From NCBI GenBank assembly GCA_019114445.1, contig DXFL01000012.1, positions 1,027-65,026 of the forward strand: a stretch of 64,000 nt of DNA. The letters run 5' to 3'. This document shows, one piece after another, positions 1 to 64,000 of the stretch. Below the pieces are notes generated by a model, which searched no databases, was not told where the DNA came from, and saw only the letters and a list, made by a program, of their open reading frames with translations. A program made the position numbers and the translations under genes. The stretch comes from Candidatus Barnesiella excrementigallinarum (GTDB taxonomy: Bacteria; Bacteroidota; Bacteroidia; Bacteroidales; Barnesiellaceae). Numbering within the stretch: position 1 is the first letter of the stretch; the number at the start of each line of letters is the position of its first letter.

Positions 1-507
1 CGAAAAGGTAGGCCCTGCCACCGAAGCCAACGCTACCATCGTCGCATTAAGTCCCACCCCTTCGCCCAACCGACGTTTAGGATAGATAAGTTTGATCAAC
101 GATGTATTTACGCTCATAATCATGGCAGCTCCAAAACCTTGAAATACACGAGAAAGTACCAACCACGTCAGATTCTGCGAAAGGGCGCACAACAACGAAC
201 CTACCGTAAAAACAGCGACACCCCGCAAATAGACCTGCTTGTATCCCCAGCGTTCGCCCATCGACGAGAAAGGGAGCAGGGTCATCATAATAACCAACTG
301 AAAGGCATTGACAATCCAAATGGAATCGGACGAAGAGACATTCAGTTGCTGGGCGATACTGGGCAACGCCACATTGCAAATCGTACCGTCGAGTACCGAA
401 AGGAACAAACCGCAGAAAGTAGCGGCCATGGCATAATAGATACGCGGACGATGCAACCCGTCCCAATTCAAATCGCCTACAATCTTTTCTTCCTCTTCCT
501 GTTTCAT
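1..507 (-). CDS. DHA2/EmrB-QacA-type MFS transporter, 5' part (runs off window start)
   Basis: Not in ORF track; hand translation from ATG at 507 gives MKQEEEEKIVGDLNWDGLHRPRIYYAMAATFCGLFLSVLDGTICNVALPSIAQQLNVSSSDSIWIVNAF, the DHA2 'LDxTIxNVALP' motif. Confidence 0.88.
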   Translation of the reverse strand, partial: MKQEEEEKIVGDLNWDGLHRPRIYYAMAATFCGLFLSVLDGTICNVALPSIAQQLNVSSSDSIWIVNAFQLVIMMTLLPFSSMGERWGYKQVYLRGVAVFTVGSLLCALSQNLTWLVLSRVFQGFGAAMIMSVNTSLIKLIYPKRRLGEGVGLNATMVALASVAGPTFS

Positions 508-546
508 TTTTTACCTTTCTTAAAACCATGCTCTCGCATATCGGCT

Positions 547-554
547 GCAAAGAT
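547..554 (-). promoter_or_regulatory. Bacteroidetes -7 box TATCTTTG for the MFS gene
   Basis: + strand CAAAGATA; matches TAnnTTTG about 40 nt upstream of ATG 507. Confidence 0.55.
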
Positions 555-629
555 ACGAACAAAAAAGCTATATTGGACCTCGCCTTCCAAACTCAAAACA
601 ATTTGTTTCCTTTCTTCTCCCCTTTTCAT

Positions 630-637
630 TATCTTTG
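630..637 (+). promoter_or_regulatory. Bacteroidetes -7 box TATCTTTG for the porin-family gene
   Basis: TAnnTTTG match 33 nt upstream of ATG 671; divergent from the MFS promoter. Confidence 0.55.
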
Positions 638-670
638 CTTCAAATAAAAAAAACAAGAATATCCTTGAAA

Positions 671-1312
671 ATGCTACGACTACACACTCCCTACCGTTTT
701 TATCGTCAATACATCATCGGGCTGCTGTGGCTATGCCTGACTGCCATACCCGGCACAGCGCTGGCTCAATGGAGTATAGGTGGTAAAGCGGGGGCCAACT
801 GGGCGACAGTGAGGTACCCCAAAAACATTCTCAACGACAAAGCCAGTTTTATACCGGGCGGCCAAGCGGGGGTGACAATCACCTACCAATTCAACACCTA
901 CCTCGATATGCAGCTCGAACTGCTCTACGCCTCGCATGGTTACAAAGACAACACACTCTATTTCAATGACGAACAAGGTAACACAATGTATAAAGGGTAT
1001 TCATGCCGGATTCACTACATAGACATTCCCTTGTTGGTCAAGTTCTTCCCGGTTGCCGGATTCAACATTCAGGTAGGGCCACAACTGGGTATCGGGTATG
1101 CCCTTTCCAGTTCGTGGAAGGGAGTGGAAGCGTTTCAGCAACCGGAAGGAGCCGAACTTGGAGTGGTATTTGGATTAGGTTATGAATTCGATTCTGGAAT
1201 CTTTGTCGATGCCCGCTATACTTTGGGACTTACCCGCTCGATAAAAGGTGCCGAAAACGGCTACGAAGGCCGGAATATAGCTTTTTCCGTAGGATACCGG
1301 TTCTTCTTATAA
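671..1312 (+). CDS. Outer membrane beta-barrel / porin family protein
   Basis: Signal peptide, 'GGKAGANWA', 'YIDIPLL', 'DARYTLGL', C-terminal 'FSVGYRFF' aromatic end; ATG 671 preferred over TTG 635. Confidence 0.8.
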   Translation: MLRLHTPYRFYRQYIIGLLWLCLTAIPGTALAQWSIGGKAGANWATVRYPKNILNDKASFIPGGQAGVTITYQFNTYLDMQLELLYASHGYKDNTLYFNDEQGNTMYKGYSCRIHYIDIPLLVKFFPVAGFNIQVGPQLGIGYALSSSWKGVEAFQQPEGAELGVVFGLGYEFDSGIFVDARYTLGLTRSIKGAENGYEGRNIAFSVGYRFFL

Positions 1313-1362
1313 AATCAATCCAAAAGGGTATATTCCCTCTATGAGCAATTAACACACATTGT

Positions 1363-2418
1363 TCAGTCGAGCATGAGGCTCATATAGGGACGTACAGCGG
1401 GAAAGTCGAGTAGCGACGAGAGTTTGGAATCGCCAAATACGAGAAGAGCCAGTTGGGCCACATCGACATCGAGATCACACCGCTCGGCCGATATGCGGCA
1501 ACACTTGCCCCCTTCGATAAGATAGAGGCCATTGTTCGACGGCAGCAGCGAATCGGTCACCCGAATCGTCACCCGCAACAAAGTGTGATTTCCGGCAACA
1601 ACCGATAAAAGAGCCGGGACATCTACAATACGCATCATTCCCATGCGCTGCAACGACGTCTCCCCCTCCTCCGGCAATGTATACAGGGTCATCGGAAGTC
1701 CGGGATACAGCTCCTTCACCTCGTGCAATGCAGCCTCTCCGGCTTGGGCATCTACGGACAACAACTCTTTTACCACCACCCGTTCGTCGTGCGGCACGGC
1801 AAAAGCTACGGCCGAAAGCTGTCCGGCATCGTCGGCCACTGCAACTACCGCCCCTCCGTCCCAATCAATATCTTGGCAAATAACCTCAAAATCGTTTCGC
1901 TCGTGTAATACACAGCAAGATCGTTGCCTCAGCCGATTATCGAAAAACCGATACAGTTCGTCGGGCGACGGAAACACCCGCCTATAATCCCCACGGTTGA
2001 ATCGATGTGCCGAAGTAAAATTCAACTCTTTTCGAAAAAATACCGGAGCATATCCCTTCGATGCATAATATCCATACAGCCACGGTTCGGCCGGAATCAA
2101 GGCCGACAACGGAATGCCCCGGAAACTCATCGTATTAAACGACTCGACCAACAACCGGCTCATCAACCCCCGATTCCGATATTCGGGTCGCGTAGAAGCT
2201 CCCGATATATAACTTACGTCCAAGCACGTCGACCCGAAAGTCATGCAATAAGGCAACATTTGCAATGCGGTAGTCACCACCCCTTTTTCTTCCATACAGC
2301 AGGCATTTTCATCTCGATACAGGCGATCGAACAATAGCGACACAAAACGCTCATCGTCGTGAAAACAGAGTTGCCACAACTCTTTTATCTTGACTTTTTT
2401 TTCCAATATATTCATCAC
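1363..2418 (-). CDS. GNAT N-acetyltransferase, Eis-like
   Basis: 'YISGASTRPEYRNRGLMSRLL' acetyl-CoA motif, 'LIPAEPWLYGYY', SCP2-like C-terminus. Confidence 0.85.
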   Translation of the reverse strand: MMNILEKKVKIKELWQLCFHDDERFVSLLFDRLYRDENACCMEEKGVVTTALQMLPYCMTFGSTCLDVSYISGASTRPEYRNRGLMSRLLVESFNTMSFRGIPLSALIPAEPWLYGYYASKGYAPVFFRKELNFTSAHRFNRGDYRRVFPSPDELYRFFDNRLRQRSCCVLHERNDFEVICQDIDWDGGAVVAVADDAGQLSAVAFAVPHDERVVVKELLSVDAQAGEAALHEVKELYPGLPMTLYTLPEEGETSLQRMGMMRIVDVPALLSVVAGNHTLLRVTIRVTDSLLPSNNGLYLIEGGKCCRISAERCDLDVDVAQLALLVFGDSKLSSLLDFPAVRPYMSLMLD

Positions 2419-2748
2419 AACCTATATCTATAACTACCCAACAAACAACTATATCCCGCGGTTTTATGCCCAAAATATAAATTATATAATAGTCTATTTT
2501 ACAATACTTTATATATGAAATCTATAAACTTAATTAATTATATAGATTTTAGATTTACACAAATAGTTTACAATCAATATATTACAGACAAAATCTACAA
2601 CTTAAATATAATCTCCAAATTGTGCGAATATAATTTATTTATATACAAATATATCCAATTCGCTAACAAAGTATATATTTATAAAAAATTATAAATATGT
2701 ATATTATAAAAATAATCCGAACTTTTCATTCAGATTATTTTCCATTTA

Positions 2749-4128
2749 TTATTCGGCACTCTTTGCCGGACCATTAGACGACTTGGGTTTCCGCCGATGC
2801 CGGTTTCGTCTTTTAGAAGGATTCCCGCTTTGTGCTTGTGCATTTTCACGAGGAGTATCGACATTGGTTTTCACCTCTTTCTTCTCCCCGTTTTTCTTCT
2901 CTCCTCCCCGACGATTTTTAGAGCGGTTGTTTCCACCCCGACCTTTTCGCCCTCGCCGATCGCCCCGCTCCTGTTTGGGAGCATACACGGGAGCATCGCC
3001 GAGGCCTTCGGGCAACTCCCGTTTGGGAACTTCGTAACCCAAGAACGACTCTATGCGCGCAAACTTTCCTTGTTCTTTTTCCGAAACAAAAGTAATAGCA
3101 GTACCGTCGGCACTGGCCCGGGCCGTACGGCCTATGCGGTGAATATAATCTTCGGGATCGTGCGGGACATCGTAATTGATCACCAATCCTATTTGGTCTA
3201 TATCTATTCCACGGGAAATGACATCGGTAGCCACCAAAATATCGATCTTGTTATTTTTGAAATCGAGCATGACCGCCTCCCGTTCGGGTTGTTCCAAATC
3301 GGAGTGCATGGCTGCCACCTTGTATTTGCGCCGTTTCAAAGAAAATGCCAGTTCCTTGACCTTCTGTTTCGACGACGAAAAGATAATAGTTTTGGTCCCG
3401 GTAGGTTCGCGGAACAACCAATCGACAATCCCCATCTTTTGATTTTCGTAACAAACATAAGCCGATTGGTCGATTGCCTCGTTGGGCTTCGATATGGCTA
3501 CATTCACCTCTACCGGGTTATTCATAATATTTTTGGCCAACTGACGAATTTTTGTCGGCATGGTAGCCGAGAACATAATCGTCTGCCTATTCTCGGGCAA
3601 GCTGTTGCCTATTTTCATAATATCGTCGTAGAAACCCATATCGAGCATTCGGTCGGCCTCGTCGAGAATAAAGTACTCTACCCCCGAAAAATCGATGTTC
3701 GAAATATTCAAGTGCGAAATCAACCGTCCCGGCGTAGCGATAATAATATCGGCACCCATCTTCAATCCCCGTTTCTGCTGTTCCCACGAAGAGCCGTCAC
3801 CCCCCCCCGACACGACCGCCGTAGAGATGGGCAGGAAATAAGAAAATCCCTCGAACTGCATATCTATCTGCTGCGCCAGCTCTCGTGTAGGAGCAACGAT
3901 AACGGCCCGCACCTTATCTCCGGTTCCCGGCTGTTCCGACAGCAAGTTGAGCAATGGCAATATATAAGCCGCCGTCTTGCCTGTACCCGTTTGGGCGCAA
4001 GCTATCAAATCTTTTTTTTGCAATAGGACAGGAATCGTTTGTTCCTGAACGGGCGTTGCCTCCTTAAAATTCATGGCATCGAGCCCTTGCATCACATCTT
4101 CGGACAATCCGAATTCATCAAACCTCAT
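2749..4128 (-). CDS. DEAD-box RNA helicase (RhlE/CshA-like)
   Basis: AQTGTGKT, PTRELA, DEAD, SAT, RGID, HRIGRT motifs; basic C-terminal tail. Confidence 0.97.
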   Translation of the reverse strand: MRFDEFGLSEDVMQGLDAMNFKEATPVQEQTIPVLLQKKDLIACAQTGTGKTAAYILPLLNLLSEQPGTGDKVRAVIVAPTRELAQQIDMQFEGFSYFLPISTAVVSGGGDGSSWEQQKRGLKMGADIIIATPGRLISHLNISNIDFSGVEYFILDEADRMLDMGFYDDIMKIGNSLPENRQTIMFSATMPTKIRQLAKNIMNNPVEVNVAISKPNEAIDQSAYVCYENQKMGIVDWLFREPTGTKTIIFSSSKQKVKELAFSLKRRKYKVAAMHSDLEQPEREAVMLDFKNNKIDILVATDVISRGIDIDQIGLVINYDVPHDPEDYIHRIGRTARASADGTAITFVSEKEQGKFARIESFLGYEVPKRELPEGLGDAPVYAPKQERGDRRGRKGRGGNNRSKNRRGGEKKNGEKKEVKTNVDTPRENAQAQSGNPSKRRNRHRRKPKSSNGPAKSAE

Positions 4129-4281
4129 ATTTCTTTTTCCTTATTTTTCTTTTTTATTATCGGCCGGAGAACGACAAACCTCAAAAAGGGAACCTTCACA
4201 ATCGGCCACACGAATCGGCACAAAGGTACAAAAAAAAGGCGATACGCCGCAGCATATCGCCTTTGCTATTCCGTTTCGGCA

Positions 4282-5802
4282 TTATTGGTGTTGAGGTCTC
4301 AACAAATCGTTTACCGTCTTTACCGGATTGAACGTTTCGGCCGGCACCTCTACAAACACGGTATTCCAATCGCTCATGGCCCCATTCCACAAGCCCGGCA
4401 ATTCGAGAGCTTTCAGTTCACGGCCATTTTTCGATTTGTGCGAAATAAAGCCGGTATTCTTATCCACATATTCGGGTAAGTTGTATTTTTCGCCCTGATA
4501 GTCTCTTACGGCACAAACCAAATCCACCGGATTGAAATGGGTACCCAACTCGAATTGTTTTTTCGCCTCGGCATTCGACATATCTATCTGCGAGCTTTCC
4601 AAAATCTGTAACGAAGTCGTCCCATCGGCATTGTAAGCGATAAACGGACCGCCACCCGGCTCTCCCGAATTGCGCACCATGCCGCACACACGGATAGGAC
4701 GATTCAGTTTCCGCAACAGATACAAAGCCAATTCGGCATCCTCCAAGTGCTTTGTCTCTTCATTCCGCACAAACAGTTTTTTGTGCAGGAATTGTATCAT
4801 CTCCCGCAGGTCGTCGATGGTATATTTCCCGTTTTTCAGCATCGTTGTGTAACGGTTTATCTCGGCCTGCAACGATACCAATATGCCTCCGATTATTTTT
4901 TTGTAGCGTACGGTAGGTTCTTTCAAACGATCGGGCACCACATTGTCGATATTCTTTACAAAAATCACTTCGGCATCGATGTCGTTCAAATTCTCGATCA
5001 AAGCGCCGTGACCACCCGGACGGAACAACAGTTTGCCATTCTCTTCCCTGAAAGGTTTGTTATCGGCGTCGACGGCAATCGTGTCGGTCGAAGGTTTCTG
5101 CTCCGAGAAACTGATGTTGTAACGCACACCGTAACGACGTTCGTAATCGGCTTTTTTCGCAGCGACAAGCGATTTGAAATGGTCGAGATGTTCGTGAGAA
5201 ACCGTAAAATGGATATTCACTTCGCCATCGGAGCTGGCGGCATACAAGGCGCCTTCGGTCAAATGCTCCTCCATAGCCGTACGGTTCATGGCCGTATACC
5301 GATGGAATTTAAGCAATCCCTTCGGCAAGGCTCCATAGTTCAAACCTTTTGCTTCGAGCAAATTGGCAACCACGGCTTTGTAATTTCCGGCAGCGACCAA
5401 ATCGGCTATCCCCTTCCCCTCGTTTTTCAGACACGCCTCGTTGAGATCGGCATAGAAAGCAAACCGGTCGATCGAGTCGAAAAATTTCTTTTCAAAATCG
5501 GTTTCGGGCTTATCGTAATCGGCCGAAAGGAATCCAAACAGATCCTTGAACATACGGCTTGCAGCACCCGAAGCCGGAACAAACTTCACCACTTTGTGAT
5601 TATCCTTCAAATACCCCTCCCACAAATCGAGGAAGTATTGCTCCTGCTGCTCGTCAAGCGACAAAATACCGTTATCGACAGAAGCAGAAGATGCGATTCT
5701 CAAAAAGGGAAATCCTTTTTCAAAAGCGGCCAACTGCTCTTCAACCACGTGTATGTCAATACCTTTCTCGACAAACAAGTTTAAATCTTCTGTTGTAAAC
5801 AT
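4282..5802 (-). CDS. DUF4301 family protein (UGPase-like fold)
   Basis: 'VKFVPASGAASRMFK', 'FRPGGHGALI', 'KNIDNV', 'FNPVKTVNDLL' as recalled for this Bacteroidetes family. Confidence 0.8.
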   Translation of the reverse strand: MFTTEDLNLFVEKGIDIHVVEEQLAAFEKGFPFLRIASSASVDNGILSLDEQQEQYFLDLWEGYLKDNHKVVKFVPASGAASRMFKDLFGFLSADYDKPETDFEKKFFDSIDRFAFYADLNEACLKNEGKGIADLVAAGNYKAVVANLLEAKGLNYGALPKGLLKFHRYTAMNRTAMEEHLTEGALYAASSDGEVNIHFTVSHEHLDHFKSLVAAKKADYERRYGVRYNISFSEQKPSTDTIAVDADNKPFREENGKLLFRPGGHGALIENLNDIDAEVIFVKNIDNVVPDRLKEPTVRYKKIIGGILVSLQAEINRYTTMLKNGKYTIDDLREMIQFLHKKLFVRNEETKHLEDAELALYLLRKLNRPIRVCGMVRNSGEPGGGPFIAYNADGTTSLQILESSQIDMSNAEAKKQFELGTHFNPVDLVCAVRDYQGEKYNLPEYVDKNTGFISHKSKNGRELKALELPGLWNGAMSDWNTVFVEVPAETFNPVKTVNDLLRPQHQ

Positions 5803-5926
5803 AAATTATAATGAATAATGAATTTTAATTCTTTTCCCAAAACTACAAAAAGCTATAAAAAAAAGCACACTTTTACCCATAAAAATATATATTTGAAGGC
5901 AGAATTTTTGAAAACAGTCACAGCTT

Positions 5927-8140
5927 ATGCCCGAAAAAAACTATTTTACCCCCGAAGAAAAGGAGAATGTAAAACTGGTTTACCGGCAATTATTATTCCA
6001 TAGCAAACCGGTAATCTCGGTCAACGACTTCAATCGTATGCGGAGCCTCATCTCCGAAGCGGTTCAAACCGGGCATTACCAGCGAAACAAACAAGGCTTA
6101 AATCCCGTCGTGCGCAACCTCAATACGGCGCTTATCTTGTGCGACCGCGTGGGTTTGGAACGCAGTATGCTCATTTCGGTACTGCTGTTTAACTTGGTTG
6201 TCAGCGAATTCCTTTCGATCGAAGCCGTCGAAAAAGAGTTCGGCAGCGACATAGCCCAGCTTATTCGGGGACTTATCAAGTCGAACAGCCTGTATGCCAA
6301 ACAAGCGGCCGTCGAAAGCGAGAATTTCCGCAAGTTGTTGCTTTCCTTCGCCGAGGATATCCGGGTTATCATCATCATGATTGCCGACCGGCTGTGCGTG
6401 ATGAAAATGATCAACCACCACCCCAACGAGAAATACCGGTACGACGTAGCCTGCGAAGCTTCGTACCTCTATGCGCCGCTGGCTCACCGGCTGGGGCTTT
6501 ACTCCATCAAATCGGAGTTGGAAGACCTTTCGCTCAAATATACCAACCGCGAAATCTACGACCAAATAGCCCATAAACTCAACGAAACCAAGCGAAGCCG
6601 AGACCAGTATATCACCGAGTTTATCCAACCGGTAAAAGAGAAACTCGAAGCCGAAGGATTGAATTTCGAAATCAAAGGACGCACAAAATCCATCTTCTCC
6701 ATCTGGAACAAGATGAAAAAGCAAAAGGCCGACTTGGAAGACATTTACGACCTGTTTGCCATTCGCGTGATCCTCGACACTCCGCTCAACCAAGAGAAGG
6801 CCGACTGCTGGAAAGTCTACTCCATCATCACCGATATGTACCAGCCCAACCCCAAACGTATGAAGGACTGGTTATCCATTCCCAAATCGAACGGATACGA
6901 GTCGCTCCACATCACCGTACTGGGACCGGGACAACGCTGGGTAGAGGTACAGATCCGCACCCACAGAATGGACGAAATTGCCGAACGGGGACTGGCCGCC
7001 CACTGGAAATACAAAGGGATCAAAAGCGAATCCGGGCTGGACGACTGGATGAACAACGTGCGCGAAGTTCTCGAAGCTGCCGGGAACGGAGGGGCATTGG
7101 AACTTATGCGCGACTTCAAAATGGACCTCTACGACAAAGAGGTGTTTGTCTTTACCCCGAAAGGCGACTTGTACAAACTTCCGCTGGGAGCTACCCTACT
7201 CGATTTTGCCTTCCTTATCCACACAGGAATAGGATGCAAATGCGTAGGCGGCCGTGTGAACGGGAAAATAGAAACCATCAAATACAAACTCAAAAGCGGC
7301 GATACCATCGAGGTTCTCACCTCGCCCAACCAATCGCCCAAACAAGACTGGCTCAACATTGCCGCCACCTCCAAAGGTCGCGTAAAAATAAAACAGGCAC
7401 TCAACGAACAGCAAAACAAGGCGGCCGAATACGGGAAAGAATTGTTGCAACGAAGATTCAAAAACCGTAAAATGGAGATGGAAGACGGTGTGATGATGAA
7501 GCTCATCAAAAAAATGGGCTACAAAACCGCCACCGACTTTTACAACGAATTGGCCAGCGACCACATCGATGTCAACCGGGTAATCGAACTCTATCTCGAA
7601 ATAGACCGTAAAGAGAGCGGCGAAACATACGAGGCCCGTACCGCCGAAGAATTTACCTTGCAACACGAACACGACGAGACCAAAGAGGACGAACTGATCA
7701 TCGGTGGCGATGTAAAAGGGATAGACTACAAGCTGGCCAAATGTTGCAACCCCATCTTCGGCGACGACATATTCGGGTTCGTATCTACCGAGGGAACCAT
7801 TAAGATACACCGCAAGGATTGTCCCAATGCCCGCCACATATACAACCGTTACCGCTATCGGGTAGTCAATGCCCGCTGGTCGGGGAAAATGGGATCGAAA
7901 TATATTACGGTATTGCGGGTTGTGGGGAACGACGACATCGGTATCGTCACCAACATCACCTCGATTATTTCGAAAGAAAAGAACACCCATATGCGGGGAA
8001 TCTCCATCGACTCGAACGACGGCCTGTTTCAAGGGCACATTACCGTAGCGGTCGACGATACCTCCTCGCTCAACAGCCTCATTAAAAAGCTCAAAACGGT
8101 AAAAGGGGTAAAAGATGTACAACGAGGCTCGGTAAACTAA
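5927..8140 (+). CDS. relA: RelA/SpoT family (p)ppGpp synthetase
   Basis: 'APLAHRLG', 'GRTKSIFSI', 'DLFAIR', 'YESLH', 'EVQIRT', TGS 'FTPKGD', 'CCNPIFGD', C-terminal ACT. Confidence 0.93.
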   Translation: MPEKNYFTPEEKENVKLVYRQLLFHSKPVISVNDFNRMRSLISEAVQTGHYQRNKQGLNPVVRNLNTALILCDRVGLERSMLISVLLFNLVVSEFLSIEAVEKEFGSDIAQLIRGLIKSNSLYAKQAAVESENFRKLLLSFAEDIRVIIIMIADRLCVMKMINHHPNEKYRYDVACEASYLYAPLAHRLGLYSIKSELEDLSLKYTNREIYDQIAHKLNETKRSRDQYITEFIQPVKEKLEAEGLNFEIKGRTKSIFSIWNKMKKQKADLEDIYDLFAIRVILDTPLNQEKADCWKVYSIITDMYQPNPKRMKDWLSIPKSNGYESLHITVLGPGQRWVEVQIRTHRMDEIAERGLAAHWKYKGIKSESGLDDWMNNVREVLEAAGNGGALELMRDFKMDLYDKEVFVFTPKGDLYKLPLGATLLDFAFLIHTGIGCKCVGGRVNGKIETIKYKLKSGDTIEVLTSPNQSPKQDWLNIAATSKGRVKIKQALNEQQNKAAEYGKELLQRRFKNRKMEMEDGVMMKLIKKMGYKTATDFYNELASDHIDVNRVIELYLEIDRKESGETYEARTAEEFTLQHEHDETKEDELIIGGDVKGIDYKLAKCCNPIFGDDIFGFVSTEGTIKIHRKDCPNARHIYNRYRYRVVNARWSGKMGSKYITVLRVVGNDDIGIVTNITSIISKEKNTHMRGISIDSNDGLFQGHITVAVDDTSSLNSLIKKLKTVKGVKDVQRGSVN

Positions 8141-8172
8141 AACGAAAACAAACTCACGAAACGTTGCAATAT

Positions 8173-9027
8173 ATGAAACACATCTACTGTTGGATCTGCG
8201 CCGGTGCTATCTTGGTATCTTCCTGTGGAAACAGCGACAGAGAAGCCCATGCCCAATACGAAAAAGCTTTGAAATTTTTCGAACACGAACAATATGCAAA
8301 TGCCAAAAACGCAATCGACAGCATTGAATTGCTATATCCAAAAGCATTCAAACAAATAAAAGCAGGTATGTTGCTTTTGTGCCGGGTAAAGCAAAAAGAG
8401 AGCGAGCGAAATTTACTATACATCGACAGCCTCCTCAAAATAAGACAAAACGAACTCGAAAAGGCCAAGAAAAATTTCCGATTCGAGAAAGACTCCAAAT
8501 ACCAAACCGAAGGGAACTACATCTATAAAAAATTACCCAAACAACCGACCATAAATCACAGTCAGTTAAAAGTGCAGGTTACCGAAAACGGGCAACTGCA
8601 ACTGATAAGCATTTACTGCGGCAATTCGCCTATCAAACACAGTTCGATTAGAGCAACCCTCCCCGATAAAAGTAAAGCCGAAACGCTTGTCGTAGGCTAC
8701 GATGGAGCCAACAATTATCGATTTACCAATGCCGGCCGGTACACCGAGATCGTCACCTACAAAGACGGGCAATGTTCGGCCGTAGCATCGCTCATCGCCA
8801 ACAATACCGACAAAAAAATAACACTTACTTATTTAGGTGGAAACCGGTACACCCTGTCGCTCGACGCCGTTACCCGCGAAGCTATAAAAGCGACCCGCGA
8901 ACTCTTCAATTTAATGAAGAATGTCGACGACCTCAAACGCGAATATCAACTCAATATCCGCACACTCGAACTGGCCGACAAACAGGTCATGCAATTGGAA
9001 AAGCAACAGAGTGCCCAAAAAGAGTAA
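8173..9027 (+). CDS. Hypothetical lipoprotein with TPR-like N-terminus
   Basis: Lipobox-like 'LVSSC' after short signal; 'YEKALKFFEHEQYANAKNAIDSI' helical repeat. Confidence 0.7.
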   Translation: MKHIYCWICAGAILVSSCGNSDREAHAQYEKALKFFEHEQYANAKNAIDSIELLYPKAFKQIKAGMLLLCRVKQKESERNLLYIDSLLKIRQNELEKAKKNFRFEKDSKYQTEGNYIYKKLPKQPTINHSQLKVQVTENGQLQLISIYCGNSPIKHSSIRATLPDKSKAETLVVGYDGANNYRFTNAGRYTEIVTYKDGQCSAVASLIANNTDKKITLTYLGGNRYTLSLDAVTREAIKATRELFNLMKNVDDLKREYQLNIRTLELADKQVMQLEKQQSAQKE

Positions 9028-9041
9028 TACGCAGCCTGTAA

Positions 9042-10088
9042 TCAGCGAGCCAACCCGTTAGCCCGCAGCCAACGGAACATCTCGGCATAAGCCGCCCGAC
9101 GAGCCGAAGGTTTCGAAAGTACTAGATCGTGCAAACCTTCGGGGACTTCAAATTCGGTTACTTTCGGGCCCAAAGTCCGTCCATAACGAGCTATATCCTT
9201 TACATCGAGAACTGCATCGCCCGACTGGTGCTGAGGAGTCCACTCATCACCATGCACCGACTGGCTCGAATACATCAACAAGATGGGGCACGGGATATGT
9301 AAACCTTTGTGTACTTGATTGTGTCCCCGATGGATCGCCCTCAACCAAGCCGCCGACACGGGAGGAGAAACCATAAATTTCAAATGGGTATCATACTCCC
9401 ACTCCCCGTGATAATCTTTCAACAGACTTTCGGCATAAGCCGTAGAGTTACCTTGATTGATTTTCGTATGCTTGAACCATTTACCCCAAGCCGACACGAT
9501 AGGGACAAGCACCTTCTCGTAAAATCCATTCATATTCATGTCGAGGAACGGACTATTCAGAATAAGCCCCAGCACAGGCAAATCAGACCTATGCGCCTCG
9601 CAATAAAGCGAGGTAATCAATCCACCGGTAGAGTGTGCCATCAACACGACTTCGGTATTCCCCTCGTCCCGGATAATAGACAAGGCGGTATCTATGTCGG
9701 CAAAATATTCTTGTAAGTCGCGCACCTCGAACGGAGTTTGTTCCGGTAACAGCGAGCGACCATACTTCCGCAAATCCACGGCATAAAAATTGAAGCACGA
9801 ATCGTTAAACGTTTGCGCCATGTTCTTTTGAAAGAAATAGTCGTTATATCCATGCACATAGAGAATTGCCTTGTGCGTTTGGCACGACGACAAACTGCGC
9901 ACGAGCGTTGTTACCACCCTTCCGCTGTAATCGTCGGGCATAACCAAACATTTAGACTCGAAACCATCGCCCAAACGGTCGGGCTGATATTGCGAAAAGG
10001 CAAAAAGCAAACCTGCCGCCCAACACAGGACGACAAAAGTGATACGTTTTATAAAACTCATCGTTATTATCATTATAAAAAATTTCAA
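9042..10088 (-). CDS. Alpha/beta hydrolase (lysophospholipase-like)
   Basis: 'LYVHGYNDYF', 'VDLRKYGRS', nucleophile 'AHSTGG', 'GLHDL'. Confidence 0.9.
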   Translation of the reverse strand: MKFFIMIITMSFIKRITFVVLCWAAGLLFAFSQYQPDRLGDGFESKCLVMPDDYSGRVVTTLVRSLSSCQTHKAILYVHGYNDYFFQKNMAQTFNDSCFNFYAVDLRKYGRSLLPEQTPFEVRDLQEYFADIDTALSIIRDEGNTEVVLMAHSTGGLITSLYCEAHRSDLPVLGLILNSPFLDMNMNGFYEKVLVPIVSAWGKWFKHTKINQGNSTAYAESLLKDYHGEWEYDTHLKFMVSPPVSAAWLRAIHRGHNQVHKGLHIPCPILLMYSSQSVHGDEWTPQHQSGDAVLDVKDIARYGRTLGPKVTEFEVPEGLHDLVLSKPSARRAAYAEMFRWLRANGLAR

Positions 10089-10540
10089 TCGTCCAGCGAA
10101 TTTTTCAAATTACCGAAAACCTTCGAAAACATTTCTCCGGCAATCTCCACCTCCTTATCCGAAAAGCCCTCCAATGCTTCGCGCATAACTGCCGTCACCA
10201 AAGGTTTGGTTTCCATTTCCAGCTCCCTCCCCTTATCGGTAAGATGTATCAAATTGATACGACGGTCTTTCACTCCCGACGAGCGAACCACCAACTGTTG
10301 CTTTTCCAAGTTATCGATAAGCCGGGTCATACTCGGTTTGTCTTTGAAAGTCGCATTGCACAACTCTTGCTGTGTCACCCCGTCGCGAGACCACAGATAG
10401 CACAATACGGTCCATTGCTCGGGCGTAATATCGATCGACATTTTTCGAAAACTCCTATACAGTTTCCGGTTTATCGCAGCCGACAACTTTCCGCTCATCA
10501 GCGCGAATACCATCTCTATATTCAATTCAGAAAAGTTCAT
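10085..10540 (-). CDS. MarR family transcriptional regulator
   Basis: 'ITPEQWTVL', 'KPSMTRLIDNLEK', 'DRRINLIHLTDKG'; 4-nt overlap with the hydrolase gene. Confidence 0.93.
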   Translation of the reverse strand: MNFSELNIEMVFALMSGKLSAAINRKLYRSFRKMSIDITPEQWTVLCYLWSRDGVTQQELCNATFKDKPSMTRLIDNLEKQQLVVRSSGVKDRRINLIHLTDKGRELEMETKPLVTAVMREALEGFSDKEVEIAGEMFSKVFGNLKNSLDD

Positions 10541-10708
10541 ATATCAATAATTGCTTAAACAACTACAAAAGTAGTGCAACTTCACTACAAAAACAAATTT
10601 ACCTCTGTTTTTGCTCACTATACGATCAAAAAAAATGGAACCTCACCGCTTTAATAAAAAAATACGGTAAACAGAATTTGGTAATCAAATTCGTATCGCG
10701 ATAATCTA

Positions 10709-11914
10709 TTACATCTGCTCGTAATCCTTTGCCAAGCCTCCTTCGCCAGTTTCCTTGTACAACGAAGGGAGATCGTGTCCGGTCTGTTTCATTACTTCCA
10801 CAACTTTATCGAACGATACCCGATGATTCCCATCGGTAAAAGCCGAATAGATATTGGCATCCAATGCCCGTGCCGCAGCATAGGCATTCCGCTCGATACA
10901 AGGTATCTGAACCAAACCGCACACAGGGTCGCAGGTCATGCCCAAATGATGTTCGAGCCCCATTTCGGCTGCATATTCGATTTGTGCCGGACTACCCCCG
11001 AACAACTGGCTTGCTGCTGCCGAAGCCATAGCGCACGCTACACCCACTTCGCCTTGACAACCTACTTCCGCGCCCGAAATAGAAGCATTGTGTTTTACAA
11101 TATTCCCCACCAGACCAGCCGTGGCCAAAGCCCTCAAAATGCGCATATCGCTGAAATCGCGGCTCTTTTGCAAATGGTACAGCACGGCCGGGACAACCCC
11201 GCACGAGCCACACGTGGGAGCTGTTACGATACGCCCACCCGAAGCATTCTCCTCGCTCACGGCCAACGCGTAGGCAAACACGAGCCCCCGGCTCTTCAAA
11301 CTATCCTTATACCCCCGCGCCTTTATATAATAGGCCGAAGCTTTTCTCCTCAAATTCAGCGGACCCGGCAATACGCCCTCTTGGTCAAGGCCCCGTTCGA
11401 TAGCCTCACGCATGGTTTGCCACACCTCGGCCAAATAGTCCCAAATATCGGCCGATTCGCACTCTTGCACATATTCCCAGTAACTGCGTCCCGTACGTTC
11501 GCTCCACCCGAGAATCTGCGTCATGTTGTTCATCTCGTACAAATCGGGCATCTCGTCAAGAGCCTTACCCTCCTCGGCCAAAGCACCTCCACCTACACTA
11601 AACACCGTCCATTCGTCGGTCACATCGCCCTTACCGTTCTTCGAGCGGAATGTCATGCCATTCGGGTGGAATGGCAAGAAAACCGTAGGCTTCCACACTA
11701 TCTCTACCGGCGCATGAGGTTGCAGGGTATCGAGAATAGCCACATCGGTCAAGTGCCCCTTGCCGGTGGCTGCCAAACTACCATAGAGTATCACCTCAAA
11801 AGCGGCGGCCTCGCGATGGCGCTCCAAAAACAGTTCCGAAGCCTTGCGCGGCCCCATCGTATGGCTACTCGACGGGCCATACCCTATGCGATATATCTCT
11901 CGTATCGTTTTCAT
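10709..11914 (-). CDS. sdaA: L-serine ammonia-lyase (Fe-S)
   Basis: 'GPSSSHTMGP', 'YGSLAATGKGH', 'VTAPTCGSCG', 'GCQGEVG', 'LGMTCDPVCGLVQIPCIERN'. Confidence 0.95.
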   Translation of the reverse strand: MKTIREIYRIGYGPSSSHTMGPRKASELFLERHREAAAFEVILYGSLAATGKGHLTDVAILDTLQPHAPVEIVWKPTVFLPFHPNGMTFRSKNGKGDVTDEWTVFSVGGGALAEEGKALDEMPDLYEMNNMTQILGWSERTGRSYWEYVQECESADIWDYLAEVWQTMREAIERGLDQEGVLPGPLNLRRKASAYYIKARGYKDSLKSRGLVFAYALAVSEENASGGRIVTAPTCGSCGVVPAVLYHLQKSRDFSDMRILRALATAGLVGNIVKHNASISGAEVGCQGEVGVACAMASAAASQLFGGSPAQIEYAAEMGLEHHLGMTCDPVCGLVQIPCIERNAYAAARALDANIYSAFTDGNHRVSFDKVVEVMKQTGHDLPSLYKETGEGGLAKDYEQM

Positions 11915-12040
11915 CGTCCTTTACAATTTTACGACAAAGATAGAAACAAATAAGTGACAAATAGACTTGTTAAAAGCAAATTTGTCCATTTCGGCGAAAT
12001 GTTGTCACCCTATCCGAAACCCAAAGGTAACAAACCCCAT

Positions 12041-12056
12041 TGGCACACTCTTTGCA
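12041..12056 (+). promoter_or_regulatory. Sigma-54 type -24/-12 promoter for hsp20
   Basis: TGGCACACTCTTTGCA = GG-N10-GC, matching TGGCAC-N5-TTGCW. Confidence 0.65.
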
Positions 12057-12137
12057 AATAGACAAGTGACTTCGATAGCCGAAAGGCCATGAAGCCCAAA
12101 ATAGAATTAAACAACTTAAAAATAGGAGATTATAACT

Positions 12138-12566
12138 ATGTTACCCACAAGAAAAAACCAAAGTTGGTTACCCGACATTTTCAATGATTTCTTTGACAAT
12201 GACTGGATGGTAAAAACTAACGCTACGGCTCCGGCCATTAACGTAGTAGAACACGAAAACGACTATTGTGTAGAAGTTGCCGCTCCGGGTATGACAAAAA
12301 ACGATTTTCAAATCCACATCGATGAAAACGACAATCTCGTAATTACGATGGAAAAGAAAACCGAAAACAAAGAAGAAAAGAGAAAAGAGCACTATTTGCG
12401 TCGCGAATTTTCTTACTCTAAATTCCAACAGACCATGATTCTGCCCGACAATGTGGACAAAAACAAAATTTCGGCTCATGTCGAACACGGTGTCCTGACG
12501 GTCGAACTTCCTAAAATGCCCATCGAAAACAATGCAGGTGTAAGAAAATCGATCGAAATCAAATAA
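12138..12566 (+). CDS. Hsp20/alpha-crystallin small heat shock protein
   Basis: 'PAINVVEHENDYCVEVAAPG', 'YLRREFSYSKFQQTMILPDNVD', 'HGVLTVELPK'. Confidence 0.95.
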   Translation: MLPTRKNQSWLPDIFNDFFDNDWMVKTNATAPAINVVEHENDYCVEVAAPGMTKNDFQIHIDENDNLVITMEKKTENKEEKRKEHYLRREFSYSKFQQTMILPDNVDKNKISAHVEHGVLTVELPKMPIENNAGVRKSIEIK

Positions 12567-12589
12567 CAAGTTTGGGAATAAACCTATCG

Positions 12590-12631
12590 AGGCTGCAACC
12601 CTTTACAGAAAAAAGGGTACAGCCTTTTTTT
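12590..12631 (+). terminator. Rho-independent terminator after hsp20
   Basis: AGGCTGCAACCCTT...AAGGGTACAGCCT stem followed by T run. Confidence 0.75.
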
Positions 12632-12773
12632 ATGTTGTTATCATCGGCCACGACAACAAAAAAAGTTCCATAATTTGTATAAACCGCACTATTTTGCGTC
12701 CTTTGCACCCGTTTTTACAAAGATAACAAAAAAACCGCCTCGCCCGTATTCAATAGGTTATTAAGGTAATTGC

Positions 12774-13925
12774 ATGAAAAAAAGTCTTATCGCATTGGCA
12801 TTCGGCACACTGGGATTAGGAATCACCGAATTTGTCATGATGGCCATACTTCCCTACATCGCCACCGATTTACACATCAGTATCCCTACCGCCGGGCATT
12901 TAATTTCGGCCTACGCCCTCGGTGTTTGTGCAGGAGCGCCCTTACTCACACTGGCTCGCAAACGGCCACTGAAAAATATTCTACTCGGTTTGGTCACCAT
13001 CATGATGGTGGGAAATTTCTTTGCCGCACTGTCGCCCAATTACTGGACCATGCTCATAGCCCGTTTCATATCGGGATTGCCCCACGGGGCATATTTTGGA
13101 GTTGCTTCAATCGTAGCCGAAAAATTAGCCGACAAAGGGAAAGGCTCCGAAGCGGTCTCTATCATGATTGCGGGTATGACGATCGCCAACCTTTTCGGCG
13201 TCCCGCTGGGAACCTCGTTAAGTGCACTCCTCTCGTGGCGGCTCACCTTTTTACTCGTGGGGGTATGGGGAGTGATCATACTTTATTACATCTGGAAATG
13301 GGTGCCCCAAGTTTCAGGATTACCCGACAACGGGTTCAAAGGGCAATTCCGATTCTTAAAAACCAAAGCCCCCTGGCTCATTTTAGGCGCCACCATGCTG
13401 GGTAACGGCGGTGTATTTTGCTGGTATAGTTACATCAACCCTTTGCTTACTCGTGTATCGGGATTTTCGACCGAAAGTATCACCTTGCTGATGGTTTTGG
13501 CCGGATTTGGCATGGTGGTCGGGAATCTATTAGGCGGCAAATTATCCGATCGTTATACCCCCGGTCGGGTTGCCGCAGTAACACAATTCATGCTTTTCGT
13601 GGCATTACTCTCTATCTTCTTTGTCGCTTCCACCGGCTGGCTCACCGTTCTTCTCATGTGCCTTTGTACCGCCGGGCTGTTTGCCGTGTCGAGTCCCTTG
13701 CAAGTCTCCATTATCCACTTTGCCAAAGGAGGTGAACTGCTGGGTGCCGCCTGTGCACAAGTAGCCTTTAATTTGGGCAATGCCGTAGGTGCTTATTTGG
13801 GTGGATTGCCTTTGGAAGCCGGTCTCAGCTATCGCTATCCGGCACTTATAGGAGCACCTCTCGCCCTCATCGGGTTCATATTGCTCACCCTATTCTATAA
13901 AAAATATGAACCGAAAAGAGCCTAA
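12774..13925 (+). CDS. araJ: AraJ-like MFS transporter (DHA1)
   Basis: 'LALAFGTLGLGITEFVMM', 'ARFISGLPHGAYFG', 'ANLFGVPLGT', 'AFNLGNAVGA'. Confidence 0.85.
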   Translation: MKKSLIALAFGTLGLGITEFVMMAILPYIATDLHISIPTAGHLISAYALGVCAGAPLLTLARKRPLKNILLGLVTIMMVGNFFAALSPNYWTMLIARFISGLPHGAYFGVASIVAEKLADKGKGSEAVSIMIAGMTIANLFGVPLGTSLSALLSWRLTFLLVGVWGVIILYYIWKWVPQVSGLPDNGFKGQFRFLKTKAPWLILGATMLGNGGVFCWYSYINPLLTRVSGFSTESITLLMVLAGFGMVVGNLLGGKLSDRYTPGRVAAVTQFMLFVALLSIFFVASTGWLTVLLMCLCTAGLFAVSSPLQVSIIHFAKGGELLGAACAQVAFNLGNAVGAYLGGLPLEAGLSYRYPALIGAPLALIGFILLTLFYKKYEPKRA

Positions 13926-14008
13926 CCGCCACCCGGGGGAAAACCGCTCGGCAAAAAACCGACAAAAAAAAACAAAGACAAAAGGTTGTATAATTGCAAG
14001 ATAATATC

Positions 14009-14016
14009 TACCTTTG
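14009..14016 (+). promoter_or_regulatory. -7 box TACCTTTG for the rpsF operon
   Basis: TAnnTTTG match 48 nt upstream of rpsF. Confidence 0.6.
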
Positions 14017-14064
14017 CCCCGCAAAATAAAAAAAATTATACTAATTCAGTTAAACTAAACGAGT

Positions 14065-14424
14065 ATGAATCATTACGAAACCGTTTTCATTTTAACTCCC
14101 GTTTTGTCTGATGTACAGATGAAGGAAGCGGTAGACAAATTCAAAACGATTCTCACCGAACAAGGTGCCGTAATCGTGAATGAAGAAAACTGGGGATTGC
14201 GCAAACTCGCCTACCCTATCCAAAAGAAAACCACCGGTTTTTACAACCTGCTGGAATTTGACGCCGACCCTTCTGTCATCGCCAAATTGGAAGTTCAATT
14301 CCGTCGTGACGAACGTGTAATCCGTTTCTTGACGTTCAGAATGGACAAATTTGCTGCCGAATATGCTGCAAAGAGAAGAAGTGTTAAATCGTCTAACAAA
14401 GAAGTAGAAGTAAAGGAGAACTAA
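14065..14424 (+). CDS. rpsF: 30S ribosomal protein S6
   Basis: '[12 protein letters not shown]', '[10 protein letters not shown]', 'RDERVIRFL'. Confidence 0.98.
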
Positions 14425-14427
14425 AAA

Positions 14428-14697
14428 ATGGCACAAGCACAATCCGAAATCAGATATTTAACCCCCCCGTCGGTTGACATCAAGAAGAAAAAATACTGCC
14501 GTTTCAAGAAAAACGGTATCAAGTATATCGATTACAAAGATCCTGAATTCCTGAAAAAATTCTTGAACGAACAAGGCAAAATCCTGCCCCGTCGTATCAC
14601 AGGAACTTCGTTGAAATTTCAACGTCGTATTGCACAAGCTGTGAAAAGAGCCCGTCACTTGGCGCTGCTCCCTTATGTAACTGATATGATGAAATAA
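14428..14697 (+). CDS. rpsR: 30S ribosomal protein S18
   Basis: 'IDYKD', '[10 protein letters not shown]', '[13 protein letters not shown]'. Confidence 0.98.
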
Positions 14698-14720
14698 TTA
14701 AACGAAGGAGGAATTTAAGT

Positions 14721-15164
14721 ATGCAAGTAATATTGAAAGAAGACGTCGTTAACCTCGGTTACAAAGACGATGTCGTTACAGTAAAAAGCGGATACGGCCG
14801 CAACTACCTTATCCCGCAAGGAAAAGCAGTGATCGCTTCGCCCGCAGCTTTGAAAGTTCGCGAAGAAGATTTGAAACAACGGGCTCACAAACTCGAGAAA
14901 ATCAAAGCCGACGCTGTGGCTTTGGCTGCTGCTCTCGAAGGTGTTTCGCTCACCATCGGTGCAAAGACCAGCTCTACCGGCACGATCTTCGGTTCGGTAA
15001 ACAATATCCAAATCGCCGAAGCACTCGAAAAACTGGGTCATACAGTAGATCGCAAACAAATCGTTATCAAAGATACGATTAAAGAAGTGGGTAACTACAA
15101 AGCTACTATCAAACTTCACAAAGAAGTTAGCGTGGAAATCCCCTTCGAAGTGGTTGCCGAATAA
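14721..15164 (+). CDS. rplI: 50S ribosomal protein L9
   Basis: '[13 protein letters not shown]', 'GYGRNYLIP', 'IFGSV', 'LHKEV'. Confidence 0.98.
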
Positions 15165-15183
15165 TTTCAAACGCAATCTTCAT

Positions 15184-15219
15184 AAAAAAAAGCACTCGAA
15201 AAAATCGAGTGCTTTTTTT
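15184..15219 (+). terminator. Rho-independent terminator after rplI
   Basis: AAAAAAAGCACTCGA AAAAA TCGAGTGCTTTTTTT perfect hairpin with A/T tails. Confidence 0.9.
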
Positions 15220-15237
15220 GTGTCTTTGCTTAATCAG

Positions 15238-15271
15238 CGACACCTTTTGTCGTCCTATGCTATTATCTTTG
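15238..15271 (+). promoter_or_regulatory. CGACA-N5-TGTCG palindrome plus -7 box TATCTTTG upstream of the WYL gene
   Basis: Palindrome at 15238-15252, TATCTTTG at 15264-15271; operator role inferred. Confidence 0.5.
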
Positions 15272-15290
15272 CCACAAAAAGCAAACCGAT

Positions 15291-16235
15291 ATGGCAAAAA
15301 TTAGTCAAATACGACGCTTGGCAATCCTCATCAACAAACTGTCGGCAGTTCAATATGTGCCAACAGACGAGCTCATCTCGTATGTAGAGAACACACTGGC
15401 TCTGTACGACAATCAAGATGCAAATTATTCACAACGAACCATGCAACGCGATTTCGCCCTCATCGACGAAATATTCGGCATAGTCATTCGTAACGATAAA
15501 TCACGAGGATACTATATTGCCGCACTCGACGAAATGACCGATAATTACAAAGACCTGCTGCTCAACTTCGAGCTGCTCAGTTCTATCAATGCCGACAGTG
15601 TACTTCAAAAGTATGTCCTTGCCGAACATCGGCAGAATACCATACGCCACGAACTCATTGCTCCGTTATTGAAGGCAATACGAAAAAGAAATCCCATTGA
15701 ATTTGACTACACCTTGGTACGCCATAACGGGGAGATCATACACAAACAGCTCCTGCCTCACTTTTTGAAAGAGTCGCAACACCGCTGGTATCTCATCGGC
15801 TATGATACCGACGGCAAACTGAAAACGTTCGGGGTGGATCGCATCTCGACAATAAACGTCCTCGAGGGAACTCAATTCCACCGCAATGAACTCATAGATA
15901 TTCCTGCGCTCTTCCGAGAGAGTTACGGAATATGGAACACCCCCGAAGACCCAATCGAAGACATTATACTCAAATACGACTCGGTCGATGGAGCTTTTGT
16001 TAAAACGCTCCCCCTGCACCACTCACAGCAGATTCTTAGCGAAACCTCAACGGGAGTCACCATCAAACTGCGACTTCGTATCACCAACGATTTTGTGATG
16101 GAGTTGCTCTCCCGCAGCCGCTCGGTCGAAGTAATTGCCCCCCTCTCACTACGGACTCGCATATATGCCACCTTGCAACAGGCAGCCAATCGAAATAAAC
16201 CAAGCAAACCCGAAAGTGAAGAGAGAATCGACTAA
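15291..16235 (+). CDS. WYL domain transcriptional regulator (HTH-WYL-WCX)
   Basis: N-terminal wHTH 'SQRTMQRDF', 'LKESQHRWYLIG', 'KTFGVDRI', WCX 'LPLHHSQ'. Confidence 0.93.
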   Translation: MAKISQIRRLAILINKLSAVQYVPTDELISYVENTLALYDNQDANYSQRTMQRDFALIDEIFGIVIRNDKSRGYYIAALDEMTDNYKDLLLNFELLSSINADSVLQKYVLAEHRQNTIRHELIAPLLKAIRKRNPIEFDYTLVRHNGEIIHKQLLPHFLKESQHRWYLIGYDTDGKLKTFGVDRISTINVLEGTQFHRNELIDIPALFRESYGIWNTPEDPIEDIILKYDSVDGAFVKTLPLHHSQQILSETSTGVTIKLRLRITNDFVMELLSRSRSVEVIAPLSLRTRIYATLQQAANRNKPSKPESEERID

Positions 16236-16298
16236 ACGACATGATAAACAATACAAAAACACAATACCCCAAGATTTGTTATTGCAAAAAACATTTCA

Positions 16299-16306
16299 TA
16301 CCTTTG
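16299..16306 (+). promoter_or_regulatory. -7 box TACCTTTG upstream of the low-GC islet
   Basis: TAnnTTTG match overlapping an imperfect hairpin TGTCATGCGTGG/CCACGTGACA. Confidence 0.5.
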
Positions 16307-16573
16307 TCATGCGTGGTTCTCCACGTGACATAGTAGATAGATGAAAGTGTTAGCTTTTATTCTCGAATGGAAATCTGGTAAATTTCACTTGTACCGAGAA
16401 TAAGCAATAATATTCATCACCGTATGTAGTATCATCCTTGTTACTATAACGGTGTGGGGTATTGTTTATCGGTACAGGGCTTACCAGAGCCTCCATTCAA
16501 TAAACTAATGACTCCACACTTTCTTTTTTAAATGCTATCATAGGAGTCAGGGTAGCAAAGGAGGACGACTATT

Positions 16574-18556
16574 ATGGCAAAAATAGAAGAGATAATTAAT
16601 GCCGTTGACAACAAATTACTCGAGATGGGGAAAGACCATCTTATACTACAACAAGCGAGTAAACTCTTATTAGCATTAGGTATTATAGAAAACTCCAAGG
16701 AGTTAAAACAATTACTTGAAAAAGGGGAAATTCCTCATGCCTACAAGACAAATACGTCTCCAAAACAATGGATATTACCGCTTTCTGAGGAAAGAAAGAA
16801 TAGGAGGAACAAATTGAACAATAAGAAATACAACCTAACAACTATAAATATCATGAAACAAGTTAAACTGGTGTATGCAATTTTGGCAAGTTTAATCTTC
16901 ACGGCATGTTCAAAAACAGACAATAAATACGTTGAATACATACCTTTCCAAGAATTCGAGAATGGATTATGGGGAATGATTGCGCCTAATGGAGAAATCT
17001 TATTTTCCGAAGAATTCGAAGAAAAACCGACAGTTGTACACAACGGTAGATTCTTCATTCAAACAAACGATAGGACATGGGAAATGTACACAGCCGAAAA
17101 AAAGCCCCAACCTATAGGCAAAGAATATGCTCACATTTCTGGATTTCAAAACGGTGTTGCCGTTGTCTCCGAGAAAGGAAAGCCAGTCTCTATCATAGAC
17201 ACTGAAGGTAATACAATAAAAGTACTTGACTCAATTGCAGAGAAAAAAGTTCTTGGTGTCAGACCTTTCAAAAATAACTATGCTGTATTTATAACAACCG
17301 ACTCTCTTATGGGCGCGGTCAACAGAAATGGAATTTGTATTATAAAGCCGGAATACTATATTCTAAGCGAGTGTAGCGACAATAAATTCATCGGAATCCA
17401 CTCAAAGTATAGGAACAAAAATGAATTTATTATTTCAGTTATCAACACAACTGGGGAAACAAAACTTGAACTTCCACAAGATAAATGCAATCATATAGGA
17501 AGACTATATTTCTCTCATGGAATGTTAGCGGTCTGTGTAACAATAGGGAATCAGGAAAAGTGGGGTATCATAAACGATATGGGAGAATATGTGGTTAAAC
17601 CATCTTCAAAATTCAAGGAGATTGGTTCCATTTCTGAAAAATCATTTACTTATAATAATGGTGTAGGTTGGGGGTTAATGGGTATAGACGGTAAAACAAT
17701 GATTAGGCCTAAATACAAAGGTCTTTACCACGACCAAGAGAATCTACTATTAGCTAAAATTAAAAAAGATAGCATATATGAATACATATACATAGATGAC
17801 AAAGATAATCCTATTGAAAAAGAGAAATACAAATGGGTCTTCCCATTCTCACAATTAGACGGCGTTCATTCAATTGTAAATATTGATGATTACTTCTCAA
17901 TTATAAATAAAAAAGGAGAAAAAATAGAAAGACTCCCCAATATTACCAATATAGGATTCTCTGAGGGAGAGGACTTTATTGAAAGTGATTTTCTTGATTT
18001 GAACAATTTTATTTCCGAATTAAACATATCTCCCGATGGATTCATGGGGTTAACTTTTAAATCGACACCACAAGAAGCAGTCAAACTATCTGTTGAGTTC
18101 GGCAACTTTATAGGATATAGTAAGGATGAACCAGTTGATGATCCTATGTGGTATAATAACAACGACTATGTTAAAATTAAAAGGACTATAGGTAATATTG
18201 AAACACTAAGCTACATCAATTTTACAGGCAATCTGAGCAAAAAAATATACCATACAAAACGAGAACTTAATTATGATTACTGGAATGGATATTACTATTA
18301 TAGCGACAACAAGATTCCAGCGGGCTACAAATGGAGCGATGTTTCTCTCTCCAGTTTTACCTTATACATATATAATAGAGGAATAATGCATGGCAAATTA
18401 AATTCATTATTCTCAGCACTATCCGATAAATTCAAAACTTTTGGCACTGTAATCGAAGAACAAGAAGATTTTATTAAGCTAAAACTCAATAATACATATT
18501 CCGCCATTATTGTAGTTTCTGAAGATAACCTTGGAGTTTCTTGGGGGAATTTATAA
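16574..18556 (+). CDS. WG-repeat lipoprotein with extra ~93-aa N-terminal domain (alternative start 16853)
   Basis: 'LWGMIAPNG', 'KWGIINDMGEYVVKP', 'WGLMGIDGKTMIRPKY' repeats; lipoprotein signal MKQVKLVYAILASLIFTAC starts at codon 94; low GC. Confidence 0.75.
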   Translation: MAKIEEIINAVDNKLLEMGKDHLILQQASKLLLALGIIENSKELKQLLEKGEIPHAYKTNTSPKQWILPLSEERKNRRNKLNNKKYNLTTINIMKQVKLVYAILASLIFTACSKTDNKYVEYIPFQEFENGLWGMIAPNGEILFSEEFEEKPTVVHNGRFFIQTNDRTWEMYTAEKKPQPIGKEYAHISGFQNGVAVVSEKGKPVSIIDTEGNTIKVLDSIAEKKVLGVRPFKNNYAVFITTDSLMGAVNRNGICIIKPEYYILSECSDNKFIGIHSKYRNKNEFIISVINTTGETKLELPQDKCNHIGRLYFSHGMLAVCVTIGNQEKWGIINDMGEYVVKPSSKFKEIGSISEKSFTYNNGVGWGLMGIDGKTMIRPKYKGLYHDQENLLLAKIKKDSIYEYIYIDDKDNPIEKEKYKWVFPFSQLDGVHSIVNIDDYFSIINKKGEKIERLPNITNIGFSEGEDFIESDFLDLNNFISELNISPDGFMGLTFKSTPQEAVKLSVEFGNFIGYSKDEPVDDPMWYNNNDYVKIKRTIGNIETLSYINFTGNLSKKIYHTKRELNYDYWNGYYYYSDNKIPAGYKWSDVSLSSFTLYIYNRGIMHGKLNSLFSALSDKFKTFGTVIEEQEDFIKLKLNNTYSAIIVVSEDNLGVSWGNL

Positions 18557-18605
18557 CATATACAATATATTAGACGATAGCAATATTCAAATAATAATGT
18601 AAATC

Positions 18606-19409
18606 ATGAAGGGAAAAAAAGAATTTACAAAAGCCGAAATCGAACAATTGTTACAACTCATCAAAGAGAGAAAACAAACTCTATCGAGCAAACAAAAATC
18701 GATACGGGACAAAATGCGCAAACTGGGATTCTACGGAAGAGACGATTGGGGTATAACAGACTGCACTGAATCAGATTTAATGCAGTTGATAAACAATAGA
18801 AAAATAACCGTGAAAGATGACAATATAGACGAACCTAATCGCTCTTCATTTATATCAATAATGAAAAATAGTTGTATCGACAAAAATGGGAAAATAGCAA
18901 AAAGCCAACTAAATTATATAACTCCGAGATTCAAGACCATCGACGATTTGAAAACAGCCGGATTCGAGGGATTCGTTCCGGTAGCACAACTGAAAAACGA
19001 CAACTCGGCAATGCCCCAAGTGCCAGGGGTATACATGGTTGTCTATATGGGTAAAGGTATACCCGAATTTCTCTCACATGGCACAGGCGGTTTCTTTAAA
19101 GGGGAAGACCCCAATGTACCAATAGCCGAATTGAAATCGAACTGGATAGAAAACACTTGCGTAATCTACATTGGTCAAACTAAAACAACCATTCGCAAGC
19201 GAGTGAAAGATTATTTGAAATTTGGCTGTGGTCAAAAAGTAGGACATAAGGGAGGTCGTTACATTTGGCAAATAAAAGAATCAGACCAATTACTGTTCTG
19301 TTGGAAACCTACTCCTGATGAAGAACCTGACACAATTGAGAAATTACTCATCGCCCAATTCAAGGAACAATATGGTGGGCGACGACCGTTCGCCAATCTC
19401 AAAGACTAA
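18606..19409 (+). CDS. Putative GIY-YIG superfamily nuclease with N-terminal helical domain
   Basis: 'PGVYMV'...'YIGQT'...'IRKRVKDY'...'IEKLLIAQF'...'PFAN' follows the GIY-YIG-R-E-N pattern. Confidence 0.65.
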   Translation: MKGKKEFTKAEIEQLLQLIKERKQTLSSKQKSIRDKMRKLGFYGRDDWGITDCTESDLMQLINNRKITVKDDNIDEPNRSSFISIMKNSCIDKNGKIAKSQLNYITPRFKTIDDLKTAGFEGFVPVAQLKNDNSAMPQVPGVYMVVYMGKGIPEFLSHGTGGFFKGEDPNVPIAELKSNWIENTCVIYIGQTKTTIRKRVKDYLKFGCGQKVGHKGGRYIWQIKESDQLLFCWKPTPDEEPDTIEKLLIAQFKEQYGGRRPFANLKD

Positions 19410-19499
19410 TAAGTCGCCAATCTTTATGAGAATCAAGGTCCAAAACATATTGTGGCCTTGATTTTCATTTTAAACAAATCTTACAAATCAAACATAAAT

Positions 19500-20675
19500 C
19501 TATTTTTTCATGCTATCGATCTCAACGCGATTGACCGAATCGCGCCTCACCCGATAAGGCAACAACTCTTGCAACCGGCTCCCCAACTCCTCTATCGTCA
19601 TATCGCGGGAATCGATAGAACCGTCGGGGGTAATCAACACGAAATGCGGGATCGAAGCCAATGCGTATCGGGTCTCCACATCGGCAGGGTCAGATGCCAT
19701 ACATTGATGTCCACACAAATGCAAATCCTTAACCTTTGCCCTCCATTTCGTCTCGTCCGTATCCAGCGAAACCGACACGAAAGTCGCACCCCGATAAGCA
19801 AATTTACGATAAAGTTCGCTCCATTTCACCATCGCCCGGCAAGCGGGTTGGCTATCCGAACGCCAAAACCCGACAACGGTATAACGGGCATACCCCATAT
19901 AGCCCGACAATTTGAGTTTCCGGCCCCATTGCTCGGTCAATGAAATATCGACATATGGATTGCCCGGCTCTATTTTATGGGCATTACGCAGGCGCGAAGC
20001 AATCTCGTTCAGCACCTGTGCATTCTTGTTCCGGCTGCTCAAAAACGACAAAAGGCTCTGCAACCGGTTTTCATCGAAACGGCTTTGCATCGTCTCCAAC
20101 AGCCAAAGAGCCGAAGGAGATGTGCGATTCTTGCGTATATATCGATAAGCTAAATCTACCTCCTGCGCATCCAACCGGCAATCTTGCTCATACATCTTTC
20201 GTTCCTGCAACGTATCCATACGCCCCGCAGCGACCTGTTCGAGATAATTTTCGTGCAACTGTCGACGCAAAGAGTCGATCCGATTCGCCTCTGCTTGGTA
20301 TTGCCCGAATAGTACATTCTGTTCGGTACCCTTTACCGTAGAAACCAAAGTATCCATTATGGCCTCCATTTGACCGTTTTCCAAAACAAACAAAACCGGA
20401 TAGGCCAAAGAATCGAGCGAACGATTAAACCTCAAATAGGCCATCATCGGCTCTTCCTGTTCTCCATGAAAAGAGAAAGCGCCACCGTCGACAATGGCGC
20501 TGTCGAGATTCACCAACTCATCGCCATTACTGTGCGAAAGGTAAACAATATTGCCATCGGCATCGGGATTGCTCACACGCCCGGCTATATGATACGACAT
20601 TTCGGTCCGGCTCCCGCAAGCTGTGCACAGCAACAAGCCCAATATACCCCAAGAGAAAGAAAGTCCCCTACTCAT
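19500..20675 (-). CDS. DUF4369 + AhpC/TlpA-like redoxin lipoprotein
   Basis: Lipobox 'LCTAC', DUF4369-like N-terminus, redoxin fold 'FVSVSLDTDETKW', 'IPHFVLITPDG'. Confidence 0.8.
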   Translation of the reverse strand: MSRGLSFSWGILGLLLCTACGSRTEMSYHIAGRVSNPDADGNIVYLSHSNGDELVNLDSAIVDGGAFSFHGEQEEPMMAYLRFNRSLDSLAYPVLFVLENGQMEAIMDTLVSTVKGTEQNVLFGQYQAEANRIDSLRRQLHENYLEQVAAGRMDTLQERKMYEQDCRLDAQEVDLAYRYIRKNRTSPSALWLLETMQSRFDENRLQSLLSFLSSRNKNAQVLNEIASRLRNAHKIEPGNPYVDISLTEQWGRKLKLSGYMGYARYTVVGFWRSDSQPACRAMVKWSELYRKFAYRGATFVSVSLDTDETKWRAKVKDLHLCGHQCMASDPADVETRYALASIPHFVLITPDGSIDSRDMTIEELGSRLQELLPYRVRRDSVNRVEIDSMKK

Positions 20676-20904
20676 CGTGATCGTTCAAACTATCCCAAAC
20701 CGACTCCTGCTGATCGATATACTCTTCGTAATAATAAGAAAAACCTTTGCGTTCGGGGACACCCATCGTCTCGCACCACTCCTTATAGTCGGCTTCCATC
20801 TGTTTATCCTCACGAACCATCGACCAAAAACTCTCTTCCGATAAATCCAACGTACGATACTGCTTAATAATATCGTCGAATGTTATAGTAATATCATTTC
20901 TCAT
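20668..20904 (-). CDS. Small acidic conserved hypothetical protein
   Basis: 78 aa, protein-like composition, overlaps the start of the next gene as in an operon. Confidence 0.7.
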   Translation of the reverse strand: MRNDITITFDDIIKQYRTLDLSEESFWSMVREDKQMEADYKEWCETMGVPERKGFSYYYEEYIDQQESVWDSLNDHDE

Positions 20905-21218
20905 GGCCTCTCCTATTTATCAATTAATTCATCTTGACCCAAAGATAACTATTCTTTTTAAAAAGTATATAAAAACACAAATCAGAATCTACCCCTTTCC
21001 ATAAAATAGATTCTATTTTAAAAACGGACCCAAAAGCCAAAAATTATATGCATTGCTTTTTTAGGCCATACCTACAAAACGGACAATGGCTTACGAAAAA
21101 AAAAATTTATCACTCTTCTCTCTTTTTAAGAATATGGTATGGAGTATTCAAAAACTGCATTTTCATTTGTCTTTACACTCACCTTACACTATATTTGTAA
21201 AAAATAACGACAGATAAA

Positions 21219-21758
21219 ATGATTTATAACGAACGAGACACTCGTAAAGAGATGATACGCGAGGCGGCCAAACAAATTATGGCGGCAGCCCGTACCGCAC
21301 CCAAAGGCAAAGGGGTGGACATTATCGAAATCGTCACACTCACCGACGACGATCTTTTGTCGCTGGCAACTCATATGCGCAAAGAGGGAGAAAAGCGCGG
21401 CATGATGTTTTTCCTGCGCGACGCCGGCAATATCGAGCAGGCCGACGCCGTAATCCTCATCGGCACCAAACGCTATCCACAAGGCTTGAACTGCGCCTAT
21501 TGCGGGGCAAAAACCTGTGCCGAGAATCCGCAAGAGGCTCCCTGCGCCATCAATTCCATCGACGTGGGTATCGCCATCGGGTCGGCTTGTTCCAAAGCTG
21601 CCGATATGCGTATCGACACCCGGGTTATGTTTTCGGCAGGAGCCACGGCTCAAACGCTGAACCTCTTGCCCGATTGCAAACAGGTAATTGCACTGGCTCT
21701 GAGCGTATCGGCCAAAAGTCCGTTCTTCGACCGTAAACCTCAAACGGCCAAACCATGA
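21219..21758 (+). CDS. DUF2148 / ferredoxin-domain protein
   Basis: 'AARTAPKGKG', 'LNCAYCGAKTC', 'DVGIAIGSA', 'KSPFFDR'. Confidence 0.85.
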   Translation: MIYNERDTRKEMIREAAKQIMAAARTAPKGKGVDIIEIVTLTDDDLLSLATHMRKEGEKRGMMFFLRDAGNIEQADAVILIGTKRYPQGLNCAYCGAKTCAENPQEAPCAINSIDVGIAIGSACSKAADMRIDTRVMFSAGATAQTLNLLPDCKQVIALALSVSAKSPFFDRKPQTAKP

Positions 21759-22786
21759 GCCGCAAACGTCTTTTCCCGGCAGAATGGTATCCCCAGTCGG
21801 GGATCCAACTCACTTGGCCGCACCGCAATACCGATTGGGCTTATATGCTCGACGAAGTGACCGATTGTTTCGTCGAGTTGGCCCGCGAAATTTCCAAAAG
21901 AGAAAAATTGCTCATCGTCGCCCCCTCGCCCGACGAGGTAAAACATCGGCTGCAAGGCATTGTCGATACCGATTCCATCACATTCGTCCCATGTCCCACC
22001 AACGACACATGGGCACGCGACCACGGAGGGATCACGATTTTCGACGACGGAGCCCTTTGTATCTGCGACTTCAAATTCAACGGGTGGGGACTTAAATTCG
22101 CAGCCAACCACGATAACCTCATCACCTCGACACTCTGCCAACAGGGTATATTCGAAGCCCGTTACGAAAATCGGCTCAACTTCGTACTCGAAGGCGGCGC
22201 CCTCGAAAGCGACGGGGCAGGCACGCTACTCACCACGAGCGAATGTCTGCTTTCGCCCAACCGCAACGGCGAATGGTCGCAAGCCCGTATCGAAGAATAT
22301 CTCAAAGAGACCTTCGGGTTACAACGTGTGTTATGGCTCGACCACGGCTATTTGGCCGGCGACGACACCGACAGCCACATCGACACGCTCGCCCGTTTTG
22401 CCCCCGACAATACCATCGTGTACGTGCAATGCACCGACCCGGCCGACGAACACTACGAGGCTCTGCAACACATGGAGGCGCAACTGCGCACCTTCAAGAC
22501 CCTCGACAACGCGCCCTACCGGTTACTGCCCTTACCTATGGCCGACGCGGTCTACGACGAAAACGGCGACCGGCTGCCGGCTACTTATGCCAACTTTTTG
22601 GTGATGAACGACGCCGTGCTATACCCAACCTATGGACAGTCCCACAACGACAAGCAGGCTGCCGAAATACTGCGACAAGCCTTTCCCAGCCGCGAAATCG
22701 TAGGTATAAACTGCTCGCCGCTCATTCGGCAACACGGTTCGCTCCATTGCGTGACCATGCAATATCCCATCCATGTATTACGATAA
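21755..22786 (+). CDS. aguA: Agmatine deiminase
   Basis: 'PAEW', 'WPH', 'DTWARD', 'FNGWG', 'LEGG', 'DDTDSHID', 'GSLHCVT' with catalytic Cys. Confidence 0.93.
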   Translation: MSRKRLFPAEWYPQSGIQLTWPHRNTDWAYMLDEVTDCFVELAREISKREKLLIVAPSPDEVKHRLQGIVDTDSITFVPCPTNDTWARDHGGITIFDDGALCICDFKFNGWGLKFAANHDNLITSTLCQQGIFEARYENRLNFVLEGGALESDGAGTLLTTSECLLSPNRNGEWSQARIEEYLKETFGLQRVLWLDHGYLAGDDTDSHIDTLARFAPDNTIVYVQCTDPADEHYEALQHMEAQLRTFKTLDNAPYRLLPLPMADAVYDENGDRLPATYANFLVMNDAVLYPTYGQSHNDKQAAEILRQAFPSREIVGINCSPLIRQHGSLHCVTMQYPIHVLR

Positions 22787-22800
22787 ACCAATATACAGTT

Positions 22801-23691
22801 ATGACCGAAAAAAAAATCGCCGTCGGAATTGTCCAACAACAAAACACGGCCGATATAGCCGACAATAAAACGAGACTGAAACAACGTATCGAACAGTGCG
22901 CCGCAAACGGTGCCAAACTTGTGGTTCTGCAAGAGCTGCACAACAGCCTCTATTTCTGCCAAACCGAGTCGACCGACTGCTTCGATTTGGCCGAACCCAT
23001 ACCGGGCGAATCGACCCACTTTTACAGCCGCATAGCCGGCGAGTTGGGAATCGTATTGGTTACTTCGCTGTTCGAACGTCGGGCTGCCGGGCTGTACCAC
23101 AATACGGCCGTCGTATTCGACACCGACGGCTCCATAGCCGGGAAATATCGTAAAATGCACATTCCCGACGACCCCGCCTACTACGAAAAATTCTACTTCA
23201 CACCCGGCGATATGGGATTCACGCCCATAAAAACGTCGATAGGGACCTTAGGCGTGTTGGTTTGCTGGGATCAATGGTACCCCGAAGCTGCCCGCCTCAT
23301 GGCTCTGCAAGGTGCCGATATGCTCATCTACCCCACCGCCATAGGTTGGGAAAGCACCGATACCCCCGAAGAGAAGAAACGGCAACAAGACGCTTGGGTC
23401 GTCTCGCAACGGGGACACGCCGTCGCCAACGGTCTGCCGGTCGTAGCCGTCAACCGGGTGGGACACGAACCCGACCCTTCGGGACAAACCAACGGCATAC
23501 AATTTTGGGGGCACAGTTTCGTATGCGGCCCGCAAGGCGAAATGCTCACCGAAGCGCCCAGCGACAAAGAGTGGTGCGAAGTGGTGGAAATAGATCTTGC
23601 CCGCAGCGAGAATGTACGGCGCTGGTGGCCCTTCCTGCGCGACCGCCGTATCGATGCCTACAACCCCATCTTGAAGCGGTTTATCGATTAG
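22801..23691 (+). CDS. aguB: N-carbamoylputrescine amidase (carbon-nitrogen hydrolase)
   Basis: 'LQELH', 'YRKMHIPDDPAYYEKFYFTPGD', 'VCWDQWYPEAAR'; ATG 22801 inside track ORF 22243..23691. Confidence 0.92.
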   Translation: MTEKKIAVGIVQQQNTADIADNKTRLKQRIEQCAANGAKLVVLQELHNSLYFCQTESTDCFDLAEPIPGESTHFYSRIAGELGIVLVTSLFERRAAGLYHNTAVVFDTDGSIAGKYRKMHIPDDPAYYEKFYFTPGDMGFTPIKTSIGTLGVLVCWDQWYPEAARLMALQGADMLIYPTAIGWESTDTPEEKKRQQDAWVVSQRGHAVANGLPVVAVNRVGHEPDPSGQTNGIQFWGHSFVCGPQGEMLTEAPSDKEWCEVVEIDLARSENVRRWWPFLRDRRIDAYNPILKRFID

Positions 23692-23843
23692 CCGATACTC
23701 CTAAAAAGATCAAAGCCTCCTATCCTGCCGTCGCTTTTAAAAATATTTGCCAAAGAGAATAGGCCTGTCTGTTATAAATTGATAAAAAAAAGACTATAAA
23801 TATCCGCAAAACAGCTACTTTTGCAAATCATTAGCTCGAAAAC

Positions 23844-24302
23844 ATGGATACGAAAACAAACATCTCCGAGAAACAGCTCACTTTGGACAAACGCTACATA
23901 CGTATGGCGCAAATATGGGCCGAAAATTCCTATTGCCAACGCCGCAAAGTAGGAGCCTTGATTGTCAAGGATAAAATGATTATCTCCGACGGATACAACG
24001 GCACTCCTGCCGGTTTCGAAAACTGCTGCGAGGACGAAACGGGACACACCTATCCCTTCGTGCTGCACGCCGAAGCCAACGCCATTACCAAAGTCGCACG
24101 CAGCAACAACAGCAGCGACGGAGCTACACTATACGTCACCTCGTCGCCCTGTATCGAATGCTCCAAGCTCATTATTCAAGCCGGAATCCGCCGTGTCGTA
24201 TTCTCGGAGTATTACCGCCTGCAAGACGGTATAGAATTGTTGCGGAAAGCCGGCATACAGGTAGATTTCATCGATCCGCAAGCCGATGAACCGGAAAAAT
24301 AA
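23844..24302 (+). CDS. dCMP deaminase family protein
   Basis: 'GYNGTP', 'HAEANAI', 'SPCIECSK' zinc motifs. Confidence 0.93.
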   Translation: MDTKTNISEKQLTLDKRYIRMAQIWAENSYCQRRKVGALIVKDKMIISDGYNGTPAGFENCCEDETGHTYPFVLHAEANAITKVARSNNSSDGATLYVTSSPCIECSKLIIQAGIRRVVFSEYYRLQDGIELLRKAGIQVDFIDPQADEPEK

Positions 24303-24414
24303 AAAACAGAGTGGAATTTCGGCGGAGATGAAAAATAGCCATCTGCACGAAACCACTCCTCGCAATATGTTGTTCTAAAAACAAAATCACCTTTCAACTA
24401 TTCTCATTAAAATT

Positions 24415-26070
24415 ATGAATAAAGTAAAACCTCGTTTCATTTGGGTGCCGCTGGCCATAGCCGTAGCTATTGTCGGAGGTATTTTTATCGGGCGCTTTTT
24501 CTCATCGGAATCTCCATTCGGCAACATTTCGCGATATGGGAAAATAGAAAGCCTGCTGCAATGTATCGAACAGCAATACGTCGATACGGTAAACCGAAAC
24601 GAACTTATAGAGAATGTCATGCCTAAAATATTGGGCGAACTCGATCCCCACTCGGCCTATATCCCGGCCAAAGATTTGGAGAGCGTCAACGAGGAGTTGG
24701 AAGGTTCGTTCAGCGGTATAGGTATACAGTTCAATATTTTGAACGATACGATCAACGTGGTTAGCGTTATCTCCGGCGGTCCTTCCGAAAAAGTGGGCAT
24801 ATTGGCCGGCGACCGCATTATTGCCGTCAACGATTCCGCTTTCGTGGGCGAAGGCATAAGCAACGAACGGGTAATGAAAAACCTGCGGGGTCCCAAAGGC
24901 TCCACCGTGAAACTCGAAATCTTGCGCAAGACTGCCAAAAAGCCGCTCATCTATGAAGTGACGCGTGGCAACATTCCCGTAAATAGCGTCGACGCCGCTT
25001 TCATGCTCGACGACAAATCGGGGTACATCAAAGTAAGCAAATTCGGACGGACCACCTACGACGAGTTTATCACCGCCCTCTCCAAACTCCACAACGAGGG
25101 TGCCGAACGTTTCATCATCGACCTGCGAGGCAATAGCGGCGGTTTGATGGACTCGCCCATCAACATGGCCAACGAGTTCCTGCCAGCCAACCGCCTCATC
25201 GTCTATGCCGAGGGTAAAGCATTCGAACGGGAAAATGTAGCCTCGAACGGTACAGGTACGTTCCAAGAAGCTCCGCTCGTAATCCTCACCGACGAGTGGA
25301 CGGCCTCGTCGAGCGAAATATTCTCAGGAGCGATACAAGATAACGACCGGGGGTTGATAATCGGGCGGCGCACTTTCGGGAAAGGGCTCGTTCAACAACA
25401 AATACCCTTCCGCGACGGATCGGCCGTGCGCCTCACGGTAGCCCGCTACTACACCCCTTCGGGACGGTGCATTCAAAAAGAGTATCAAATGGGCAAAGCC
25501 GACGATTACAGCATGGATATTGTCAACCGCTACATACACGGCGAGTTCTTCAATGTCGACAGTATCAAACAGAACAAAGAGTTGGTATTCCGCACCGTCA
25601 ACGGACGTGAGGTTTACGGCGGCGGAGGCATTATGCCCGACATTTTCGTCCCGCGCGACACCACAGGTGTTACCTCTTATTTCAACAACGTGGCCAACGA
25701 AGGTCTGCTTTACCAATATGCATTCGACTACACCGACAAACAGCGTGAAAAACTCTCCGAAGCCAAAAGTGCAGAAGAGTTGGAAGCCATGCTCGACCCC
25801 AATATCCTGCTGAACAATTTCGTACAATATGCAGCCCAAAAAGGGATACGTCCCCGACCGGTTTACATCAACATATCCCGAAAACTTATCGTAAACACGC
25901 TGCAAGCCTACATTGCTCGAAACATACTGGGCGAAGAGGCATTCTACAAACTGCTGTTGCGCGACGACGAGACTTTGCGCAAGGCTCAACAGGTATTGTC
26001 CGACGAAAAGAGCTATTTCGAACTGTTGGAAGCTCCCAAAGGAGAAGACCAAGCCCTCTATGAACAATAA
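24415..26070 (+). CDS. S41 family C-terminal processing peptidase
   Basis: 'LDPHS', PDZ 'GIGI', 'DLRGNSGG', 'ASSSEI', 'TFGKGLVQ'. Confidence 0.93.
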   Translation: MNKVKPRFIWVPLAIAVAIVGGIFIGRFFSSESPFGNISRYGKIESLLQCIEQQYVDTVNRNELIENVMPKILGELDPHSAYIPAKDLESVNEELEGSFSGIGIQFNILNDTINVVSVISGGPSEKVGILAGDRIIAVNDSAFVGEGISNERVMKNLRGPKGSTVKLEILRKTAKKPLIYEVTRGNIPVNSVDAAFMLDDKSGYIKVSKFGRTTYDEFITALSKLHNEGAERFIIDLRGNSGGLMDSPINMANEFLPANRLIVYAEGKAFERENVASNGTGTFQEAPLVILTDEWTASSSEIFSGAIQDNDRGLIIGRRTFGKGLVQQQIPFRDGSAVRLTVARYYTPSGRCIQKEYQMGKADDYSMDIVNRYIHGEFFNVDSIKQNKELVFRTVNGREVYGGGGIMPDIFVPRDTTGVTSYFNNVANEGLLYQYAFDYTDKQREKLSEAKSAEELEAMLDPNILLNNFVQYAAQKGIRPRPVYINISRKLIVNTLQAYIARNILGEEAFYKLLLRDDETLRKAQQVLSDEKSYFELLEAPKGEDQALYEQ

Positions 26071-26605
26071 GCAACAGATCCGACAGGAAATCAAGCTGTT
26101 GAAGCGCAGCATATCGGCCGAGCAAAGAGAGTGCCTCTCGCGGGAGATCGCTGCGGCCATAGAGCAGTTACCCGGGTTTGAACAGGCAGAGCATATCATG
26201 CTCTATCATGCCCTGCCCGACGAAGTGGACACCACGCCTCTGCTATCGAAATGGGCAAAGGAGAAATCGCTCTACCTGCCTGTGGTAAAAGGCGAAGAGC
26301 TCATCATAAGCCCCTACGATCCTCACGCCGTAAAGAAAGGAGCCTTTGGCATTTGGGAACCGGCCGACGAACGCCCTATCGATCCCCGTACGATAGAGTG
26401 GATAGTGGTTCCCGGTGTAGCCTTCGACTTGCGGAGGAATCGGCTGGGCCGGGGAAAAGGCTATTACGATAAATTGCTGGGCCAAACCCAAGCCGTAAAG
26501 ATAGGAATAGGCTACGACCTGCAACTGCTCGACGAAATCCCCGCCGAGCCTCACGATATAAAAATGGATATCGTTGTCACCGAGAAGCGTATCATTCACC
26601 TCTAA
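26060..26605 (+). CDS. 5-formyltetrahydrofolate cyclo-ligase
   Basis: 'KQQIRQEIK', 'VVPGVAFD', 'RLGRGKGYYD'; ATG at 26060. Confidence 0.93.
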   Translation: MNNKQQIRQEIKLLKRSISAEQRECLSREIAAAIEQLPGFEQAEHIMLYHALPDEVDTTPLLSKWAKEKSLYLPVVKGEELIISPYDPHAVKKGAFGIWEPADERPIDPRTIEWIVVPGVAFDLRRNRLGRGKGYYDKLLGQTQAVKIGIGYDLQLLDEIPAEPHDIKMDIVVTEKRIIHL

Positions 26606-26618
26606 AAAAACAAACATC

Positions 26619-27323
26619 ATGGCTCTGATAAATGCCGAAACAAAACTGTGCGATGTCATACTCAACGAACCGACTCTCATCCCGGTCATCAACCGGTTTG
26701 GAATTATCTTGGGTGTAGGCGACAAAAGCATACGCACCGTCTGTGAGGAGAAAAAGCTCGACAGCGAATTTTTCGTCACCATACTCAACACCTTCATCAA
26801 CGAGGATTATTTCCCCGAAAACCGGCTCAAATCGTTCTGCGCCGCACAAATAGTCGATTACCTTACTCAAACCAATGCCTTCTACAAACAATTCCAAATA
26901 CCCAACATCGAACGGCACTTCAACTCGCTGATACAAAAAAGCAACAACGGCAACAACAACCTCGAACTGATGAAACAATTTTTCGACGAGTTGAAAAAAG
27001 AACTGTTGACCCGTATCGAGAACGACCAAAACCATTGGTTCCCAACCATCAAAGCTGCCGCCGAATCGCTGCACGGCGAATATTATGGCAACCCAATAGC
27101 ACAAGATGCACAAGAGAGCGACACGCTCGAAGAGAAACTGGACGACCTCAAAAGCCTCTTTGTGATTCACCTCAAAGGCGAATACGAACTGAACCTCTGC
27201 CACGGTGTAATCTTTGCCATATACAGCCTCGAAAAGGACATCAAACAGCACAACCGGATAAGGAACCGAATACTGCGCCCGATGGCCAATGCCATGATTG
27301 AAGCCACTCAAAACAAACGATAA
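26619..27323 (+). CDS. Hemerythrin-like (Ric/ScdA-related) protein, degenerate ligands
   Basis: 'LIPVINRFGIILGVGDKSIRTVC' N-terminus, 'IVDYL', 'LEKDIKQHNRIRNRILRP'. Confidence 0.7.
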   Translation: MALINAETKLCDVILNEPTLIPVINRFGIILGVGDKSIRTVCEEKKLDSEFFVTILNTFINEDYFPENRLKSFCAAQIVDYLTQTNAFYKQFQIPNIERHFNSLIQKSNNGNNNLELMKQFFDELKKELLTRIENDQNHWFPTIKAAAESLHGEYYGNPIAQDAQESDTLEEKLDDLKSLFVIHLKGEYELNLCHGVIFAIYSLEKDIKQHNRIRNRILRPMANAMIEATQNKR

Positions 27324-27337
27324 ATACAGAATTGCCC

Positions 27338-27892
27338 ATGCGTTTCGCGGTTATCACTCCCTATACTCTCCTCAATTTGGGCTTGAAGCATCTGCTCCAA
27401 AAATACTTCGACGTTACCCCGTCGTTGTACCGCGACGCAGCCGGTTTCTTTGGCGACACGCCCGAACAATTCGACGCCTATATACTTTTCGCCGACACCT
27501 TTATCGGATATAGCGATTTCTTCCTCCCCCGCAAAAGCAAAATCATGCTGCTCTCGCCCAATCGGGAAAAGATGCCCGACTCCCTCACTCCGTGGGTATG
27601 TATCTACGAAAGCGAAGAAGCCATCATCGAAAAAATGGAACTGTTCATCGAACAGCTCGACAAACAGGCCGAGACCCTGCCCCACGAACTTTCGCCCCGG
27701 GAAACCGAGGTGTTGAAACTCGTAGCCCGCGGATTGATGAACAAGGAAATCGCCGACCGTCTGAACATCAGCATAAATACCGTGCTGAGCCACCGCAAAA
27801 ACCTAACCGCCAAATTGGGTATCAAAACCGTATCGGGACTTAGCTTTTACGCCATGATGAACGGCTACATTTCGAACGTCGACAGCAAATAA
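27338..27892 (+). CDS. LuxR-type HTH transcriptional regulator
   Basis: 'LSPRETEVLKLVARGLMNKEIADRLNISINTVLSHRKNLTAKLGIK'. Confidence 0.92.
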   Translation: MRFAVITPYTLLNLGLKHLLQKYFDVTPSLYRDAAGFFGDTPEQFDAYILFADTFIGYSDFFLPRKSKIMLLSPNREKMPDSLTPWVCIYESEEAIIEKMELFIEQLDKQAETLPHELSPRETEVLKLVARGLMNKEIADRLNISINTVLSHRKNLTAKLGIKTVSGLSFYAMMNGYISNVDSK

Positions 27893-27987
27893 CCACCCCA
27901 CCCGACTTCTGTTACACTTATTATTTTTATCGTTTTTCGATAAAAATATACTGTTTTTCTTGTTTATTCGAAAAATATTCCATTCCT

Positions 27988-28647
27988 TTGTCTCAACAAT
28001 CGAAGAATAATGCGCTTATGTTTTACGACAAACAAACACGAAGAAAGATTCAACTGCTCTCTCTGTTGATCGCCCTGCTTATCCTCATTCCCATACTCCT
28101 CGATTTCTCCAAAGGACTTATGATGGGATTCAACTCCTCGATCATCGGATTTCGACATGGATTGGAAGAATCGTCCATGCAAATATGCACCCTCAAACCC
28201 AACACGCTGCAACTGGATAAATACGGTTCCGTGCCGGGACTTACGCTATCGACCGACAACATTCTCTATGTGCCCAACTCGGCCACATCATCAGCTGTCA
28301 GTATAAGCTCGGCCATTTTCACCGGTTTTTCTTTGGTTGCGCTCATCGCCATGATCGTCATGCTTGTCAAACTCATCAAATCGGTTACTATCGACGGATT
28401 GATGAACAAGAAAAACATCAAACGATTGCGGCTCCTCTCCTATTTCATGATCGCATTCTATTTTATCAGTTACGTCGATTCGTTCATATCCACCTTTTAT
28501 TACCGGGCACATCTCGACGTAGGTAACAATGCTATTTGTTATCCCGAACTGAGCGCATCGGTCACCATCGCATTCATTTTGCTGCTGCTGGCCGAGATAC
28601 TGAACATTGCCTACAAACAACGCGAAGAATTAGACCTCACCATATAA
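27988..28647 (+). CDS. DUF2975 family membrane protein
   Basis: Several TM helices, 'KKNIKRLR', C-terminal 'AEILNIAYKQREELDLTI'. Confidence 0.85.
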   Translation: MSQQSKNNALMFYDKQTRRKIQLLSLLIALLILIPILLDFSKGLMMGFNSSIIGFRHGLEESSMQICTLKPNTLQLDKYGSVPGLTLSTDNILYVPNSATSSAVSISSAIFTGFSLVALIAMIVMLVKLIKSVTIDGLMNKKNIKRLRLLSYFMIAFYFISYVDSFISTFYYRAHLDVGNNAICYPELSASVTIAFILLLLAEILNIAYKQREELDLTI

Positions 28648-28656
28648 CCAACGCCT

Positions 28657-28881
28657 ATGCCTATTATTGTCAACCTCGATGTAATGATGGCGAAACGGAA
28701 AATTTCGCTCAACGAGCTTTCGAGTAAAATAGATATTACCCCCGCCAATCTCTCTATTTTGAAGACCGGGAAAGCCAAAGCCATACGCTTCTCGACTCTC
28801 GAAGCCATTTGCAAAGAGCTGAATTGCCAGCCGGGCGACATACTCGAATTTCAAGACGACAAAGAAGAAACAACAAAATAA
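28657..28881 (+). CDS. Cro/C1-type HTH regulator (YozG-like)
   Basis: 'MPIIVNLDVMMAKRK', 'NLSILKTGKAKAIRFSTLEAIC', 'CQPGDILE'. Confidence 0.92.
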   Translation: MPIIVNLDVMMAKRKISLNELSSKIDITPANLSILKTGKAKAIRFSTLEAICKELNCQPGDILEFQDDKEETTK

Positions 28882-28917
28882 AATTCTATAATCTTTATCA
28901 TTAAACCTAACAAAACA

Positions 28918-31758
28918 ATGAAACTAAGAATGGTAAAATCGGGATTATTGCTTGCCTTCCTGACCTTGACCCAATGGGTTTCGGCTCAGCAAGCTCCTCA
29001 GATGGAAGCATTACCCATCGATCCCAACGTGCGTTACGGAGTACTTGACAACGGTCTCACCTACTATGTGCGCCACAACGAAACTCCCAAAAACCGGGCC
29101 GAGTTCCACATTGCCCAAAAAGTGGGCTCGATTCTTGAGAACGAAGACCAACGCGGATTGGCTCACTTCCTCGAACACATGGCTTTCAACGGCACCGAAC
29201 ATTTCCCCGGAAAAAGTATGTTGAACTATCTCGAAAATAACGGTATCAAATTCGGTGTAGACCTCAACGCCTATACCGGTTTCGACGAAACCGTATATCG
29301 CATTTCCAACGTACCCACGCAAAACCAAAATCTGGTAGACTCCTGTCTGCTCGTCCTCTACGATTGGGCTTGTGCCATTTCGTTGAACGATAAGGATATA
29401 GACGAGGAACGAGGCGTAATCCACGAAGAGTGGCGTACCCGTGCCGATGCCAACTGGCGTACTTGGGAGGCCACCGTTCCCGTCATGTTCGAAGGCAGCC
29501 AATATGCCAACCGTATGCCCATCGGTACAATGGAGGTGGTGATGAATTTCCCCTATCAGGTATTGCGCGACTACTACCACAAATGGTATCGCCCCGACCA
29601 ACAAGGTATTATTGTAATAGGTGATTTCGACGCCGATAAAATGGAGGCTCAGGTCAAGGAACTTTTCGGGAAAATAAAAATGCCCGAGAACGCCGCCGAA
29701 CGTATCTACTACACCGTGCCCGATAACAAAGAGCCCATCTTTGCTTTCCACAAAGACAAAGAGGCTCCTTACACCCGTGTAGACATCTACATGAAGCACG
29801 ATCCCATGCCCCGCGAAATGAAAGCAACCATTAACGGTGCCATTAACGACTACATGGGCGGGGTTGTCAGCATTATGTTCAACGACCGTATTACCGAAAT
29901 CACCCAAAAGCCCGATGCTCCTTTCATTGCCGGAGCCATTTTCGATGGCGACTTCTTTGTTTCCAAAACCAAAGATGCCTTTACCCTTATCGCCCTCGGT
30001 AAGGACAACGGTGCTATCGATGCCATCAAAGGTATCATGCGCGAGGCCGAGCGCATAGACCGCTACGGATTCACGGCCTCGGAATACGACCGCGCCCGGG
30101 CTACGCTGCTTGCCCGTTACGAAAATCTCTACAAAGAGCGCAACAACCGCAAGAGCATCGACTATGCCGAAGAGTTTATCAGCCACTTCATCGACGGTGG
30201 ATATATTCCCGGTATCGAAATGGAATACAACCTTATCAAACAAATGTCGCCGGCCATCACTGTCGACATGGTGAACCAATATATAAAGACGCTCATCAGC
30301 GAAGACAACATGGTCATCTCGCTTACCGGTCCCGACAAAGAGGGCGTGACCTACCCCAATAAAGAGCAAGTTCTCGCCGCCCTCAAAGAGGTGGAAGCCG
30401 AGGAGATCACTCCCTATGAGGACAAAGTTTCGAACGAACCGCTCATCTCGAATGAGCCCGCAGCCGGCAAAGTAACCAAGAGTGCAGCCGGTAAAAAATT
30501 CGGTACTACCGAATGGACCCTCTCCAACGGAGCCAAAGTGGTGCTCAAACCCACCGACTTCAAGAGCGACGAAATCACCATGTTGGCTGTGAGCAAAGGC
30601 GGATATTCGCTCTACGACACCAACGACCCGGCTTTGGCCGTCAACCTCAAATCGGTCAACGAAATCGTTGAACTGGGCGGTCTCGGTCAATTCAGCAAAA
30701 CCGACCTGATGAAGGTTTTGGCCGGTAAACAGGTATCGTCGAGCTTCACACTGAGCGAAGCACAAGAATCGGTATACGCCTCGTGTGCCACCAAAGACCT
30801 CGAAACGATGATGCAACTGGTATACCTTACCTTCACCGACATTCACCGCGACGACGAAGCCTTTGCCGCTTGGAAAGAACAATCGAAAGCTGCCCTTGTC
30901 AATTATGTCAACACACCGCAATACATTTTCAGCGACTCGCTCTCGGCTACGCTCTACGACCACAGCCCTATGCGCCGTCAACTGAAAGCCGAAGATATCG
31001 ACCAAATCAGCTACGACCGTATTCTCCAAATCGCCAAAGAGCGTACCGCCAATGCAGCCGACTATACCTTTATCTTCGTAGGTAGTTTCGATACCGATTC
31101 GCTCAAACCTTATGTAGAGAAATATATCGCTTCGCTCCCCGCCAATAAGAGCCGCGAAAAGGTGGGCAAACTGATCGAAACCCAAAAAGGCGTTGTGAAG
31201 AACTACTACAACCAACCCATGCAAACGGCCAAATCGACCGTCTATGCCATCTATTCGGGCGACCAAAAGTACGACCTGCGCAACGACCTTATGCTCAGTA
31301 TTCTCGACCAAGTAATGGACATCGTCTATACCGAGACTATCCGTGAAGAGGAAGGCGGGACCTATGGCGTAGGTACCATGTCCGACTTCTCGTCGCTCGA
31401 TAACTCGTGGATGTTCCTCTTCGGCTTCGACACCAATCCGCAAGACGAAAAACGCCTCACCGAACGCGCTCACGCCGAATTGATGAAAGTAGTGAACGAA
31501 GGACCTCGTGAAAAAGATTTCGCCAAAGTAAAAGAGTATATGCTCAAAAAACACGCTCAAAACCTGCGTGAGAACGCCTATTGGAGAGGTGTAATTTCTT
31601 CCTACGAGTTAGGCTACGGCGACAACAACACCAACTACGAAGAGGTACTCAACAACATTACCCTCGACGACATGAAGGCTTTCGCCAAGAAACTTTTCGA
31701 CGGCAAGAACCTCATCGAGGTGGTCATGACCGGCGTTGTCGAAGAAAAGGCTAAATAA
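28918..31758 (+). CDS. M16 family zinc metallopeptidase (PqqL-like)
   Basis: 'GLAHFLEHMAFNG' HxxEH, 'NAYT', 'ERGVIHEEWR'; signal peptide. Confidence 0.95.
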   Translation: MKLRMVKSGLLLAFLTLTQWVSAQQAPQMEALPIDPNVRYGVLDNGLTYYVRHNETPKNRAEFHIAQKVGSILENEDQRGLAHFLEHMAFNGTEHFPGKSMLNYLENNGIKFGVDLNAYTGFDETVYRISNVPTQNQNLVDSCLLVLYDWACAISLNDKDIDEERGVIHEEWRTRADANWRTWEATVPVMFEGSQYANRMPIGTMEVVMNFPYQVLRDYYHKWYRPDQQGIIVIGDFDADKMEAQVKELFGKIKMPENAAERIYYTVPDNKEPIFAFHKDKEAPYTRVDIYMKHDPMPREMKATINGAINDYMGGVVSIMFNDRITEITQKPDAPFIAGAIFDGDFFVSKTKDAFTLIALGKDNGAIDAIKGIMREAERIDRYGFTASEYDRARATLLARYENLYKERNNRKSIDYAEEFISHFIDGGYIPGIEMEYNLIKQMSPAITVDMVNQYIKTLISEDNMVISLTGPDKEGVTYPNKEQVLAALKEVEAEEITPYEDKVSNEPLISNEPAAGKVTKSAAGKKFGTTEWTLSNGAKVVLKPTDFKSDEITMLAVSKGGYSLYDTNDPALAVNLKSVNEIVELGGLGQFSKTDLMKVLAGKQVSSSFTLSEAQESVYASCATKDLETMMQLVYLTFTDIHRDDEAFAAWKEQSKAALVNYVNTPQYIFSDSLSATLYDHSPMRRQLKAEDIDQISYDRILQIAKERTANAADYTFIFVGSFDTDSLKPYVEKYIASLPANKSREKVGKLIETQKGVVKNYYNQPMQTAKSTVYAIYSGDQKYDLRNDLMLSILDQVMDIVYTETIREEEGGTYGVGTMSDFSSLDNSWMFLFGFDTNPQDEKRLTERAHAELMKVVNEGPREKDFAKVKEYMLKKHAQNLRENAYWRGVISSYELGYGDNNTNYEEVLNNITLDDMKAFAKKLFDGKNLIEVVMTGVVEEKAK

Positions 31759-31879
31759 CGGCTTTACCGTTTGGCAAGGCTCGTCCTTGCCGACAACACC
31801 CATAGCGGGAGGATGCTCGACGGTATCCTCCCGCTTCTGTTTTCAGACGAATCGCACACACCGCATCGCCTGAAAAAAA

Positions 31880-31916
31880 CGAGAGGCATTCCCCACTCAC
31901 AGGGAAATGCCTCTCG
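31880..31916. terminator. Hairpin between convergent genes
   Basis: CGAGAGGCATTCCC...GGGAAATGCCTCTCG preceded by an A run (T run on - strand). Confidence 0.65.
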
Positions 31917-31938
31917 CATATACCACAAAAATTAACTC

Positions 31939-32589
31939 TTACTTGAAACGCAATTCGCCGAAATATTCGGGACGGTGGAAATCGGGCTTCTCGACCGGAA
32001 TAGGTGACCAACTGAGGTAGTGCGGCAACGACGAACCGTCGGCACACTTGTAGAAGTTGGCCGATAACGCGGCGGGCAAATGATTGCCGTCGAGACCAAT
32101 CAACTCGAAGGGGATAGCGACCAACAATCCCCACGGGAAAAGCCCCTCCATCTCGCGGAAAGGTTTGCTGCCCACGGTCGAATAACGTTTTATCTTGGCC
32201 ATCTTCTCGGCCGGGAAATGCTCGGCATCGGCGCGGCAAGTCCGTCGAGCCGCCAAAGCTGCGCCAATACAATTAAACTCGAAATTGTAATAATACTTTT
32301 CGCCCGGTATCTGCACGAAAAACTCTACACAACTGTCCTGCCATACCGGCGAATTATCGGTACTGTTCAACGCCAACAAATAATTGCCCCGCACAAAATA
32401 GTCGATATAGAGACACTCTTTATCGTGTGCAATCGAAAAAGAGACAAGGGGTTTATAGGGGAACTCGTTAGGCCAGTTTACACAATCTATTCCCTGCCGC
32501 ACTCCCTCCGTCTCCAAAATCTCGGATACCTGCGGAAGCGGTTTATCGCTCAACCCGGCGATATAAGGTACTTCAACAACTTTTTTCAT
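31939..32589 (-). CDS. Carbohydrate-binding family 9-like protein
   Basis: 'WQDSCVEFF', 'YYNFEFNCIG', 'ANFYKCAD', 'PDFHRPEYFG'. Confidence 0.85.
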   Translation of the reverse strand: MKKVVEVPYIAGLSDKPLPQVSEILETEGVRQGIDCVNWPNEFPYKPLVSFSIAHDKECLYIDYFVRGNYLLALNSTDNSPVWQDSCVEFFVQIPGEKYYYNFEFNCIGAALAARRTCRADAEHFPAEKMAKIKRYSTVGSKPFREMEGLFPWGLLVAIPFELIGLDGNHLPAALSANFYKCADGSSLPHYLSWSPIPVEKPDFHRPEYFGELRFK

Positions 32590-32601
32590 GACATTTATAA
32601 T

Positions 32602-33246
32602 TTAGACGAAAAAATAATCTTTTACACCCCAAACGAATCCCACAATCGACATGATAATGATTATGATTCCTATCGCCCGATTGATGAACCAAATGCTGCG
32701 TACATTGAACCGCGAACGCACTTTGTTGATCACATAAGTAATGAAAAACCACCAGCCGACCGCACCCAACAATATCGAAAAATAACCAATGACGTGGTGA
32801 ATCAAATGCGCTTCGGGCAAGAAGAAATTGAACCGGGCAAACAGACCGATATAAAGGAATAAAATCAGCGGATTGGAAAAAGTAAGCAAAAATGCCGTGA
32901 TGAAATCTTGCGTATAGGAATTAATCGAGGAGTTGGCCTTGCGTATGTTCTTCGCCGGATTTTGCCGATAGAGATAGAGGCCGAATCCTACCAAAACAAA
33001 ACTACCCAATATCTGCAAGATATTTTGATTCGCCTCGATAAAATCGATGACAATCGACATACCCAAACCGGTGAGCAAGGCATAAATCAAATCGGACAGC
33101 GCCGCCCCCAATCCCGTTACAAAGCCCGACCACCGGCCTTTGTTCAACGTACGCTGAATACACAATATTCCTATCGGGCCCATCGGTGCCGATACCAATA
33201 TGCCAATGGAGAATCCTCGAAAAATTGTGTAGAGCGTTAAATCCAT
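32602..33246 (-). CDS. LysE family translocator
   Basis: 'SAPMGPIGILCIQRTL', 'GLGAALSD', 'LTFSNPL'. Confidence 0.9.
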   Translation of the reverse strand: MDLTLYTIFRGFSIGILVSAPMGPIGILCIQRTLNKGRWSGFVTGLGAALSDLIYALLTGLGMSIVIDFIEANQNILQILGSFVLVGFGLYLYRQNPAKNIRKANSSINSYTQDFITAFLLTFSNPLILFLYIGLFARFNFFLPEAHLIHHVIGYFSILLGAVGWWFFITYVINKVRSRFNVRSIWFINRAIGIIIIIMSIVGFVWGVKDYFFV

Positions 33247-33527
33247 AAATATATCCTATTCGCCCGAAAAACGGAAACGGGAATGCAAATATAGTACAAG
33301 CCGCGGGTAGAAACAAATTTATTTGACGATACCGAAGCTCCGGCTATCCTCGCATTTTACGCAAATATACAAGATAATGTTAAATAATTAGCATTTGTTT
33401 TGTCGATTTTTATTTGAGGGGAATATGGTTTTTATTTAATTTTGCAACGGAAACAAACCCACTTTCTTTGAACCGATTTTCACCCGGGAAAAAGAAAACC
33501 AATCAAGCCACTAAAAAACAAAAGATA

Positions 33528-36500
33528 ATGGTTATTCTTTTCAAAAACCCTGCTCAAAACATTATCGCAGTCGAGGCCGACCATACCTTTTCGGCCGAAG
33601 AAACCCAAAAATTATCATGGCTTTTCGACAATGCCGCTCTCCTGTCCGAATCGGTTTTGACCGGTTGGTTCATCGGTCCGCGCAAAGAGATGATTACCCC
33701 GTGGAGTACCAACGCCGTAGAGATTACCCAAAACATGGGGCTCACCGGCATTACCCGTATCGAAGAGTTTTTCCCGGTCGAAAATGAAAAAGCCGAGTAT
33801 GACAAAATGTTGCAACGGCTTTACAACGGTATCGACGGCAAGATTTTCAACATCGACAAGCAGCCCGACCCTATCGTCTACATCGATGACCTCGCTGCCT
33901 ATAACGAACAGGAGGGATTGGCCCTCAGCCCCGACGAAATAAACTACCTGAACGAACTGAGCCACAAGATAGGCCGCAAACTCACCGACAGCGAGGTATT
34001 CGGGTTCTCGCAGGTGAACTCGGAACACTGCCGCCACAAAATTTTCAACGGCGTGTTTATTATCGACGGCAAGGAAAAAGAGAGTTCGCTCTTCAAATTG
34101 ATTAAAAAAACTTCGGAATATAATCCCAACCGACTGGTATCGGCCTACAAGGACAATGTGGCTTTCAACGCCGGCCCGGTAGTCGAACAGTTTGCCCCGG
34201 TAAACCCGCAACAACCCGACTATTTCGAAATCAAAGATATTAAAACGGTCATCTCGCTCAAAGCCGAGACGCACAACTTCCCCACCACTGTCGAGCCATT
34301 CAACGGAGCGGCCACAGGAACGGGTGGCGAGATTCGCGACCGTTTGGGCGGAGGTCGTGCCAGCCTGCCAATTGCCGGCACCGCCGTGTATATGACCGCC
34401 TATCCCCGCACCGAAGAGGGCCGTGAATGGGAAGAGGGTGCCATGCAACCCCGCCCGTGGCTCTACCAAACGCCCGAACAGATATTAATTAAGGCGTCGA
34501 ACGGGGCATCGGACTTCGGTAACAAATTCGGGCAACCGCTCATCTGCGGTTCGCTCTTGACCTTCGAACACGAAGAGAACAACAAACAATTTGCCTTCGA
34601 CAAAGTAATCATGCTGGCCGGCGGTGTAGGATTCGCCAATATGCGCGATGCCCTCAAAGGCACACCCGAACCCGGCGAAAAAGTAGTCGTCATGGGTGGC
34701 GACAACTACCGCATAGGCATGGGTGGCGGTGCCGTTTCGTCGGTCGAGACGGGACAATATGCCAATGCCATCGAGCTGAACGCCGTACAACGGGCCAACC
34801 CCGAAATGCAAAAACGGGTATCGAACGTAATCCGGGCCATGTCGGAAGCCGACGAGAATCCCATCGTCTCGATCCACGACCACGGCGCAGGAGGCCACCT
34901 CAATGCACTCTCGGAACTGGTAGAAGAGACGGGCGGTGAAATCGAAATGGACAAACTCCCCGTGGGCGACCCCACCCTCTCGGCCAAAGAGATCGTGGGT
35001 AACGAAAGTCAGGAACGAATGGGTATCGTCATTCGCGAAGAGGAAATCGAACACATTCGCCAAATCGCCGACCGCGAACGGGCTCCATTCTACGTGGTGG
35101 GCGAAACCACCGGCGACCACCGCTTCGTATTCCGCCAAGCCGACGGTGTGAAACCCATAGACCTCGCGATGGACGATATGTTCGGGAAAGCGCCCCGCAC
35201 CGTTATGACCGACAAGACCATCGAAGAGAAATATAAAGATGTAACTTACAACCAATCGCAACTCGACGAATATGTAGAACGGGTTCTCCAACTCGAAGCC
35301 GTGGCTTGCAAAGACTGGCTCACCAACAAAGTGGACCGCTCGGTAACGGGTAAGATAGCCCGTCAGCAATGTCAAGGCGAGATACAACTGCCGTTGAGCG
35401 ACTGTGGCGTAGTGGCCCTCGACTATCGCGGCCGCGCCGGTATCGCCACCTCGATAGGTCACGCCCCGCAAGCCGCACTGGTCGATCCGGCCGCCGGCTC
35501 GGTACTCTCCATTGCCGAAGCCCTTACCAATATCGTGTGGGCTCCGCTCGCCGAGGGGCTCGACAGCGTATCGCTCAGCGCCAACTGGATGTGGCCCTGC
35601 AAAAACGAAGGCGAAGATGCCCGCCTCTACCGGGCCGTCGAGGCTTGCAGCGACTTTGCCTGCTCGCTGGGTATCAATATCCCCACCGGCAAAGACAGCC
35701 TCTCGATGACCCAAAAATATGGCAAAGAGAAAGTCTATTCGCCCGGCACGGTTATCATCTCGGCCGGAGCCGAAGTATCGGACATTCGCAAAGTGGTGTC
35801 GCCCGTGCTGCGTGCCGATGTCGATAACTCTGTGGTCTATTACATCGACTTCTCGTTCGACCGGCTGAAACTGGGCGGTTCGGCCTTTGCCCAATCGCTC
35901 AACAGGATAGGCAAAGAGGTTCCCACCGTACAAGACAGCGAATATTTTGCCGCAGCCTTCAACGCCGTGCAAGAGTTGGTGAACAAAGAGCTGATTTTGG
36001 CGGGGCACGACATTTCGGCCGGCGGTATGATTACCGCTTTGCTCGAAATGAACTTCGCCAATACCGAAGGTGGCCTCGACGTATCGCTCGACGAAATCCC
36101 CGAAAAAGACCTCATCAAGATACTGTTCAGCGAAAACCCGGGTGTCCTCATTCAAGTCGAGAAAACCGACGAGGCAGAAAAGATTTTGAAACGTGCCGGT
36201 ATAGCATTCATACGATTGGCCCGTCCCTGCGACGAACGCCACCTGCTCATTCACAAAGCGGGAGCCGACTACCAATTCTTCATCGACCACCTGCGCGACG
36301 TGTGGTTCGAATCGTCCTACCTGCTCGACCGCAAACAGAGCGGCGAGGAAGCTGCCCGGGCTCGTTTCCTCAACTACAAGGAACAACCGCTGCAATTTGC
36401 ATTCCCCGATAACTTCACAGGCAAGTTGGCCCAATACGGTATCTCGGCCGACCGCCGTACCCGCAGCGGTGTAAAAGCTGCCATTATCCGCGAGAAGGGC

Positions 36501-37226
36501 GTGAATGGCGACCGCGAAATGGCCTATTCGCTCTATTTGGCGGGATTCGACGTGAAAGACGTACACATGACCGACCTCATCAGCGGACGCGAAACCCTCG
36601 ACGACATCAACATGATTGTCTATTGCGGCGGGTTCTCCAACAGCGACGTACTCGGTTCGGCCAAAGGCTGGGCCGGAGGTTTCCTTTGGAACGAAAAGGC
36701 AAAAGCCACGCTCGACCGCTTTTACAGCCGTCCCGACACATTGAGCCTCGGTATCTGCAACGGTTGCCAACTTATGGTCGAGTTGGGATTGCTCACCCCC
36801 GATCACGAACAAAAACCCAAAATGCGGCATAACGACTCGCACAAATTCGAATCGCAATTCGTGGGATTGACCATACCGCAAAACAACTCGGTGATGTTCG
36901 GGTCACTGTCGGGCTCGAAACTGGGCATTTGGGTAGCCCACGGCGAAGGCAAATTCGAATTGCCTTACGAAAAAGAACGGTACAACGTTGTAGCTCAATA
37001 CACCTACGACGCTTATCCGGCCAATCCCAACGGTTCACCCTTCGGCATTGCCGGTATCGCCTCGGCCGACGGACGCCACTTGGCCATGATGCCACACCTC
37101 GAACGGGCCATCTTCCCCTGGCAATGCGGGCACTACCCCGTCGACCGGAAGAACGACGAAATAACCCCGTGGATCGAGGCTTTTGTCAACGCCCGCAAGT
37201 GGGTAGAACAACACACCACCAAATAA
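33528..37226 (+). CDS. purL: Phosphoribosylformylglycinamidine synthase (large form)
   Basis: 'NSEHCRHKIFN', 'KAETHNFPT', 'IHDHGAGG', 'NESQERM', 'GICNGCQ'; ATG 33528, -7 box TAATTTTG at 33437. Confidence 0.97.
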   Translation: MVILFKNPAQNIIAVEADHTFSAEETQKLSWLFDNAALLSESVLTGWFIGPRKEMITPWSTNAVEITQNMGLTGITRIEEFFPVENEKAEYDKMLQRLYNGIDGKIFNIDKQPDPIVYIDDLAAYNEQEGLALSPDEINYLNELSHKIGRKLTDSEVFGFSQVNSEHCRHKIFNGVFIIDGKEKESSLFKLIKKTSEYNPNRLVSAYKDNVAFNAGPVVEQFAPVNPQQPDYFEIKDIKTVISLKAETHNFPTTVEPFNGAATGTGGEIRDRLGGGRASLPIAGTAVYMTAYPRTEEGREWEEGAMQPRPWLYQTPEQILIKASNGASDFGNKFGQPLICGSLLTFEHEENNKQFAFDKVIMLAGGVGFANMRDALKGTPEPGEKVVVMGGDNYRIGMGGGAVSSVETGQYANAIELNAVQRANPEMQKRVSNVIRAMSEADENPIVSIHDHGAGGHLNALSELVEETGGEIEMDKLPVGDPTLSAKEIVGNESQERMGIVIREEEIEHIRQIADRERAPFYVVGETTGDHRFVFRQADGVKPIDLAMDDMFGKAPRTVMTDKTIEEKYKDVTYNQSQLDEYVERVLQLEAVACKDWLTNKVDRSVTGKIARQQCQGEIQLPLSDCGVVALDYRGRAGIATSIGHAPQAALVDPAAGSVLSIAEALTNIVWAPLAEGLDSVSLSANWMWPCKNEGEDARLYRAVEACSDFACSLGINIPTGKDSLSMTQKYGKEKVYSPGTVIISAGAEVSDIRKVVSPVLRADVDNSVVYYIDFSFDRLKLGGSAFAQSLNRIGKEVPTVQDSEYFAAAFNAVQELVNKELILAGHDISAGGMITALLEMNFANTEGGLDVSLDEIPEKDLIKILFSENPGVLIQVEKTDEAEKILKRAGIAFIRLARPCDERHLLIHKAGADYQFFIDHLRDVWFESSYLLDRKQSGEEAARARFLNYKEQPLQFAFPDNFTGKLAQYGISADRRTRSGVKAAIIREKGVNGDREMAYSLYLAGFDVKDVHMTDLISGRETLDDINMIVYCGGFSNSDVLGSAKGWAGGFLWNEKAKATLDRFYSRPDTLSLGICNGCQLMVELGLLTPDHEQKPKMRHNDSHKFESQFVGLTIPQNNSVMFGSLSGSKLGIWVAHGEGKFELPYEKERYNVVAQYTYDAYPANPNGSPFGIAGIASADGRHLAMMPHLERAIFPWQCGHYPVDRKNDEITPWIEAFVNARKWVEQHTTK

Positions 37227-37311
37227 AATGTACATTCCGCAGAGCGGGAGGGCACCGTGTCCCTCTCGCTCTGCTCATTTAATCAAACACAATAACCATT
37301 ACCACAACACT

Positions 37312-38715
37312 ATGGGAGGATTTTTTGGTACCATAAAAAAAGAGTCTTGCGTGACCGATCTTTTTTACGGCGTCGATTACAACTCGCACTTAGGCACGAA
37401 GCGAGCCGGTATTGTCACCTACGAAAACGGAGTTTTCAAACGAGCGATCCACAATATCGAGAACTCTTATTTCCGCTCGAAGTTCGAAGCCGAACTGCCC
37501 GAATTTTCAGGGAAATCGGGTATCGGAGTTATCAGCGACACCGACGCCCAGCCTATCATCATCAGTTGTCATTTGGGGAAATTCGCCATTGTCACCGTCG
37601 CCAAAATCAACAACGTCGAAGAACTCGAAAAAGAGTTGCTGGCAAGCGGAAACCATTTCAGCGAGCACAGCAACAACATCATCAACCAATCGGAACTGGT
37701 CTCGATGATCATCAGTCAAGGAAAAGACTATGTCGACGGCATACGGCTGGTACAGGAAAAGATAAAAGGCTCTTGCTCCATGCTGTTGCTTACCGAACAG
37801 GGCATTATCGCCGCCCGCGATAAATACGGGCGCTCCCCTATCCTCATAGGGAAAGGCGAAAACGGTTATGCCATATCGTCCGAAACTTGCAGCTTTCCCA
37901 ACCTCGGATATGAACTTTGCTACGATATTCGTCCCGGAGAAATCGTCCGGCTCACCGCCGACGGTTACGAATCGCTCAACCAACCCAGTAAAAAAATGCA
38001 AATATGCGCTTTCCTATGGGTGTACTACGGCTATCCGGCTTGCGAATACGAAGGGCGAAATGTCGAAGAGGTGCGGTTCCATTCGGGCTACGAAATGGGG
38101 AAAAACGACGACATCGAAGCCGATTTCGTATCGGGTATCCCCGATTCGGGTGTAGGTATGGCTTTGGGCTATGCCGTAGGCAAACAAATTCCCTACCGCC
38201 GCGGTATCGTCAAATACACCCCCACATGGCCCCGCAGCTTTACCCCTTCGAACCAAGCCATGCGCGAACTCGTGGCCAAAATGAAACTTATCCCCAACAA
38301 AACCATGCTCGACGGCAAGAAGGTGGTGTTCTGCGACGACTCCATCGTGCGGGGAACCCAGTTGCGCGACAACGTATCGGATCTATACCGATACGGAGCC
38401 AAAGAGGTTCATATGCGTATCAGTTGCCCGCCCCTGCTCTATCCCTGCCGATTCCTCAACTTCACGGCATCGAAAAGCGAAATGGAATTGATTACCCGGC
38501 GTACCATTGCCGAACTCGAAGGCGATCCCGACAAGAATGTCGAAGCCTATGCCCGCACCGGCTCGCCCCAATACAACTGCATGGTAAACTGTATCTGCAA
38601 GAAACTGAAAATCACCTCGCTCAAATTCAACCCGTTGGAGACGCTGGTCGAGTCGATAGGTCTCCCCAAAGAGTGTATCTGCACACACTGTTTCGACGGT
38701 AGCAGCTACGAATAG
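37312..38715 (+). CDS. purF: Amidophosphoribosyltransferase (lacks N-terminal Cys)
   Basis: 'AARDKYG', 'GIPDSG', PRPP loop 'VFCDDSIVRGT', 'HMRISCPP', 'CTHCFDG'. Confidence 0.9.
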   Translation: MGGFFGTIKKESCVTDLFYGVDYNSHLGTKRAGIVTYENGVFKRAIHNIENSYFRSKFEAELPEFSGKSGIGVISDTDAQPIIISCHLGKFAIVTVAKINNVEELEKELLASGNHFSEHSNNIINQSELVSMIISQGKDYVDGIRLVQEKIKGSCSMLLLTEQGIIAARDKYGRSPILIGKGENGYAISSETCSFPNLGYELCYDIRPGEIVRLTADGYESLNQPSKKMQICAFLWVYYGYPACEYEGRNVEEVRFHSGYEMGKNDDIEADFVSGIPDSGVGMALGYAVGKQIPYRRGIVKYTPTWPRSFTPSNQAMRELVAKMKLIPNKTMLDGKKVVFCDDSIVRGTQLRDNVSDLYRYGAKEVHMRISCPPLLYPCRFLNFTASKSEMELITRRTIAELEGDPDKNVEAYARTGSPQYNCMVNCICKKLKITSLKFNPLETLVESIGLPKECICTHCFDGSSYE

Positions 38716-38741
38716 CCAACGGCTTGCCGAGAAAGATACGG

Positions 38742-38799
38742 AAAAACCTTTGTGCCACCGGGCTCTACCAGCCCACAGAACGGTGGTACAAAGGTTTTT
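38742..38799 (+). terminator. Terminator after purF
   Basis: AAAAACCTTTGTGCCACCG...CGGTGGTACAAAGGTTTTT long stem. Confidence 0.7.
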
Positions 38800-38906
38800 C
38801 GGCTAAAAGATTGATAATAACAATCATTTTTTTTACTTTTGCAAGTCAATGAATCGACACAAAAAACATAAGAATATTTATTAAATTATAAATCTCACAT
38901 TAAATT

Positions 38907-39779
38907 ATGAGTCTTAAAATCGTAGTATTGGCCAAACAAGTGCCCGATACCAGAAATGTGGGGAAAGATGCCATGAAAGAGGACGGGACGATCAACCGCG
39001 CCGCCTTGCCCGCTATCTTCAACCCCGAAGATTTGAATGCCTTGGAACAAGCGCTGCAATTGAAAGAACAGAATCCGGGTTCGACCATCACCCTGCTGAC
39101 GATGGGTCCTCCCCGCGCCGCCGAGATTATCCGCGAAGGGCTCTTCCGTGGAGCCGACGGTGGTATCGTGCTCACCGACCGTGCTTTCGCCGGAGCCGAC
39201 ACGCTGGCTACCTCATACGCCTTGTCGTGTGCCGTACGCAAAATTAAAGAATACGACATCATCTTGGGCGGTCGCCAAGCCATCGACGGCGATACGGCAC
39301 AAGTAGGCCCGCAAATCGCCGAAAAACTGGGAATTCCCCAAGTAACCTACGCCGAACAGATTCTTAAAATCGAGAACGGCAAAGCTACCGTAAAACGCCG
39401 TCTCGAACGCGGTGTGGAAACTGTGGTAGTGCCCCTGCCCGCCGTAATCACCGTCAACGGTTCGGCCGACGAATGCCGTCCCCGCAACGCCAAACTCATA
39501 CAACGTTACAAATACGCCAAAACTCCGAGCGAAAAACAGGGCCTCAGCGAAGAGTGCCTCAAACTCTACGAAGAGCGTCCGGCTCTGAACCTCTATGAAT
39601 GGAGCGTAAACGATGTGGATGCCGACCTCAACCAAGTAGGTCTCGCCGGTTCGCCCACGAAGGTGAAAGCCGTACAAAACGTGGTATTCCAAGCCAAAGA
39701 AAGCAAACAGCTCACGGCAGCCGACAACGAAATCGAAGAGCTCGTAAAAGAGTTGATCGCCAACCACACTATTGGTTAA
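38907..39779 (+). CDS. etfB: Electron transfer flavoprotein beta subunit
   Basis: 'KQVPDT', 'NPEDLNALE', 'GADTLATS', 'QAIDGDTAQVGP'. Confidence 0.96.
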   Translation: MSLKIVVLAKQVPDTRNVGKDAMKEDGTINRAALPAIFNPEDLNALEQALQLKEQNPGSTITLLTMGPPRAAEIIREGLFRGADGGIVLTDRAFAGADTLATSYALSCAVRKIKEYDIILGGRQAIDGDTAQVGPQIAEKLGIPQVTYAEQILKIENGKATVKRRLERGVETVVVPLPAVITVNGSADECRPRNAKLIQRYKYAKTPSEKQGLSEECLKLYEERPALNLYEWSVNDVDADLNQVGLAGSPTKVKAVQNVVFQAKESKQLTAADNEIEELVKELIANHTIG

Positions 39780-39813
39780 TGACCGTGTACCATGAACTAA
39801 AAAACTAACGATT

Positions 39814-40833
39814 ATGAACAATCTGATTGTATATTGCGAAATAGAAGACGGCATTATCGCCGACGTGAGCCTCGAACTGCTCACCAAAGGTCGTTCGTTG
39901 GCCAATCAACTCAACTGTAAACTCGAAGCCCTCGTCATCGGCAGCAACCTCGACGGCGTGGAAAAACAGGTGTTCCCCTACGGGGTCGACACGGTATATA
40001 CCGTCGACGATCCCCGCCTCTACCCCTACACCTCGATTCCCCACACCTCGGTATTGGTAAATCTTTTCAAAGAGCAGAAACCGCAAATCTGCCTCATGGG
40101 TGCCACCAGTATCGGCCGCGACTTGGGCCCGCGCGTATCGTCGTCGCTCCACAGCGGTTTGACGGCCGACTGTACCTCACTCGAAATCGGCCCGCACGAG
40201 GATAAGAAAAACAACAAAACCTACGAAAACCTCCTGTACCAAATTCGCCCCGCTTTCGGCGGTAACATCGTGGCTACCATCGTCAACCCCGAATGCCGCC
40301 CGCAAATGGCCACCGTGCGCGAAGGCGTGATGAAGAAAGAGGTTTACGACCCCAACTACAAAGGCGAAGTGGTTAAACTCGATCCCCAAAAATATGTAGC
40401 CGATACCGACTTCGTTGTCGAGGTTATCGACCGCCAAATGGAAAAATCGAAAGCCAACATCAAGGGCGCTTCGATTATCGTTGCCGGCGGATACGGCATG
40501 GGGTCGAAAGAGAACTTCGATATGCTGTTCGACCTCGCCTCTACGCTGGGTGCCGAGGTAGGCGCTTCGCGTGCCGCCGTCGATGCCGGTTTTGCCGAGC
40601 ACGACCGTCAAATAGGCCAAACGGGTGTGACCGTGCGTCCCAAACTCTATATCGCCTGCGGTATTTCGGGACAAATCCAGCACATCGCCGGTATGCAGGA
40701 CAGCTCGATTATCATCTCGATCAACAGCGATCCCAACGCGCCTATCAACACGATAGCCGACTATGTGATCACCGGTACGGTAGAAGAGGTAGTTCCCAAA
40801 CTCATTAAATACTACAAGAAGAACTCCAAATAA
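39814..40833 (+). CDS. etfA: Electron transfer flavoprotein alpha subunit
   Basis: 'GLTADC', 'RPAFGGN', 'VGASRAAVD', 'QIGQTG', 'GISGQIQH'. Confidence 0.96.
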   Translation: MNNLIVYCEIEDGIIADVSLELLTKGRSLANQLNCKLEALVIGSNLDGVEKQVFPYGVDTVYTVDDPRLYPYTSIPHTSVLVNLFKEQKPQICLMGATSIGRDLGPRVSSSLHSGLTADCTSLEIGPHEDKKNNKTYENLLYQIRPAFGGNIVATIVNPECRPQMATVREGVMKKEVYDPNYKGEVVKLDPQKYVADTDFVVEVIDRQMEKSKANIKGASIIVAGGYGMGSKENFDMLFDLASTLGAEVGASRAAVDAGFAEHDRQIGQTGVTVRPKLYIACGISGQIQHIAGMQDSSIIISINSDPNAPINTIADYVITGTVEEVVPKLIKYYKKNSK

Positions 40834-40969
40834 TCGTCCGCACTCCCGGCACCCGGTTTACCGTTGCTCGCCGAGCTGGACAAAACAGCTCCTTCACGAC
40901 AAACCAAAGGGCAAAGGGGAAAACAGAGAAAAGGAGTTTCATTCATTTATGAAAAAGTAAACACAGAAT

Positions 40970-42673
40970 ATGGCTAATTTCTTTTTAGACAACAGTGATC
41001 TGAAACATCACTTGCACCACCCGCTCATGGAGAAGCTGGTGGCTTTACGGGAACGGAACTACTCCGATGCCGAAAAATACGACTATGCGCCCTTCAACTT
41101 CGAGGACGCCATGGACAGTTATGAAAAGGTTCTCGAAATCGCCGGCGAAATCAGCGGCGAAATCGTAGCCGCCAATGCCGAAGACGTAGACCACGAAGGT
41201 CCCCATGTAGTCGACGGCCACGTAGTCTATGCCAAAGGCACGCAAAAGAACCTCGACGCTTTGGTAAAAGCCGGGTTGATGGGTATCTCTATGCCCCGCC
41301 GCTACAACGGCCTCAACTTCTCGCTCGTGCCCTACATCATGGCCGCCGATATGGTAAGCCGCGCCGACGCCGGCTTCGTAAACATTTGGGGCTTGCAAGA
41401 CTGCGCCGAGACCATCTACGAATTTGCCAGCGAAGAGCAAAAGCAGAAATACCTGCCCCGCGTATGCGCCGGTGAAACGATGGCTATGGACCTGACCGAG
41501 CCCGATGCCGGTTCGGACCTGCAAGCCGTCATGCTCAAAGCTACTTACAGCGAAGCCGACGGATGCTGGTACCTCAACGGTGTGAAACGCTTCATCACCA
41601 ACGGCGACGGACATATCGCCCTCGTACTGGCCCGCTCGGAAGAGGGAACCAAAGACGGCCGGGGCTTGTCGATGTTCATCTACGACCGCAACGACGGCGG
41701 CGTAACCGTTCGCCGTATCGAAAACAAGATGGGTATCAAAGGATCGCCCACCTGCGAACTCGTGTTCAAAAATGCCAAAGCCGAGCTTTGCGGCAGCCGC
41801 AAACTGGGATTGATCAAATACGTAATGGCCCTGATGAACGGCGCCCGCTTGGGTATCGCCGCCCAATCGGTAGGTGTATCGGAGGCCGCTTACCGCGAAG
41901 CCATCGCCTACGCCCGCGACCGCAAACAATTTGGCCAAGCCATTATCGAGTTCCCCGCCGTTTACGAAATGATTTCGTTGATGAAAGCCAAACTCGACGC
42001 TTCGCGTTCGTTGCTGTACGAGACCACCCGCTTCGTCGATATGTACAAGACCTACGAGGACATCGCCAAAGAGCGTTCGCTCGAACCCGAAGAACGGGCC
42101 GAGATGAAAGCCTACCAAAAACTGGCCGATGCCTTCACCCCCATGGCCAAAGGTATGTCGAGCGAATTTTGTAACCAAAACGCCTACGACTGCGTACAGG
42201 TACACGGCGGTTCGGGCTTCATGAAAGACTACGCCTGCGAACGTATCTACCGCGACGCCCGCATCACCTCGATCTACGAAGGTACTACCCAGTTGCAAGT
42301 CGTAGCCGCTATCCGCCACGTCACCACCGGTACCTACCTCCACCAAATCGAGGCTTACGAAGCTGCCACGATCGCTCCCGAACTGGAACCGCTGCGCGAC
42401 CGCCTCAAAGCCATGAGAGAGGCTTATGTAAAAGCTGTCGAATCGGTCACCGAGACCAAAGACAACGAATACATCGACTTTCAGGCTCGCCGTATGGTCG
42501 AGATGGCCGGACACATAATCATGGGTCACCTGCTGCTCGCCGACACCACGCGCAACGAATCGTTCCGCCGCTCGGCCGAGGTATATATCAACTTCGGAGA
42601 GGCCGAGGTGACCAAACACGCCGCCTTCATCGCTCACTCCAAACCCGAGATGATGGCCGACTACCGCAAATAA
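40970..42673 (+). CDS. Acyl-CoA dehydrogenase
   Basis: 'MDLTEPDAGSDL', 'LNGVKRFIT', 'KMGIKGSPT', 'QVHGGSG', 'IYEGTTQLQ'. Confidence 0.95.
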   Translation: MANFFLDNSDLKHHLHHPLMEKLVALRERNYSDAEKYDYAPFNFEDAMDSYEKVLEIAGEISGEIVAANAEDVDHEGPHVVDGHVVYAKGTQKNLDALVKAGLMGISMPRRYNGLNFSLVPYIMAADMVSRADAGFVNIWGLQDCAETIYEFASEEQKQKYLPRVCAGETMAMDLTEPDAGSDLQAVMLKATYSEADGCWYLNGVKRFITNGDGHIALVLARSEEGTKDGRGLSMFIYDRNDGGVTVRRIENKMGIKGSPTCELVFKNAKAELCGSRKLGLIKYVMALMNGARLGIAAQSVGVSEAAYREAIAYARDRKQFGQAIIEFPAVYEMISLMKAKLDASRSLLYETTRFVDMYKTYEDIAKERSLEPEERAEMKAYQKLADAFTPMAKGMSSEFCNQNAYDCVQVHGGSGFMKDYACERIYRDARITSIYEGTTQLQVVAAIRHVTTGTYLHQIEAYEAATIAPELEPLRDRLKAMREAYVKAVESVTETKDNEYIDFQARRMVEMAGHIIMGHLLLADTTRNESFRRSAEVYINFGEAEVTKHAAFIAHSKPEMMADYRK

Positions 42674-42693
42674 TGCGAACCTAACTCATCACA

Positions 42694-42730
42694 AAATGGG
42701 CTGTTCCGAATCCTTCGAAACAGCCCATTT
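42694..42730 (+). terminator. Terminator-like hairpin after the acyl-CoA dehydrogenase gene
   Basis: AAATGGGCTGTT...AACAGCCCATTT. Confidence 0.7.
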
Positions 42731-42745
42731 GATTTTTAGGGGTTT

Positions 42746-43344
42746 GGTTATTCCGCACTGCGACGGTTCTGTCATTCCGCGCTTGATGCGGAATCCAGGA
42801 ATATTGGCAGAGGAATGCACTCTACCGGGTCCCGCCGCTTGGTCATTCCGCACTTGATGCGGAATCCAGAAATACCGGCAGGGGTACCTGCAAAATACAT
42901 TTCCCTTTGTGGCTCCACGCTGGACCCCGCATCGGGGTGCGGGGTGACGAGTACGTTTCCCTCGCCTTCCCCACGCTGGACCCCGCGGTTCTGTCATTCC
43001 GCGCTACGACGCGGAATCCATGAATACCGGCAGAGGGGAATACCTACAAGAGGCACTCTACCGGGTTCCGCCGTTCTGTCATTCCGCGCTACGACGCGGA
43101 ATCTAGGAATACCGGCAGGGGTACATTTCCCTTTGCGACCCTACCGGGTCCCGCCGTTCTGTCATTCCGCGCCACGACGCGGAATCTATATTACCGGCAG
43201 GGGGGTACTCACAAATGAATGCCTCGCCTTCCCCCGACTGGATCCCGCATCGGGGTGCGGGGTGACACGCTGGCGGCCCTACACAAGAGGCACTCTACTG
43301 GACCCCGCATCGCTGTGCGGGGTGACACGGTAGTGCGGGATGAC
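42746..43344. repeat. Mosaic cluster of GTC-tagged REP-like palindromes (BIME/NIME-like)
   Basis: Forward units GTCATTCCGC-N7/8-GCGGAATCYA at 42771, 42842, 42993, 43078, 43161; inverted units TGGAYCCCGC-N8-GCGGGGTGAC at 42921, 43239, 43299; partial units at 42746, 42977, 43333. Confidence 0.9.
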
Positions 43345-43554
43345 GTCCTCGTTCCCTATGCGACAGGGACAAAAAAAAGATCGACACAATACCCACTAAG
43401 CAAATATAAAATAATAATATTATAAAAGCAACGGTTTGAAGCATTTAATAATAAAAATATGGTATTCTTAAAAAATCGTAAATTTTTATTTATCCCCAAA
43501 TAGACGTTTCTCTTACAAGCAATCGGGGGCTATCTTTACCCCAAAATCGACGAT

Positions 43555-44928
43555 ATGGCTACACACGACTGTCACCACATGGTAAATCTGCAAAAAGCAT
43601 TTTTCAACGAACACATCACCCGCGAGATTCCTTTCAGGCTGTGCGCCCTCGACCGGCTCGCCGAAGGCATTGCCTCCCGCGAAGGCCAACTGAGCGCAGC
43701 GCTGCGCGCCGACTTGGGGAAGTCGCCTTTCGAGAGTTATGCCACCGAAACCGGGTTCCTCCTGCACGAGATACGCACGTTCAAAAATAACCTGCAACGC
43801 TGGGCTCGCGACCGGCGGCGTCCTACCCCCATGTTCCTCTTCGGTGCCAAAAGCCGCATCCATTACGAGCCTTACGGCTGTGTGCTCATTATCGCTCCGT
43901 GGAACTATCCGCTGCAACTGGCCCTGTCACCTTTGGTGGGCGCCATCGCCGCGGGGAACTGCGCCATCGTGAAACCGTCGGGCGAAGCGCCCCGCACAGC
44001 CGAAGCCCTGCAAGAACTCATCGGCGAATGTTTCGAAGAGGAGTATATCGCCGTGACCGACGCCCGGCGGGAGACAACCGAGGAGTTGTTGCAAGAACGG
44101 TTCGACTACATATTCTACACCGGCGGCGTCGAGTACGGACGGCAGGTCATGCAGGCTGCCGCACAACACCTTACCCCCGTGACCCTCGAACTGGGCGGGA
44201 AAAGCCCTTGCATCGTCGACGACGACGCCCACCTGACTACGGCGGCACAACGGATCGTATGGGGCAAATTCCTTAATTGCGGACAAACGTGCGTCGCCCC
44301 CGACTACCTGATGGTTCACCGCAGCATACAACAACCGCTCATTGAACAGATAACGGATGAAATCTCACGGCAATACGGCGAAAACCCGCAACTCAGCCCC
44401 GACTATCCCCGCATCGTCAACGACCGCCATTTCGAACGGCTGGCCGCCCTCCTCACGCACGGCACGGCCCTCTGCGGAGGATTTTACGACCCTACCGACC
44501 GCTATATCGCCCCTACACTGCTCACCGATATAGACCCGCAATCGCCCTTGCTCACCGACGAAATTTTCGGGCCTATCCTCCCCGTGATTCCTTTCGACGA
44601 CATCGACGACTGCGTGGAGTATGTAAACCAACGGGAAAAACCGCTCGCCCTCTACTATTTTACCCAAAGTCGCAAACGGGCCCGCTACATGATACAGCAC
44701 ACCTCGTCGGGCGGCGCCTGCATCAACGACACGATACTCCAAACGGCCAACAGCAACCTGCCCTTCGGCGGCATAGGCAACAGCGGCATGGGGGCTTATC
44801 ACGGCCGTACGAGTTTCGAGACATTCAGCCACCAACGGGGCATTGTACAGTCGGCCACCCACCTCTACTCCAACTTCAAATTCCCGCCCTACGGCGACAA
44901 GCTGAAATGGCTGAAACGGCTGATGTAA
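43555..44928 (+). CDS. NAD(P)-dependent aldehyde dehydrogenase (ALDH3-like)
   Basis: 'IAPWNYP', 'FYTGG', 'ELGGKSP', 'GQTCVAPDY', 'EIFGPILP', 'LPFGGIGNSG'. Confidence 0.95.
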   Translation: MATHDCHHMVNLQKAFFNEHITREIPFRLCALDRLAEGIASREGQLSAALRADLGKSPFESYATETGFLLHEIRTFKNNLQRWARDRRRPTPMFLFGAKSRIHYEPYGCVLIIAPWNYPLQLALSPLVGAIAAGNCAIVKPSGEAPRTAEALQELIGECFEEEYIAVTDARRETTEELLQERFDYIFYTGGVEYGRQVMQAAAQHLTPVTLELGGKSPCIVDDDAHLTTAAQRIVWGKFLNCGQTCVAPDYLMVHRSIQQPLIEQITDEISRQYGENPQLSPDYPRIVNDRHFERLAALLTHGTALCGGFYDPTDRYIAPTLLTDIDPQSPLLTDEIFGPILPVIPFDDIDDCVEYVNQREKPLALYYFTQSRKRARYMIQHTSSGGACINDTILQTANSNLPFGGIGNSGMGAYHGRTSFETFSHQRGIVQSATHLYSNFKFPPYGDKLKWLKRLM

Positions 44929-44941
44929 CCGAGCGATACCC

Positions 44942-44987
44942 ATACAGCAAAGGCGGCAGGTATAATCACTTGCCGCCTTTGCTGTAT
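44942..44987. terminator. Bidirectional terminator hairpin
   Basis: ATACAGCAAAGGCGGCAG...TTGCCGCCTTTGCTGTAT between convergent genes. Confidence 0.8.
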
Positions 44988-45006
44988 TTATAGGAAGCGT
45001 GGGGTA

Positions 45007-46695
45007 TTACTTCACCATCACCTTTTGTGTTTGCGACATGGTGCACACGAGGTAAACACCGGCGTCCAAAGGAACGGCCGTGTCGCTTCCCGCATAGACG
45101 AGTTGGCCTGCGGCGGTATATACCCGGTAGGACGGCCCTGCATTCTCGACGTACAACGTACGATCGACCACATAGACGTGCATTTCACAATCCGCCATCT
45201 CTTTTACATCGCTACCGGACGACTCCAAAATGTTCATAAAATTTTTCCAATACTCAGCCTCCCGATACGATTTTCCACAACCGGCCGGCACATACAATGT
45301 GGCATTATAATCTTCGAATGTAGTCGACTCTATTACGGGAGGAACCGTTGCATGAGATGTGATTGTCGCCAAAGACTCACAACCAGTAAAAGCAGCCGCT
45401 CCTATACGCTTTACATTTTTCCCTATCTCTACCGAGGTGAGATTACTCTTATCTGCGCAACAACGTTCGGGAATCTGCTCCACATGATCCTCGAAAGAAA
45501 AAGATTCGATGTTGGCACAGTTGTAAAACGGCATGGCATCGGTATATACCGGAATATCCCAAAAGACCGAAACAAGATCCAAACAATCGGCAAAAGTAAA
45601 AATATCGATTGTCTTTACCGTTTCGGGAATCGTCACCGATGCCCTGCCTCCGGGACATACAATCAACATACTTTGATCTTTATTGCAAAGTATTCCATCA
45701 CATAACGAATATATCCGATTATTTTCAGAGACAATAAATTCCTCTATATTCGAACTGCGGTAAAACACGCCGTCCCCTAAAGAAACCTCCGATTCGCCAA
45801 ATACGACTGTTTTCAACCCCTCGGAATAAGAAAAAGCAAAATCACCAATAGTCGTCGCCTGTGGGGGGATTGTGACAGACTCTAATTTTGAGCACCATTG
45901 AAAAGCTCTTTCCCCGATACTCGTCACCGACAAAGGTATCGTTACCCCACTCAAATTGATACAATCCACAAAAACATCACTGCCAATAATCTTAATTGAT
46001 GAAGGCATTGTGACCGAAGTCAGTTCCGCATAATTAGCAAAAGCATAATCGACCATAGAAAGTGTTCCCTCCCGAATGTCGATATGTGTATTCTCCGGCA
46101 TAGTTCCCTTATAACCATACAGCACTCGATTGATATACACAACGCCATCGGGCTGACTGTTATACCAAGCCGTTCCATTAAAAGCCGAACGGCCAATTAT
46201 TATAGATTCGGGAATAGTTATCGAAAGCAATGCGTTACAATTAAAAAAAGCATTAGCTCCTATCTCCGTTACCGACTCAGGTATCGTTACCGACGTCAAA
46301 CCCGAACAACCCCAAAAAGCCTAATCTCCGATAAATGTTACCAGCTCAGGTATCGTTATCGACGTTAAGCCTGTACAACCGGCGAAAACCCATTTACTAA
46401 TAACCGACACCGTATTGGGTAGTGTAACCGAAGTCAAATCTTCACATCTAAAAAAGGCAGATGCACCTATACAGGTCACCGCATAAGTCTTATCATTATA
46501 AGATACTGACGAAGGAATAACCACCGCTCCCGAATAAGAATTTGATTGAGTACTACCCGTTTCATTGGTAACCGTAACCTCGTCCCCGTTAATCTCATAA
46601 TAAATTCCGTCCACTTGAAAATCGTATGCACCCGCCGGTAATATCCCCCACAAAGCAACTGCAAGGAAAAGCCATCGATGTAAATTTATTTTCAT
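45007..46695 (-). pseudogene. BspA-type leucine-rich-repeat surface protein with T9SS-like CTD, interrupted by one in-frame TAG (46321-46323)
   Basis: Track ORFs 46321..46695 and 45007..46299 are in the same frame; joined reading is ...[37 protein letters not shown]...; signal peptide; ends 'GVYLV...QKVMVK'. Confidence 0.85.
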
Positions 46696-46816
46696 AACTC
46701 ATCGGTTTATGTGCTTGCTTGTCCCCTACCGGCAAGCATAAAAAACAGAAAAGCGTAGGGAACATACTGTTGTTTCTTGTATCAATCAAACAATACGCTT
46801 TTATAAATCTATATGA

Positions 46817-46824
46817 CAAATATA
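46817..46824 (-). promoter_or_regulatory. -7 box TATATTTG upstream of the BspA-like gene
   Basis: + strand CAAATATA. Confidence 0.45.
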
Positions 46825-47019
46825 ATATTTAAAGATTGTAAAACAAGCGTTTAAATACGCTTTTCTTTTTTTTGTCCTATATTCAAGGCGGGAACTGTAA
46901 AAACAATACAGCCGCGAAACAGGGTATAATACACATCTCCATACAGGGGCTATAACGATTCGTGTGCCCTCAAATAAAAAAGGAACCGACCGTATGGATC
47001 GATTCCCTTTTGCTTTCTG

Positions 47020-47092
47020 AGCCACGACCGGGACTCGAACCCGGGACCTTTTCGTTACGAATGAAATGCTCTACCGACTGAGCTATTGTGGC
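47020..47092 (-). tRNA. tRNA-Thr(CGT)
   Basis: Reverse complement GCCACAATAGCTCAGTCGGTAGAGCATTTCATTCGTAACGAAAAGGTCCCGGGTTCGAGTCCCGGTCGTGGCT; D and T arms canonical; CCA not encoded; -7 box TACCTTTG at 47103-47110. Confidence 0.93.
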
Positions 47093-47301
47093 ATTTGCGG
47101 TGCAAAGGTAATACTTTTGAGAGAATAGCCCAACTCTTTGGCAATATTTTTTTTGCTTACTCATTATTTTTCTCCGCTCCCCCTCGGCTAAAAAAGGGAA
47201 ACGGCAAGGAATATCATCGCACCCAAACAACACAAGGGCGCAAAATGCAAAGGGGCAGTACCGTGATTGGCCCTGCCCCATTTGCTTATCTCAATAGAGT
47301 G

Positions 47302-48726
47302 TTATTTACGAATTTGACGGCTGTAAGTCAACTGTAATTTGATATTAGCCACATCGATCAACGCCAACGAAGGAGCTGAAACGTAAGGAACAATATCGGT
47401 GACCACCTCCTGCTCGTTATAGGAATAGTAGTAATAACTGCTACCCGACGATACCGTCTCGCTATATACCGATACCGGCACCAGCACGATTTCTTCATCG
47501 GCATCGGAAATCTCGGTACCCGAACGTTTCTTCTCGATGATGTCGTTTATAAACGGTCGCAATCCGGTAAAGTCATACTTACGTGTATCGCTATCGTACT
47601 CGGCGTAGAATGTATTCACATTGTCGGCCAGTTTTTTCTTCTCGAAGAACTCACGGAGCTCCGACTTGCGAATAAAGAGCAGGAATTGCGGCGGTTCCAA
47701 ATTATAACTGTTGTCGGTAAGTTGTTTCAGAGGCACCGTAAGGGTCAACGAATTGACAAGCCCTTGCAAAGACGAAGAGCCCTCGCCTACCGCCGACTCG
47801 AAGGTTTGTACAATCTCGCGCGTGGGGAAATGGATCAATACATTCAGCCCCGCCGGAGCTTGTAAATAGACCTCCCCGGACGCAATGGCATTTTTAATCG
47901 AGGGATCGATTTCGAGTTTTATGTGGTTCCCGGTCGAGATTTCGGGTGTTACCGCCATGAGCGTTTGGGTTGCGGTATAGGTAGAGTCTGTACCGTCGAT
48001 TTCGGTCGTTTTGGTATAGTGCAGGTTCATCACCGTATTTTGGACATTGACTACACACCCGCTACCATACGAGGTCTTGACATAAAATCCCGGGAAATAT
48101 TGCGTAAAGCGGCTGGGCGAAGAGAAAACAACAGGATCCTCCTTATACTTTTGATAAAACTGCTCGGCCATCGCATCGGGCAACTTCACCCGAATCATCT
48201 TATACCCAAGTTCCACCAAAGAATCGGGCAGACCCAAGAACGAAGCATTGTAACTTGTCAATGCCACCGGAGCGGCTTGTGTATTGTAATATTCCGTGGG
48301 GTCGATACCGCTGTATACCGGCGATTTCAAGTCCTTGTCGAGCGGATAGACACTTAACTGCATCGGAGCCAACGAATCGCCCGTGAACGATTCGGCATTA
48401 TAATTCAAATACAAAATCAGCGAATCGAGTTTATCCACTCCTACGGTATCGAATTTGGACGCCGGCATAAACTGGGTAAGGAAATCGGTCTCCAACCGGC
48501 CATATCCGGGAATAGAAATACGCCCTATCAACTGGGTAATGGTTCGCCCCACCACGCTGTCGTTGGGAATAGATTCAACCGTTATCAGCTTTTGGAACGA
48601 AGAGTCGACGATAATTTCAATATTGGTATCGACTATCGACGAACCTATTGTACTGTTCTCGTCGCCACAGGAGGATATGCCTAAAACTATTGCAAAAGCT
48701 ATCGGCAAGAATTTAAAAACTTTCAT
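47302..48726 (-). CDS. DUF4270 family lipoprotein
   Basis: Lipobox 'GISSC', 'IGSSIVD', 'LIGRISIPGYG', 'FPGFYVK'; typical position next to the GT5 gene and panC. Confidence 0.8.
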   Translation of the reverse strand: MKVFKFLPIAFAIVLGISSCGDENSTIGSSIVDTNIEIIVDSSFQKLITVESIPNDSVVGRTITQLIGRISIPGYGRLETDFLTQFMPASKFDTVGVDKLDSLILYLNYNAESFTGDSLAPMQLSVYPLDKDLKSPVYSGIDPTEYYNTQAAPVALTSYNASFLGLPDSLVELGYKMIRVKLPDAMAEQFYQKYKEDPVVFSSPSRFTQYFPGFYVKTSYGSGCVVNVQNTVMNLHYTKTTEIDGTDSTYTATQTLMAVTPEISTGNHIKLEIDPSIKNAIASGEVYLQAPAGLNVLIHFPTREIVQTFESAVGEGSSSLQGLVNSLTLTVPLKQLTDNSYNLEPPQFLLFIRKSELREFFEKKKLADNVNTFYAEYDSDTRKYDFTGLRPFINDIIEKKRSGTEISDADEEIVLVPVSVYSETVSSGSSYYYYSYNEQEVVTDIVPYVSAPSLALIDVANIKLQLTYSRQIRK

Positions 48727-48746
48727 TTTCTATTTAGTAACTGTCG

Positions 48747-49562
48747 TTATTCGTTTCCTACAATCTTGTTGTAAAATTCGTTATAGGCATCAATATAAGT
48801 TTCTGAATTTTGATACTCCAAGAAAGGAATACCCAATTCTTGTACATAGCCTGTAATTTCGGGTTTTATATTTCGACTGGCTTGAATGACACCATCGGAG
48901 TATTGAATGGCCAATTTATTGAGAGTGACAGAATCAATCGAATCGCCTACGGAGAAAGGTATGTCGCTATCTTGAATCCCTTCCAGTTTCAACTTCGAAG
49001 CGAAATTGGGATCGAACGGGGTTTTGAAATCGTTGTCGTACAACGAATAGATTACCTTCGCATCGCGGAACGAAGGATCTTCGGCATAACTCTTCTTCAA
49101 ATACAAAGGAGCCAATGCCGTTATCCAGCCATGACAGTGGATAATATCGGGAGTCCAACGCAATTTTTTCACGGTCTCCATTACTCCCCGCACAAAAAAT
49201 ATACTGCGCTCGTCGTTGTCCGATCGCATATCTTCATCGGGAACACCTTCGGCATTACGCTGGAAATAATCGTCGTTGTCTATAAAATATACTTGCATTC
49301 GAGCCGACTGTATCGACGCCACCTTAATAATAAGAGGATGATCGGTATCATCGATAATCAAATTCATTCCCGACAACCGTATAACCTCGTGCAACTGATT
49401 GCGACGTTCGTTAATAGAACCATACTTGGGCATAAAGGTTCGTATTTCGTGACCTCTATCTTGAATACCTTGCGGCAAGGCTCGGCAAATATTCGCAATT
49501 TCCGACTCCGGCAAATAAGGAGTAATCTCTTGGGCGATAAATAGAACTTTGACTTCTTTCAT
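48747..49562 (-). CDS. Glycogen/starch synthase N-terminal domain protein (GT5)
   Basis: 'KVLFIAQEITPYL', 'RTFMPKYG', 'YFIDNDDYF', 'PDIIHCHGW'; ATG 49562. Confidence 0.85.
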   Translation of the reverse strand: MKEVKVLFIAQEITPYLPESEIANICRALPQGIQDRGHEIRTFMPKYGSINERRNQLHEVIRLSGMNLIIDDTDHPLIIKVASIQSARMQVYFIDNDDYFQRNAEGVPDEDMRSDNDERSIFFVRGVMETVKKLRWTPDIIHCHGWITALAPLYLKKSYAEDPSFRDAKVIYSLYDNDFKTPFDPNFASKLKLEGIQDSDIPFSVGDSIDSVTLNKLAIQYSDGVIQASRNIKPEITGYVQELGIPFLEYQNSETYIDAYNEFYNKIVGNE

Positions 49563-49782
49563 TCTGCTCCTCTTAAAACACAATTTATGTGGCAAAGATA
49601 ATAAAAAAAATGGGGGAAACTTCCAAATATTAGAAGTATTAACACCCCAGTATCGCCATACGCCCTTATTTTCACGCTCAAAACGGATTATTTTAAGGTC
49701 GTATTGCATAAAAATTTAAAGATTATCTTCGTTAATTGGGTTTTATTTGCTTCCTTTGCACGATTTTTTTAACGGCTCGATT

Positions 49783-50637
49783 ATGAAGATATTCAAAACC
49801 ATAGCCCAATTGCAACAACAGCTCGATGCAGACCGGGCTGCCGGGAAAACAATAGGACTTGTACCTACCATGGGGGCTTTGCACAACGGACACTTGCAAC
49901 TGGTAAAAGCCAGTGTTGCCAATAACGATGTGACCGTGGTAAGCATATTTGTCAACCCTACACAATTCAACGACAAAAACGACTTGCTGCTCTATCCCCG
50001 AACTCTCGACCAAGATTGCCGCTTGCTCGAATCGGTGAACTGCAACTATGCTTTCGCCCCATCGGTCGAAGAGATCTACCCTACCGAAGACACTCGGGTA
50101 TTCAATTTAGGTAAAGTTGCCGAAGTGATGGAAGGGAAATATCGTCCGGGACACTTCAACGGTGTAGCACAAATCGTAAGCAAACTGTTCGATATGGTCA
50201 ACCCCGACAATGCCTACTTCGGCGAAAAAGATTTCCAGCAGATTGCGGTTATCCGGGCCATGGCGGCTCAACTGGGGTACAAATTCAACATCGTTGCCGT
50301 GCCTATCGTGCGCGAAGCCGACGGACTGGCTTTGAGCAGCCGAAACACCCGATTGACCGAATCGCAACGAAGAAATGCACCTAAAATAGCCGAGACTTTA
50401 TTTAAAAGTCGTACCTTTGCCACCAACCATTCGGTGAAAGAGACAATCGACGAGGTGGTCGCCACCATCAATGCCATACCCGAAATGCGCGTCGAATACT
50501 ACGAAATAGTCGATGGGAATACATTGCTCCCCATCAAGGAGTGGAACGAATCGGATTATATCGTAGGGTGCATAACGGTATACAACGGCGAAGTGAGGCT
50601 GATCGACAACATCGCTTATCGACGTCCCGAACAATAA
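49783..50637 (+). CDS. panC: Pantoate-beta-alanine ligase
   Basis: '[11 protein letters not shown]', 'SIFVNPTQF', 'RPGHFNGV', 'FGEKDFQQ', 'LALSSRN', 'RLIDN'. Confidence 0.97.
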
Positions 50638-50649
50638 CTTGAAAAAACC

Positions 50650-51000
50650 ATGTTTATAGAGGTCGTAAAATCAAAAATTCACAGAGTTACCGTCACTCAG
50701 GCAAATCTCAACTACATCGGGAGTATCACGATTGACGAGGATTTAATGGATGCGGCAAACATTATCGCCAACGAAAAAGTTTCCATCGTAAACAACAACA
50801 ATGGAGAACGATTCGAGACCTATGTCATCAAAGGCGAACGGGGTTCGGGGGTTATTTGCCTCAACGGAGCCGCAGCCCGCAAAGTACAGCCGGGCGACAT
50901 TGTCATTATCATGGCCTATGCCCTGATGACACCCGAAGAGGCTCGGGAGTTTACCCCTGCTGTCATCTTCCCCGACACGGCCACAAACAAACTGATATAA
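50650..51000 (+). CDS. panD: Aspartate 1-decarboxylase
   Basis: '[10 protein letters not shown]', 'YIGSITID' cleavage site, 'NGERFETY', 'LNGAAAR'. Confidence 0.97.
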
Positions 51001-51018
51001 CCGAATAACCCACATACG

Positions 51019-51051
51019 AATGCCTGCCCGATTCGTCGGGTGGGCATTTTT
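51019..51051 (+). terminator. Terminator after panD
   Basis: AATGCCTGCCCGA TTCG TCGGGTGGGCATTTTT. Confidence 0.8.
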
Positions 51052-51084
51052 AATATACAACCAACAACTCTACCGGACACCGAT

Positions 51085-52407
51085 ATGTACAGCCGTAAAG
51101 AAATTTGGGGAATCTCGCTTCCCATATTGGTAAGCCTTTTTGTTCAAAACCTCATCAATATCACCGACACCGCCTTTATGGGACGTGTAGGGCAAATAGA
51201 ATTGGGAGCATCGGCTTTGGCCGGCGTGCTATATCTTGCCTTCTATATGGTCACTTTCGGGTTTAGTACCGGAGCGCAGATTCTCATGGCTCGGCGCAAC
51301 GGCGAGGGCAAATACAATTCACTGGGGCCTATCATGGGGCAAGGCACCCTGTTTTTGACACTTTTCTCGGTCGCTCTTATCGTCGCCTCGCTACTATGGA
51401 CCCCCCAACTGCTCAAACTGCTCATCTCCTCTCCTGCGGTCTGCCAAGCCGGCGAAGACTATATGAAATACCGCATATTCGGACTGCTGTTTACCTCGAT
51501 AGGAATCATGTTCCGAGCCTTCTTCGTAGCCATCACCCGAACCCGCGTATTGATGGTCAACGCCGTCATTATGACCGTAGCCAATATCCTGTTCAACTAC
51601 ATTTTCGTATTCGGTAATTTCGGAGCTCCTGCCATGGGCATTGCCGGGGCAGCCATCGGGTCGGTACTGGCCGAAGCGACTGCCGCACTGCACTTTTTCC
51701 TCTACACGCTCTTTTGTATCGACCGGCAAAAATACCAACTCTCCCGATTCCGATTCGAAGGCCTCGGGCTCATTCGCGAGATATTAAATGTATCGGTATG
51801 GAGCATGATTCTCTATTTCCTCACCATAGGTACATGGTTCCTCTTTTTCGTAGCCGTAGAACATTTGGGCGAGTTGCCGTTAGCCATCTCGAATATCATT
51901 CGCAGCACCTCTACCCTGCTATTCATGCCGGTCAACGCCTTCGGAGCCACCGCCTGCACCCTCGTAAGCAACGCGATGGGAGCCCACCGTGCCGACGACG
52001 TAATACCCATTATACGGCGTATCATAAAAATGTGCTACGCCATCGTATTGCCACTCATCGCCCTGCTATGCCTTATCCCGCAAATCATACTGCTCATCTA
52101 TACCAACGACAGCGCACTCATTGCCAGTTGCATACCCTCGGTCTACGTCATGTCGGCATACTATCTCTTAGCGTTGCCGGGCAATATACTGTTCCAATCG
52201 GTATCGGGGACAGGCGATACCCGCACCGCTTTTTTCATCGAAATGGTAACCATTGTCTTTTACACACTGGCCATCTATTGGATTATCGAATTTAACCGGG
52301 TCGACATAGCTTTCTGCTGGAGCGTAGAATATCTCTATTGGGGTTTCAAACTGGTTCTGTCGTTCCTCTTTTTCAAAAAGGCCAACTGGAAAGCAAAAAA
52401 AATTTGA
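51085..52407 (+). CDS. MATE family efflux transporter
   Basis: 'ISLPILVSLFVQNLINITDTAFMGRVG', 12-TM pattern, 'SGTGDT', 'KANWKAKKI'. Confidence 0.92.
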   Translation: MYSRKEIWGISLPILVSLFVQNLINITDTAFMGRVGQIELGASALAGVLYLAFYMVTFGFSTGAQILMARRNGEGKYNSLGPIMGQGTLFLTLFSVALIVASLLWTPQLLKLLISSPAVCQAGEDYMKYRIFGLLFTSIGIMFRAFFVAITRTRVLMVNAVIMTVANILFNYIFVFGNFGAPAMGIAGAAIGSVLAEATAALHFFLYTLFCIDRQKYQLSRFRFEGLGLIREILNVSVWSMILYFLTIGTWFLFFVAVEHLGELPLAISNIIRSTSTLLFMPVNAFGATACTLVSNAMGAHRADDVIPIIRRIIKMCYAIVLPLIALLCLIPQIILLIYTNDSALIASCIPSVYVMSAYYLLALPGNILFQSVSGTGDTRTAFFIEMVTIVFYTLAIYWIIEFNRVDIAFCWSVEYLYWGFKLVLSFLFFKKANWKAKKI

Positions 52408-52586
52408 CAACCGCTTCACACCGGTAGAAGCCGACCACTCAGGCCGCATTCCCCCGGGGGAGACCATTACTCGGCGAGAGATATTACAATTAATGTTATT
52501 CTTTCGTTTTTATTCGCATATTCCGCCGATTTTGAGTAATTTTGCACCGATTTTATCCATCAGTATAAAAATTTTGTTCTAAAACT

Positions 52587-53909
52587 ATGTTTGAAAACCT
52601 TAGTGAAAGACTCGAACGGTCTTTTAAAATATTGAAAGGTGAAGGCAAAATCACCGAAATCAACGTGGCCGAAACGCTGAAAGATGTGCGCCGTGCCCTG
52701 CTCGATGCCGATGTCAACTACAAAGTGGCCAAGCAATTTACCGATACCGTCAAGGCCAAAGCGCTGGGACAAGACGTACTCACCGCCGTGAAGCCGGGTC
52801 AGTTGATGGTAAAGATTGTCCACGACGAATTGGCTGCCTTGATGGGTGGCGAAACTGCCGACATCAATCTGTCGCAAAATCCGTCGATTATCCTCATGTC
52901 GGGTTTGCAAGGTTCGGGTAAAACCACCTTCTCGGGAAAACTGGCCAAAATGTTGAAATCGAAAAAGGCCAAACGCCCCCTGTTGGTAGCTTGCGACGTA
53001 TACCGTCCTGCCGCCATCGAACAGTTGAAGGTATTGGGCGAACAAATCGAAGTTCCCGTCTACACCGAACCCGACAGTAAAGATCCGGTGAGCATTGCAG
53101 CCAACGCTGTGAAATATGCCAAAGAGAACCATTTCGATTTGGTGATTGTCGATACGGCCGGCCGACTGGCTATCGACGAGCAAATGATGAACGAAATCGA
53201 GGCTATCAAGAAAAAGATAAACCCCACCGAAATCCTCTTCGTTGTCGACTCGATGACCGGACAGGATGCGGTAAACACAGCCAAAGAATTTAACGACCGG
53301 CTCGATTTCAACGGCGTGGTACTGACCAAACTCGACGGTGATACCCGCGGTGGTGCCGCCCTATCGATTCGCACGGTAGTCGACAAGCCCATCAAATTCA
53401 TCGGTACCGGCGAAAAACTCGAAGCCATCGACTACTTCCACCCTGCCCGTATGGCCGACCGTATCTTGGGTATGGGCGACATCGTTTCGCTGGTGGAACG
53501 GGCTCAGGAACAATACGACGAAGAAGAGGCCAAACGCTTGCAGAAGAAGATTGCCAAAAACCAATTCGACTTCAACGACTTCCTCAGCCAAATACACCAA
53601 ATCAAGAAAATGGGTAACCTCAAAGATTTGGCATCGATGATTCCCGGTGTGGGTAAAGCCATTAAAGACATGGATATCGACGACAACGCATTCAAAAGTA
53701 TCGAAGCCATTATCTACTCGATGACACCCAAAGAGCGGAGCAATCCCGAAGTCCTCAACGGCACTCGCCGACAACGGATCGCCGCCGGTAGCGGCACCTC
53801 GATACAAGAGGTCAACCGCCTCATCAAGCAGTTTGACCAAACCCGCAAGATGATGCGAATGGTGACCCAAAACAAAGGAGCCATGATGAAAGGATTCAAA
53901 CGGAAATAA
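52587..53909 (+). CDS. ffh: Signal recognition particle protein
   Basis: 'MFENLSERL', 'GLQGSGKTT', 'DVYRPAA', 'DTAGR', 'TKLDGD', 'RILGMGD'; -7 box TAATTTTG at 52537. Confidence 0.98.
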   Translation: MFENLSERLERSFKILKGEGKITEINVAETLKDVRRALLDADVNYKVAKQFTDTVKAKALGQDVLTAVKPGQLMVKIVHDELAALMGGETADINLSQNPSIILMSGLQGSGKTTFSGKLAKMLKSKKAKRPLLVACDVYRPAAIEQLKVLGEQIEVPVYTEPDSKDPVSIAANAVKYAKENHFDLVIVDTAGRLAIDEQMMNEIEAIKKKINPTEILFVVDSMTGQDAVNTAKEFNDRLDFNGVVLTKLDGDTRGGAALSIRTVVDKPIKFIGTGEKLEAIDYFHPARMADRILGMGDIVSLVERAQEQYDEEEAKRLQKKIAKNQFDFNDFLSQIHQIKKMGNLKDLASMIPGVGKAIKDMDIDDNAFKSIEAIIYSMTPKERSNPEVLNGTRRQRIAAGSGTSIQEVNRLIKQFDQTRKMMRMVTQNKGAMMKGFKRK

Positions 53910-54015
53910 AATTTAATATCAACCATGAAACTGCCGGATATACTCTCCACCCCAACCGATTGCCACAAGGCAAATAGAGAGTGTGTCCGGCAGTTTTTTA
54001 TACAAACTCATTCCT

Positions 54016-54897
54016 ATGCAACTAATCGACGGAAAAGCGGTGGCCGACCGCATTAAACAAGAAATCGCCCAAGAAGTAACCGACATTTGCAATGCCGGCG
54101 GCAAACGCCCCCACTTGGCGGCCGTACTGATAGGACACGACGGTGGCAGTGAGACGTATGTGGCCCACAAGGTAAAAGCCTGCGAACAATGCGGATTCAA
54201 ATCGACCCTGATCCGCTACGAAAACGACGTAACCGAAGAAGAACTGCTGCGCCGGGTCGACGAGTTGAACAACGACCCCGACATCGACGGCTTCATCGTC
54301 CAACTGCCTCTGCCCAAACACATCTCGGAACAGAAGGTCATCGAGGCCATCGACTACCGCAAGGACGTGGACGGATTCCACCCCGTAAACGTAGGCCGTA
54401 TGTCGATAGGACTGCCCTGCTTCGTATCGGCCACCCCGGCCGGCATTATGGAGCTGCTGGCCCGTTACAACATCGAAACTAAGGGCAAACACTGCGTAGT
54501 GCTGGGCCGCAGCAACATCGTGGGGAAACCCGTGGCTACGCTCATGATGCAAAAAGCCTATCCGGGCAACGCCACCGTAACGGTATGCCACAGCGCAACC
54601 CCAAACATCAAAGAGATATGCCGCACGGCCGACATTATCATCGCCGCCCTCGGCTCACCCGAATTTGTAACAGCCGATATGGTGAAGGAGGGTGCCGTGA
54701 TTATCGACGTAGGCACCACCCGCGTACCCGACGCTTCGAAAAAATCGGGATTCAAACTTACCGGCGATGTGAAATTCAGCGAGGTTGCCCCCCTCTGCTC
54801 GTTCATCACCCCCGTCCCCGGTGGCGTAGGCCCCATGACCATCGTTTCGCTCATGCGCAACACACTGCTGGCCGGTAAAAAAGCCATCTATCAATAA
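54016..54897 (+). CDS. folD: Methylenetetrahydrofolate dehydrogenase/cyclohydrolase
   Basis: 'LIDGK', 'VQLPLP', 'KDVDGFHP', 'GRSNIVGKP', '[11 protein letters not shown]'. Confidence 0.97.
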
Positions 54898-54905
54898 CCA
54901 CGGCT

Positions 54906-55988
54906 ATGATAGGGCTGGTCACCTTTTTAGCTCCGCTTTTGTTAGGGCAAACTCCGGTACTTCCCGCTACCGAAGTTTCCCTGCTTTTCGCGGGCGACGC
55001 CATGCAACACCAAGCCCAAATAACCTCGGCACGAACGGCCGAAGGCTACGACTACACCGGTTGTTTCGAAGCGATAACCGACGAGGTTGCCGCAGCCGAC
55101 TATGCCGTAGTCAATTTGGAAGTCCCTGCCGGCGGAGCCCCCTACACGGGCTATCCCTGCTTCTCGGCTCCCGACGAGTTTCCCATCGCCTTGCAACAGG
55201 CAGGATTCGACCTCTTTCTCACAGCCAACAACCATTGCCTCGACCGTTATTCCCGCGGAGCACAACGAACCCTGCACGTGCTCGACTCCATAGGTGTCGA
55301 CCACGTCGGCACATACGCCTCGCCGGAACTCTCCGAACGGTTTCACCCGCTTATGGTCCAAATAAAGGGAATACGAACCGCCTTCCTCAATTACACCTAC
55401 GGCACCAACGGATTCACCCCTACTCCGCCCCTTACCGTCAATTACATCGACCGGGAGCACCTCAAAAAAGAGATACGCCGGGCCAAAGATTTGAAAGCCG
55501 AACTGATTGTCGCCTGCCTGCATTGGGGCGACGAATACCAACTATTACCCAACAAGCAACAAAAAGAGTTGGCCGATTGGCTGGTCGACGAAGGGGTACA
55601 ACTGATCATCGGCGCTCACCCTCATGTGATACAACCGATGGAATTGCGTCACGACGCACAAGGCAATCCACAAGCATTGATTGTCTATTCGCTGGGGAAT
55701 TTTATCTCGAACATGAAAACCCGCGATACCGTAGGGGGATCGCTGGTGAAAGTCACGATTGCCCGCGATCCCATGAACCGAGTGGTCTTGCAATCGGCTC
55801 AATACACGCTGGTCTATACCCGTCGCCCCTCCTCGCCAACCGAAAACTTCAAAGTCGTTCCTGCCGAACAGGAGTTACAAGCGCACCCCTATCGGCCTCA
55901 TCTGAAAGGATTTCTACAAAAAGCCCGCGAAATATTCTCGAAATACAACAAGGGAGTGAAGGAATATTTTATAAAAACAGCCGATTGA
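54906..55988 (+). CDS. CapA family metallophosphoesterase
   Basis: 'FAGDAMQH', 'NLE', 'ANNHCLD', 'LHWGDEY', 'GAHPHV', 'YSLGNF'. Confidence 0.92.
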   Translation: MIGLVTFLAPLLLGQTPVLPATEVSLLFAGDAMQHQAQITSARTAEGYDYTGCFEAITDEVAAADYAVVNLEVPAGGAPYTGYPCFSAPDEFPIALQQAGFDLFLTANNHCLDRYSRGAQRTLHVLDSIGVDHVGTYASPELSERFHPLMVQIKGIRTAFLNYTYGTNGFTPTPPLTVNYIDREHLKKEIRRAKDLKAELIVACLHWGDEYQLLPNKQQKELADWLVDEGVQLIIGAHPHVIQPMELRHDAQGNPQALIVYSLGNFISNMKTRDTVGGSLVKVTIARDPMNRVVLQSAQYTLVYTRRPSSPTENFKVVPAEQELQAHPYRPHLKGFLQKAREIFSKYNKGVKEYFIKTAD

Positions 55989-56032
55989 GACCCATACCGT
56001 ACTCCCCGCGGCAACCGGTAAATACAAAAAAA

Positions 56033-56941
56033 TTAAACCGACTTACTACACCCATCGATATACCCGATAATCGCCTCCTTATCGTCGGGCGAGAACCAGC
56101 GCATATCGGGATCCTTTTTGTACCAAGTAACCTGTTTTTTGGAGTAGACCCGGGTATTGCGTTTGATCTTTTCCACCGCTTCGTCGAGGGTCATCGTCCC
56201 ATCGAAATAGGCAAACAACTCCTTATATCCCACCGTGTTAAGCGAATTGAGGTGTCGCAAGGGATAGACCCGGCGCGCCTCATCGAGCAAGCCTTCGGAG
56301 ATCATCTGCCCGGTGCGGCGAGCAATCCGCTCGAAAAGCTCTTCCCGGGGACGAATCAACCCGATTTTGACTATACGAAACGGGCGTTCCTTAACCTGCC
56401 GGGTACGCAAATCGCTATACCTACCGCCCGTCTGCCGACAAATCTCAATGGCATGAATCACCCGCTTGTGATTCTTCAAATCCACCTCATTATAATAGAC
56501 CGGGTCAAGACGTTTAAGCTCCTCGCACAAAGCTTCGAGCCCCACTTGCCGATAATGCTCCACCACCTCGCGGCGAATCTCGTCGGTAATGGTAGGTATA
56601 TCGTCTATACCCTTGCACACGGCATCGATATACATCATCGAGCCCCCGGTAAGCAGCACATAATCGTGAGTCGTAAAAAGGGTATCGAGCAGACGCAATA
56701 CCTCCTCTTCGTAGCACGAGGCACTGTAATAGTCGGTCAACGCCAACTGCCCTACAAAATAGTGTTTCACACGAGCCAACTGCTCGGCGGTGGGCGCAGC
56801 CGTGCCGATGGGAATGTCGCGGTAGAATTGCCGACTGTCGGCCGACACGATGGGACACCCGTAATGCTCGGCCAGTTGCAGGCTAAGCTCGGTCTTTCCC
56901 ACCCCGGTAGGCCCGGTAAGCACAATTAAAGTACCCGACAT
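56033..56941 (-). CDS. miaA: tRNA dimethylallyltransferase
   Basis: 'GPTGVGKT', 'SADSRQ', 'IGTAAP', 'GGSMMY', 'LNTVGYKE', 'YSKKQVTW'. Confidence 0.96.
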
Positions 56942-57014
56942 AAACACATCTGCTAAAAAAAGGAACAGACAGGGGAGTATATACCCCTATCTGTTCGCTC
57001 TCGGTAAAATACAA

Positions 57015-58235
57015 TTATTTCTCGGCTACCATTTTGGCAATTTGGACAATCACCTCGGTAGCTTTTTCCATCGACTGTATGGGCACGAACTCATAACGTC
57101 CGTGGAAGTTGAGCCCGCCGGCAAAGATATTGGGGCAAGGCAAACCCTTGAACGACAACTGGGCGCCATCGGTACCGCCGCGCACCGGTTTCACCTGAGG
57201 CACGACATCGACAGCCCGCATAGCCTCCGACACAAGATCGACAATGTGCATCACGGGCTCTACCTTTTCACGCATATTGTAATACTGGTCGTTTATCTCG
57301 ATACTGGCACAATCGGGGAACTCGTTGTTGATTTTGCGGGTCAAATGTTCCAACTCTTTTTTCCGACGCTCGAAACGGTCGCGGTCGTGATCGCGGATAA
57401 TATAAGTCAACACCGTTTGCTCTACATTGCCTTCGAACGAAATGAGGTGATAGAAACCTTCGTAACCCTCGGTATGTTCGGGAGTTTCCCAACGGGGCAA
57501 CATAATGGCATATTGGTTGGCAATACGAATCGAGTTGATCATCTTGTGCTTGGCATATCCCGGGTGAACGTTGCGTCCCTTGAATGTAATCCGAGCCACG
57601 GCCGCATTGAAATTTTCATATTCCAACTCGCCTATCTCGCCGCCGTCCATCGTATAGGCCCAATCGGCACCGAAAGCCTCGACATCGAACTTATGAGCCC
57701 CCTTGCCGATCTCCTCGTCGGGATTGAAAGCCACCCTAATTTTCCCATGTTTGATTTCGGGGTGAGCCAACAGATACTCCATAGCGGTAACAATCTCGGC
57801 AATACCGGCCTTGTCGTCGGCACCCAACAACGTCTTTCCATTGGTCACAATAAGGTCTTGTCCTACATAATGTAGCAATTCGGGAAATTCGGTCGGACGG
57901 AGTACCACATTGTCCTCGGCACACAATACAATGTCGTTGCCACCGTAATTTTTTACAATGCGGGGCGACACATGACGGCCCGACAAATCGGGGCTCGTAT
58001 CGAGGTGGGCAATAAACCCAACCACAGGCACCTGCTTGTCGATATTGGCAGGCAACGTAGCCATCAAATAGCCGTTATCGTCGAGGGTCACATCGGTGAG
58101 CCCTATGCGTTTCAATTCTTCGGCCAAAGCCTGAGCAAATATCATCTGCCCCGGCGTACTGGGTGTCATGTTGGTAAGTTCGTCCGACTGGGTATCGAAA
58201 CTTACATAATGGAGAAAACGATCTACTAAATTCAT
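57015..58235 (-). CDS. pepT: Peptidase T
   Basis: '[10 protein letters not shown]', 'LGADDKAG', 'PDEEIG', 'RGGTDG', 'NFHGRYE'. Confidence 0.96.
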
Positions 58236-58358
58236 CGTATATGTTTTTTTATTGGTTTTTCCTATTCCAAAAACGAGGTCGATGGATTATCCAACCGACG
58301 AACAAAGGTAAAAAAATTTTTTCTTACATTTGCACTACCGCATTCAAAAGTGGGAAGT

Positions 58359-59201
58359 ATGGCCAAAAAGAGGAAAAAGAGAAAAAAATCGTCGAACAAA
58401 CGCGTTGTGCCGGCAATCTTGTTGCTGTTGCTGCTTATCGGTTGCGGTATGTGGCACATGAAACAGACCCGGCAAAACCCGTCGCCCGCTACTTCACAAA
58501 TCCTGCCCCACATACCCAATGCCGAAATGGCTCAAACTCCCGCAAGCCGAACAGAGCAAATACTACGCCGCACGGGCTACATCGTGTCGTACAACGCCCG
58601 ATGGAAACAGCCCAACTGGGTGGGCTACGAACTGCTGCGCAGCGAACTGCAAGGCTCGTCCACACGCACCGACCAATTCCTCACCGACCCCGACGTCACC
58701 GGCATACCGGCCAATACCCGCGACTACACCCGCAGTGGATACGACCGGGGACACATGGCGCCTGCCGCCGATATGAAATGGAGCGACAAAGCAATGGAAG
58801 AGTCGTTCCTCCTCACCAACATCTGCCCGCAAAGCCCCGGATTGAACCGAGGCCGCTGGAAAGAACTGGAAGAACAAGTACGTGAATGGGCTCGCCGCGA
58901 CAGTGCCCTGCTTATCGTCTGCGGTCCCATTGTCGACACATCGAAAAAAACTATCGGGCAGCACCAAATTGTCGTTCCCGACCGCTATTTCAAAGTCGTG
59001 GCAGCCCCCTACCTCGATACACCGCGAGGCATCGCGTTCCTCTTCGACAACAGCAACGACCAACCCTCGATGAAAGCATTAGCAATCCCCATCGACAGCG
59101 TAGAAAAAATAACCGGGATAGACTTCTTCTACCTTCTGCCCGACAGCATAGAAACCCAAATCGAAAGCAATATATCGCCCGAATTATGGAACTTGAACTA
59201 A
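58359..59201 (+). CDS. DNA/RNA non-specific endonuclease, membrane anchored
   Basis: 'YDRGHMAPAAD', 'FLLTNICPQ', 'LNRGRWKELEE'; basic N-terminus plus TM helix. Confidence 0.93.
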   Translation: MAKKRKKRKKSSNKRVVPAILLLLLLIGCGMWHMKQTRQNPSPATSQILPHIPNAEMAQTPASRTEQILRRTGYIVSYNARWKQPNWVGYELLRSELQGSSTRTDQFLTDPDVTGIPANTRDYTRSGYDRGHMAPAADMKWSDKAMEESFLLTNICPQSPGLNRGRWKELEEQVREWARRDSALLIVCGPIVDTSKKTIGQHQIVVPDRYFKVVAAPYLDTPRGIAFLFDNSNDQPSMKALAIPIDSVEKITGIDFFYLLPDSIETQIESNISPELWNLN

Positions 59202-60616
59202 ATACAAACCACCCCGAAGATACCATCTGCGCCATCTCTACCGCACCCGGTCGAGGCGGCATTGCAGTCATTCGCGTAAGCGGAACGGAAGCCATTTGCA
59301 TAACCGACCGCATATTCCACGCCGCCAACGGCAAACCATTGGCCCAAGCGAAACCCAATACTGCCCACTACGGGAGTATCGTCGACGACGACGGTAAACC
59401 CCTCGACGACGTCATCGCCACCCTCTTCGTCGCCCCCCACTCCTTCACCGGCGAAGATACCGTAGAGCTATCGTGCCACGGCTCCACCTATATACAACAG
59501 CAAATCGTCGCCCTGCTGCTGCGAAAAGGCTGCCGGCTCGCCCAACCCGGCGAGTTTACCCGACGCGCCTTTACCAACGGCAAACTCGACCTCTCGCAAG
59601 CCGAAGCCGTAGCCGACCTTATCGCCTCCACCTCGGCCGCCTCGCACCGCCTCGCCATACAACAAATGAGGGGAGGATTCAGCCGCGAACTGGCTCGGCT
59701 GCGAGAACAACTGCTCACTTTCGTTTCGCTCGTCGAACTCGAACTCGATTTCAGCGAAGAGGAGGTAGAATTTGCCGACCGACAGAAACTCACCGAACTG
59801 GCCCGCGAAATCGAACGCGTCATCAAACGGCTATCCGATTCGTTCAACCTCGGCAACGCCATTAAGAACGGCGTACCTACCGCCATCATTGGCGAGACCA
59901 ATGCCGGCAAATCGACCCTGCTCAACCGGCTGGTCAAAGAAGAGCGTGCCCTCGTATCCGACATCCACGGCACCACCCGCGACGTCATCGAAGATACCGT
60001 CGTACTGCAAGGCATCACCTTCCGCTTCATCGACACCGCAGGTATACGCGAAACCCACGACACCATCGAGAGCATGGGCATCGAACGCACCTTCCAAAAA
60101 CTCGACCAAGCCACCATCGTTATTTGGCTCATCGACGCCACACACCCCGCACACGAAATCGAAACCCTATCCGAAAAGATACTCCCCCGCTGTCACGGCA
60201 AACACCTCATCATCGCTTTCAACAAAGTCGACAAAATCGACGACGTCACCCAGCAGCAACTCACCCAACTGTACGAGCGCCTCACCCGCGAGATGAGCAA
60301 CACCTCGCTACTCTTCCTCTCGGCCTCGCACAACCAAAACATCGACACCCTCGAATCACTGCTTACCGACACCGTCAACCTGTCGAATACCGCCGAGAAC
60401 GACATAATTGTCACCAATGCACGCCACTACGAAGCCCTCATGCACGCCCACGACGCCATACAACGAACCCTCGACGGTCTGCAATCGGGCCTCTCCGGCG
60501 ACTTCCTCGCCCAAGACATTCGAGAATGTATGCACTACCTCGGCGAAATCACGGGCCAAATCTCCACCGACGAAATCCTCGGCACCATCTTCTCGAAGTT
60601 TTGCATCGGCAAGTAA
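59186..60616 (+). CDS. mnmE: tRNA modification GTPase
   Basis: 'TICAISTAPG', 'CHGS', 'GEFTRRAF', 'GETNAGKSTL', 'GTTRD', 'DTAGIR', 'FSKFCIGK*'; ATG 59186. Confidence 0.97.
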   Translation: MELELNTNHPEDTICAISTAPGRGGIAVIRVSGTEAICITDRIFHAANGKPLAQAKPNTAHYGSIVDDDGKPLDDVIATLFVAPHSFTGEDTVELSCHGSTYIQQQIVALLLRKGCRLAQPGEFTRRAFTNGKLDLSQAEAVADLIASTSAASHRLAIQQMRGGFSRELARLREQLLTFVSLVELELDFSEEEVEFADRQKLTELAREIERVIKRLSDSFNLGNAIKNGVPTAIIGETNAGKSTLLNRLVKEERALVSDIHGTTRDVIEDTVVLQGITFRFIDTAGIRETHDTIESMGIERTFQKLDQATIVIWLIDATHPAHEIETLSEKILPRCHGKHLIIAFNKVDKIDDVTQQQLTQLYERLTREMSNTSLLFLSASHNQNIDTLESLLTDTVNLSNTAENDIIVTNARHYEALMHAHDAIQRTLDGLQSGLSGDFLAQDIRECMHYLGEITGQISTDEILGTIFSKFCIGK

Positions 60617-60661
60617 ATGCTTTATTATCAAATAGTTAAATTGATTATAATCGATTAATAT

Positions 60662-60686
60662 GGCGCTCTTTACGGGCGCCTTTTTT
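60662..60686 (+). terminator. Terminator for mnmE inside the element end
   Basis: GGCGCTC TTTAC GGGCGCC TTTTTT. Confidence 0.7.
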
Positions 60687-60800
60687 GTTGCTCAAGTATC
60701 GTTGATAATCGTTGCCAAGCCTTTTTACGCCATTTTTTGTACCTCCTGTGTACCTCACCACGAAAATCCGAAGATTATCGTTGGCAAGGTCGTGGAGAAT

Positions 60801-60840
60801 GTTGACTATGGTTGACAATAGTTTACGATGGTTGACAAAA
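60801..60840 (+). repeat. Four tandem decamers (GTTGAC core), candidate Xis binding sites
   Basis: gttgactatg gttgacaata gtttacgatg gttgacaaaa; related gttgataatc gttgccaagc at 60701-60720. Confidence 0.7.
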
Positions 60841-60885
60841 AACAGGAGAAATGAAGGAGAATTAACCCCTAAATATTAAGTAAAA

Positions 60886-61797
60886 ATGGCAACTAGTAAC
60901 TTTAGAATTAAAAAGATTTGTGAGTGGTGCGGTAAAGAATTCGAGGCTCAGAAAGTTTCTACAAGGTTCTGTTCACACAGGTGTGCAAATTTTGCCTATA
61001 AACGGGCCATACGCAAAAAACGAGTGCAGACAACAGAGTCACAAACTCAAGTTCAGAAAACTGAACGCATCATTGAAGACATTAAGGAGAAGGAATATCT
61101 TTCCTTTTCAGAAACAGGACGTCTGTTAGGTCTATCTCGCCAAGCTATCTATACCATGGTAAAGGCAGGTCACCTTAAAACGTCTAAAATTAGCAGTAGG
61201 CTTTCATTTATCAGGAGGACTGATATTGATGCTATGCTTCAAAATAAGCCTTATCAATATCGAATGCCCAAAGATACAATCCCTATCACAGACTTCTATA
61301 CCACCAATGAGATTAAAGAGAAATTCGGTGTCAAAGATTCCTGGATATTTCATATAGCTAAAGAGCATAATATACCCCGGACATTTAACCGTGGGAAAAC
61401 CTATTGGAGCAAAAAGCATATTGATGACTACTTTGCAAAGAAAGCTCCCGATCCTGAAATCAAGGAATGGTACAGCACGCAAGATATGCAGGAGAAGTTC
61501 GGCATGACACTAACGGCCATCTATTCTTTTGTATCAAAGAATGCCATTCCTAAAAAGAAAGTCGGCATCATGGTGTTCTACTCCAAAAAGCATGTCGACA
61601 TTGCCAAAGGCCTCATAGCTCCCGAAGAGCCCAAATACTACACCATTGCCGAAGCGATGGAACGATTCAAACTGACACGGGATCAACTCTACCATTATGT
61701 AAAATACCATAATATCGCCCGTATCAAAGTCGGTAAATATACCAAGATCCTGCGGGCAGAGCTGGACAAGTTCTTTGAGCCTCCAAAGATAGAATGA
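60886..61797 (+). CDS. Excisionase-like protein: Zn finger + four HTH_17/Xis-like domains
   Basis: 'CEWCG...FCSHRC', then 'YLSFSETGRLLG', 'FYTTNEIKEKFG', 'WYSTQDMQEKFG', 'YYTIAEAMERFK' repeats. Confidence 0.8.
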   Translation: MATSNFRIKKICEWCGKEFEAQKVSTRFCSHRCANFAYKRAIRKKRVQTTESQTQVQKTERIIEDIKEKEYLSFSETGRLLGLSRQAIYTMVKAGHLKTSKISSRLSFIRRTDIDAMLQNKPYQYRMPKDTIPITDFYTTNEIKEKFGVKDSWIFHIAKEHNIPRTFNRGKTYWSKKHIDDYFAKKAPDPEIKEWYSTQDMQEKFGMTLTAIYSFVSKNAIPKKKVGIMVFYSKKHVDIAKGLIAPEEPKYYTIAEAMERFKLTRDQLYHYVKYHNIARIKVGKYTKILRAELDKFFEPPKIE

Positions 61798-61889
61798 GCC
61801 GAAAGTTATTTTCCGGTGATAAATACCACCATTAGAACACCTATTTTATTTGCAACAAAAACAAGTATTAATCAGAAAACAATATAACT

Positions 61890-62849
61890 ATGACACTTAC
61901 ATGCACCAACGTAACACTGAGACAAAAGCCATTGCGTAACGACCGCATATCTCTTTATCTGGATTATTATCCGGCCATCCGCAATCCTTACACGATGAAG
62001 ATGAGTCGCCGGGAATTCCTCGGCATTTACATCTATGCCAAGCCAAAGAATGAGCAGCAAAGAATGTTCAATCAGGATATGCTGAACAAGGCAGAGGCAA
62101 TCCGCTGTATCCGTGTACAGTCGCTTATCAATGAAGAATTCGGGTTCCTGGACAAGAACAAGCAAAAGGTAGATTTCCTCGCCTACTTCCGAACAAAGGC
62201 ACGGCAAAAATATGAGAAATGGGATTGCGTTTACAACCACTTCGAGAAATTTGTCGGCGGTAAATGCACCTTTGGCGATGTCACCGTGGAACTGTGCGAG
62301 AAATTCAGGGATTACCTGCTCAAATGTAAACAGATCAATCATCCCAATGCTTACATCTCACGCAATTCGGCCGCTGGCTATTATTCAACTTTCCGAGCCT
62401 TGTTGAAGATAGCCTACAAAGAGAAGATGCTGCGTGAGAACTTGAACGACTTTCTGGAAAAAATCGAATGGAAAGAGGTCAAGAAAGAGTATCTGACACT
62501 TGATGAAGTCAAGAAATTGGCAGCTACGCCATGCAAGATTCCAGTCTTGAAACAGGCCTCCTTGTTTGCCTGCATGACCGGCCTCCGTATCAGTGATATT
62601 CTGAAGCTGGACTGGCGTGATTTTGAAGTCGGCCCAGATCAAGGCTACTACATCCGTATCTGTACCGAGAAAACGGAAACCGAGGCAACCCTCCCCATCA
62701 GTCAGGAGGCACTGGAGTTGTGTGGCGAATGGGGCACCGGAAAAGTCTTCAAAGGCTTAACCCGCTCCATGACTCATCATCCCCTGAAACAGTGGATAGC
62801 CGAAGCCGGAATCAGAAAACACATAACCTTCCACTGCTTTAGGCATTAA
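61890..62849 (+). pseudogene. Tyrosine site-specific integrase truncated after HCFRH (no catalytic Tyr)
   Basis: Arm domain 'LYLDYYP', SAM-like middle, 'TGLRISDI', ends 'KHITFHCFRH*'. Confidence 0.85.
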
Positions 62850-62978
62850 TATATTATTACTTGCTGAAAATAAAGACTTTGCAATAATTGTTTTTTAGAC
62901 AGGTAACGATTTAGAAACGAGCGATGTTCCACTATCTGTTAAATTTTGCATTATACCCAAAGAACGCTATTTTAGTTA

Positions 62979-62986
62979 CAAATATA
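62979..62986 (-). promoter_or_regulatory. Outward-facing -7 box TATATTTG, followed by boxA-like GTTCTTTG (62958-62965)
   Basis: + strand CAAATATA and CAAAGAAC. Confidence 0.45.
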
Positions 62987-63138
62987 ACAATAAATTAGTA
63001 TAATACAATTAAGATCCATATTAATTTATCTAGTAACATATAATTTGATAATATATATTTCATAAGTTAATTCTATCAAAATCAATTGTAAATTATCATT
63101 ATTAGAATACCTTTGTATTATATTAAGGGGTTTTACAT

Positions 63139-64000
63139 ATGAGCAAAATCAATATAGATAGAATTGTTAAGGATATTAAATCCAAAACAACAAGTTTAAC
63201 ACCAATCATAGAAGCTGTTTGTAATTCAATTGATGCTATAGGCTCTGAAAGGACAGATGGCATTATTGATATTGTGATTAAGCGTAACCCTCAACAATTG
63301 TTAGCTTTAGATTCTTCTCACTCTCTACCTGAAATTGTTTCTATTGATATTATAGATAATGGAGAAGGTTTTACAGAAGAAAATAAAGATTCTTTCGATA
63401 CTTATAGAAGTGGATTAAAAATTTCAAAAGGCGGTAAGGGATTTGGACGTTTTATGTATTTGAAATATTTCAATCATGTGTCTATTGAAAGTATTTTTTA
63501 CGAAGAATATAGATATAAACGGCGCTCTTTTACATTTGGGCATGCTGATGAAATCATTGAAGATGAAACTATTGAATGTCTTGAATACAATGAGGGTATA
63601 CATTCAGGAACTATCCTACATTTAGAATCGATAAAAGAACATGATTTAGACAAAGGAATTGATGTAATTGCTAGAAAATTAGTTGAACGTTTACTAGTTT
63701 TTTTCGTAACTGGTGGAATTCATACACCTAAAATTACAATTAGGGAAGAAGATGAATCCAATTCAATCGTGTTAAATAATTATATTGGGAAAGATTCTGA
63801 TATTCAAAAAGTTGGTTATGATGAATCTATAACTCTACATGGAAAAGATAGTGATTGGACTTTTACTGTAAAAATATATAAAATATATTATTCTGCAATA
63901 ACTAATAAGATCTGTTTAACAGCTAACATGAGAGAAGTTACAGATTCTGCGATACATAATTATATCCCAGAATTTAAAGAGCCAATGTTTGAATTGACTG
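63139..64000 (+). CDS. GHKL (HATPase_c, MORC/MutL/Hsp90-like) ATPase, 5' part (runs off window end)
   Basis: Not in ORF track; hand translation open to the window end: MSKINIDRIVKDIKSKTTSLTPIIEAVCNSIDA...IIDNGEGF...KGGKGFGRF...SGT (ExxxNxxDA, DxGxG, GxxGxG). Confidence 0.85.
   Translation, partial: MSKINIDRIVKDIKSKTTSLTPIIEAVCNSIDAIGSERTDGIIDIVIKRNPQQLLALDSSHSLPEIVSIDIIDNGEGFTEENKDSFDTYRSGLKISKGGKGFGRFMYLKYFNHVSIESIFYEEYRYKRRSFTFGHADEIIEDETIECLEYNEGIHSGTILHLESIKEHDLDKGIDVIARKLVERLLVFFVTGGIHTPKITIREEDESNSIVLNNYIGKDSDIQKVGYDESITLHGKDSDWTFTVKIYKIYYSAITNKICLTANMREVTDSAIHNYIPEFKEPMFELT

Follow-up and report, generated by a model that had tools for sequence, protein, structure and literature searches.

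A gap of about 600 bases between two metabolic genes of a chicken-gut Barnesiella is occupied by an array of short hairpin repeats (42747-43344). The window, that is, the whole 64-kb stretch of DNA that was analysed, contains eight matches to GTCAYYCCGC-N5-10-GCGGRRT, all within 42771-43326, and dinucleotide-preserving shuffles gave none; a looser pattern scan retrieved no further hairpin copy in the rest of the window. The array is not an assembly artefact, since two independent public assemblies carry it without any difference. The features of the region are as follows:

40970..42673, + strand, acyl-CoA dehydrogenase (ACAD), last gene of an ETF-beta / ETF-alpha / ACAD set by Pfam families (context only)
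42694..42737, + strand, intrinsic-terminator-like hairpin of the ACAD gene, with 17-nt arms, a 3-nt loop and then GATTTTT (inverted repeat, 94% complementary)
42747..42770, + strand, partial copy: 5' half-hairpin GTTATTCCGCAC (the half itself at 42747-42764) and spacer TGCGACGGTTCT, abutting hairpin 1 upstream
42771..42798, + strand, hairpin 1: GTC-ATTCCGCG-CTTGA-TGCGGAAT-CCAG, with one G.T wobble (ssDNA fold -8.1 kcal/mol)
42815..43333, + strand, 172-aa ORF through the repeats, in public assemblies a 158-aa gene call with no Pfam match; most likely not a gene
42828..42841, + strand, degenerate 5' half GGTCCCGCC and spacer GCTTG, upstream of hairpin 2 (from repeat families)
42842..42869, + strand, hairpin 2: GTCATTCCGCACTTGATGCGGAATCCAG, stem ATTCCGCA/TGCGGAAT, loop CTTGA (ssDNA fold -9.5 kcal/mol, z = -4.7)
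42920..42948, - strand, hairpin 3: CGTC-ACCCCGCA-CCCCGA-TGCGGGGT-CCAG, which fits the published SRM pattern
42976..42992, + strand, partial copy CTGGACCCCGCG (the half itself at 42976-42987), fused to the GTTCT spacer of hairpin 4
42982..43203, + strand, 83-nt tandem repeat, 2.7 copies, which includes hairpins 4-6 together with the flanking sequence (Tandem Repeats Finder: score 282, 83% matches)
42993..43021, + strand, hairpin 4: GTC-ATTCCGCG-CTACGA-CGCGGAAT-CCAT
43078..43106, + strand, hairpin 5: stem and loop as in hairpin 4 (ATTCCGCG/CGCGGAAT, CTACGA), tail CTAG
43161..43189, + strand, hairpin 6: loop CCACGA, tail CTAT
43238..43266, - strand, hairpin 7: ACCCCGCA/TGCGGGAT, with one C.A mismatch, the weakest copy (ssDNA fold -6.6 kcal/mol, z = -1.5)
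43298..43326, - strand, hairpin 8: ACCCCGCA-CAGCGA-TGCGGGGT
43327..43344, - strand, 5' half GTCATCCCGC (partial copy 43335-43344) and 8-nt spacer ACTACCGT, abutting hairpin 8 upstream on the - strand
43555..44928, + strand, aldehyde dehydrogenase, with some 190 nt of AT-rich DNA before it (context only)

The ACAD protein is 98% identical to those of Barnesiella viscericola and Ca. B. excrementavium. The array begins only downstream of the terminator-like hairpin of this gene, a hairpin absent from the list of a simple terminator scan. Five full copies lie on the + strand and three on the - strand. The preliminary description had counted eight full and three partial copies; the pattern scan gave the same full count, and the partial copies lie where it had placed them (42747-42764, 42976-42987 and 43335-43344); further degenerate halves, GGTYCCGCC, number three or more (near 42828, 43064 and 43147). 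Gaps between copies are irregular (32-57 nt) and the spacers are mutually related; with these features, and with copies in both orientations, a CRISPR array was rejected. A tRNA-like minihelix with a CCA end was dropped, as neither loop nor stem has a suitable length. The idea that the loop contains a nick site for a rolling-circle Rep (CTTG/A) was also discarded, since the half copies are truncated at varying points and the nuclease Ssn, which is introduced below, does not need the loop.

The putative unit is 27-28 nt long: GTC as an unpaired tag, then a stem of 8 bp with A-T as its first pair, a loop of 5-6 nt and, as tail, C(C/T)A. All eight copies have stems of 8 bp whose first pair is A-T, the second being T-A in the five forward copies and C-G in the three reverse ones. 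Loops of 5-6 nt and tails of CCA or CTA had been correctly described, and can now be specified as 5 nt in two copies (CTTGA) and 6 nt in six (of the form CNNCGA), with CCA in six copies and CTA in two. The tag is GTC throughout, as had been noted, but the literal CGTC occurs in one copy only: the preceding base is T in six copies, C in one and G in one, so that the others read TGTC or GGTC. GTC upstream and a C directly after the last T of the stem are present in 8/8 copies. Predicted ssDNA folds of the eight hairpins range from -6.6 to -9.5 kcal/mol. Covariation of three stem positions with the GTC tag and the C(C/T)A tail fixed, which had been proposed from the window copies, was recovered in them and in a larger hairpin sample. 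The three free positions are paired in 58/59, 58/59 and 55 (plus three G.T) of 59 distinct hairpins, against 46, 30 and 18 in shuffles. Among 46 distinct hairpins with 6-nt loops, 98.9% of cells were paired, and two-sided changes numbered 51 versus 21 +/- 4 after shuffling, a value reached in 0 of 500 shuffles.

The hairpin array is real, yet the repeat type is already known. Judged by its sequence, the array belongs to a described superfamily, the CGTC-tagged REPs, which includes Neisseria NTS/dRS3 and the Ssn-related motifs (SRM). Hairpin 2 is, letter for letter, a 28-mer retrieved from dozens of phyla in a scan of public sequences; exact matches, also across the loop, come from Ignavibacteria, Nitrospirota, Planctomycetes, CPR, Flavobacteriia, Rickettsia, Wolbachia, Prevotella, Bacteroides and Barnesiella. 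Such repeats had been said to be described mainly in Proteobacteria, a statement at odds with this distribution and with Di Nocera 2013 (PMC3733652), where Bacteroidetes already figure among the host phyla. The anatomy agrees with the earlier reading of a REP-like hairpin array shaped like CGTC-type REPs and Neisseria dRS3, except for the strict dRS3 pattern: the likeness to dRS3 is a general one, but ATTCCC-N8-GGGAAT is absent from 42746-43344, also when 2 mismatches are allowed.

According to Di Nocera 2013 (PMC3733652), CGTC REPs carry a tag (often TGTC, with CCTC also allowed), an 8-9-bp stem with A-T-type first and second pairs, a loop of 4-5 nt and a CCA tail. The array resembles CGTC-1 to CGTC-4 in its TGTC-type tag, 8-bp stem, first A-T pair, CCA tail and intergenic position. 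The absence of an adjacent transposase and the Bacteroidetes hosts are shared as well, and so are the head-to-head hetero-dimers at related loci. In contrast to the published families, six window copies have a loop of 6 nt, the reverse subtype has C-G as its second stem pair, and the window holds a dense cluster of eight, whereas clusters are there called rare. Barnesiella and Prevotella are not among the hosts mentioned in the consulted passages of that paper. The 6-nt loop is a common subtype among Bacteroidales and other metagenome loci.

About half of the dRS3 copies take an extended form, which is NTS (CGTCATTCCCGCGMAVGCGGGAATCYRG; Chenal et al. 2025, PMC11893778). SRM/NTS and the array have in common a (C/T)GTC tag, a stem starting ATTCC/ATCCC/ACCCC..GC, a short loop, a C right after the palindrome followed by YRG, an oriented element, and an arrangement in intergenic clusters and inverted pairs (PMC11893778); they differ in that most window loops are 6 nt long. 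The SRM pattern HGTCWYN(0-2)YYVSBRHN(0-5)WNVSBRGN(0-2)RNCYNB fits three of the eight copies, the reverse ones, while shuffles gave 0.44 matches per window. The window stem ATTCCGCG is one C-G pair shorter than the NTS stem ATTCCCGCG, and the five forward copies therefore miss the published pattern, having GCGGAAT, without a third G, in place of GCGGGAAT. The mosaic of hairpin repeats and a few short repeated spacer modules is also seen in Neisseria dRS3 / NIME, where a phage or Piv/IS110 link exists, unlike at the window array, where none was seen. Rickettsia and Wolbachia loci retrieved in the scan have the tag, stem core and tail of the Barnesiella hairpins. Rickettsia palindromic elements (RPEs) are about 100-150 bp long and often lie inside genes; in both respects they differ from the Barnesiella copies, which are shorter and intergenic. 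Di Nocera 2013 (PMC3733652) assigns the ends of RPEs to the CGTC class.

The protein partner of these repeats is the reason why the phrase 'little-studied REP family' used in the preliminary description does not stand: the NTS/SRM-Ssn pairing has been described by Chenal et al. 2025 (PMC11893778). Ssn is a single-domain GIY-YIG (cd10448) nuclease of about 95 aa that binds the folded NTS/SRM hairpin as ssDNA only and on one strand only; its cut falls in the variable flank, a few nt before the GTC tag (PMC11893778). Binding depends critically on the C after the palindrome, and cleavage on three nt upstream (PMC11893778); in the window, these are the positions of the fixed tail and tag. SsnA showed no binding to the RNA form, and 71% of ssn genes are flanked by SRMs (PMC11893778). 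The mobiliser had been called unknown; a partner nuclease is now described, and the statement holds only in the narrow sense of how copies spread, because the nuclease alone does not explain how copies reach new loci. Altering the stem sequence with the hairpin kept abolished the activity of the Neisseria enzyme (PMC11893778). Any Barnesiella enzyme would therefore need a specificity of its own, perhaps two, for the ATTCCGCG and ACCCCGCA stems; if it exists, such a new specificity would be of practical interest for ssDNA tools. We know of no natural competence in the gut Bacteroidales host, and the transformation-control role found in Neisseria may therefore not apply here. In Neisseria, that role has been shown for NTS/SsnA (PMC11893778).

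Small GIY-YIG genes do sit beside these hairpins elsewhere, so their inclusion among the genes to check was a correct lead. Small GIY-YIG ORFs (PF01541, 94-103 aa) were found at 7 of about 240 hairpin loci, with hairpins 4-59 nt away in six of the seven; at one of them (L091), hairpins lie on both sides, and two further Bacteroidota GIY-YIG genes that were looked up were both bracketed by inverted hairpins. The loci with a hairpin-GIY-YIG association are L091, L012, L053, L134, L139, L237, L259 and L261. The most window-like case is L259, from environmental Bacteroidetes, whose loops CTACGA and CCACGA are those of the window. When 2767 ORFs from within 2 kb of hairpins were compared all-against-all by BLAST, the top recurrent family, at 9/240 loci, was one of ordinary size (971 aa), and the GIY-YIG family was missed because its proteins are short and divergent. 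Examination of ORFs and Pfam matches agrees with the earlier statement that no candidate enzyme adjoins the array in the window. Neither the 64-kb window nor roughly 120 kb of Barnesiella-type loci, a small part of the genome, yielded an Ssn-like gene, and no Barnesiella GIY-YIG protein was named among the relatives listed in two GIY-YIG-seeded homologue searches (375 and 7448 relatives, many of them from Bacteroidota). A PDB search retrieved no solved Ssn structure, the nearest entries being UPF0213 GIY-YIG proteins (E = 2.5e-4).

The history of the site can be followed in sister strains, which have a different terminator at the position of the ACAD terminator and then one hairpin. In two of them (L245 and L250) the orthologous site carries a single hairpin, that of L250 having the stem and loop of hairpin 4; in six sister contigs (L246-249, 251 and 252) it carries a decayed hairpin, and in 88%-identity relatives no hairpin was found at this site. 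One hairpin at the same spot in sister strains shows that the array grew in place, and to judge from the 83-nt tandem triplication, this growth proceeded partly by local duplication. Barnesiella-type hairpins also occur at many unlinked metagenome loci and on L100, L245 and L248, mostly as hetero-dimers with head-to-head gaps of 4-8 nt, and a hairpin identical to hairpin 8 is present in Ca. Barnesiella merdipullorum (L100). A neighbouring intergenic region holds 0, 1 or 2 hairpin dimers depending on the strain. This polymorphism between near-identical strains suggests recent activity of the family. When empty and filled sites of B. viscericola-like strains were aligned (L246/L247 versus L248/L245), the intergenic region differed throughout, and only a 128-nt tandem duplication was clear.

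We favour, with a probability of about 0.72, the interpretation that the array is a mosaic SRM cluster (that is, of CGTC-tagged REPs, relatives of NTS/dRS3) that has grown in place and is putatively read as ssDNA by Ssn. A founder copy, which lies behind the ACAD terminator in sister strains, gave rise to the array by tandem duplication and by shuffling of two hairpin modules. By analogy with what has been established elsewhere, the element would act as ssDNA, bound by Ssn and nicked on one strand upstream of the tag; the copies may be recognised by an Ssn encoded elsewhere in the genome, or may have been in a recent ancestor. The array would have no role at the RNA level. An unlikely alternative is that these are orphan, decaying repeats, the leftovers of an SRM-Ssn element since lost or received only as DNA, which grow purely by hairpin-promoted slippage and unequal recombination and which no protein reads now. 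The decay of the orthologous copy in six sister contigs, the mismatch in copy 7 and the wobble in copy 1 are consistent with it, and the 83-nt tandem repeat and mosaic spacers are the products expected of slippage and recombination. A GIY-YIG gene was seen in no Barnesiella-type sequence examined, but the search for the nuclease covered only a small fraction of the genome. It also fits this alternative that 19% of genomes with more than 200 SRMs are without an SsnA homologue (PMC11893778). Against decay, seven of the eight stems are intact, three positions are compensatory between subtypes, tag and tail are retained in 8/8 copies, and the strain polymorphism points to recent activity. If such a nuclease is indeed lacking, the array may persist and expand in a genome without any Ssn.

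The preliminary description had left open whether the hairpin is recognised as ssDNA or RNA. The ssDNA part stands, but the RNA part is disfavoured by the lack of RNA binding by Ssn, the position of the terminator and the absence of a clear orientation bias. It is very improbable that the hairpins work in transcripts, where they would stabilise 3' ends, terminate transcription or insulate the ACAD operon from the aldehyde dehydrogenase gene, a type of role that has been suggested for many REPs. The array is intergenic and 3' of a gene, its predicted hairpins are stable, and according to Di Nocera 2013 (PMC3733652), many REPs follow ORFs and may plausibly be transcribed. However, an intrinsic-terminator-like hairpin with its T run precedes the array, and in the direction of the upstream gene none of its own eight hairpins is followed by such a run, as a terminator would be. 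Both orientations occur in a single array, in which an asymmetric tag and tail would read differently. Across phyla, single copies have the orientation of the upstream gene in 41 cases and the opposite one in 31; divergent genes flank 19 copies (14 single, 5 in dimers), and a crude ORF call puts 18 within ORFs. Rfam gave no match to the array, the scan of 42000-44000 (E <= 1) returning only a chance miRNA match over the terminator. The location behind a terminator and the 41:31 orientation point to a role at the level of DNA rather than RNA.

Mobilisation by a RAYT (Y1 HUH transposase), which would make these classical REPs/REPINs like the GTAG REPs/BIMEs of Proteobacteria, has very little to recommend it. 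Both consist of short palindromes with a tag, probably have the inverted doublet as their unit and form mosaic clusters, and GTAG REP / RAYT systems resemble SRM-Ssn in ssDNA recognition and in repeats that flank the gene of their own enzyme. RAYT groups specific to Bacteroidetes are known, and TnpA-Y1 subclass 2.6, mostly from Bacteroidetes, is flanked by 'atypical secondary structures' (Quentin 2018). Nevertheless, the tag is GTC and not GTAG, and the known partner is a GIY-YIG nuclease, whereas the E. coli and Pseudomonas systems have a Y1 HUH transposase. A motif scan found no HUH...Y-motif ORF in 1.84 Mb around 388 hairpins, the small GIY-YIG proteins were the sole recurrent neighbour family, and no CGTC repeats flanking a tyrosine transposase gene were found by Di Nocera 2013 (PMC3733652). 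We also give hardly any credence to the view that the hairpins serve above all as sites where IS110/Piv-type recombinases act or phages integrate. Such use is established for Neisseria dRS3 and for GTAG REPs (IS1111, IS621), and a tyrosine integrase gene lies 17 kb away, but no IS110-type gene is present in the window, and among 388 full hairpins and 147 orphan halves, an insert between matching halves was seen only once, in a dubious case. As a secondary use, it would leave the conserved tag, tail and loop unexplained.

One feature of the favoured SRM cluster is possibly a new detail. Truncated 5' half-hairpins with a 6-10-nt spacer stack in tandem exclusively on the GTC side of full copies, i.e. 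the side that Ssn cuts, in many phyla; the 'half + spacer + full' arrangement of 42747..42798 recurs in many of them, and the window contains five or six cases. Orphan 5' halves were followed by a full copy within 60 nt in 27/86 cases, while in the mirror arrangement only 1/61 orphan 3' halves followed a full copy. The cutting polarity of Ssn may drive this one-sided accumulation. There is some small chance that the growth of SRM arrays is polar and linked to cutting by Ssn ('cut upstream, re-copy to hairpin apex'); if so, the Barnesiella array would be a snapshot of repeat multiplication, a question left open by Chenal et al. 2025. The one-sided pile-up is a cheap and testable clue to that multiplication. 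Ssn was characterised only in 2025, mainly in Neisseria, and the present data place gut Bacteroidales (Barnesiella and, by the scan, also Prevotella and Bacteroides) among the hosts of SRM/CGTC REPs.

As copy number varies between near-identical strains, such arrays are usable as strain markers. They are also miscalled as genes, like the 158-aa 'protein' here, and break short-read assemblies. Contigs from four chicken-gut runs break inside the array, with excess contig depth on the hairpin modules, and many foreign contigs map to these modules, which are therefore multi-copy.

The whole array lies in the 881-nt gap between an acyl-CoA dehydrogenase (ACAD) gene and an aldehyde dehydrogenase (Aldedh) gene.

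40970-42673, + strand, ACAD gene, flanking the array upstream
42694-42737, terminator-like hairpin of 17 bp with a T run; the array starts only beyond it
42747-42764, 42976-42987 and 43335-43344, partial hairpin copies
42982-43203, tandem repeat with an 83-nt unit, 2.7 copies
before hairpins 2, 5 and 6, weaker halves, GGTYCCGCC
43555-44928, + strand, Aldedh gene, flanking the array downstream

The pattern GTCAYYCCGC-N5-10-GCGGRRT was matched eight times in the 64-kb window, always within 42771-43326, and never in dinucleotide-preserving shuffles. The eight full and three partial GTC-tagged hairpins of the preliminary description are confirmed. A looser pattern scan of the 64 kb retrieved no extra copies outside the array. 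Five copies are on the + strand, with the stem ATTCCGCG or ATTCCGCA, and three on the - strand, with the stem ACCCCGCA. The loop is CTTGA in two of the eight and has 6 nt, of the form CNNCGA, in six; tails are CCA (six copies) or CTA (two). The stem of copy 1 contains a G.T wobble and that of copy 7 a C.A mismatch. All eight are predicted to fold as ssDNA; copy 7 reaches -6.6 kcal/mol and the other seven -8.1 to -9.5 kcal/mol. The spacers between hairpins are a mosaic of a few short modules (repeat families D3-D8), and ~190 nt of AT-rich DNA separates the 3' end of the array from Aldedh. The array is identical between two independent public assemblies. An ORF of 172 aa runs through it (42815-43333, +), where public assemblies call a 158-aa gene; this call has no Pfam family, and the repeats have most likely misled the gene calling here.

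In Di Nocera et al. (2013, PMC3733652), CGTC-tagged REPs have a tag that is often TGTC, an 8-9-bp stem beginning A-T, a short loop and a CCA tail; they are mostly head-to-head dimers, occur in five phyla including Bacteroidetes and are described there without an associated transposase. The window hairpins share this overall anatomy. The resemblance to CGTC REPs noted earlier is thus upheld, and the strict pattern of Neisseria dRS3, the other relative proposed, is absent from the array. dRS3 has since been extended to a 28-nt oriented element, NTS (CGTCATTCCCGCGMAVGCGGGAATCYRG), and generalized as Ssn-related motifs (SRMs), which across bacteria flank ssnA, a 94-aa single-domain GIY-YIG gene; 71% of ssnA homologues have a motif nearby and 42% on both sides (Chenal et al. 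2025, PMC11893778). The nuclease SsnA recognizes the hairpin as ssDNA alone, and on just one strand; dsDNA and RNA are not bound. The C right after the palindrome is key to binding and the three upstream bases to cleavage, and the loop sequence is dispensable (PMC11893778). The forward stem of the window equals that of NTS minus one C-G pair, and the published degenerate SRM pattern matches the three reverse copies, the five forward ones missing it by a single base. By analogy, the fixed GTC tag and tail C of the window hairpins are the putative Ssn functional positions. The array is a gut Bacteroidales representative of an already described hairpin element, and the 'unknown mobiliser' of the preliminary description is outdated, Chenal et al. 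having identified Ssn as the partner nuclease.

The array lies beyond a terminator-like hairpin with both orientations mixed, none of its eight hairpins is followed by a T run, and it matches no Rfam family. Across phyla, single copies are oriented with or against the upstream gene in a ratio of 41:31, and 19 copies (14 single, five in dimers) lie between divergent genes. Because of the position past the terminator, the mixed orientations, the missing T runs and Rfam match, the 41:31 ratio and the indifference of SsnA to RNA, we conclude, from sequence and analogy, that the element is probably read as ssDNA. Of the 'ssDNA/RNA hairpin' originally proposed, the ssDNA part is kept and the RNA part is judged unlikely.

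In a cross-species scan with one genome per species, at least 120 stretches contained the hairpin. Among the matches listed were Ignavibacteria, Nitrospirota, Planctomycetes, Patescibacteria, Cloacimonadota, Flavobacteriia, Alpha-, Gamma- and Deltaproteobacteria, Rickettsia, Wolbachia, Methylotuvimicrobium, Prevotella, Bacteroides, Mediterranea and Barnesiella; with these phyla, and with Bacteroidetes already in Di Nocera et al., a scope of mainly Proteobacteria proved too narrow. The commonest form among the matches listed, GTCATTCCGCACTTGATGCGGAATCCAG, is window copy 2, loop included, and the flanks of the cross-phylum hairpins are unrelated. Stem positions left free by the pattern pair in 58/59, 58/59 and 55/59 (plus three G.T) distinct sequences, against 46, 30 and 18 in shuffles; stem position 8 alone shows four pair types. 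Among 6-nt-loop hairpins from metagenomes (46 distinct ones), pairing holds in 98.9% of cells, falling to 29-37% when the partner is slid by one column, and two-sided changes number 51 against 21 +/- 4 in shuffles, a value reached by 0/500 of them. Given this near-complete pairing across phyla, the stem covariation first noticed in the window holds in a much larger sample. The whole IMG/VR collection of viral contigs yielded only 21 stretches with the hairpin (L262-L282), every one of which has the common consensus and lacks a GIY-YIG gene nearby; the family looks essentially chromosomal, not phage-borne.

In a Prevotella-type element of ~145 bp, GTCATTCCGCGCTCCGACGCGGAATCCAG is present twice in inverted orientation, the copies lying ~36-45 nt from each other and each being extended by a conserved outer arm of ~22 nt (ttcaagcggtcagttggtaact). 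The element occurs at nine human-gut loci (L003, L058, L106, L112, L122, L127, L140, L144 and L146) and many others from the human gut, its hairpin making up 47 of the 6-nt-loop matches listed, and resembles a MITE with the same hairpin at its core. Long-period tandem arrays have one or two hairpins per unit at L208 (six copies, ~455-nt period), L195 (83-nt period) and L237, and L012 has five units of ~300 nt adjoining a GIY-YIG gene. As every long unit contains hairpins, these also ride on larger repeated units.

A motif scan of 1.84 Mb around hairpins detected no RAYT-like ORFs, and BLAST clustering of ORFs near hairpins gave no enriched neighbour family. A profile from one small ORF cluster retrieved ORFs of 94-103 aa in seven of ~240 hairpin loci, and the full-length ones scanned match PF01541. 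In six of the seven loci, GTC-tagged hairpins lie 4-59 nt from the gene, which is bracketed on both sides in L091, adjoins an NTS-type stem (ATTCCCGC-GCAA-GCGGGAAT) in L053 and sits inside long hairpin arrays in L012 and L237. The nearest solved structures, of weak similarity, are UPF0213 GIY-YIG proteins. Homologues of ~95 aa (P0121-P0240) are 65-76% identical across Omnitrophica, Ignavibacteria, CPR, Flavobacterium and Gammaproteobacteria; this fits the cross-phylum identity of the hairpins and suggests that gene and site have spread horizontally together. Most lie on contigs of only 0.5-3 kb, which suggests assembly breaks at flanking repeats. A second seed retrieved mostly Bacteroidota (Labilibaculum, Maribellus, Sunxiuqinia, Mucilaginibacter, Christiangramia and Lutibacter), and two of these genes, checked on their contigs, lie between inverted hairpins. 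The window loops CTACGA and CCACGA recur in the hairpins around one of the two, which comes from an environmental Bacteroidetes and not Barnesiella.

No GIY-YIG gene was found in the 64-kb window, which agrees with the earlier remark that no candidate enzyme lies beside the array; the genes of the window are ordinary housekeeping ones plus an integrase at 61.9 kb. Nor was one found in the Barnesiella-type hairpin loci. That the repeats are orphans, persisting without their nuclease, is an unlikely explanation that keeps some weight because the gene was not found in the Barnesiella sequence searched. The array may persist in this way, or may record how these repeats multiply.

The window ACAD protein is 98% identical to those of Barnesiella viscericola, Ca. 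B. excrementavium and Barnesiella sp. An55, and the region was recovered from chicken-gut and other gut or manure metagenome runs. On sister-lineage contigs, the same gap has only ~220 nt, a terminator and then one hairpin, which is intact in L250 (CGTC-ATTCCGCG-CTACGA-CGCGGAAT-CCAG-GAATACC, matching window copies 4 and 5 in stem, loop and 3' extension), slightly damaged in L245 and decayed in six other contigs. Relatives at 88% protein identity have only a terminator there and a different downstream gene. A single founder copy thus stood behind the terminator and grew to eight in the window lineage, at least partly via tandem duplication. The next intergenic gap, Aldedh-UvrD, holds zero, two or four hairpins in B. 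viscericola-like strains with an identical ACAD protein: its versions (L245-L248, ~6290-6710) have none, one hetero-dimer, or two through a 128-nt tandem duplication, and in the empty one the intergenic sequence is unrelated apart from a tail-like remnant, CCAATCCCCGAATACC. Since ~20 unlinked metagenome loci and Ca. B. merdipullorum (L100) also carry hairpins of the Barnesiella type with the same 3' extensions, the motif is not unique to this locus. The extension is CCAG-RAATACCSGGCA in ATTCCGCG-type and CCAG-AGRGGAAGGCG in ACCCCGCA-type hairpins; copies are usually hetero-dimers, paired tail-to-tail ~40-65 nt apart, and neighbouring pairs are joined head-to-head by 4-8 nt.

Of 86 orphan 5' halves (GTCAYYCCGC not belonging to a full hairpin), 27 have a complete hairpin after them within 60 nt and only two have one before them; for orphan 3' halves, a full hairpin was found in 1/61 on either side. 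A stricter count of the arrangement gave 14 against 3 (controls 2-3). Each tandem unit of ~19-21 or 28 nt consists of one 5' half, which ends at or just past the loop, and a spacer of 6-10 nt; such units are found in unrelated phyla (L013, L016, L075, L054, L164 and L107) and before most full window copies. A symmetric hairpin effect would load both sides equally. The pile-up is on the tag side, where Ssn cuts; hypothetically, a cut upstream of the tag could be followed by re-copying as far as the hairpin apex. Because the truncation points of the halves vary, a nick at one fixed place in the loop is unlikely.

The bottom strand of the consensus hairpin (e.g. 42842-42869, -) reads ...ATCAAGTGCGGAAT... 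and contains AAGTGCGG, 8/9 bases of the Haemophilus uptake signal core, AAGTGCGGT. This may be coincidence, and is perhaps worth attention given the link between Ssn and transformation in Neisseria. Elsewhere in the window, GC skew of the + strand is negative throughout 1-64000 although most genes are on + and AT skew is positive; the skew seems to follow coding-strand composition and is unusable for inferring replication direction. At 15291-19409, the lowest-GC part of the window interior (0.37-0.40), a WYL-domain protein matching PADLOC WYL models precedes proteins of 660 and 267 aa, in which no Pfam or PADLOC family was detected; the stretch may be a small accessory or defence island. At 60886-64000, GC drops to 0.36 beyond the genes for an HTH_17 protein and a tyrosine integrase. 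The 15 differences from a second assembly (matching stretch 42587-63909) are all confined to 61970-62735, and an integrated element probably has its border here.
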